A stretch of 63,456 bases of DNA, the filler included, from Ministeria vibrans ATCC 50519 (taxonomy: Eukaryota; Protista; Filasterea): the NCBI GenBank assembly GCA_943704425.1. It is 17 parts of 17 records of this genome, joined end to end, with 100 filler letters (N's around TTAATTAATTAA, not from the genome) between each part and the next. Parts side by side here need not be neighbours in the genome. Positions count along the whole stretch, not along the records: positions 36,158 to 53,548 come from CALSCP010001025.1; 16 more parts are not named here. The stretch is one strand, 5' to 3'. How positions within the stretch are numbered: the first letter of the stretch is position 1; the number at the start of each line of letters is the position of its first letter. The notes below the pieces were generated by a model. It did no database searches, had not been told where the DNA came from, and saw only the letters and a program-made list of their open reading frames with translations. Below, one piece after another: positions 1 to 63,456 of this stretch. The position numbers and the translations under genes are program-made.

Positions 1-42
1 TTGTTTTTTTTTTTTTTTTTTTTTTTTGCTTTGGTCTTAAAG

Positions 43-1130
43 GGCTCTGTGCTCTCCACTCTACTGTGCTCCTTCTTCTACGGCGACATGGAGCGACATT
101 ACTTGCCAACCCTGGCGCCCGACAAGGGCGTCATGACTCGCTTTGTCGACGACTTCCTCCTCATTACGACCGACCGTGCCCTCGCAGAGTCCTTTCTGCG
201 CACCATGCAGGCGGGTCTCCAACGCTATGGCTGCGAGATCAACCAAACAAAGGTAATAATACTATCATTACTTTTTTGTTCCCTTCAGATGCACTTCAAA
301 GTCGTTATGTTACCCTATATGTTACCCTAGTAATAATAATGATAATAACTTAAAAAAATAAATAATATAATAAAAATATTATAATAATAATAACGTGTTT
401 TAACGTGTTTATTATTTATTTTTAATATTATTGTCTTGATTAGACGATGGTCAACTTTGACGTGTTCTTGAGTGACACATCCAGCGAGCTGGTAACACGT
501 CCCAAGGGCGACACGTTTCCCTGGTGTGGTTTCCTTATTGACACACACCACCTGACCTTCTGTAACGACTACTCTCGCTACGAAGGTGACTTTATCTCGG
601 ACAGCATTACGGCGGAGCGCGAGAGCAACCCTGGCATTGAAATGCGCAACAAGCTATTGTGCTTTGTGCGCCCCCGTTTGCACGCTCTCATCCTCAACCC
701 TCTGTGTGCACCCCGCCCCGTTGCTCTGCGCAACGTCTACCAGGAGAGTCTCCTCACCGCGTGCAAGTTTGTCTGTCTCGTGCGCTCCCTCCCAAACCCT
801 TCGTCGCCGCCCCTCGCCTACCTCGAACGCGTCCTCAGCACCCTCGCATCCCTCTTCACCGCCCACACGCAATCCGCACAGGCGCACCTGCGCCCCTGTG
901 ACGTTTCCTACCTCTTCACACATGCCTTTGCACACGTCCTTCGTCGTAAACACTGTCGCTTCGCTGCACTTCTCACTTCGCTCAACACACACCTCGCCCA
1001 GCTCACATCCCAACACACACACCGCTGCTGTGCACTCTGTCCTCCCACAGCCACAATGGGCCCTCTCACAGACTGGCTCGCAACCACATCGCACAAGAGC
1101 AACCAAACCTTCCATCGAATCCTCCTGTAA
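43..1130 (+). CDS. TERT: Telomerase reverse transcriptase, 3' part (exons 43-252 and 444-1130; 5' end missing)
   Basis: RT motif B' (GSVLSTLLCSFFYGDME), motif C (TRFVDDFLLIT), motif D/E (EINQTK|TMVNF...FPWCGFLIDT) and DYSRY at the start of the C-terminal extension. A GT-AG phase-0 intron at 253-443 joins the two ORFs. Confidence 0.93.
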
Positions 1131-1213
1131 CACCAATGTAAACAAAACAAAGAATGATATAGTGTACACAAAACCAAACAAATAAGGCAAGGAGTCAAAA
1201 GCAAAGATCGGGA

Positions 1214-1437
1214 TCAGGACTGGCAAATCGCGTCCTTGAGACGTCTCAGGCGTGACGTATCGACGGAATAATCTGCACGCACTGAATCTGGAGTGCGCGC
1301 TGGGAAGCGCACGGCCGCAATGCGCATGTCGATGTCCGTTTCTCGCAGTGGGTCTTGGCTGGAACTTCCACTACCGGGCAGACGCACTTCAATTGGAACG
1401 TTGGCAAGACTGGGATATTGCATTTGAGGCTGAAAGG

Positions 1438-1472
<35 letters not shown>

Positions 1473-2626
1473 TGAGTCTCTCTTCCTCGATTTCTGTTGG
1501 GTGGCTTACAATGGAAGCTTGTCGTGTAAATGAGCCCATCATGCGTCTTCCACCAGAGGTACCTGGAGCACCTGCAAAAGGTGGAAGAAGACGTTGGCCA
1601 TTGAAGCCAGCAGTGGTTGCGGCTGAGACGGCGGAGGGCGCAGGAAGGCCAATAAGAGCGCCGTGTTGCGTCACCGTCTCGTCATCGCCAGCAATGGACT
1701 CGCGCACGGCACCCAGACCCGCTGCGGAGCCACTGTATCGTGTTGTGCCACCGTAGGAAGAAGCCATGTCTGCATTTCCTTGGCCAGACTTGAGAGAGAG
1801 AGAGAGTGAGTGAAAAGAAACAAACAAAATAAGTTTAAATGAACAACAAAAGGGACTCTCTTACAGAGCTATACAGCGACCGTTTCACAGCAATGTGAAC
1901 GGCCGAACCGGTCCACGAGCCTTCGTTCAAGTCTCGGTTGACGAGCGAGAAGCCGTCTGGCAATGAGCCCTGAACGAGAAGAAGAGTTTTCGTGATGTGG
2001 AGTGGACAGTGAGAAGCATAAGAAATCTCTTACGTCCTTTTTGTCGATCTGAACGCAAATATCTGTGATTGCTACGGCCGCTGTGGACCGCGGTGACTTG
2101 TGGACACATACAATGAGAGGAGTGCCACCCGCAAACCCCGAATTGAGCACGGCAGAGGCCCCTACAAGCGACCGTCGGTGAGTGGGTCCTTCGACCCGCT
2201 GTGCGCATACCTGCGAGGGTCTTTGCAATGGCCTCGAATCCCGCAGGGGGGTCTCCGCCCTCGTCGGCAACTGTAATGTCGGTGACAACCTAAGCAGCCA
2301 GGGATAGAGAGCGGTAGAGCAGCGCCAAGTGTGAGGGATGACACGCACGGGAACTTTTGACACTCGTCCCAACCTCCGTCGCTGCTGAGTCTCGGCGATA
2401 GCCCAGGTACATGACGGAAGCAATTTTCTTTCCCTTGTTCAGGTTGGCGCCGTGTCCGCCGTGGGATTTCTCGAGCTACGTTGAGGAGCAGTGAGACAAC
2501 AAGAGGAGAAAGTCAAACAAAAAAAGAACTCCGGACCAGAATCCAGCCAGGAGGCATTCGTTCGTTCTTGCTGGCATTGAACACGGCCACATCAGTAATG
2601 GCCGATATGTTGGAGGTGGACGCCAT
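1214..2626 (-). CDS. MVB12-like ESCRT-I subunit (MABP beta-prism plus C-terminal UMA-like domain), multi-exon
   Basis: Three MABP-type repeats after splicing: AITDVAVFNASKNERMPPGW, VVTDITVADEGGDPPAGF and LNSGFAGGTPLIVCVHK...AITDICV. The C-terminus LANVPIEV...TPDSVRADYSVD resembles a UMA domain. ATG at 2626. Confidence 0.65.
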
Positions 2627-2698
2627 GAGACGGAATTATCAATTAAAGTGGAATAAATTTTGAAAGATCACTAAATAATCACTTTGCTTTGATCTTTC

Positions 2699-3726
2699 AT
2701 GCTTCGTCTTGCCGTTCTTGCTGCGCTTGCAGTGAGCGCACTTGCCAAAGGTACTCGGGTGCACTTATACTTATGAGATATAGTTTTCCTTCCGTTTTTA
2801 ATTGGCCGTTGGTTTCGGTTTGCTCTTCAGATCCCGCTGAGGGCTGGATGGGCTACGCCATGGGTCTGTCGCCGACCGGGAAAGGACGGATCACATACAT
2901 GGAGGCCAAGTGGCGTGTGGGCGAGAAGCCTTTGAAAGGCGGTGCGTTTTTCTCGCCATGGTAACCAAGCAAGATCATACGAAGACTCGTTTCGTTGAAT
3001 AGCACTGTTTGGTTTTCGCTCACCTCGCTTGGACAATCCGTCTCACGCCACTGTTTGCATCTGATATGTTTCTGCGCTAGGTTTGGCATTGAGTCTACGG
3101 ACAACCTGAATCTCATTCAGCCTGTGAATCCGGTAATCAGCAACACAATACATTCATTGGACAACTACAAACCTGAAGATGAAAATGTTTGTTTATGTAG
3201 TGGACTGGCGGAGACTGGGAAATCTAGTATGATGATGATAATGATGTGGGCGAGTTTCATCTTTTGATCTGTCTCTATTTGTTTGTTTCTTCCCTCTCTC
3301 TATCACTTTGTTTCTTTCTATCACTTTGATCCTTTCTATCACTTTGATTCTTTCTCGATTCTTTCTCTCTATCACTTTGTTTCTTTCTCCCTCCTCCTCT
3401 CTCTCTCTCTTTGTTTCCTTCTTCTTTCTTGCAGCAATGAGTACTTTCAATGGTCTCCTGTGCACAACACCAACTCAAAGTCACACCAAGTGAAACCAGG
3501 CGATGTTCTCTTTGGCTCCGTCAGCTTCAACGAAGCGACACAAAGCTATGAAATGTACCACTCTGATCTCAACGACGGCTGGAGTGTCAACACGACAATT
3601 CCCGTGCAACAGGACCGCACGACGGGTGACTACAAGAACTACACCATCATCTACATTGTATACGAAAAGACATGGGATTGCGATATGTACCCGCCGGACA
3701 AGAACGTCACATTCTACGACATCAAG
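2699..3726 (+). CDS. Secreted protein, glutamic peptidase G1 (eqolisin)/concanavalin-like fold, multi-exon, 3' truncated
   Basis: Signal peptide MLRLAVLAALAVSALAK. Spliced motifs FFSPWFGIESTDNLNLIQPVNP, NEYFQW, VKPGD and IVYEK follow the G1 pattern WxGId..LIQ / V.PGD / IVE. Confidence 0.5.
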
Positions 3727-3861
3727 GTATGCTCCACATTTTGCGAACACAAAGAAAGAAAGTGAGAGGAGGGAATAGGATATTTAGTGACAGAGAGCAA
3801 TGGTTGCATATTCATGTTTTTGATACTCCATCTCGCACCCTCTTTCACACACACACACACA

Positions 3862-3909
<48 letters not shown>

Positions 3910-4009
3910 NNNNNNNNNNNNNNNNNNNNNNNNNNNNNNNNNNNNNNNNNNNNTTAATTAATTAANNNNNNNNNNNNNNNNNNNNNNNNNNNNNNNNNNN
4001 NNNNNNNNN
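3910..4009. other. Artificial contig linker, N-run + TTAATTAATTAA + N-run. It recurs at about 7701, 10167, 12897, 16394, 22040, 27759, 30274, 31872, 34529, 36058, 53549, 55447, 59426, 61089 and 62328
   Basis: An identical ~100-nt spacer with a six-frame stop palindrome; genes are cut at each occurrence. Confidence 0.97.
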
Positions 4010-4265
4010 CGGGCGACCGTGCCGTCGTCCGTCTGCGCTTCATTCGATCCCCGGAGTACATCTCCTCAACTACCATTGTGCTGCGCGAGGGAAGAACTAA
4101 GGCCGTTGGAAAGGTAGTGTGCCGATTTCGTGTTTTCTTTTAATCGTAGTGTTTCTTCGTATCACCTGGCTTTAGCTTGTTCCGTTTAATCAAGAATCAA
4201 TTTCGACTTCAGCAAGAGATGGCAAAATGGTCTCAGTTTCTAACACGGATAGGATAGCAGAGTGA
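4010..4265 (+). CDS. GTPBP1: GTP-binding protein 1/2 (translational GTPase), C-terminal domain III fragment
   Basis: [34 protein letters not shown] matches the GTPBP1/2 domain III signature. The last exon boundary is uncertain. Confidence 0.75.
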
Positions 4266-4378
4266 CATAAATAATACAATTCTGATTTCTGAAATTCATT
4301 ATTATTATTATTATCAAATTTATTATTATTAGATTCTCTATAATAATAATAAATTAATTTATATATTTTCTTATTAAT

Positions 4379-5415
4379 TTACTTTTCGTGTCGAGGAAAT
4401 CGTCGGCGAGCATTTATCATCCAATCATCCACCTGAACTCGAGAAAGTCCAGTTTGTAAACAAATCTCTTCTCGATCGTCTGGACTTGGAAACGGTGACA
4501 CGGAAAACAGCTCAAAAAGAGCAACGCGTTGCGCTTGGGAAAACCGCTTCACTCCTTGAGTTTTCTTTCTCTATAAAAATAAAGAGCAATTACGGGAACC
4601 GAGAAAAAGTATTGTTAAATTGTTTACATATGGGTTTTCTAACTGACACGTTTCTGCCATTTTCTTCATAGCTGGGTTGCAAATCGCGGAAATAGTTGAT
4701 TGAACTCTATTTCGCTCAAGAATCAGCTCAGTCAATTTTTCAAGAAGGAAATTGAAGTCCATATCAAATTGATTGCTTGATGATTGCTCAAGTGATGGTT
4801 CAAGTGATGGACAAGGTAGACCGACTGTTAGGATGGAAGAGTGTATCAATTGCACGGAATTCTGGCTTTGAAACTTACACTTGAGAGCGGTCGATAATTG
4901 CAGAAGTTGCGAATATTTGGGGTGTTGCCGAATGGCTGAAACGGTTAAATCTACGTAAGGTAGGGGTAAAACAAGTCAAATTAGCGCCATAAGGACAGAA
5001 TGCCGAGTCTGGCAAAGAAATTTTTCATCCAATAAACTGCCCTCTACATAAGAGTGCGCATACGGTAAGTCTTCCTACCTGCATTTTCATGATCAGGGGC
5101 ACCAGATCCAAGACGCTCCATTTGGTCGTCGTTGGTGGAGCTGGTGGGCGAGCTTGCGACGTGGTGTGTTTGCTGGGTCGGCGAAAGCTCAAAACTATCA
5201 AAGCTGAAGTCGTCTTCGCTGCTGAAGATGATATTCTCAAACTCCCAATTAGGTTCAACAGTTGTCCATACGTCCAGCCACCTTTCCGCCCACGCGCTGA
5301 ACTGTAAAATACGAGGATGTCTATTTTGCTTGTCAACGTCACAAGTTTGATTTACGCCATCGAGTCCTGATTTATCATCACTCGCGGAGATACTGGTGCT
5401 CAATGTTGAGAACAT
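4379..5415 (-). CDS. Homeodomain transcription factor with an upstream MEINOX/KNOX-like region, multi-exon
   Basis: The last exon, 4570-4379, is absent from the ORF track and reads RKKTQGVKRFSQAQRVALFELFSVSPFPSPDDREEICLQTGLSRVQVDDWMINARRRFPRHEK*. It splices in phase 0 from ...ENPY (donor at 4627). An upstream exon encodes AIRQHPKYSQLLQL. Confidence 0.8.
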
Positions 5416-5669
5416 TGCCTATCGAGTATCAGTTGTAGAATTAAAAGAAATGAGGAACTGGAGTTGACTGTTGGATATTTTGAAACATCTCGCCTCCCTC
5501 GCTCTGCAGCAATAATTATTATTTTAAAAGGAATTCTCCCACTAACCAATCAAAATTGAGTATTTTAAAAATCTCCTGTGCCCCATTCTATCTCTTTTTG
5601 ATTCTAATATTTTATCTACTTTGTTTCTGCACGTTGGATATGCCTTTTCTGCCTGTGTATAGGCATCAG

Positions 5670-7654
5670 ATGGCGTTTCTGATTTTATTCGTTTACGCTT
5701 CCCTGTTTGCAACAGGATGTGTTGCCGACTCACCATCCTTTCCTGGCTCAAATTGTGTTCACCTACAATCTATAGCGCCGCTAACAGACACATGTGTACC
5801 GCTTTCTGCTTCTCGGGAATTTACTGCGACGCTCACTTCAGCAGATTATCTCGAACTCTCTAATCCCGGCTTTTCGTTTTCAATCGCCAGTTTCTCAGTT
5901 TATACAACTGTGACGTTTGAAGTTTATTCGACCTCCGTGTCTCTTTTTCACTCATCTGATGGTTTAACGACAACCGTTAACATCACTTGGGACCTCTCAA
6001 CGTTTCCTGATGACACATTTGCGACCTTAGTCGTTCCGAAAACCGCGTTTACTTCCTCTAATGGAAAAACAGTTCCTTTTCATACGCCTTTCACCGTCCG
6101 CTTCAACTCGTCTGCCTGTACTCCCTCTTTTTGTTCCGCCTGCTCGTACACAACTCCTCCTTTGGATCTACTTGAACTGACTTGTGGTCCCACTGAGTTG
6201 GTCCAAAGACCAATAGCAAGCACAAATGCCTCAATTTCAGCCAACGAAATATCTGCTTCCGTGATACTCTCTGGGGAGTTGTTTGACACGCAATCCACTT
6301 CGTCTGTCACAGTTAATACAGCTTATTTTGAAGGAATCGAATACGCTATTGATCCAGTTATCATGTCTATCACTGTCACCAGAGAGGCAGGTAAAGCAGA
6401 ATAAAAATGACAAGAAGAAAATTAATAATAATAAAAATTTAATATTGTTAACAATATTGTAGAGTTTAATCAGTCGGTGTCTCTCGTTGGTACTGTGTAT
6501 CCAACTGTGGAGGAATTGGTGGTGAAGCGAGACAATAATGTACACACGGTAATAATATTAAAATTAATAATAAAATTAATAATAATAATAATAATAATTA
6601 TAATTAATTATTTATTATTAATTTTTCTTTTTATTTCTTTAAAATTGTTTGGTATTAGGATTATTCGCTACGACAAATCTATGACGACGAGTTTAATAGC
6701 AAAGTCGTTACGTGTTTCTCACAATTCTTGTGTGGCTACGATATTTTGGAAGCGTCTCCAAACTTCCCCAATATTTCTACTTTTGAAACGATCGATGATT
6801 TTTCATCAATTCAATATGCCCGTTTCAGCTTGACCAACGACGATAGTATTGCGTATGTGTACGAGGGTGCTGGAATCATGTACTTGGTGTATCAGTACTC
6901 ACGCTTCTTCATGGTTTCAGCTGGCGAACCTGTAACCTACTTCGCCCCATACATTCCGGTGAATCTTGTGTTACGACGTGATTTTTCAAATCCGTATCAG
7001 GTAGCCACACCAATTGGAAGCCCAGTAATAGTCAGCCAGGGACGCATTGAAGTTGCTGTGGGAAGTATCACGGAAACTCTGTCGTATGGACTCTCTAATT
7101 CAATTCAGTCAGATCAGGGAAACGTGTCAGCTATTGTCAGCTTTTCTTTTCCGTCTGACATCGCTAATTCAGGGCTCATTGGACTATTCTCATCAGAATC
7201 AAGTTCTCTTCCTCTCTTTGCAACAAATTCTTCTATCGGAACTGGATGCAACACACTGGACATATCGTTTGACACGTTCTTGGAGTTTTGGGTGTCCCCA
7301 GAAAACCAAGGGTTGAAGCCACTCCAATCTTGCTCAGCAAATAACACAATTAACGCTCTCGCACTCCAATTGTCCTCATATGCGCCTTTTGGGATCGAAG
7401 AGAGCATAGGAACGACAGCTTCACGAGCGACACTCTCACAGGAGGGCATTGTGCAAATACTTGCGCTACCTGGACACTTTGTGGGAAACATCTCCATCCC
7501 GATCAGTCTTCTTGAATTTCAAGAGCCGTCTGTCCCTGCCACCTGCCCCAGCTTTTCCCTCAACGCTACCGTCCTTGCCGAGGCCTCGGCTAAACTTCAG
7601 TTCACTCTCACCAACAGTGGGGCGGTAATAACTAATAATTTTAAAAGCCAGTAA
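5670..7654 (+). CDS. Large Ser/Thr-rich secreted or surface protein of unknown family, multi-exon, 3' truncated
   Basis: N-terminal hydrophobic signal (MAFLILFVYASLFATGCVA) and long ORFs at 5556-6404 and 6728-7654 separated by AT-rich GT-AG introns. No recognisable domain. Confidence 0.55.
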
Positions 7655-7800
7655 AAATGATTAATTATTTCCTTACTAATAATTATTACGGTTCTTACTC
7701 NNNNNNNNNNNNNNNNNNNNNNNNNNNNNNNNNNNNNNNNNNNNTTAATTAATTAANNNNNNNNNNNNNNNNNNNNNNNNNNNNNNNNNNNNNNNNNNNN

Positions 7801-7848
<48 letters not shown>

Positions 7849-7982
7849 AACACCGAGAAAGACATAAAAAAGATGGACTGTCAGACAAGCACACTGAGAC
7901 GCATAAAGTCTGACACACAAAGAAAACAGAGACACGCAGAACACAGACAGACAGACATTATTATAGGGATTGTATCACGTAC

Positions 7983-8922
7983 CCCGCCCATATCTGTCCC
8001 ACACACAATCAGAGTCGCATCAGCACTAATCTGCGATGAGGTCACTTGTCCCTGAAGGTCTCGCAGTAGCCCACAGGTCACAAAGTTGACTACAGCACAC
8101 AAAAAATGTATATAAGTCAAAATGAACAAAAAAAATGAATCGTCGTATGTGTACCGCTGAGGCTCTGGCGACGCTCAGAGGGATAGCGAGGGTTTTGATG
8201 TTGCTGTTGTTGCTGCTGAGTGAATCTGTTCTGGATGGACATGGGGGAAGGGGAGCCGGGGGGAGCAAAGGAGGAAGCGTGGGGGCCGGCTGTGGGGAGT
8301 GGAGGCTGAGACTGCTGTTGTTGTTGTTGCTGTTGGGGGGAGAAGGCGCCGTTTGAGGCGGGGAGGTGTTGTGGTTGTGGTTGTGCTGGTGAGTGGTGGT
8401 GGTGGTGAGCAGTAGCAGTGGGCGATGAGGACCCCATCACCACTCCACCATTCGCACTCGCACTCGCACCCGGGCCCACAACAGAAGATGCGGCAGAGGC
8501 AACAAGAGTGCCCGATCCCGCTGCTGTGTTGCCAGTGGTGGGTGTCACTAGCTCAGCCACCAGGCTCGATTTGAAGTCCTCCAGTTCATTGTGAGACTGT
8601 TGTTGTTGTTGCTGTAAGTGTTGTTGCTCCTGTTCCTGTTGTTGTTGTTGTTGTTGTTGCTGTTGGACACGTTGAACAAGAGATTCCAATTGCGGTGTGT
8701 CAAGTTCTAAATACACAAACACGAAATGAGCCTTCTTCTTCTTCTTCTTCTCTCTCTCTATCACATTGTTTCTTTCTCCTCTCTCTGTCTCTCTGTCTCT
8801 CTATCACATTGTTTCTTTCTCCTCTCTCTGTCTGTCTCTGTCTGTCTCTCTGTCTCTCTGTCTCTCTGTCTCTGTCTCTGTCTCTGTCTCTGTCTCTGTC
8901 TCTGTCTCTGTCTCTGTCTCTG

Positions 8923-8958
<36 letters not shown>

Positions 8959-9115
8959 TTCGATTGCTGTCATACGAGAAAGATTGTCAATTTGATTGGT
9001 CAAGTCAGTGCGAAAATTGATCACAGCGCGAATCAAGAGACTCCGGCGCTGATTCTCCTCAGCGGACATAGCAGCTCCCTCCTACCACACAGTCGTGATG
9101 AATGAATCATTTTCC

Positions 9116-9209
<94 letters not shown>

Positions 9210-10107
9210 GTCTGTCTCTCTCACTTACTTGAGGCCATTGCTCGTGCTCAAGGTGCATCCGCTTGGGTGGGTGAGCAGAGGCGGCTGCTGCCGTTCCGTA
9301 TGCGACGGTGTCTACGGTGTCCGTGTGCGATCGAGTGCCGCGGAACGAAGGCGAAGGCGGAAGCGACACCTGCTGTGGTTGTTGCTGCGTACTGTTGGGC
9401 ACTCCGGCGGCAGACAGACGTCGTGCAGCCCACCGACCGCCATTGGCAGACTCCTGTTGACGGAGAGAAGTGTCAACAGCTGCCGATCAATCCCTCTTGG
9501 CTTGTCATACCGTCGCCGGATGGGCAAAATCGTTGGTCAAGCGGTGCATCTGCGCCTGCGAGGCGCTGCTTGACTCCAGACGGGCTGCCGTCTGCGTCAT
9601 CAAATACCGTTTCTGTTGCTGTGGCCCAGTCGACAGGTCAGTCTCTCTTTTTTTTTTTTTTTTTTTTTTTGACAGCTTACCGCGAAAAACGCGTTTGCCG
9701 ACTCTGTCGCCGGCCGGCCGTCCTTTGCACTGAAAATATCCCAAAACACTTCCCACCACTCCAGAAGAAAGCCTCGCGGGGCATTGATCGGCAGTGCTTT
9801 CTGGGGATTCACTGCAAACGCAAAACACTTGAGCTCACTCTCACTCGCTTATCTTTCCATCTCTCGCTCTCTCTCGCCCCGTACCCTGGGCTTCCGCGCA
9901 GAGCATTTTAGCACACCCTTCATAGCCTGCTTTGCGCAAATAGTCGACAAGGTATAATGTCAGACTGCAAAGAAACGAACAAGGAAGGAAAAAAGAAACG
10001 TCATTGTGTGAGTGAAACTCCTTTGCAAAGACCCAACCCGCCAACTCCCAGACACGCAGCCCACCGCAATGCCCCGCCACCATGGCTTCCGCACGCAACA
10101 TCCCCAT
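7983..10107 (-). CDS. LUFS (LisH + SSDP) domain, Q-rich region and start of WD40 repeats; LEUNIG/Flo8/SSBP-like transcriptional coregulator
   Basis: LisH LTLYLVDYLRKAGYEGCAKMLCAE; LUFS core PINAPRGFLLEWWEVFWDIFSAK; polyQ exon 8117-8700; exon 8089-7983 FVTCGLLRDLQGQVTSSQISADATLIVCGTD looks like a first WD40 repeat. The start codon is uncertain. Confidence 0.8.
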
Positions 10108-10338
10108 ATCCTCCGCTATTGATGTCTTTTCAAGCTTTGTTTTTTTTTTTTTTTTTCTTTTTTTTTNNNNNNNNNNNNNNNNNNNNNNNNNNNNNNNNNN
10201 NNNNNNNNNNTTAATTAATTAANNNNNNNNNNNNNNNNNNNNNNNNNNNNNNNNNNNNNNNNNNNNAAAAAAAAAAAACAAAGCGATTCAGAAAAGGAGC
10301 AAAAACAACGTAATATATTTTGTGGAATGGATTCGTAC

Positions 10339-12662
10339 GGTGGCGGTGAAGCTATTGTCAGAGAGATTGATTGAAATTGGGTCATAGATGGTCTCGTTGG
10401 AAGAGATGCACAAGAGCATGACGGAGACAGCCGAGGCAGGCACTTTGCACGAGTTGAGTGAGACATGTTTGAGGCAGGAGGTGCTCTTGAAGTAGGATTG
10501 CTATACATAGAACAAGACGAAATGCCAATGAGTACATAATTAATAATGACATAAGTTCAACTCAACAAGAATAACAAGCAAAAGAAGAAGGTGAAACACA
10601 CAACGTACAAATGCGGCAGAGGGTGTCCACTCAACAGACTTGTTGGAACGATTGTTGGCAAATCGGTTTCCAGTGAGCACAATGCGCGCAAGACGATCTT
10701 TGCAGAACATGGCGAGAGGGTAAAAAAGCATTTCGACGACGCCATTTGAGTGCTGCACATCCAACTCTTCCAAGCTATTCCGTTCACCCAAATACTCTAG
10801 AAGAGAGAAAAGGAGAGAGAGAGAGATAGATAAAGAAAAAACAAAGTGATAGAGAGAGAGAGAAAGAAGAGAGAGAATTGAGAATTTGAGTCAATTTCAT
10901 GGCACTGAACACATCTGCTGTTGTTCGACGTACTGGCAAGAGCCGCAAATCCGTCAGCTCCCCAAGCATTGTTGCCACAGATGAGCACCTTGAGGTTCTC
11001 GCCAACGTACTTGTTGGTTCGCAGTGACTGGACAAGCGTCGAGCACGCTAAGGGCAGCAGAAAACACGGTTGAGTACAACAGCACAGCTAGACAACGCCC
11101 CCACTCCACACACACACAGCCTCACTGCACACAGAGACTCACTACACTCACTCCACACATAGACACACCCCAATCACACAAACACAAACACACGCACACA
11201 CACACACACACAAATATATCTCAGCCAGCCACACACATACAATACCACACACAGATATTCATAATAATTATATATTCGCACAAGTCACGTTTTACCTCTA
11301 CTGGCACCACACGATGAGAAGTTCAGATGGCGCAGCTGAGTGCGGTAACGAGCGAGACAGTTGGCAAGTGCAATGATGCCTATATATTGCACAAGAGAAT
11401 AAGAAGACCGCACAAAATGAAGGCTACATACCCTGATCTTCAACGTTGTTTCCGGAGATGTCAAGGTACTCAATGCCCTCGGAGGCGTTCTCAAGCATGG
11501 ACTCGGCCAAGCGAGTCATGTGCGATTTGGTAAGACCAGCATTGTTCAATACCTAAACGAGAAAGGAGAACAAGAAACGACAACAAACCTATTAGATATT
11601 TTCCCGTGCGGTGAGGCGTGATTTGGTACGAGTTCTTTGAGGTAGTGCGAGCGGCTTGTGTAGTTGAAGAGGGGCCCAACAAGCTCGTGGCTGAGCTTGA
11701 CGTCGCGCATTTCAAAGCGGGTGAACCAAGAGTTGTGCTCGAGCGCCTGCACCAGAGGCACAAAACTCCTAAGGGTATGTATGCACAGGGTCCATGTTAG
11801 ATACACCATCATGTAAATACAATAGGGAACCGCAATATTATCGTACTTTGAATCACCCGTATCAAAGGCGTCGGAGGAGAAGGTGTGGAGGCCATTGGGA
11901 TGGTAGACATTCTGAATGTCCCAAAGGACATCGTTGCGCACATCAAGGTTACATGCATCGGCGCAAAACTCATACTGACGACTGAAGCCTCCACAGAGAG
12001 TTGCTGACGTCGTTAGTTTGTTGAGCAAAGATGATGTGAATAGAGTCATTTCTCGTGCACGCGTGCCAGGCACAACATCGATGGCAACAACACTGTTGAC
12101 AGGTACGCCAATAAAGTGGGCACGCAACGTTGCGTGGATATGACCCAGAGCAGCACCAACAAACGCGGGTTTGCTTGAGAGGACCGTGGGAGTTGCGCAG
12201 CGCAGTGTGAGCTACAGAGAGAGGCAGAGACGAGGGAGAAAGAAAGAAAGTGATACAAACAAAATTTAGTGATAGAAACAAAGAGATAGAAACAAAGTGT
12301 AGAAACAAAGTGACAAAGTGATAGAAACAAAGAGATAGAAAGAAACACAGAGATAGAAACAAAGAAATAGAAACAAAGAAATGGAAACAGTGATATAAAG
12401 TGTAGAAACAAAGAGATGGAAACAAAGAGATAAAAACAAAGTGTAGAAACAAAGAGATAGACACAAAGTGATTGAGAGAGAGAGACGTAGCAAGTGTGAG
12501 AGATCCATAGGAATGCACAGAGTGTGTAGGAACTACCTCCTTCTCGGTGGCACTCTCAACACCACGCAAGCGAATAATGCTCTCAGACTGCTCAATGGTC
12601 CAGACATCGCGGGATTTCAGTTGCTTGGAAGCAAAGATGACAATTCGGTAGATAGTGACCGC
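10339..12662 (-). CDS. CARMIL: CARMIL/LRRC16 (capping protein, Arp2/3 and myosin-I linker), PH-linker-LRR portion, truncated at both ends
   Basis: CGGFSRQYEFCADACNLDVRNDVLWDIQNVY and LVQALEHNSWFTRF match the CARMIL linker and first LRRs. Further RI-like LRR exons include LTYLDISGNNVED and QSYFKSTSCLKHVSLNSCK. Confidence 0.82.
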
Positions 12663-13002
12663 CTGGAAAAAAAGAAGACAGTGAGAAAAGGATGTGTGTG
12701 CTGTCAAGAAGGATTCGAAAGGACAGAGTGAGAGAGCGCGACAGACAGCGCATGAATGCAGACCATGTTGGCAGTGTAGCATTGTGGAGGTAATAGAAAA
12801 AGAATGGAGCTCGGGCCAGAGTGCGCGTTGAAGAGATGGCGGATGGGCGAGCGAATGAAGGAAAAACGAGTGTGTTGCGAGGAGAGAGAAAAAAAANNNN
12901 NNNNNNNNNNNNNNNNNNNNNNNNNNNNNNNNNNNNNNNNTTAATTAATTAANNNNNNNNNNNNNNNNNNNNNNNNNNNNNNNNNNNNNNNNNNNNTAAA
13001 AT

Positions 13003-13154
13003 CAGGAGGCGTTTTCAGCTGCTGAGCGGTTTACTTGCTTGGGTGAATGGCTTTGCATGCAAGTCTCTCGGAATGTCCGCTTCGGCCCATGCGGGGGTGA
13101 AGCAGTCGCTTCGGATGGCTAGATTGTCTTGTACAATGAAGCTTTTGCCCTAGG
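13003..13154 (+). repeat. Dispersed ~155-nt element, copy 1 (candidate structured ncRNA or transposon end)
   Basis: Homologous to the reverse complement of 21063-21232. Identical blocks: CAGGAGGCGTT, GCATGCAAGTCTC, TTCGGCCCATGCGGGG and CTAGATTGTCTTGTACAATGAAGCTTT. Confidence 0.85.
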
Positions 13155-13288
13155 ACTTCCAAAAAAAAAATCCGATCGGTTCTCAGTGTCTTGAGGGAAA
13201 ACAAGCCGATCTGTTCATGTATGGGGTGGGTGTACATGAGATGTGACTGAGGAGAGGTTTGATTTTACTTTGAAATTTTATTTGACTC

Positions 13289-14965
13289 TCACTTCTCAGA
13301 AGGTTTGCGGTCAGGATCATCCACTGGGAAACGGCGATACCTATGATCATCCCAGGGCGGCAGAGTGTGCTTGGCCGGTGAATCTTCCGGAGTGGCGAAT
13401 GCTTTGAGATAGGCCTGTTTGGCCACGTTGGTGTCCATATCGGCGAAAAAGGAGACGTCGTTGATTTCGGTGATGACGAGGGGGCGCGTGGCGGGATGCT
13501 CGGGGGGTGCGTGCCACTCAAGATTAAGAAGTTCGCCATCGCGGTGGTGGGCGAGGCCGCCGCCGTAGGACATGACTTGGTTGGCAAAGGGCTCACCCTC
13601 GGCACTCGCAATGAGGTAGGTGTCGCCTTCCGCCTTCACAAAGCGCCAGTGCGCGTTTGGGGCTGAGCGGGTCGCCAGCCCTTGATCGCTGTGCATATTG
13701 TAGGGATCAAGACAACAAATGAAGTTGGTCTCGATGTTCCAGCCGCTTCCCCACCGCTTGCAGTAAGAGCGGTGGAGCACATTGGCACAGTGCAGGTTGG
13801 GGCGCAGTTCCTTGCTAGTGTACGACACCAGGACCACCTTGGGATTGTTAAGGTCGTCGTCGCTCATGTTCGCTTCGAGCACAAACTCGACACGGAAGAA
13901 GGCGTAGTCGTCAAAAAAGACGCCTGTGTTGAACAGCGTGTGCACGCAGGCGATAAGATTCAGAGCGCCTTCGTTAAATGAGCGCAAGTAGAGTGTCGGG
14001 CTCGTCTTCAGATGGTACACGTGGCCGTCTTTGAAGGGGGCATGTAGAGGATCCAGCCAGTGCACCAGGATGATTCGCTCGGGAAGGAACCGCACAAACG
14101 TCGCATCGTCGGCCCCCTCGTGCCTGTGAGCGCTGCAATCTATACACCTTACAACAGAGCACATTAGAAGGACGCCCTGATTTCACATCTTCATACGTAC
14201 TTTTGATAGCATGCAATGAGGAGCTTCAGGTACTTCTTTGGGTGATGCCTCATCCGGCCAAGCAACGACGCGTTCAGCTCCGTTTGCACACCGCCTTCGT
14301 CCTTGTCCGTTGGGGGGCGTGTCAAATGGACAAGCTGCTCAAGCGTATCAAAGTACATAATGGCGGCAGCAACATACACCTTCAGCTGCGTCTGGTACCA
14401 ACCAATCTCGGGATCGTTCATGTCCATCAGCGACTTTAAATCTGAGAGAATCTAAAATATAAAAATGAGCGCACAAACTTCTAGCAGGCAAACAAAATTC
14501 AGAGCAGTGGGTTTTCAGTGTTGCGCCGCACAACAGCACACAAAATAATAATTATTATTATGATACCGTTCCGTATAATTCAAGTGCCTTCCGATAAAAC
14601 TCGACACGTCTCGTGCTGGTCAGCGCCTTCTGCCTCTCGAGCTCGTCGCCCTCATACTTCCGGTCGGTTGACGGATCGACGAGGCAATGCTCCGCGTCTG
14701 ACGTGTTCTGAGCGCCAAGTTCGAGCAGAACGTTGTTATCACGGAGTTTCACTCGCATCTCACTCCTCTTCAAGTCAGCCACGCCCAGCGTCTCCATCGT
14801 TGTTTCCATCTTGCTCTTCGACACCCCCATTACTTTGTCAATCATATCGGTGACCTTTTTGCCAGCAGGCGTCTTGTCGTAACTCTTTTGAATTTCATAC
14901 GCGATAAGATTCTCAACCACCAACCCTGACAAGAGAACAACAACTCCGGTTGCCATATCCAACAC
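13289..14965 (-). CDS. Hypothetical protein with a helical N-terminal domain and a beta-rich C-terminal domain, 3 exons
   Basis: ORFs 14558-14965, 14191-14427 and 13289-14164 can be joined by GT-AG introns in consistent phases (YGT|ILSDLK; YQK|CID). No firm family assignment. Confidence 0.6.
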
Positions 14966-15377
14966 TCCAACACTATTACACTATTACTGTCGCTGTGTTA
15001 AAGAAAAATTTAATAATGAATAATGTTACATTAACTTCACATTAACTCGCTGGCGCCGTTTCTTTTCTGCTCCGCGCAAGTCTGTAGCAGAACAATCAAC
15101 AAAAATAGCACAACAAACACACGTATATGACGTACTGCGAGATCAAGATTAAAGATGAAAAACAGAATATTATTGGCAATTGGGTTATTTATGAACGGAG
15201 CAAATTGAGAGAAGCGATATTTACAATGCAGACAGCGGAGTGGACGTCCTGAAGACATCCTGGTCGTTCACGTCGACACGGTAGGTGGGAGTCACGAGGA
15301 TAGCAACATCTTCGCACATCGCGTCCGTGACAGAGCAACGTCGGCCATGCCATGAGCGAAGCATTGCTCCTCGCATG

Positions 15378-15438
15378 AGGGTGGCCGAGCGTTTTGTTTT
15401 CTGAACCTTCTTTAGAAAACAAAACGCTCGGCCACCCT
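15378..15438. repeat. Perfect 25-bp inverted repeat (hairpin) with an 11-nt loop
   Basis: AGGGTGGCCGAGCGTTTTGTTTTCT (15378-15402) and its exact reverse complement (15414-15438). Confidence 0.95.
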
Positions 15439-15454
15439 TATTTATTGTTATTAC

Positions 15455-15507
<53 letters not shown>

Positions 15508-15515
15508 CTTTCGCG

Positions 15516-16036
15516 TGGTGACTGTATCATTAATAAATGAGTTGTATTCTTCTTCTTCTTCTATTATTATTATTATTATTATTGTTATTAATAAAAAATA
15601 TAATTATTTTATTATTTAAGAGACTGATCAAAAAAAACTGTATTATGTTATTGCTCGACATCGAGTGGTTATCTGGGCCCGATAGCCCGTTTTTTCACTT
15701 TCTTTTGCACCGTTGATCACCCATTTTGGTGCACAACTTCCACTTCTCGCTTACGTTCCAAAATCCCCTCTTTGTGACAAACAATAGCAAACGTTTTTAC
15801 TCGATATCGAGTTTTTGAAAAAAATCCAGTTTTTTTGATCACTCTCTTTTTATTATTATAAATGGGTTGTATTCTGCTTCTTATTGTTATTATAATAATA
15901 AAAAAACTTAATAATAATTAGAAGAAGAAGAATACAACCCATTTATAGAAGAAGAAGAATACAACCCATTAATTTTATTAATGATACAGTCACGAAGAAG
16001 AAGAATACAACCCATTTATGCATGATACAGTCACCA
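15516..16036. mobile_element. Foldback/MITE-like element with ~45-bp imperfect terminal inverted repeats
   Basis: The left end TGGTGACTGTATCATTAATAAATGAGTTGTATTCTTCTTCTTC is mirrored at the right end by GAAGAAGAAGAATACAACCCATTTATGCATGATACAGTCACCA, with extra partial copies at 15920-15993. There is an inner IR, GATCAAAAAAAAACTG / CAGTTTTTTTGATC. Confidence 0.65.
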
Positions 16037-16493
16037 GATCTACAGCAAAAGCACAAGTGCAATCGCTATCCAGTGAGGTAATCGCAATGGTACGCCATAC
16101 CCCCAGTGGAGGCTTAGGGCTCTGACAAGCTGTAACAGCTGTCTAATATTATTATAATTATTTTTTCCTATTTATTATAATAATAATAATAATAATAATA
16201 ATAATTATTATTTTATCCTCAACACGCTCGAGACGCTGCACCCAATGCCGGCGGGGGCGCCAGCAAGACGGGTCCTGTGCTACTACCGTGTCAAGGACGG
16301 CGAGCTCGTGAAGGCAGCGGAGAGTCTGTCCACAAACGAGTGGCGAGCGCGTCTCCAAGACACGCCCAGCCTCAGCGGACCTACGAGCGCGTCNNNNNNN
16401 NNNNNNNNNNNNNNNNNNNNNNNNNNNNNNNNNNNNNTTAATTAATTAANNNNNNNNNNNNNNNNNNNNNNNNNNNNNNNNNNNNNNNNNNNN

Positions 16494-16602
16494 GAGCTCC
16501 GAACCTTGTCGAATCTTGGCGAACCTTGAGCGGCGCTCGAATATTCGAGGTTCGGAAGATTCGAAGATTCGAAGATTCGAAGATTCGATTTACCAGGGCC
16601 TA
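16494..16602. mobile_element. Probable terminus of a hAT-like DNA transposon
   Basis: Tandem GAAGATTC subterminal repeats ending in ...GATTTACCAGGGCCTA. The reverse complement TAGGCCCTGGTAAATCGAATCTTCGAATC resembles hAT TAG-starting ends with CGAATC repeats. Confidence 0.45.
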
Positions 16603-17445
16603 GTTTTTTGTTCTGTTCCTGTGACAAATCGCGAGCTTATCAACTGTCAAAGTAAGATGCAATCTATGAGGTGTATGTATGTGGTTGCTTGCGAAGGTCG
16701 GCGAAGGCTGCAATTTGCGCTTTCTGCAAACGCGTAAAAAGATGGAGAGAATCGCATCGGTTTCGGGTGCCGCATGCTCCGAGGGGTTGTATACGTTGCA
16801 ATTATAGTATTGGTGGTAACGGCGATGGCCGGCGAATGCTGAAGCGGCCGAAATCTTAGCGCGTTGTGCAACTGCCAAAACACGATCACCAAGAGGAGTG
16901 CCTCGGTTTCGGATGACACATGGTCCCAGAGTTTGTGTGAAGTGTTAGGGAGGCAGTAGTGATGGGCGGCCACTGCGATGGCTGCTATATGTTCTACTTT
17001 GTGAAGTCGTGGCGTGTCAACCAAAGAATCGCCCTATTTTCGGGTGCCAGGTTTTTACAATCTATTTGAGTAGTGGTGGCGATAGCACAATACTATTGCT
17101 CTAAGAGAGACAAAACGAAAGGGTTGAGCTTGTTTGAGTTGTTTCGTGGCTCAGGGTGATTGAATGTTTAGGGGTCCTTCTCTTTTTTCTTTGATGTTTT
17201 TCTGCAAACGATGCTCGCTACCACGTTCAAATGGGGATGTGCCGTACAAGACCAAGAGTAGGCTTTTCTGTTCAACTTGCGTTCATGCCATGTTCATAGC
17301 GCTCCTCACTTTTCTTCCCGATTCGTTTTTTTCTTCCTCGTGGAATTACCCTCTCGCTTTCCCGTACTCCGCCCCCACAATTTCTGCCTCTGTCAAGCAC
17401 GCTGAACCTTTCCATGTCTTCTTTCTAGAAGTCGTGCGTTCGCGA

Positions 17446-20400
17446 TGGTGAGCGTCCGAAATGCAGTTCTTTGCACACTTCTCGCCGTCTTTCTGGTTTT
17501 GGATTGGCCGAGAAACGCGGTGATGGACTTGCCCAACTTCATTTGGACACAACCTCCAGTTCCATGGCTGTCACCTATGGTGACCCTGATGCCTCTTTCC
17601 CCTTGGCAACGTATACCACCCATCGAATCTAAAATCAAGTCCCATGAAGAAGTAAGATGGAAAAAAACAGGCTCTCACCAACCAAGCACATCCTTGTAGA
17701 ACCTTAGTTCCGGCTCTGTTTCCATGAGCTATGGTCTTCCAGAGTTTGTATCCCGTCAAGCTGATGACTTCCTCAGTGGTGAGGTCCCGACTTCTCAAGT
17801 TCTTATTGACTTCCTCGCTGACACTGGCGACGGCACATCATCGACGTTCGCCGTACTTGGCACGGTCGGACAGCCGCAAGTGAACCTTAACAATTTAAAC
17901 GATGCCATCACACTTCCACGTGCGAATCACTTGATTATCGGGGGCGATTTGGTCTATCCTGAGCCAACTTGGGAAGTATGGAAAAAGCGATTTATCACGC
18001 CTTTCTTTGCTGCGGGCGTCTGTTCATTCGAAAGCGGGCCGCGCAGTCGTGGCGAGAAGGAGTCTTCTTCGACTAAGCATAATGAGACCATTGAGTTTCT
18101 TAAAATTCCTTCACACCGTATGCCAATGGTGGAATGGGCCGCACAGGGGCGATTATGGACCACTTTACTGCACTATGTCACTCAGGCTTCAAGATCTGGC
18201 TCTTCTGCTCCTGACACCAGCCTGGGTCGTGACACTCCAACGAAAAACATTAAGAATTTCAACAAATCGAGTTTGGATCAAGGTCAACAGACTAAAAGAC
18301 CGCGTTTGTGGGCGACTTTTGGCAATCACGACTCTCTCGATGGCGGCAACGTCTTTCAGCGAGGAATATTGCTGCGTGACAACATCACAAGCTTTTCGCC
18401 ATGGCTCCTTCCCCAGACGCAGCCCTTTTTTCATTTTATCGAAACCCATTGGCTGTTTCTCTCTGTCAATGACCAGCACGGCGCGGGAACCTCTGATCGA
18501 GACATTGACTCTCTTCAATTTCTAACTATCATGGACTTACTGGCATCTAACGCTTCTTTTCACTCGGTTGTTCTTATCATCCATCAGCCATTTTGGCTCG
18601 ATTCAAAGCCATACCCTGGTCCATTGTTACAAAAGGTGATGAATACTCTTTTCGGTCGATTGCGCGCGATTATCGCCGGCGACATGCATTACTTCGCTCA
18701 TTGGGCTCCGAAAGAGGACCCGCGTGCAGGACTCAATGATGAATTCAACACCAATTTCATGGTAAAGTCCGGAATATTTCTATCAAAGTATCTTGAAGAG
18801 CTCCCCCATCGGCTTCCTCATCTGATTGTATCCGGAGGAGGGGGAGCGTTTTTGCACCCAACAACGCACGTACCCGAAGAAGTCCGTCTCCATTTGGGGA
18901 CTATTTCGCCTCTTCACCCGAACAGCCAACGGCCCAAAAAAGGCACTAAAAACCCAGCAATTGATGAGTTGGGAGTGTGGGCTTATGAATTGGACCAGAC
19001 GTTTCCCTCAAAGAAAGCTGACATGGGTCCTTTGGTGAATAATCTGCTTTTTTATCGTGTTTTGTTTTTGTTTGGCTGCGTTTTCTTCGCCTCTGTTATC
19101 TCCTGTACTATTCCGAGCGATAATCACCTTTTTTTCCGCACTCTTGTGAAGTATTGTAGCGTTTCTTTTGCTGAATTACTTTGGCTACTTCTTGTGGTTG
19201 CGGCTTTCTTCGCGTTGTTTGTATTCCTTCCTTCCTCGCTGACTTTTGATCGTGACACCTCGGTATTTAGCCCTGTGTTTGTTTCACTGCTCCTCTCGTT
19301 GTTGTTTAATCTGCCGAATTCCCGATACTTCGATACTGCGCGAATTTTACGTGGGATCACTGGAACGGTAAGTCTGTTTCTCAATTATCTGGCTGCTCGA
19401 CTTGTGTTCGTCTTCTAATGTAGTCCATTTTACAGAGAAATTCCGCACAGTCTTTCGCTATTGTTGTTGCATGTCTCTCGGCCACAACCTTCACCATGGC
19501 TCTTTCGTCAGGATATTCCAATGAGTTTGATGAACATCAGTGGACTGTTGTCGATGCTCTCAAGGCCACACTGGTCTGTTTGTTTGAATCCACATCACGA
19601 GTGTTGGAACTTTATTGGTTGTTTTCGGTTCCCTACCTGGTACCGATGCTGTGGAAGCCTATGCGTAAAAGATTCACTTTCCTGGAGATCTTTGAGGCTG
19701 ATGTGGAAATCGATCCTTTTTTGATTGGAATTTTTTCGATAATATCTCGCAGACTCTATGACACCTTCTACCACCATGTCTATGAAGGGATTCCTGATTT
19801 CGATTTGTATTATGCTCAACTGTGCGTTTTGTTCTGCACTACTTTGCTCAAATTAATCTGGAAACATCTCTCCCTAGTCTGTCAATTGCACTTCGTTGCT
19901 TCTGACGATGATGCTGCAGTTGACGTACTATGGGAACTGAAACTTGATGCTTTCGTTGTGTTGTGTTCTTGTGGCCGACTTTTCTACTATCTTTGGAATA
20001 TTTATAGAGGCAGGGCAATTCCGGATACTCAGAACGCATGGGTTGCTTCCGTCTTGGTGGACATCTATTGGTACTATGGCTCCGTTCTTTGGCTTTTTCT
20101 TCACACGTTGTTTTGGATGCTAAAAAAGAGAGATTCTCTCAAACTTCCTGAGAGCCTTTCCTCCCTTACCCCCTCAGCCAGCACTCCACCAGCCGCCTCG
20201 AGCCCAGAGCGGACGAGCGTCCCCCGCCAAAGTCATCCGCCGGACTCACCCGCGCTGCCCATGGCCCCAGGCCCAGATACCGCCGCCATGCCTCCTGCCA
20301 CGGACTACTCATCCCCGCCTCCAGCGCCCCAGGCATCGCTAAAAGCAAGGGTTTTCCGATTTGCATACATCCTCTCCTGCTTTGTGTTCTCCCAGTATTT

Positions 20401-20725
20401 TATTTACGCGCTAATCTACCTCACGAGCGTGTTCCATCTCTTTACGGCCAATGACAGCGAAAGCCCCTTTCTGAGCAACCTCTTCTCATTCTATTCACTG
20501 GAGGAATTCAAGCACTTTCTTCGGATCAATGTGACTGACATCAATCTCGGTGTTCACGTTATCGGGCTTCGTGAACCCCTCTCCAACACCGATTTTGCCA
20601 ATCTCACATCAAGAGAAGATCCCAACATCATTGGCTGGTTCTACCCACACGGCCACTACTTCAACACGCATCCGACTTTGGTGGACTTCTTCAACATTTC
20701 ATCGACTTACATCCCAGAGTATTAA
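17446..20725 (+). CDS. Calcineurin-like metallophosphoesterase with a multi-pass membrane C-terminal half (At4g11800-like family), 3 exons
   Basis: Motifs DFLADTGDG, LPRANHLIIGGDLVYP, GNHD, DIDSLQF, AGDMHYF and SGGGGAFLHPT. Introns at about 17653-17699 and 19369-19423 join the three ORFs in frame. C-terminal FSFYSLEEFKHFLRINV. Confidence 0.85.
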
Positions 20726-21062
20726 CTTGTACGCAATTAATAATAATCAAAATAAACAAAATAATAATAATAATCAAGATGAGAATAAATCACTTATGTG
20801 GAACACCTGTAAAATGATGGTGACTTTGACCTTGGTGTCGGTGTTTGGCATTGGGTTGAAAGCGGAGCGTGTGTGGAGGAAGAAGATGATGATGATGAAC
20901 GATTTGGATTGAATTAGCAGGACTGGGCGAGTTTGGCATCGCACTTACGAGAGTGGTGTACCCAGCTTGAGAAGGACCCTGATGATGATTATTGCTACCG
21001 TAATATTTTCTATGACGATGGTGACTCTCATTATGGAATTGATCAACTTTTTTTTAAGAAAA

Positions 21063-21232
21063 CCTAGGATGAAAGCTTCATTGTACAAGACAATCTAGGC
21101 CCTCCGAAGCGGCTGCTCCATCCCCGCATGGGCCGAACGGTAATCAGATCGAGACTTGCATGCGCTCAAGAAGGTGCACCCAGGCAAGCACACCTCCGAG
21201 CCCAGCTAATGCAAAGCTGCGAACGCCTCCTG
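21063..21232 (-). repeat. Dispersed ~170-nt element, copy 2 (homolog of 13003-13154)
   Basis: Direct sequence comparison with copy 1; homology stops sharply after CCTAGG in both copies. Confidence 0.85.
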
Positions 21233-21306
21233 GTGAAGTTTATAGAGATTCCCTCGGGGTGAAGTTTATAGAGATTCCCTCTGGTGAAGTTTATAGAGAT
21301 TCCCTC
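21232..21306. repeat. Three tandem copies of the 24-mer GGTGAAGTTTATAGAGATTCCCTC
   Basis: Exact copies at 21232-21255, 21258-21281 and 21283-21306. Confidence 0.95.
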
Positions 21307-21821
21307 TCAGCAGCACTTAATGCTATCGTCTCCGTCAGCGTGCACGCTGGCCGCTGCCTCTCACACCCCGACTTTCGCCAGAGTTGGCTGGTTTCTCATG
21401 TATGCACGCGTCATCGTGTGGCGCCATTCTTGACGCCGCAGTCTCACTTCAAGCTCACTTCCGTCTCACTTCAAGCTTCACTTCTGTCTCACTTCCAGGC
21501 TCGCGTCCAATTTGCGTCGGCCTATCACAAGTTTGAATGCCTTCTTCGCTGCCGATACATTGGAAGAGGGATTAAATCGACGTCGCGACATGTCGAAACA
21601 GAAAAAAAATAATATATTATTTACCCATGTCCCACACATTTACATTTGAATGGGTATGTGTTGTATTAGACTCTACTCGTGTCCCACACATCTGTGTCAT
21701 ATTTTGCATGTGTCCTATATGACCACACACCCGCGATACACGACGTATATGATGGATACCACGTATTTAGAGAAAAACCAAAAAAGTGAAAATAAAAAAA
21801 AAATTTTTTTTAAAATATTTT

Positions 21822-21996
21822 AAATCCTCGTCGAAATTTTTGGGCGACTCACAACTAGAATTTAGGCCATATGTATACAACTATATTATATGTGTATACC
21901 ACATTTACGAGATTTGTGTGTACTACCACCCTATACATGTACACCACATTTGTTAAATTCTAGTTGTGAGTCGCCCAAAAATTTCGACGAGGATTT
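21822..21996. mobile_element. 175-bp MITE-like element with perfect 43-bp inverted repeats
   Basis: AAATCCTCGTCGAAATTTTTGGGCGACTCACAACTAGAATTTA (21822-21864) and its exact reverse complement (21954-21996) flank an AT-rich spacer. Confidence 0.75.
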
Positions 21997-22002
21997 CAAT
22001 TA

Positions 22003-22039
<37 letters not shown>

Positions 22040-22139
22040 NNNNNNNNNNNNNNNNNNNNNNNNNNNNNNNNNNNNNNNNNNNNTTAATTAATTAANNNNN
22101 NNNNNNNNNNNNNNNNNNNNNNNNNNNNNNNNNNNNNNN

Positions 22140-22170
<31 letters not shown>

Positions 22171-22174
22171 AGTG

Positions 22175-22276
<102 letters not shown>

Positions 22277-23124
22277 AGGAAAGGAGAGAAGGATTTTGTC
22301 AGAGACTGCATTGCATGCCTGTGCCTCGCTGCTGACGTCAACACCGTACCCATCACTCATGTCGACGCGCGACCCTTTCCCCAACACCAAGCCATTGCTC
22401 GCCTTGACAAGCGTGGCTCCTACATGACGAAACAAGAGAGAGTGTGTGAAAGCGAAGAAGCAAGAACGTAGGCTTTACCCTTCTCCTTTGGCATGTGCAC
22501 ACGTCAACGGACAACGGGCCACCAAAACAGATAGACCAGTGTCTGCAGATACCAGAAGGGAAAACGAATAAAATTGAAATAAATGGCACAATCAAAATCA
22601 ACGATCAAATTGAGAAGTTTAGATAACTTATGCTGCGCTGGTCGCCTGTACTTAACTTTACTTCCAATTGATAAATTCAATACCGATACTTGAGCTGAGG
22701 CTCGGTTTTAAGCAAAAATATCAAGCACAGAGAAACAGGACGTATAAGAGCCCTTAGGAACTTCTTACTCACTTCTTAGTCTCTACTCTCAGTCTCTCAC
22801 TTTCAAATATTTTCCTATCGCGGCAGGCCCTTCTCATCTCACACTATGAGCGTAAGAGCGAGTTTTTGCTCTTTTCGGGCTTCTTTTCTTCTCGTTTGAG
22901 TGCAACCGATGTTTATTTTTGACATTGCTGGGAACTCTGTGCGATGTGCATTTTCGACAGTTCCCAGGCCCCTGCGCCTGCCTCGCCCTGTTTGCCCCGC
23001 AGCACATGCACCTACGTGCCGCTATGCAGCCCGCCGCTGCGCTGTGTTGCTGATGCGATGCGTCCTATTGCTCTAAACTCCACTCACAGAGAGAGAGGAG
23101 AAAAAAAAAAAAGGGGAGACTTCA

Positions 23125-26636
<3,512 letters not shown>

Positions 26637-26918
26637 GTGCCGACCACGTGTGCGTGTGTGTCAGTTTGTGTGTGTTTATTGTTTGTGTGGGTGTCGATGT
26701 CAGTGTGAGTGTTTGAGTGAGCGAGTGTGTGAGAGAGAAGAGAACCCTAATGAAACTAGTATTCTTTCTATATCTGTGTGTGGACTGTTTAGTTGCATCT
26801 TTGGTTGTACACACTGCACGTCACCTTCCATTACCTAATATAGCTTAGTCAAAGAGTTCTGAGCTGCGATCAAATATTGGCCCATATTCAAAATTAAGAT
26901 AATTTTTTATTGAGGTCC

Positions 26919-27553
26919 ATGTTCTTTGTTGCCGTTGCCACTTGGCGACTGGTACACGGTGAGCAGGCGGTGAGCAGGCGGGAGGAGTGGAAGGAGCGGA
27001 AGGACGATGACAAGACGAGTTTGACATTTCACACGGGTGTGCACTATGAGAACTGGAGTCGGACCTTCTCGTGTCGCCCCGGGGTATACTGTTCACCTAG
27101 GAATGCGACTGAGATGCAAGAGGTGAGATGTTTTTCGAAGGGAAAGAGTGATCGGTGCAGTCTCATTGTCGTTGACATCCGACAGGCGTTTCGCTATGCC
27201 CACGCACACCATCTTCCCGTGAGGCTTGTCGGCAGGGGACATTCTCCGTCGGACATTGCATGCACCGATGGCCTGATGATCTCGACAGCAAGACTAAAGT
27301 TGCTTCAGGTAAGAGAGAGAGAGAGAGATCGGGAAGGGGGGTTTGACTAATGTTTGGCACTTTGTAGGTGAACAAGGAACTAAAGCAGATCACAGTGGGT
27401 GCTGGAACACGCATTGCTGAAATGCATCCTGTACTGGCGGAAAGTGGGCTTGCGGTGAGCTGTCTTGGATCGATTTCCGATCAGACCTTCGTGGGCGCAC
27501 TGTGTACGGCCACACATGGCACCGGCGTGACCTTTGGCAATCTAGCAACAACT
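26919..27553 (+). CDS. GULO: L-gulonolactone oxidase / aldonolactone oxidase, N-terminal FAD-binding part, 3' truncated
   Basis: ENWSRTFSCRP, VGRGHSPSDIACTDG (flavinylation His), and LGSISDQTFVGALCTATHGTG. Confidence 0.85.
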
Positions 27554-27648
27554 GTAAGGCCAATACTAGAGAAAGGAAAAAGAAAAGGAGAGAGAGAGAG
27601 GAGGGAGAAAGAAACAAAGCGATAGAGAGAGGAGGGAGAAAGAAACAA

Positions 27649-27758
<110 letters not shown>

Positions 27759-28221
27759 NNNNNNNNNNNNNNNNNNNNNNNNNNNNNNNNNNNNNNNNNN
27801 NNTTAATTAATTAANNNNNNNNNNNNNNNNNNNNNNNNNNNNNNNNNNNNNNNNNNNNTGGAGAATCAAGTCTGAGGATTGGTGAGAAAAGTAAGAGAGG
27901 TGGGGGGGGGGGGGGTTTTTTCTGTTAGGTCTTGGGCGAACAACAATAATTGAGAACGCCCGCCACGTAATTCCTCATGCCCTGCGATCATAGCCACAAT
28001 GAAAGCAACTGCAAACCCATCACAATTAGTGAGAGAGAATTATTCACAATAGTCACATACGAGTAATGAGTTTAAGCTGAGAAGCACGGATTGGAGTTGT
28101 TGACGCGTTGCGAATCTGGGCGAATCTGGAAAAACTTGAGCTGGCTTTAATCTTGTTTAAAGACTCAATTCCAATACTCTAACCATCCCTTTCTCTGCTA
28201 AGTCTGCTCCTTCTGTCGCTC

Positions 28222-30093
28222 ATGCCACGTTCAGCATCGCGTCGTAACGCCTCGACTCTCGTCACGACGGAAATGAAGACAAATACGAAACCTCCTCCCT
28301 GCGACCCGACCCACCCAGCGCATACTCGCCAAGAACTCAACAGTGCTAAGCCCGTGCAACAGTCGGAACCGCAAAGGCGAAGGCGTGCTGCAACAAAACC
28401 GTTGGCGCGACATTCAAACGAGTTCTTAGCGCCACCCACAACCGCGACGACAATCACAGCAACCACCACAACCACACCTGTATCTATGGGCGTTACATCC
28501 TCTCCTCGAAAAGCCGACGTGTCGTTTGAATTCGACGATGACAGCGACGAGAGCACGACCGCTCATGTCACGCCAAAACGCACTCCATCTCAGCACCCAC
28601 CGACCTCCAAACGCCCAACAACTACCTCGAGCAGCACCACAACCACACCGGCCTCCATGAAGGCTACTTATACACCTCAAAAGGCGGACGTGTCGTTTGC
28701 TTTCGACGACAAGAGCAATGACAACACGACCGCACTCGCCACAACAAAACACACTCCACAGCGCCCACCAGTCATGTCCACACCCGCAGTCGCATCAGGC
28801 ACCACCCTGTCTCCACCCTCGGCCCTCACGCACAAGACACCCATTAGGACGGTGCCGGCGAAGCGAACACTTGCAGATTTCACCATGGAACGAGCTGCGT
28901 CCTCCACGCCGGCGAAGAAACGCAAGCGCAATGCTGAGGCCGACTTCAACACCAAGGCGGACGGTGAATTGGAGACACAGCGGCGCTATTTTGAGTCGAT
29001 TAAGAGCAAGCCATTGATCGACACGACGAATCTGGAAGAGGAAGAAGAGGAGGACGAGGACGATTTTGATGTAACACTCTCTATGCTCCGTCGACTGTCA
29101 GTTGTGAAGGTGAAGGGGAAGATTGTAAGCGTGCATGAACTGGTGCAGGACGTCTGCCGCTTTTGGAGCGTGGCAGAGAACAGGGAACGCTGGGAGGTAC
29201 TCAAAAAGATTGGGCGGCGGATGACGAGTGAAATTGACGAAGAATCCAAACGATTTTCCAATATGGGCTGGAGTCGCGCCGTTGGAGTGCACGGAGGGCT
29301 GTGCATGGAATTTATGATGAAGGGGGAGATGGCGGAGATGGTCCACAGTGAGGATGTGGAGGTGATAGTGCGACTGGCCATGGGTCTGTCGTTCATCGCG
29401 TCTGATGAGGGCGAGTACATCACAGCGGAGAAACACGCGCAGATTGCGTATGATCTGGTTGCGGTAGATGAGTCACTCCTGACTGCTGATGCCCTTCAGA
29501 CGTTTGCCACCATCATGCGACGTCAGGGCTTACTGACCGAGGCTCTGGGGATGTACCAACGCGCACTGGTGATACGCGAGTTGGCCCTTGGCAGCCATGT
29601 CAAAACTGCAAAATGCTTGCGGGGCATTGCCACTGTTCTGCGAAACCAAGGACATCTTGATATGGCTCTACAACACTACAAGCGAGCGCTGTCCATGCTG
29701 CAAATGAGCTCAGTAGTTGAAACATTCCTCTCCCAAATACCTGATAGTGCTCATCGTCATCTTTTGGCGCTCCAGGGTGAGATCATGGAAGGGATGGGAA
29801 CTGTTTTTCAACGGAGCGGCAAACTCACTGTCGCTCTTGAGTACTACGAGCGGTCTCGAGCCATCTTTGAAACCTCTACCTTATCTTTAGACCCTCGCAA
29901 GGCCATTTTGTGGCTTCGAATCGCCCTTCTCTACTCGATGACAGGGAGAAATGAGGACGCACTGGAGTACTACGCCAAACGGGCGCTCGCAATGCTATCA
30001 CAGCTGTTTGGAGAAGGAAACACACGGCTGGTCCAAAAGTCGCCAATGACACGGGGAGCACAGATCGCGTGTCCTCCTCGTCTTTCACCACCT
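28222..30093 (+). CDS. TPR-repeat protein (kinesin light chain-like TPRs) with a disordered Thr/Pro-rich N-terminus, 3' truncated
   Basis: 681-aa ORF with TPR-type units such as QGLLTEALGMYQRALVIRELALG and QGHLDMALQHYKRALSM. The ORF tail probably reads into an intron. Confidence 0.8.
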
Positions 30094-30847
30094 GGTACAG
30101 CATCACCTGCACAGGAGCGGGTGTCACTCGCTCAACAAAAGGCGCATGCTCAGGCAGCAACATCGGCTCCTTGTTCTCACTCATTCTCTCTCACTCTCTC
30201 TCTCGCACACGGTTGCTCATGGGCCTGGCTAGTCGACAGGAGTGGCTCTCAGGCGTTCTCTGTTTGACAGTGTNNNNNNNNNNNNNNNNNNNNNNNNNNN
30301 NNNNNNNNNNNNNNNNNTTAATTAATTAANNNNNNNNNNNNNNNNNNNNNNNNNNNNNNNNNNNNNNNNNNNNGCCGACGTGGTGATACTTCCACGTGCA
30401 GGAGAGGCCATTTCGACAAGCGCTCAGGGTCGATCGTTCTGACAACTTCAAACTGACAGGGTGTGAAAAAAAAATAAAAAAATAATAATAATAATAATTA
30501 ACATCATTATATCGACATTCGAGTGATAAATTCAGCGATTTGACATAGAAAACAAATTTGAGTTATTTGACAAATGGCAACCTACAATCCATCGGTTTAT
30601 CGTCAATCGGTTTGAGAACTTGTTATTTTTTGGACGTCAGGAATTTGAGACAAACATTGTAAAACTCTTTTTTTTTTTGGGTCGATTCAGATTTTCGTGC
30701 AAAACTTTATTGCTACAGAGACGCTAAACTCTTAATACATATGTCTTCAAAGATCTCATCCCATTAATCATACTCTTTATTAATAATCAATTGGAAAAGT
30801 CTTCTCTTCTTCTTCTATAATCATATTATACTCAGTTCTCTTTGACT

Positions 30848-31668
30848 TCACCAGTCACACGCATGAATGGTCGGCATGCACCGGTCCTGCTTGAGCGTCT
30901 TGTATTCGCCACTGAAGCGATTGGTGGTCTGGTGGAGTTCGTGGATCATGCGGTTCCAGTTGGACGCGTGGGTGGCGACGGCGTGTTGGCACAGGGCCGC
31001 CAGGTACAGATTGACAAACGAGTGGTACGAGTCGCTGTCTGATGATGATTACAATATTATTATGAGTATATTGGTATCATTATACGTCGCATAGTTGCTA
31101 AATGTGATGTTACCTCCTCCAACAATTTTGTTGAGACGATCGCCAAAGGTTGTGAAGACAATGTTAAAATCGGTGACGGCCTGCGCTGCCTTGATGACGT
31201 CCGGGTCCTCGGTCGACAGGAAAATGGTCTTGGCGGCAGGGTGCGCTGCCTGGATTTCGCGTGCCAGCATAAGATACTCGTCGAGGCCGTGCAGCGACAT
31301 TTCCTTGCCCTATCAAAATGTAATGATGAACAACGAACGACAGTGCGCCGAATGGATAGATACCTTGTCGCCGTGGCGGACGTGCATGCTGATGGCGTGC
31401 GGGGGCATCTCGCCCGTCTCGGGAAACATGCGTTGCAGCTCGGATTGTACCTTGTCAATGATAAAGCAAGCGGGGCGGCGCAGGGTGTAACGCAGAGCCT
31501 GGGCACGCCACCACGTGTGGTTTTGGCCAGGCACAGTGACAAAGGGCTCGGGTGCCAATTGGTGGTGGAATTGCAGACGGTTCTCAAAGGTCACCATACC
31601 ACCGTAGCCCCGTATAGACAGAACCCGTGGTGTGTTGTCAAACACATTGGCACCAGGGTCGTACTCGC
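30848..31668 (-). CDS. Alpha-1,6-fucosyltransferase-like glycosyltransferase (GT23/FUT8-like), 3' part
   Basis: WWRAQALRY, ISMHVRHGDKGKEM, IFLSTEDPDVI and SNWNRMIHEL; short GT-AG introns restore the frame. Confidence 0.78.
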
Positions 31669-31781
31669 TGAGAGAGAGAAGAGCGAGAGAGAGAGAGAGG
31701 AGAAGGAAAGAAACAAAGTGATAGAGATAGATAGATATAATTATACATACATAGTTATATATATATATATATATTGAGAGA

Positions 31782-31871
<90 letters not shown>

Positions 31872-31971
31872 NNNNNNNNNNNNNNNNNNNNNNNNNNNNN
31901 NNNNNNNNNNNNNNNTTAATTAATTAANNNNNNNNNNNNNNNNNNNNNNNNNNNNNNNNNNNNNNNNNNNN

Positions 31972-33672
31972 GTTGGTGGCTGTGGAGCCAATGGCTTTTG
32001 CGTCAACTCGACGTGCTTTTGTTCCAGCGGTTACCAAGGCGATGCCTGTGATGTGCCCGTGGTGGACACGACAGGATGCGCTGGTGGATGTGGAGCCAAT
32101 GGCTTTTGCGCCAACTCGACATGCTTTTGCTCAGACGGATTCAGTGGTATCAGTTGTCAGACTGCACCCCCCGTCAACGACACATCGTGTAGCCCCGACT
32201 GTGGTAGTGGCATTTGCCAAGCAGGAAAATGCTACTGTTTGTCGTCCGCAAAGGATGGCTGTTCGTCGACAGACCCGTCGTACTCGCTTGCGGCGGCGAC
32301 CCCGGCCGCAACGCCCACAGTGGATGTCTCGAGTGGCAGCTGCTCCATCGACTGTGCCAGTTACAATGCGACTTGCTTTGCCGGTCTGTGCTACGTTTCA
32401 GTTGCTACTTGTGATCAGCGTGTAAATGACACGGCGAGTAGTTGCGCTGCCTCTACTTCCGCCTCACCCTCGGCAACCCCTCTGGCTTCAACTTGCGCAA
32501 GCGAGTGCGTCAACGGAACGTGCGTCTCGGGCATGTGTCACTGTGTGTCGGGCTGGACAGGTGCTACGTGTAACGTCACCGTCTCAGCCGTGTGCGACCA
32601 GCGTGTTGACGAGGCGGTGAGCCAGTGCTCGGCAAACGCCGCAAGCCCAACAGCAACTACCGTGCCATGCTCGACCGACTGTGCGTCGCTGAACAGCACC
32701 TGCATCGCCGGCTTGTGTTACCAAACTGTGACTGTGTGCAATACGACGTGTCAGGATCGCATTGATGAGGCTGTCGACGAAGCAGTGAATATGTGTCCGA
32801 GTTCCGGCTGCCCTCAGAATTTTACAGGAGCCGCCTGCGATGTGCCCGTGTGCACTCTGCCCTGCGCCAACGGCGGCTCATGTGTTGCTCCGGACACATG
32901 CTCGTGTGCCAGCGGTTGGACAGGCAGTGATTGCGCTGTGCCCGTTTGCTCGCCGTCGTGTGGAGCCTTTGGGAACTGTACAGCACCGAACACATGCGAG
33001 TGTGACTGTGACCACACGGGCGCTCAGTGCGACACTCTCATTAACGTCTGCTTCCCCGAATGTCTCAACGGTGCCGTGTGTCTTGTGGACACGTGCTACT
33101 GCGAGGACGGCTGGCACGGTGCGGATTGCGGCACGGCCGTCAACGGTACTGCCTGCAATCCCAACGTCGCTGGCTCGAACTCGGGTGGAGGAACCTCGGG
33201 CATCATTGGATTTGTCATTGCCGCCATTTTTGGTATTCTCTGCCTCATCCTCCTCCTCCTGCTGCTACTGACGCGTCGGCGTCGCAAGCGCCAAACAGAC
33301 GAGTCTGGCCGTGTCAACGACGGCTCGTCCTCTCGCCAGAGTTTTGCGTTGCGGCCGCTCACAGACTCGCGCTTGTCCATCGGCTCAGTTGATGCGCCAC
33401 CCTCCTCAGCGTATGGCTCCCTTCCGGGCACACGCTCGCACCAGTCGTCGTTGTACGAGCCAGCGGCGGCTTCGTCCACTCTGAACTCCAACTCGTACCA
33501 GAGCCATCGGGAAATGGCCGAGACGTCCAATGTTTACCAGACGGTCGACGAGGCAATCATCTCGAATCCGGCTTATGAAACGGCGGCCCCTGTGCTCCCG
33601 CCCTCGCGTCCTCAGCGGCCCCCGCGCAACCCCAGCCAGTATTCCTCGAGCACGTCACAATCGTATGCGTAG
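31972..33672 (+). CDS. Type I membrane protein with tenascin-type EGF repeats and a Tyr-motif cytoplasmic tail, 5' truncated
   Basis: Many C-x-N-G-x-C...C-x-C-x-x-G-W-T-G repeats; TM helix IIGFVIAAIFGILCLILLLLLLL followed by RRRRKR; tail containing NVYQTV, NPAY and PxxP. Confidence 0.9.
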   Translation, partial: VGGCGANGFCVNSTCFCSSGYQGDACDVPVVDTTGCAGGCGANGFCANSTCFCSDGFSGISCQTAPPVNDTSCSPDCGSGICQAGKCYCLSSAKDGCSSTDPSYSLAAATPAATPTVDVSSGSCSIDCASYNATCFAGLCYVSVATCDQRVNDTASSCAASTSASPSATPLASTCASECVNGTCVSGMCHCVSGWTGATCNVTVSAVCDQRVDEAVSQCSANAASPTATTVPCSTDCASLNSTCIAGLCYQTVTVCNTTCQDRIDEAVDEAVNMCPSSGCPQNFTGAACDVPVCTLPCANGGSCVAPDTCSCASGWTGSDCAVPVCSPSCGAFGNCTAPNTCECDCDHTGAQCDTLINVCFPECLNGAVCLVDTCYCEDGWHGADCGTAVNGTACNPNVAGSNSGGGTSGIIGFVIAAIFGILCLILLLLLLLTRRRRKRQTDESGRVNDGSSSRQSFALRPLTDSRLSIGSVDAPPSSAYGSLPGTRSHQSSLYEPAAASSTLNSNSYQSHREMAETSNVYQTVDEAIISNPAYETAAPVLPPSRPQRPPRNPSQYSSSTSQSYA

Positions 33673-33802
33673 TGTGACACGTCAGGGTGTGATTAAAAGA
33701 GTGTGAGAGAGATAATGTGCATGATTGAGAGAGGTTATGAAAGAGAATTAATTTTTGATAAGGAAAAAGTAGAAAGAATTAGATTTGTGTATTGAACGAG
33801 GC

Positions 33803-34063
33803 TCACTTCTTCAGCTTCTCAATGAGTTCGGGGCAGGCCTTGAAGAGATCTGCCTCCAGACCATAATCAGCGACTGTGAAAAGAGAGAGAGAGAGAGAGA
33901 GAGTGAGTGTGTCAGCGTGCAAAAAGTGTGATGGACAGTTGAATGAAATACTTTCGAAGATGGGCGCTTCGGGATCCTTGTTGATGGCCGCAATGACCTT
34001 GGAGTCCTTCATTCCAGCGAGATGCTGAATGGCTCCGCTAATGCCAATCGCAAGGTACATGTC

Positions 34064-34140
<77 letters not shown>

Positions 34141-34382
34141 AAGAAACAAAGTGATAGAGAGGAGAAAGAAACAAAGTGATAGAGAAGAGAAAGAAACAAA
34201 GTGATAGAGAAGAGAAAGAAACAAAGTGATAGAGAAGAGAAAGAAACAAAGTGATAGAGAGGAGAAAGAAACAAAGTGAAAGAGAGGAGAAAGAAACAAA
34301 GTGATAGAGAGGAAGTGTCAGTGGTCAGTGTCTCTGTCACCTGTGCGTACCGGGTGCAACGCATTTGCCGGTTTGTCCAATC
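33803..34382 (-). CDS. ETFA: Electron transfer flavoprotein alpha subunit, 3' exons
   Basis: [10 protein letters not shown]|[36 protein letters not shown]...[11 protein letters not shown]. Confidence 0.95.
34136..34312. repeat. Intronic minisatellite, unit about GAGAAAGAAACAAAGTGATAGAGA(G/A). Representative array; the motif recurs in many introns beside (GA)n tracts
   Basis: About 7 near-perfect tandem units here. Related copies at about 3290, 8760, 12240, 22165, 27605, 31705, 37850, 42950, 46030, 48000, 49050, 57925, 59200 and 61300. Confidence 0.9.
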
Positions 34383-34705
34383 TGTAGAACACATAATCGC
34401 GTAAGAAAATGACCCATACAGTGCTTTCTCTATTATTTTTGGGGTTTCTATCCGCTTCTGACCCTCCTATCTTTATCAGTTTGGTTCTCTATCTATCACC
34501 CTGTCACACAACACTTTCTCCCCCCCCCNNNNNNNNNNNNNNNNNNNNNNNNNNNNNNNNNNNNNNNNNNNNTTAATTAATTAANNNNNNNNNNNNNNNN
34601 NNNNNNNNNNNNNNNNNNNNNNNNNNNNAAAAAAAAAAAAAAAAAAAAAAAAAAAACACTCTCACCCCCCTTGCTCATTTGCTCACTTGCTTTTCTCGGA
34701 CACAG

Positions 34706-34973
34706 AATAAAGTCAGTGAGGAAATTCTACTTCTCCATGCCACTATCGAAAGGATTCAGTACAAACGACGCAAAAACGTCTGGCACATCAAAACACTCAA
34801 AGGTACAAGATCAAGTGGCGAATCAATTACTGTCGCTCACTCGCTCCGTTGTGATAGGTGATCGCTTTCTGTTCGAAGCGCAAACGACCCATGAGATGGA
34901 CCACTGGGTGACGCTCCTGCAGGACTCGAGCGGAAGTAAGGCAGCCACGTTTGCGCAGGCAGCGCCCGAATGA
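34706..34973 (+). CDS. C-terminal spectrin-type PH domain of a 5'-truncated gene
   Basis: Spliced sequence EILLLHATIERIQYKRRKNVWHIKTLK|GDRFLFEAQTTHEMDHWVTLL fits the beta-spectrin/ARHGAP21-type PH consensus. Confidence 0.65.
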
Positions 34974-35110
34974 GGGGGCGCACTTACATTCCCACTCCCA
35001 GACATACGTTGTAAAAACATGTACACCACCCGGTTGTTTAAGATGAAAAGAAGAAGAAGAAGGGCAGTTTCAATAGACAAAATCACGATCAAGCGAGCCA
35101 GCAGGCTGTA

Positions 35111-35655
35111 TCAGCAGCATCCGCCGCCCCCGCCACCCCCTGCTTTCTTCTGGGGCGCAGCAGGGGTCACCTGGATGGTCTCCTTCTTGACAGGCGCAAA
35201 TGCCTCGACGGGCAGCCGCCTCGAAATGGTCTCGAACAACTCTTGCACATTAGTGGCCGTCAGCGCACTCGTCTCGACAAACACAGCGTCGACCAGCTCG
35301 GCGTACTCGGTCGCCGCCTCGCGCGACACCTGACGCTGCTCCTCCAGATCGCTCTTGTTCCCGGCAATTGCCAGAGTAATATTGCGCGGCCCCAACTGTT
35401 GCAATTCCTACAGTGCCACACACACCACACATTCAATGCGCGTCAGGTATAAACATCAAGTCCTCACCTTAATCCATGATTTGAGTGCTGTGAAAGTGTC
35501 CTCGCGTGTAATGTCATACACAACAATGGCCGCCGCAGCTCCTCGGTAGTACATGGGCGCCAGACCTCGATACTTCTCTTGCCCTGCTGTGTCCCAGATT
35601 TGGAACTTGAACTGTTGCCCTTCGACGAGCATTGTCTTGGACAGAAACGACGCTC
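35111..35655 (-). CDS. RAB22: Rab22/Rab31-like small GTPase (Rab5 group), 5' truncated
   Basis: [61 protein letters not shown] and ETSA; C-terminal CC prenylation site. Confidence 0.85.
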
Positions 35656-36157
35656 TACAACGCAATGGTTAGCCCTTTTGAACTCCCTCCGCACTGCAAC
35701 GACACACGCCGACCAACACTGGCGCATTTGCATGCACCTTAACGCACGACCCTCGCGCCTCGTCCACATGGCACATAGCAGCCGCAAGGGCGTCCACGCG
35801 AAGGACGCCACAGCGCCATTTCAAAGACGCTCTCATTACGCACACACACACACTCTCTCTCTCTTTCTCTCTCTCTCTTTCTCTCTTGCAACACAACGCA
35901 ACCGCTTCGGGTCGGTTTTCAACACTAATGCACAACACGTCTCTTTCCATCTCTCAGCGACGCAGCACAGGTGCGTCGTCAGCAGACAGAGACTCAACAA
36001 GAAGAAGAAAAGAAAAAAAAAAAAAAAAAAAACAAAAATATGGGTTTTTTGCTGTTGNNNNNNNNNNNNNNNNNNNNNNNNNNNNNNNNNNNNNNNNNNN
36101 NTTAATTAATTAANNNNNNNNNNNNNNNNNNNNNNNNNNNNNNNNNNNNNNNNNNNN

Positions 36158-36263
<106 letters not shown>

Positions 36264-36320
36264 TGACATTAAGTTGTATTTTTCATAATAATAATGATTC
36301 TTATTTTTAATAATTCTTAT

Positions 36321-39300
36321 TCACTCTTCTTCTTGGTCTCGCGCCAATCGCAAAAACACTTGCTCCAACGTCGTCATGGAGAACGCATAGTTCTCAATGC
36401 CAAGTCGCGCTCGATTGCTCTCAAGCTACACCAAAAGAATAGAGAGCGGTGAACTGATTATTTATTATCTGGTGCTTTCCATACCTCTCCAAACACCTGC
36501 GACAACAAAATAGGCGCCTCTGGATCGATCGGAATCTCCACGTTGAGACGATCTACCCATTGTTCAGTAACGCGCAGTGCAGGAAAGAGACTCTGCACAA
36601 AGGCGAGTGTCTCCGCGACATTGCTTGCTATATAAAAAGACACAATCAGATCAACACAAGACAAATATAATATAGCTGCGCGCACCAGTGATTTCTAGCT
36701 GATAGCCATTCCCGTGTGTCATTTTGAGCTCGCGGGAGGTACCAATGCACTGGAGGCGGCCATTGACAAGGATGCCCACGACGGACGAGAGGGCATCCGC
36801 CTCTTCCATCGAGTGAGTCGTGAGAATAGCCGCACGATCGTAGGCGGTGCCTGCCTGTGACCGCACACTGTTATTGATAGTGCTCCACAGCATCCGCCGC
36901 GCACCGGGATCCATTCCCGTCGACGGCTCGTCTGCAAGACAAAAAAAAAATCACCCGGCTGTCAATCATTTTCCTTTTTCTTCTTGTCATACTGCCCTCA
37001 CTCATCACATACCCATAATGAGCACACGCGGTCCCGACAGGAGACTGATCAGAAAGGAAACCTTTCGTTTTGTTCCACCTATGAATGAGTTAATAATCAT
37101 TAGAAAAACAGTGTCAAAACAACTGTCGCAGTCTCACCCGACAATTTGTGCACTCGGACATCTTTCCAGGCAAACAGCTTCATTGAATCGATGGCGGCGG
37201 CAACACGACGTTCGCTCTCGCTGGGCGGAAATCCCTTCAAGCGCAGATACAGATGAAAGATCTCCGAGACAGTGAGATCACCCCAGAGCGCATCAAATTG
37301 AGGACAGAAGCCCAAGTCACTAATGGCCTGCGGGTCTTTGAGTACATTACGCCCGCAGAGAAACGCGTCGCCTTTGCTCTGTGGGTGCAGTCCCGTCAGC
37401 ACCCCAATTGTAGACGTCTTTCCAGAGCCATTGGGACCCAACAGCCCAAACACCTATGAACATACCATTCGTTTTATTAATTCAAAGCAGCCCGCCAAAT
37501 CGACACCAAATTTCTCGACTTTGTACCTCTCCGTTTGGAATGCTCAGGTTCAGATCGGCGACGGCCATCTTGCCAATGCCCATAGATTTTGTGGCACACA
37601 GACGCGAGAGACATCCCCCACCGCCGGGACTGGTGCTGCGGCCCTTAACATAGTGCTTCTGTAGTCCCTTGACGTACACATATGCGTCGTTGGGCGTCGT
37701 CTCGTTCACTTTCGCCCGCTCCTGTGCGACATCTTCGGGTTCGGCCACAGGTTCCAGTGTGCGTGATTCGCCTTCGCTTGCCCGCCGCGGTCGCACAATT
37801 TCAATGAAGTACAGAAAGAACTACGAGGAGATAGAGGAGATAGAGAGAAACAAAGGATAGAAAGAGGGAGACATAAAACGATAGAAAGAGAGAGACACAC
37901 ACAAAGTGATAGACAGAAAAAAACAGAGGATAGAAAGAGAGAGACATAAAACGATAGAAAGAGAGAGACACACACAAAGTGATAGAAAAAAACAAAGGAT
38001 AGAAAAAAAGACACAAAATAAGATAGAACGAAAGAGAGAAACAAAGGAACAAAGGATAAGTCGGGTGAGAAGTGAGGAAGAGGAAGGTGACGAGCGGCTT
38101 ACGGCGTATATGATGCCTTGGCCGAGAGTAAGCAGCATGGTCGGCATAATAATGTTAGCGGGGTCCCAATAGTCGGCAGCGGTAGGACGCTGAGGCGGGA
38201 AGGTCGTAAGTAGTTTGGTAAGGTTGAGCTGGGTGAAGTAGAAGAGAGTGCCGAAAATGACGTAGGGCGGATCGATGACGCAGAAGACGTAGTGGAGAAT
38301 CATGGCGATGTGAGGGGAACCGGTCATGGCGAGGGGCGCAATGAAGGAGAAAGGGATGATGCCCAGGATGTTGACGAGGGGCGGGTAGGTGGTCTGGGCG
38401 GTGGCGGCTGTCTTGAAGGCACTGCTCAGCACATACGAAAATAGAGTCATCATGAAGACGTAGAGCAGCATCGCCACAATGAGAGGAAACACAGCGGCAC
38501 CCAGGAACGCCTTGATGTTGAAAGCAGCCGCGAGAATGGGCACACTTAGTGCCGTGACCATGTACCCAAGGACGTGTGTAGCAAAGAAGCTGCCCCAGTA
38601 CGTGACGGTGGTGGCACCCGCGATGCGCAGCTGATGGCGCAGGCCAAGCTCGCGGTCCGCCACGACCTCAATGAGGAAGCCGCTGGGAACCACCGAGAGT
38701 GCTGTGCCCATCAGGAAAATAGCGCCAAAGCTGGAGCCGTCAAAGTAGTCGGTGGTCTTGAAGGGAAGCGGGTCACTTGAGGCCATGATAGACGCCGTGC
38801 CGTTTGCGCCGGTAACGGATGCAACACTGGCAAACCAGGCAGATATTAGGGCGCCTGTGAGGGCTGGCATGGCGTGAATCATGGTGTCGTTGTAGGTGAG
38901 GGTGAAAGCAAGAGATGGGGCGGTCGCAGAAGCGTCGAGTGAGGTGACAGTCACGCCACCAATGTGATTGATCGAGGGGACTGCGTCGGGCGAAACAAGA
39001 CATGATGACATAGGGCCCGCTTCGCCGGGACACGCCGTGACCGGGTAGCTCAGGTGTGAGAGGAGAGGCGAGAGCGACCCACTAGTGCTGTTGAGAAACA
39101 TGAACGAGTTGGCCTGGTCATTGTACAGGGCAGCAGGATCGAGTGCGACGGGGCTCTGTGTGGACGGAGATGGAGTCGTTGACGAGCTGATGGCCAGGCC
39201 AACGATCATGAGCACAATGGGCACAATGTAGCGAAAGGTCATGAGGCGACCGTTGCGGACGGAGACGAGGCTACGGGCGTGCACGAGCGGCGCCATGAGC

Positions 39301-42056
39301 TGCCACTGCGACATGGTCTTGAGGTAACCCGGCGGCGGAGGCGAGAAGGCCAGCTGAGCGGCATGAGGCACGTCCATGGGCACTCGCACGTCGTCCATAA
39401 GGGGCTGTCGCTCGGACGGCAACGAACTACTTTTGACGGTGGGTGTTGTTGAGAGGGGTGCAGAGCTGCTGGTGATTGACGAGACGGCCTCGGCGGCTTC
39501 ATCGGCGTCGCTTGCACTCGCTTCGCCCTCGAGCTTGAGAAAGACCTCCTCGAGAGTGGTCGAGGCAATGCCAAAGTCACGGATGCCGAGGGAAACTCGA
39601 TTGTCCTCGAGGTGCGCAAAGAAGGAGGGGAAAGAGCGAAGTGCGGTGAGCGGGAGCATGTAGTGGGCATCTTCACTGCCCACACGCACACACTCAGCAG
39701 AGGGCATGACGCCCTTGATGGACGCGTCGACGGCACTCGCGTCAAAGTTTCTGTCTTTGCTCACTTGCAAGTGGTACCCAATGCCAAATGTGTTCTTGAG
39801 AAACAGAGATGTGCCCTCGCACAACACCTTGCCTTTGTGCAGTACAGCCTTGCGATGTGCCAAAATGTCTGCCTATACACACACAAAAAAGGATAATTAA
39901 TAATAATAACAAAATAATATTATAATAATAAAAATTATTATTAATAATTATTATTATTATTATCAATGGAGCATACCTCATCCATAAAGTGAGTGCAGAG
40001 AAGAGTGACACGCTGGTCGTGCTGTGCGCGCAAGAGAGTCCACATGCGACGGCGCGAGACGGGGTCCATTCCGGCAGTGGGCTCGTCCAAAACGAGAATT
40101 TTGGGGTCGCCAACCAGGGCAATGGCAACGCTGAGCTTGCGCTTCTGTCCGCCACTGAGCGACTCGGCAAAGGAATCCTTTTCGCCAATGAGGTCGACGG
40201 AGCGCACTAGGTCATTCATGCGCTGATCAACAAGGGCAATGGGAACGCCTTTGATGCCAGCGTACAGCTCAATGTGCTCGACGACCGTAAGGTTGGGGTA
40301 CAGGATGTCGTGCTGCGGACACACACCCATGCTCGCGCGGATGTCCTCCATTTGCGTCTCCACGTCGTACCCGAGCACACTTGCTCCGCCACTCGTGGGT
40401 GGCACAAACCCCGACAGAATGGAGAAGAGGGTCGTCTTGCCTGCGCCATTGTGACCCAGCAGCGCAAAGATCTCGCCCATGCCCACGTGCAGCGACACGC
40501 CATTGAGTGCAGCCGTCTCGCTGCGCGGGTACACCTTGGTGAGTCCATTAATGACAATCGCCGGCCCTGATCCGTTGGCGACCGACGACGATGCGACGAG
40601 CAGCTCCGCACCGCCATCGTCGCCAAGAGCGGTATAGCCGGCGGGAGAGCCGCTGATGGAGCGACCCTTGCTGCTGCTACTGCTGCTGCTGCTACTCGAC
40701 TTGGGTTGGGTGCCGCAACCGAGGAAGAAAAGGGGGTGCTTGCGGGAGCCAAAGGGACCCGGAACAACCGCATCGAGGTACATGGCAAGGAGAAAGTATA
40801 TGAGAGCGTCCACAAGACACATGATCATGACGCTGGCTGCGGAGAAGTCGCCGTCACCAATGTTGCTAAATTGCAGGCCCACGCCGCGCGTTTCGTAGTC
40901 GGTGACGATGCCAAAGCCAAGGGAGATGGCAGTGGGGGAGATGAGGGAGACTCCCCAGTAGGTCGCAAGGGACGCGCCACCATTGAGCGAGATGGGCAAG
41001 TAGGCGAGGGACGGGATGATGTTAACGAGGCCGCCGAGGCTGGTAGCCGTCGTGGCCTTGCTGAAAAAGGGCGTGAGCATAAAGGCAAAGCCGATGAGGC
41101 TGAGGCCGTAACAGTAGAGCATGAGGAAGATGAGGAAGACGTTGGAGTGCGCCAAGAGCTGCGTGAGACGCGCCACGACGGCCATGATGAGCACTACAAC
41201 GCCAATGATGACAGTGTACGTGAGGAACCACGAGAGCCAGAGGGTCACCGGACGCAGACCCATCATCAGCATGCCCTCTTTGATGCGGTTCTCCTTCTCC
41301 AGCACAATGCTCATGAGTAGGAAGGTCATGAGCGGCGACATGGCCAGCACCATGTAGATGCCCACAATCGTTTCAAAGCCGGCGTTGATGTCGACAAACG
41401 GGGGCAGGGGTGCCTGTTGCAGGTCAATGCTGAGTGACGGGGTGCTCGTCATCGACGGGACACTTGACTGCATGATGCTCAGATCGAGTGCCGACTGGAG
41501 CGCCATAAACCCCGACAGATAGTAGTTTGACGTGGTGCACGAGTACTGCGACAGCGGGTTGCTGCTGCCGCGACAGCTGGCGAGCGACGAGGTGCGCTGC
41601 GACGTGGAGGGAACGTCGCTCCCGACAATGCGAATATCGTATGCCCACTCTTGCTGGACAGTCGGCGAGGAGGGCACCTGCGTGAAGATCACGCCCGAGA
41701 AGTAGGCAGACGGCTCAAGCAGGTAGCTCGTGGTGAAGTCGGCGTCGCTGGCGAAGCCCTGCAGCGAGTCGGTGCCGTTGAGCATGCCGAGCGAGAGAGC
41801 GACGCGCGCCATCACCCGCGCCGTCTGCGTCGTGTTGGGCGCGAACGCAAGCAGCCGCGATGTCTCAACCCTCGCCGACGCGGACAGTGGGGTCGCTGCA
41901 GACGCCGGCTGCTCCTGGTAGTTGGTGGGCTGGAAGGCTGCTTTCACTGCAAACGGTGTTGTGTAAAATTCCCCACCACACTGAGAGGTACTGTGTTGAC
42001 TTACTGCCCACCAAGAAGAGAACAAACATGATCGGAAAGAGAATCTCGCGCATAAG
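36321..42056 (-). CDS. ABCA-family full-length lipid transporter (TMD-NBD-TMD-NBD); 5' end lies in the N gap
   Basis: EKENRIKEGMLMMGL; NBD1 LLGHNGAGKTT, GVCPQHDIL, LSGGQKRKLS and LDEPTAGMDP; TTLEEVFL; NBD2 GLLGPNGSGKTS and TTHSMEEADAL; C-terminal TTLEQVFL. Confidence 0.96.
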
Positions 42057-43073
42057 CTAGAAGCAAGCGGGTGGGTGGAAGGAGGGGCGGGGGCGNNNNN
42101 NNNNNNNNNNNNNNNNNNNNNNNNNNNNNNNNNNNNNNNNNNNNNNNNNNNNNNNNNNNNNNNNNNNNNNNNNNNNNNNNNNNNNNNNNNNNNNNNNNNN
42201 NNNNNNNNNNNNNNNNNNNNNNNNNNNNNNNNNNNNNNNNNNNNNNNNNNNNNNNNNNNNNNNNNNNNNNNNNNNNNNNNNNNNNNNNNNNNNNNNNNNN
42301 NNNNNNNNNNNNNNNNNNNNNNNNNNNNNNNNNNNNNNNNNNNNNNNNNNNNNNNNNNNNNNNNNNNNNNNNNNNNNNNNNNNNNNNNNNNNNNNNNNNN
42401 NNNNNNNNNNNNNNNNNNNNNNNNNNNNNNNNNNNNNNNNNNNNNNNNNNNNNNNNNNNNNNNNNNNNNNNNNNNNNNNNNNNNNNNNNNNNNNNNNNNN
42501 NNNNNNNNNNNNNNNNNNNNNNNNNNNNNNNNNNNNNNNNNNNNNNNNNNNNNNNNNNNNNNNNNNNNNNNNNNNNNNNNNNNNNNNNNNNNNNNNNNNN
42601 NNNNNNNNNNNNNNNNNNNNNNNNNNNNNNNNNNNNNNNNNNNNNNNNNNNNNNNNNNNNNNNNNNNNNNNNNNNNNNNNNNNNNNNNNNNNNNNNNNNN
42701 NNNNNNNNNNNNNNNNNNNNNNNNNNNNNNNNNNNNNNNNNNNNNNNNNNNNNNNNNNNNNNNNNNNNNNNNNNNNNNNNNNNNNNNNNNNNNNNNNNNN
42801 NNNNNNNNNNNNNNNNNNNNNNNNNNNNNNNNNNNNNNNNNNNNNNNNNNNNNNNNNNNNNNNNNNNNNNNNNNNNNNNNNNNNNNNNNNNNNNNNNNNN
42901 NNNNNNNNNNNNNNNNNNNNNNNNNNNNNNNNNNNNNGGGGGGAGAGAAAGGAACAAAGTGAGAGAGAGAGAGAGTAGAAAGAAACAAAGTGATAGAAAG
43001 AGGGGAAAGAAACAAAGTGAAAGAGAGAGAGAGAGGAGAGAACGAAAGGAAGTAATAGAGAGAGTATCACCCG

Positions 43074-43118
<45 letters not shown>

Positions 43119-43186
43119 TTCCCTCTCTCTCTCTATCCTCAATCTGTCAATTTGTTTTCATCCCTCCTTTCTCTCTATTTCTGTAC

Positions 43187-43726
43187 CTTTGGGCGCGAGA
43201 GGGACCCGAATTGGCTCCGGGTGATCGAGAGAGAGCAGCGTGCGAACAACATGGGCAAAGCGGGAGGGGAAGAGTCGTGGAGTGGGGTCGCGGTACGATG
43301 AATGACGGGGCAGGGCCAGCGACGCATTGTGGAAGCAGTGCACCGCCGTGGCGGGTGTGCGGAAGTTGGCTGTGTTGAGCTCGAGCAGTCCTCTCCTGGG
43401 ACCGCTCTGCTTTGCTCGAGTAGGTTTGTGGCTTGTCCACAGTTGGATCATTTGTGCGTAGTATGGCGGTGTGGTAGAGCCGTGTTTCGGAATAAAGTAG
43501 TCGACATTATAGTCAACGGGTGCGTCAGGATCCTGTGTGCTATTGTCGATAGAAGAGACAGGCAGATACAGTTGCAGTGAACGACACATACAAGAATACA
43601 CACAAAGCAGACAAAGCACACACACATACAAAAACAGACATATATATATATATACTACACACACACAAACACACAAACACACACGCATACACACACACTT
43701 AGCACACTCACGGACATAATTATAAA

Positions 43727-43760
<34 letters not shown>

Positions 43761-44484
43761 GTATTATTATTATTATTAAAACACACACATGCTGCATACA
43801 CACTACGTACGAATAATATTTATGCTTGTATTGCTTCTTACCGCGGCACATTGACAATGGGAATGAGAAGGTAATCATCGGTCTTGGCAAGGAGGCGTGA
43901 GACGAGGTTTCGCCGTTCCAGCTCGGCAAAGAGTGGATAGAGTGTGTCCGTGTGCAAATGATAGTAATTCGAATGTCCATAAAGTTGAAAGTAGGTAAAG
44001 AAGAACGCCTCGGCCGTGTGGGTGTGGGTGCACTTGATCGGATCGCTCGTGGGAATCACTTTGAACATGTTAGTCATATGGTGATACTGAAAAAGAAAGA
44101 GAATGCATTTTGAGAAATTCAGTTGCCAAAGCACTACAGTCGCGTCGCGCACACCCACATGCACAGCAATACACAGAGATACACAAAGTGAGGGAGAAGA
44201 TAGGAGACCACTCAAAACGAATCTGTCACAGTCTGACAGTCAGCAAACGGAAACAGTCTGACAAAACGCCATAATCTTCGTACATCGTCCATCTTGAAGG
44301 TATTCCAGGCTTCCCGCGGCACCAGGAACTTGCCATCGGAGGCTCTCAGTGCCAGGATGGGGCTGTCGTCGGTGGAGCGAAAGCGACAGCCAATGTACGG
44401 ATGCGCACCCGCATAGCTCTCGATGTGCACGTCAGCCAGCGCCGCCGCCGCCACGCTCAGCACGGCCAATCCAACAAGGTGCAT
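43187..44484 (-). CDS. Putative GT61-family glycosyltransferase (POMGNT2/EOGT-like), N-terminal part; the remainder lies in the gap
   Basis: Signal peptide MHLVGLAVLSVAAAALA; HSNYYHLHTDTLYPLF resembles the GT61 N-x-x-H...D-x-L-x-P-L-F motif; VHCFHNA. The catalytic C-terminal part is not visible. Confidence 0.5.
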
Positions 44485-44778
44485 AGCAACTGTAAACAAT
44501 GAATAAAAATACTTTTCAGTGCTCACTATTATGAGACTAATCTCAAATCTGTTGACTCTGTTATGTGAATCTATCAGTATTATCTCCGTCATAAAATAGT
44601 ATTATTAATCTACTTCCGATTGTTTGTTTCACCAAAAATAACAGTCAAAATTTCATTTTTATAACATTGCCAGCCGACATTGACTCGCCAGATCGGACAA
44701 TATAACCCACAAAAAAAAATAGAGAACGGAATCATGGTGATTATTTTTTTAAAAACTCTCATGACACGCAAGTGGAGA

Positions 44779-46157
<1,379 letters not shown>

Positions 46158-46386
46158 CTTTCTTTAGAAATGAGAGAAGGTCCGTAAAGGGTTTTAAAGG
46201 AACTAAGAGGAGAGAGAGAAAGGATGAGCCAAAAAAAAAAAGGTGATTTGTCACTGTTAAGCAATAGTGGAGTGGTAGGATTGCACGCGATGCACGGGTG
46301 CAGTGCGCATAGGGCGGGGAGAGGGAGGTGGGGCCGGTGGGAAGGCGGCTTTGGCAGTGGCGAGTGAGACAATTGAATCCACGAGT

Positions 46387-46430
<44 letters not shown>

Positions 46431-46843
46431 TCTGTCTGATTGAAGTCCCAGCGATTCCTGATGCACGGACATGGGAACAGGTGTATACGCTTAGGACACC
46501 CGGGTGACGGTGTTGCAGAAGGGGCGTAGGAAGAAGAAGACGGAAATTGAACGAAAGGGAATTGCGATTGAAAGCTGCCAGGAGACGCAGAGCCACACGC
46601 GGTGGTCGGTGCTCCCTGGTAACAACAGGCGACGTGCACTTACCGCAAAAGCGAGAAAAAAAAAGGGTCGTTCTAATTTCAATTTTCATTATTTCAGATT
46701 TCTCCAATTTTTAGTTTGAGAGAGTTGAACAACGATTAATCGATTATTCTTATCACTCAGGATTTTAACTTTCTTTCTTTTTTTTGTGAATTGTGTTGTT
46801 ATCGCCCGTCTGGCTCTTCTTCAACTGTTTCCTACGGACGACC

Positions 46844-48026
46844 ATGCAAAAGATTGACAAGTTTGCCGACTTTGGGCGGAAGATTGTGGCGATTGGACGC
46901 AACTATTCGTGAGAAGAAGAGCAAAGAGGGAATGAGTGGGCTCTCGCGCGACTGATGTGTCTCACAGGGAGCATGCCAAGGAGCTGAGCAACCCCGTGCC
47001 CTCCAAGCCCTTCTACTTTCTCAAGCCCACGTCATCCTACTTGAAAGAGGGCTCTGCGATCCGTGTGCCGCTGGGGAGCGATGTGCATCACGAAGGTACA
47101 CAATGCACAATGCACAATGCACTATTCTGCTTCTGACTTGGTGTGCCTGCAGTTGAGCTGGGCGTCGTCATTGGCAAGAAGGGTACACCGCACACATGAG
47201 CACACGGCGCCATCAAGAAGACCACACTCGATTGACACACACATGCACACATACACAACACAAGACACACTCAGCACTCACTCACTCACTCACTCACTCA
47301 CCCACTCACACACACACTCACACACACACACACACACACACACTCACTTACTCACACTCACACACTTACCACGCACTCACTCACTCACTCACACACTTAC
47401 CACGCACTCACTCACTCACACACACTTACCACGCACTCACTCACTCATTCGTTCACTCTGTCTCTCACACACAGGGTTCAACATTAGCGAGTCGGACGCC
47501 ATGGACTACGTCGCAGGGTACGCACTGTCACTTGACATGACCGCGCGCGATGCGCAGGTATCGCCTCTTTGCTTACATGCACCCTCTGACCCACACGCAC
47601 ACTTGCACACGCAGAGTGCGGCCAAGGAGAAGCGACTTCCCTGGTCCATGGCCAAGGGATGTGACACCTTTGCTCCCATTGGCCCCTTCATTCCGTGCGA
47701 CCGCGTTTCCGATCCTCATAATCTTGACATTTGGCTCAAGGTACATGCCAGTGCGCCCGTTCATCTCTTAATAGCTTTTTTGTAGGTCAATGATGAAATG
47801 AAACAGAATGGAAACACCAAGGATATGATTTTCAGGTGGGAATGTTTTTCTTTTTGAGAGTGGGAACTGACCATTGGTCTGATTATGTATAGAATTCCGG
47901 CTCTGATTTCGTTTATTTCTCAGTCAATGACACTGGAAGAAGGAGATCTCATTATGACTGGTTCGTCTTAATATAGTTTACATCCATTCTCTCTCTCTAT
48001 CTCTCTATCACTTTGTTTCTTTCTCC

Positions 48027-48084
<58 letters not shown>

Positions 48085-48233
48085 GAATAGTCTGAGTCAC
48101 TTTCTCTTATTGAATCTCTTCTCCGTAGGTACTCCGAGTGGTGTTGGTCCTGTCCAACCCGGTGACATCATCACTTGTGGTACCCTCTTCACTTTGTCTG
48201 TTTCTCCTTTCTCACTATTTCTTTGTTTCTTCT

Positions 48234-48304
<71 letters not shown>

Positions 48305-48384
48305 CTCTCGTTGTCTCTTCACTAGGTTTGTCTGATCTAAGTGAATTGCGCTTTTTGGTTGAAAGTGGAATCGCCCTCCCTTAA
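46844..48384 (+). CDS. FAHD1: Fumarylacetoacetate hydrolase domain protein 1 (acylpyruvase/oxaloacetate decarboxylase), multi-exon
   Basis: KIVAIGRNYSEHAKEL, FLKPTSSY, HHEVELGVVIGK, ALSLDMTARD, PWSMAKGCDTF and TLEEGDLIMTGTPSGVG. Confidence 0.95.
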
Positions 48385-48466
48385 AAAGAATACAGTCAAA
48401 CTTTCACTTTGCCTTATTGTGTTTCATCTCGAATTGTTTCAATAACAAGTCGAATAGTGATAATAA

Positions 48467-48486
48467 CTAACCCTAACCCTAACCCT
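48467..48486. repeat. Short interstitial telomere-type repeat (CCCTAA/TTAGGG, about 3 units)
   Basis: CTAACCCTAACCCTAACCCT between the FAHD1 and COQ10 3' ends. Confidence 0.7.
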
Positions 48487-48557
48487 TACTAATATCAGAC
48501 GCTACAAAAAAAACACGCACAATATTATACATTGTTCAGGTCCACTACATTGTCCAG

Positions 48558-49578
48558 TCACAACTTCTCAGGTCCAAATTGGTCTTTACAGCGCAATAGA
48601 AACGAGTCCATCATTCGATTTGCAACTGGTGAGAATACTGATTCAATGGCCTAACACAAAAACAGAGTGAGTGTGATCATGCAACACGCTCAAGTGTCAT
48701 TCATTCCAAATACCATTTGATGAGCGGTCGACTGAAACGCAAATGTAATTGAAAAACGCACTTGACATGTTTGTGATCCGTTGACAGAGACGGACGGACG
48801 AAAATGCCAAAGAGTAGTGAGGTGAGAGAACACTGAGGAGTCGGTTGCACTCGCCTGCGCGACAATGGTTGGAATCAGTGCATCATCGATTATTACGTCC
48901 TGTCTTACTTTGATGGAACGGTTTGGACTGAGTTGCACCAGTGATGTGTACTCGGTGGAGAATGGAGGAAAGCCAATGGCCAGACGAGCACGCAGTGTTT
49001 GCGGTGTGGATTGGACTACTTTGGATTCCTGTTCAAGTGAGCGAACAGAGAGAGGAGAAAGAAACAAAGTGATAGAGAGAGGCAAAGTGATAGAGAGAGA
49101 GACAAATTAATAGAGAGAGAGGAGAAAGTGATAGAGAGAGAGGAGAAAGAAACAAAGTGAGTGAGTGCTGAGTCAGTGCGCCCGTTGCGATCTCACCCGC
49201 ACCCACGGAAGAAAGTCGCCGTAGTGCTCAACATCAGCAACAACGCTAAACACTTGCTCGGGAGTGTAGCCGACGTGGCGCTACGAGAACAGAGACTGGC
49301 ATGAGAGCGAGAACACGCGAGACGGGTCTGACACAAGTGCGACACAAGTGCGCGATTCAGTCAGACTGTCCCTCTGCCGCTACCTGCTCTCGAAACGTCG
49401 TTTGGCCGTCCACTGAAGGACTTAGGGTTGAAAAAATACCCCCGAAGGAGCGGACAGGCTGCTGGGTGGCGCGTTTGGCGAAGGGGAGGGCAACACGGTT
49501 TGGCGACGGAAATGCACTTCGCAATGCGACACTTCGTATTAATCGACCAGACAACGTGGTGGCGCGCAGTGCATACAT
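48558..49578 (-). CDS. COQ10: Coenzyme Q-binding protein COQ10 (START domain) with a mitochondrial presequence
   Basis: Arg/Ser-rich presequence; YTPEQVFSVVADVEHYGDFLPW, LAIGFPPFSTEYTSLV and VFSHLTTLWHF. Confidence 0.92.
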
Positions 49579-49939
49579 GCCAGTTTGGTGGTGTAGGGAG
49601 ATGAATATGTATTGAACACGAAAAAATGATGAGTGATAAGTGATCATGAGACTAAAAGATAAAAGATAATTCCAAACTGAAAACAATGGAAAGAAAACGA
49701 ATCGCAATACTCAATATTAGTATTAGCAATTACGATTTACGGGGATTGTATATGAACACAAATTATTGAAGAAGAAAAAGAAGAAGAAGAAGACGTTTGC
49801 CATTTATTAGCAATCACAAACGAATAATAAGCATTCACATTAGATCGCTGTTTACTCACGCGTCTCCTTGGTCTCAGTCGCACTTGCAAAAAAAGTGGCT
49901 CGAAAAATGACTAATAATATGATATTTACATTGATACAA

Positions 49940-52900
49940 TCATGGGCTGGGCGCAGGGGCAGCGGTAGCGACGGGGGCAGAGGCCACACCACTGCCAGTG
50001 CGGTACAGCAGAATGTCACCGTCGTTGAGAGTGTCGTGCCACCTTCTCCAAATGCGACCTAGTAACAGTGCTTGCAACTGATCAACCGCAGTGGAGGCTA
50101 AGCTCTGAAGACGAGACCTCAGATCGCGCACAGAGATGACAGACTCGCCAGCCTCAAACACCTCTGCCTTCGGACCCAGTGCGCGCACCAGCAGTGCTGT
50201 CAGCTTTGTCTGCGACTTGTCGTCCGTCGTGTATCCCTTGTCGTCAGGCAGTGAGCTCGCCAGGACCTGGCGTGCATACCCAACACGAGGTGCATCCAAC
50301 TGTGGGCCAATGTCGTCCTTGACCAGCGCACCCGAATTGCAAAAGTCGCAAATGACGAGCACATTGCACCCGTTCCACGATACGTGTCCCTCAAGAATAC
50401 CCCTGAGGTTCGTCAAATTGAAACACGATCGCTTGTCGTCCGGGGTCTCAATAGCATTGCTCAGCACCAGTCCCCCGCGACCATCACTCACGCCATGCCC
50501 AATCAGATGCACAACCAGCACTGATGTTCGGCCGAGCAGGTCAGCCTCCTCAGCGAGCTCAAATGCCGCTTCTTTGATCCGCTCCTCCGTGACTTCCACC
50601 CACCCACCCGCCGGGTCCACATCCGACACTGAGCGCACACTAAACTTGCGCTGTTTCCACATGTCAGACACGAGTGTGACACTGTGCGCCACTCCAGGAA
50701 GGTCGGCATACTTCTTCAGCGGCTTGCGCTTCGTGCTCTTGTACTTGCTCACCCCCACCACCAGCGCACCCGCGTACGAGTAGTTGGCAGGAAGGACCAC
50801 ATCTGCAAAAACGACGTGTTACATGCTCATCATCTGAACGTCATCTCAACTAATTGTTCTCTTACTCTTCCGCTGAGTGCACACCCACCACTCCTCCAGT
50901 CGCTCATTGCACACACGCACACTGCAACTGTGCTTAGACATCTCCCCACGCACGAAGTCACTTTGTCGGTGCTTCTCACTCGCGTGTGCCACACTCTCTG
51001 GTGCAAACAGTGGTGCGTTGCTCTCGAATGGATGCGCCGGCACAACAACCGGCGTGCCCCGCCAGCCCCACCGCAGCGAACGAGTCCCGTCGCACACCGC
51101 CCCGCAGATGCGATTCACAGTGCGCTGCACTCGCTCCGGATCACTGTCGTCCGTCAACTCCATGCGCACAAACGACTCCGTCGCGTTCAGTCGCAGTCGC
51201 ACGGGAACACACCCGTCCAGTCGCATTGCACTTGTGCATCGCTGTGTCGCACAGATGGGACTGTCGAGCAAGGACGCACGCCACAGTGACACCATCAGTA
51301 GGTGGAACGTCGCGAGGGAAACAGGAAGCATCTCCGAGGTGCTGGCAAACTGGTAGAGGAACAGCTGAACGGGAAAATGAGCGGGTGTGTCGAGGAAGGG
51401 TGCGTGGTCAGGCAGAAGCATAGGCACAAACAGGTGCTTGTCACGGCGCAGCACAAGGCTCAGTCGCTCAAGACAGAGCATAAACGCAGACACGTCCGTC
51501 ACATCGGCGCCAGCAAGAAGAGGAATGAGCTCGGGCTGGGGAGGAGGAACGCCGATGAGTTTGCGAACAAACTTCTCAAACAGCGTGGGTTCCTTGGGGG
51601 TGGCTTCGCTTGGAGCAACCATCAACTGACTGGCTCGCGTGGACGCTGCAGTCCACACAAGCCATTCGGCCGCCTCAACGGGAAATCCACATTCTGAAGC
51701 GTCTTTGCACCGGTCCAGTTCGCCAAGTAGTCGCGCTGTCCGATCGGCTGCTCCCTCGTCTGGGTGAGACCAACCGGCCTTCTCGACCTCGCGCAGCATC
51801 GCCAGTGCTCGCTTGCTCTTTGCGTGTCCCCACCGTGCCATTACCACCGAACACAACAGCTCCAGTGCGCCAATCAGTCGTGGTACATCAAACACAATCG
51901 TATCCAACTCGCTCACCACCTGACTTGTCGCATCCGCACGACACACCAGAATGTCTGCAGCACTCTCCAGATACGGCACAAGTCCTTCTCGGATTGCACT
52001 CTCAGTCGGCAACATCTCACCGAGTGTCACAAGCGGTTCGTCGTTGAGCTTGAGCGTGTTCAGTGCCCCCACACTCAACATGAGGTCCACCTTGCCCAGT
52101 CGCGCCCACCGTCCAATCAGATCCTGTGCTACGACCAACTCCAGTGGAAGTGTACGCTTCCGCACGGCCTTGTGCATCGCCATGCTCACTGCGGACAGAC
52201 CAAGACGCTTTCGACTGCCCACCTGGAAGAAAGGCACACCGGGAGTGTCGGCTGGCATCAGCAGGTGGCTGCCAAGCACAGTATGGACCAGACGCAGAAC
52301 CTCGCGAGCGACACGCGACAGAAGATCGTCGGGCACTGTATTGTTGGGGAATGTGTCGAGGTGGGAACCCACAATGATGACACGGAAGTACGACTGGTCG
52401 GTGGTGGGCACCTGGTGCGCAATGATGTGCGCCCACTTGGACAGGTGTTCGTACTGTCGTAGAGCCTTGCGTTCAAAGTCCATGACAGACAGGTCAAAAA
52501 CGAGAACGTAGACCGACTCAGAGCCCATGAAAAGAGCTGGAAGCGAGTCGTACATCGACTCACCTGGTAGAAACAGCAATGCGGGATTATACACAAAAAT
52601 TGCATTGTAACGTGACTCACCTGCAAAGTCGAAAGCGTCCATGTCAACATGTTCTTCGCGCAGCTCACCCTCAAGCAGTCCACGCACAAGCGCCATAGTA
52701 GGATTCGCGGTGGTGGCCGCAAGTGGAAGCGGTGCTGTGGGCGGTGGTGACGGAGCGCGGTCACCACTGGTCGACGATGAGGGGCCAGAGGATGGAGACG
52801 GTGCAGTGTGGCGTATGGGAGCAGGAGCAGGTGTGGGTGAGGATGGACGCGATGTCGGTGCTCCTGAAGGACCTGGCGCATCCTCATCTTTCTCACTCGT

Positions 52901-53548
52901 GTCGCCCACCACCACCGTCGGCATCTCCTTCTCTTTCTTCTCTCCAGCTCCATCCGCCAGCACACTTGACAGACGCAGTTCATCAAGTGGCACGGCCTCA
53001 AACACGCCTGTTCCCTTATTCAACACCATTCGCATTTTGTACATGCGAGTCGCCAGTGAGCGGTCCTCCTCGCCCGGCAACTTTTCTCCCCTCAGTGCAG
53101 CCAATAGAGCAGTCTTGCCCGCTTCCGTCGCACCCAAGAACAGCACTTTGATCGACCGACTAATCACTGACCCGCGTGCCAGGGCAGCAGAGAAGGCGAG
53201 GTTGTAAGCAACGGCACTATACAGATTGTCACTCAGTCAATGAAGAGAAATCAAAGGCACTTTCTTTTTCTTACGAAAGAACGTCACGAATAGCCCATTG
53301 CGTGCGATGACCATCTTTAGAGTGCACAAGGAGTGTCTCCCCGTCAGAAGACATTTGAATCATCGCAATTGGACTACACGATATATCATTATTTTGACTC
53401 TGAAGTACAAACAGGAATTGATTCCTCCTTGGTTACCTGTGATTGGCATTGAGTGTTGTGATTTGTGTTCCTTTCGCAATGCTCCGCGCTTTGAGTGTGC
53501 TGTTAGTTGAACCATTAAAAATGGTCTTTCCATCACGAGAGACACACA
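49940..53548 (-). CDS. WD40 - Roc GTPase - COR-like - caspase-like (peptidase C14) fusion protein, multi-exon, 5' truncated
   Basis: WD40 exons (CVSRDGKTIFNGSTNSTLKA...TLNANH; IQMSSDGETLLVHSKDGHRTQW). Roc motifs IKVLFLGATEAGKT, DFAG, SVYVLVFDLS and IIVGSHLD. A phase-1 GT-AG intron at 50803-50865 joins this in frame to ALVVGVSKY...DLPG...HLIGHG...VICDFCNSG. Confidence 0.85.
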
Positions 53549-53650
53549 NNNNNNNNNNNNNNNNNNNNNNNNNNNNNNNNNNNNNNNNNNNNTTAATTAA
53601 TTAANNNNNNNNNNNNNNNNNNNNNNNNNNNNNNNNNNNNNNNNNNNNTA

Positions 53651-63456: not shown

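Follow-up and report, generated by a model that had tools for sequence, protein, structure and literature searches.

Does a single gene of Ministeria vibrans encode one polypeptide in which a GTPase switch sits between a sensor propeller and a caspase-like protease, and what might such a chain do? The question was raised by the first-pass annotation of the window (the whole 63,456-nucleotide stretch of DNA that was analyzed), which had read two large open reading frames (ORFs) as parts of a WD40-Roc-COR-caspase fusion. Both ORFs, 50846-53167 (773 aa) and 49940-50800 (286 aa), were present on the minus strand. On balance, we favor a reading in which one nuclear gene encodes a WD40 propeller, a divergent Roc-COR module and a C14 peptidase, with a GTPase-gated death or immune output.

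Exon-intron structure and its conservation

The gene lies on the minus strand and comprises five exons spanning 53548-49940, with its 5' end cut at the edge of the piece, linked by four GT-AG introns of 57 to 63 nt. Exon a (53437..53548, partial) has an open frame and is followed by intron 1 (53374..53436; 63 nt, GTAACC...TGTAG, phase 2), exon b (53275..53373; frame checked) and intron 2 (53217..53274; 58 nt, GTAAGA...TATAG, phase 2). The acceptor at this WD-to-Roc transition was set at 53217 because a motif conserved in the paralogs, AF-x-AA-x-x-RGSV, belongs to the exon. Exon c (52621..53216) encodes the N-terminal half of Roc and is separated by intron 3 (52564..52620; 57 nt, GTGAGT...ACCAG, phase 1) from exon d (50866..52563), which encodes the C-terminal half of Roc, a COR-A/COR-B-like region and a linker. 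Intron 4 (50803..50865; 63 nt, GTAAGA...TGCAG, phase 1, with in-frame stops) leads from the end of COR to exon e (49940..50802), which carries the caspase-like C14 peptidase domain and the stop codon. The spliced frame contained 1121 open codons and one terminal stop, as determined by a scripted stop count. Exons were joined only for this count and for 17-residue junction contexts; domain searches were run exon by exon. An ABCA transporter gene adjoins the locus.

Both introns proposed by the first-pass annotation behaved as described. Removal of the 63-nt GT...AG intron (50865..50803) in phase 1 yielded ...TQRK-N-VVLPANY, and removal of the 57-nt GT...AG intron (52620..52564) yielded DFAG-ESMYDSL, a normal switch II. 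A contig carrying a copy of the locus (L003) was ~97% identical in DNA, and neither of the two key introns was changed in it; therefore, it cannot discriminate exons from introns. At the site of intron 3, a phase-1 GT-AG intron was found in L001, L002, L005 and L006; it contains stops in these loci and is in frame and stop-free in the window. A phase-1 intron at the COR-protease junction occurred in the same four loci and in L004, which comes from another sample (the further loci are metagenomic). Including the window gene, the GT-AG phase-1 intron at this junction was thus shared by six loci of 40-97% identity. Because intron position and phase are kept in these six loci, and because the domain evidence is independent, the single-chain architecture claimed for the locus was supported: WD40, Roc-COR and caspase-like peptidase are very probably parts of one predicted chain.

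Propeller, Roc-COR and peptidase domains

Exons a and b encode the penultimate and the last degenerate WD40-like blade, respectively. Each alone gave no Pfam WD40 match, but in BLASTP exon a aligned with the matching blade of L001 at 44% identity (E 7e-8) and exon b with an L001 blade at 50% identity (E 3e-7). L001, L005 and L006 showed several PF00400 matches above the cut-off, corresponding to ~8 blades; in L001, the blades upstream of the last two pass PF00400. By this homology, the window exons are the last two degenerate blades of a predicted propeller, of which a further 5' part lies beyond the piece edge. The claim that two short upstream exons, annotated without coordinates, add WD40 repeats in frame was therefore correct as to the frame, whereas their WD40 identity derives from the L001 blades and not from a Pfam match. 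Values among paralogs were 44-52% for the WD region versus 55-61% for Roc-COR; since the WD region is only slightly more divergent, a rapidly evolving sensor is not clearly indicated.

As annotated, the Roc region contained the motifs G1 (P-loop GATEAGKT, 53134-53111, in exon c), G3 (DFAG, 52630-52621, with its last codon split by intron 3) and G4 (GSHLD, 52369-52355, in exon d), the latter being of the T/S-H-L-D type, as in LRRK2. The P-loop was also found in L001, L005 and L006, and G1, G3 and G4 were invariant across paralogs of 40-70% identity, as expected of a Ras-like Roc G domain. A Pro/Ser/Thr-rich low-complexity insert (~52960-52688, exon c) lies within Roc and was disordered in the model. 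Pfam Roc (PF08477) matched in exon c over model positions 1-41, its 24.7 bits (E 3e-5) falling short of the cut-off of 27 bits. Scanned singly against Pfam, exons c and d gave weak results or none, with no direct match to COR-A or COR-B. In a profile search against the PDB, LRRK2 Roc domains were the sole recurring matches, accompanied by two other single weak rows.

The COR-A/COR-B-like region (~52150-51002, exon d) follows Roc directly. About 430 aa had been assigned to this position by the first-pass annotation, and ~380 aa after Roc aligned with COR-A and COR-B by hhalign. Against the ROCO protein P0017, hhalign scored 95.5% (E 1.5e-8), its 422 aligned columns running from Roc through COR-A into COR-B; on P0017 they cover residues 403-861, which contain its COR-A and COR-B Pfam matches. 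The structural model of Roc-COR averaged no more than 55 in pLDDT and left out the first 216 residues. In VIA-align, the best 13 chains were all ROCO proteins (Z 7.7-10.5), led by LRRK1 (Z 10.5), LRRK2 (Z 9.6) and M. barkeri Roco2 (Z 9.4). Over the Roc-COR of LRRK1, LRRK2 and the M. barkeri and C. tepidum Roco proteins, Z was 8.2-10.5, and model residues 200-599 mapped onto the Roc-COR of LRRK1, LRRK2 and archaeal/bacterial Roco, above all other GTPases. The best Foldseek match was C. tepidum Roco (probability 0.98), with low TM-scores; NLRC4 and RPP1 appeared as weak rows only (probability 0.06-0.08). The named neighbors in the language-model Atlas all carried COR-A or Roc. The Roc/COR fold sought by profile and structure analysis was thus recovered, and COR was placed directly C-terminal of Roc, the arrangement that marks ROCO proteins, by hhalign, VIA and Atlas, with no direct Pfam match. 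These results support the central module as a very divergent LRRK2-type Roc-COR, for which GTP binding and dimerization are predicted. An extra 33-aa stretch in COR (~51620-51520) was considered as an intron and rejected: it is open and shared with L002, where it differs by a 3-codon indel. The candidate GT...AG in this stretch, judged by eye, measures 95 nt, a length not divisible by 3.

Exon e matched Pfam Peptidase_C14 (PF00656) with 33.1 bits (cut-off, 21.4) over model positions 4-142 of 233, which places it in family C14; the same profile is on record for P0009-P0012. Of the Pfam families that had been suggested as a check, only Peptidase_C14 was thus recovered: Roc stayed below the cut-off, COR gave no match, and the two short upstream exons gave none to WD40. 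The putative catalytic residues are His102 (50497-50495, in H-L-I-G-H-G) and Cys154 in a D-x-C motif (50341-50339, in C-D-F-C-N-S-G), a His-Cys dyad that was invariant in an alignment of eight members. A Pro/Ala-rich tail follows the peptidase domain within exon e (49940..50802). The AF2 model of the protease had a pTM of 0.81 and gave 329 PDB matches in Foldseek at E<=1e-3, led by MALT1, caspase-4/-9 and metacaspases with a probability of 1.00; MALT1 was the best structural match. The caspase domain proposed for this exon therefore stands as a C14 fold, but its D-x-C motif looks metacaspase/paracaspase-like rather than like that of an Asp-specific caspase. We take this motif to be common to metacaspases and MALT1 and to point to cleavage after basic residues; because of the D-x-C motif, a basic-P1 preference of the predicted protease is probable.

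Family distribution and possible role

The family comprises at least nine distinct genes of 46-70% identity, several of them found in the same sample as L003. It is extremely narrow: six matches were obtained among 1.84 billion representative proteins, and the profile search of this set gave only two matches outside the family, both to the Roc part alone. No relatives were found in 185,579 prokaryotic genomes scanned with protease alignment patterns or in JGI metagenome contigs scanned with the Roc-COR alignment. Domain-based surveys would miss such a family, because its Roc and COR do not reach the Pfam thresholds. Between the window and L003, we counted 28 synonymous and 27 nonsynonymous codon differences, a ratio that suggests constraint no more than moderate.

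How might such a chain work? The first-pass annotation proposed an apoptosome-like scheme, which we keep as a hypothesis. The propeller would bind a trigger or keep the protein autoinhibited, and Roc-COR would undergo a nucleotide-dependent rearrangement or dimerization, as in other ROCO proteins. This rearrangement may bring together or free the protease domains, which would then cut substrates after basic residues, the output being a cell-death or immune-type signal. The proposed mechanism follows the same logic as has been predicted for LRR-AP-GTPase-COR-effector proteins of bacteria. An immune or cell-death role is plausible on these grounds, although we would hold it somewhat tentatively.

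The same architecture could instead serve a non-immune function, with the protein acting as a signaling or housekeeping protease-scaffold that combines, for example, MALT1-like limited proteolysis or LRRK-type control of the cytoskeleton or of trafficking with WD40 docking. In favor of this, paralogs show no hypervariability in the WD40 region, the effector is the same in all members, the protease resembles MALT1 best, and many ROCO proteins work in trafficking or the cytoskeleton (PMC6337361). However, a paralog-rich, taxonomically very narrow and fast-diverging family fits conflict genes better, and the architectures on record that come closest have been predicted to be conflict systems (PMC8195603). 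We consider a non-immune function rather unlikely, while giving it appreciable weight.

Other readings question the architecture itself. It is very unlikely that the gene encodes a Ras-like GTPase with an unrelated helical region that merely resembles COR: the missing Pfam COR-A/COR-B matches, the subthreshold Roc score, the low TM-scores and the two Roc-only outside matches in 1.84 billion proteins would fit such a protein, but hhalign runs through COR-A and COR-B over 422 columns, VIA places residues 200-599 on Roc-COR ahead of all other GTPases, and the Atlas neighbors are COR-A clusters. Prokaryotic gene callers split the locus, as they would if the 63-nt gap were intergenic and a WD40-Roc-COR gene adjoined a separate caspase-like gene. 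Against such a pair, which we regard as extremely improbable, speak the distance of only 45 nt from the stop to the start of the following ORF (the whole gap between the two large ORFs), the phase-1 GT-AG intron that six loci of 40-97% identity have at the corresponding position and the lack of an ATG at a conserved place in most protease ORFs. The least credible alternative is a decaying gene or pseudoenzyme with a nonfunctional GTPase or protease. The fairly high nonsynonymous/synonymous ratio relative to L003 and the large low-complexity insert within Roc could be taken as signs of decay; yet all exons are open, and paralogs of 40-70% identity keep G1, G3, G4 and the His/Cys dyad without change.

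Relation to known systems

For the preferred reading, a single chain with GTPase-gated protease output, the closest precedent is bacterial. Kaur et al. 2021 (PMC8195603) list LRR+AP-GTPase+COR+CASPASE proteins (example OQX07365.1 in Fig. 6D and source data), a label that occurs 36-38 times in the text of two source-data files, together with TIR+BetaPropeller+AP-GTPase, and predict them to be counter-invader systems. Their source data also contain sea urchin entries in which AP-GTPase is fused to Death and TRADD-N domains. A BetaPropeller+AP-GTPase+COR+CASPASE chain was absent from the tables of that study, and we found no paper on a eukaryotic beta-propeller+Roc+COR+caspase chain. The first-pass annotation had not known the architecture as a characterized system; this needs qualifying, as the bacterial LRR version is already catalogued. 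Given the entries in Kaur et al. 2021, the WD40 gene is a eukaryotic version of a layout recorded before in bacteria, there by computational cataloguing only. Both share an N-terminal repeat sensor, Roc-COR (AP-GTPase and COR in the bacterial nomenclature) and a C-terminal caspase-like effector in one chain, as well as several paralogs per genome and a predicted conflict or death role. In contrast to the prokaryotic LRR proteins, in which the effector varies among paralogs, the family described here is eukaryotic, contains introns, uses WD40 repeats and carries the same effector in every paralog, and has a Roc-COR so divergent that Pfam does not recognize it. The design of repeat sensor, AP-GTPase-COR and caspase would thus also be native in a eukaryote as an intron-bearing family.

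With LRRK1/LRRK2, DAPK1, Dictyostelium Roco and Trichoplax ROCO proteins, the window gene shares the Roc-COR tandem. The LRRKs also have WD40 in the same chain, but C-terminally, whereas it is N-terminal in the window family. Some eukaryotic ROCO members are tied to death-fold signaling; another paper cites ROCO proteins of Trichoplax that contain a CARD or a death domain. In these eukaryotic ROCO proteins, the output domain is either a kinase or an adaptor of the death-fold type and in no case a protease; the window family has a protease and no LRR. For LRRK2, it is still debated how the nucleotide state of Roc-COR reaches the output domain. A Roc-COR-protease fusion would offer an independent test bed with cleavage as an easy read-out and, if the proposed reading is true, the first tractable system in which Roc-COR directly controls an attached non-kinase enzyme.

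The protease resembles metacaspases, MALT1 and orthocaspases in its caspase-hemoglobinase fold and its His-Gly and D-x-C-x-S-G type motifs, but the domain is short, has no p10 signature of its own and is joined to Roc-COR in one chain. Single chains of metacaspase, NACHT and WD40 are widespread in bacteria (PMC3501461), and metacaspase-NACHT-WD40 proteins also occur in fungi. The Apaf-1 apoptosome and the STAND-WD40 proteins (NB-ARC, NACHT) likewise link WD40 sensing through a nucleotide switch to an effector of the caspase family; here, however, a Ras-like GTPase plus COR takes the place of the STAND AAA+ ATPase as the switch, the domains run in the opposite order, from an N-terminal sensor to a C-terminal protease, and there is no CARD/adaptor step. 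A self-contained death or immune receptor in which a ROCO GTPase does the switching that a STAND ATPase does elsewhere, forming a protist class parallel to NLRs, is a possibility that we raise with some reserve. Such a WD40 version would add a GTPase-based counterpart to the apoptosome and NLR-type receptors.

Exon-intron structure and the one-gene model

The WD40-Roc-COR-protease gene proposed by the first-pass annotation is real. Its two large open reading frames (ORFs) on the minus strand of this piece comprised 773 aa (53167-50846) and 286 aa (50800-49940), and the DNA bore out their proposed junction through a phase 1 intron of 63 nt (intron 4, 50865..50803; GTAAGA...TGCAG), which contains in-frame stops. 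The 57-nt intron postulated within Roc was likewise found at 52620..52564 (intron 3, GTGAGT...ACCAG, phase 1). Comparison with paralogs revealed that the exon encoding the P-loop begins upstream of the ORF start, because a conserved AF-x-AA-x-x-RGSV stretch is part of this exon. Intron 2 (58 nt) was therefore placed at 53274..53217 and intron 1 (63 nt) at 53436..53374. Two further short exons precede the P-loop exon, in frame as claimed: the five-exon splice was open over 1121 codons with a single terminal stop. The joined exons were used for this stop count and for junction contexts, and homology searches were run with separate exons or ORFs. At its 5' end, the gene is truncated by the piece edge (53548).

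Homologs were found as fragments on short metagenome contigs only. One of these contig loci, L003, represented the same locus (∼97% DNA identity). Distinct genes were present at L002 (70% amino acid identity), at L001, L005, and L006 (55 to 59%), and, in a different sample, at L004 (40% in the protease). All distinct-gene loci covering the site had a GT-AG intron right after base 1 of the DFAG glycine codon, divergent in sequence and containing stops. Similarly, all those spanning the COR-protease junction had a phase 1 GT-AG intron, ∼58 to 70 nt long, that separates the conserved COR end, with its WW, from the protease domain. Since introns are conserved at both sites across loci and the gap between the two ORFs is only 45 nt, two independent genes would be very unlikely on these sequence grounds, and we favor a single gene.

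Intron 3 of the window gene is itself in frame and stop-free. Its retention would add 19 residues directly behind DFAG, in switch II, possibly giving a regulatory isoform, or this may be mere chance.

A divergent Roc-COR module

The annotated Roc motifs GATEAGKT (P-loop), DFAG (with intron 3 removed), and GSHLD were all present and retained by the paralogs. Every member also had a Pro/Ser/Thr-rich low-complexity insert of ∼90 to 110 aa between switch I and G3 (about 52688-52960, minus strand; disordered in the model), conserved in place but not in sequence (window, L001, L005, L006). With this insert and intron 3 taken out, the sequence following DFAG resembled a normal Roc switch II.

Pfam Roc reached 24.7 bits (E 3e-5), short of its 27-bit cut-off, and exon d (Roc C-half and COR) gave no Pfam match of any kind. 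A family profile retrieved seven LRRK2 Roc entries from PDB sequences (E 0.08 to 0.9), together with two unrelated single rows (E 0.27 and 2.5). Each piece of sequence evidence is weak alone. Among 1.84 billion representatives, a profile search matched just six proteins, two of them from outside the family: P0017, with Pfam Ras and Roc plus COR-A and COR-B matches under their cut-offs, and P0018, in which Roc is present. By hhalign, the family aligned with P0017 over 422 columns (probability 95.5%, E 1.5e-8), beginning in the C-terminal half of Roc and extending across COR-A and COR-B (ORF residues 202-722). The AF2 model of the ORF was poor overall (pLDDT 55), with ∼65 to 89 across most of residues 217-590. 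Its top Foldseek match was the C. tepidum LRR-Roc-COR protein (probability 0.98), and the top 13 VIA-align chains were all ROCO proteins, including LRRK1 (8e05; Z 10.5, rmsd 4.3, 270 aligned), LRRK2 (8fo9; Z 9.6), M. barkeri Roco2 (4wnr; Z 9.4), and C. tepidum (6hlu; Z 8.2). The aligned part of the model spanned residues ∼200-599, and these chains ranked above all plain GTPases. Nearly all of the best named language-model neighbor clusters had COR-A, Roc, or COR-B (scores 0.96 to 0.84). Since profile search, hhalign, structure comparison, and language-model neighbors agree, the central module is a genuine, very divergent Roc-COR, as annotated.

A 33-aa COR segment (about 51520-51620) was found in the window gene and its closest relative, L002/P0001, only and was missing from seven other members. 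An intron was rejected here: the segment has an open frame, and the two genes differ in it by a 3-codon indel, as fits inserted coding sequence. P0017 (1106 aa), the closest relative outside the family, combines a Ras domain with a second Roc-type G domain, and its tail of ∼240 aa carries no annotation.

Propeller, protease, and family

WD40 repeats had been assigned to the two upstream exons. Neither gave a passing Pfam match, but they aligned with the final two L001 blades (E 7e-8 and 3e-7). In L001, L005, and L006, upstream blades scored above the PF00400 cut-off, with about one intron per blade; the L006 propeller, of ∼8 blades, apparently lies at the very start. Together with Roc-COR and the C14 peptidase, these paralog blades define the family architecture: WD40 propeller, Roc, COR, and C14 peptidase.

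The annotated caspase-like protease was substantiated by Pfam Peptidase_C14 (33.1 bits, cut-off 21.4; the CHAT match was weaker). The His (H-L-I-G-H-G; 50497-50495) and Cys (C-D-F-C-N-S-G; 50341-50339) were invariant in 8/8 family members compared. Its AF2 model (pLDDT 73.6, pTM 0.81) had 329 PDB matches at E ≤ 1e-3, topped by MALT1 paracaspase, caspase-4, caspase-9, bacterial GSU0716, and metacaspases (each probability 1.00). The Asp two residues N-terminal of the catalytic Cys corresponds to the acidic S1 residue found in metacaspases and MALT1, so the protease would more likely prefer basic P1 residues than be Asp-specific. In the Pro/Ala-rich C-terminal tail (49940-50070), L003 differs from the window by in-frame-sized indels, with insertions of 36 and 7 nt. 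Non-synonymous changes between the two clustered in the protease exon (17 there, versus 15 synonymous).

At least nine distinct family genes (46 to 70% identity) were found. Several share a sample with the 97%-identical locus copy, which suggests paralogous expansion within one organism or close relatives. WD regions (44 to 52% identity among paralogs) are slightly more divergent than Roc-COR (55 to 61%), but not hypervariable. Codons that differ between the window gene and L003 comprise 28 synonymous and 27 non-synonymous changes, which indicates moderate constraint. Pattern scans of prokaryotic genomes and JGI contigs yielded no relatives.

The L001 paralog has downstream of it a gene with a CAP-Gly domain (L001 5217-5537; PF01302, E 6e-22) that lacks a counterpart beside the window gene; paralog neighborhoods therefore differ. 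The window also contains a fumarylacetoacetate-hydrolase-family exon (47063-47785, plus strand), a COQ10-like START/polyketide-cyclase-fold exon (48690-49085, minus strand), a (CT)n microsatellite (about 48250-48330), and an ABCA-type ABC transporter gene (37821-42050, minus strand; ABC2_membrane_3 and ABC_tran, twice). Exon 1 of the latter appears to end at a GTAAGT donor near 41995. This gene adjoins an assembly gap of N (42097-42937), bordered toward higher coordinates by simple sequence rich in GA and by a (CA)n microsatellite (about 43076-43115).

Proposed mechanism and known systems

By analogy, we favor a model in which the WD40 propeller would act as sensor, with Roc-COR as a nucleotide and dimer switch downstream of it. 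The switch would then activate the covalently fused protease, which may in turn give a death or immune signal.

The first-pass annotation knew of no such characterized system. For eukaryotes this stood: no publication describing a ROCO-caspase came up in full-text searches. In bacteria, by contrast, LRR-AP-GTPase (Roc)-COR proteins with C-terminal effectors of at least 24 types, caspase included, have been reported and predicted to be counter-invader systems (Kaur et al. 2021, PMC8195603). TIR+BetaPropeller+AP-GTPase is also catalogued there; BetaPropeller+AP-GTPase+COR+CASPASE is absent from the lists (PMC8195603). Metacaspase-NACHT-WD40 chains are common among bacteria (PMC3501461). A design known only as a computational prediction is represented here by a new variant, eukaryotic and WD40-bearing. 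The partners described for eukaryotic ROCO proteins are kinase, death, or CARD domains, and a protease is not among them.
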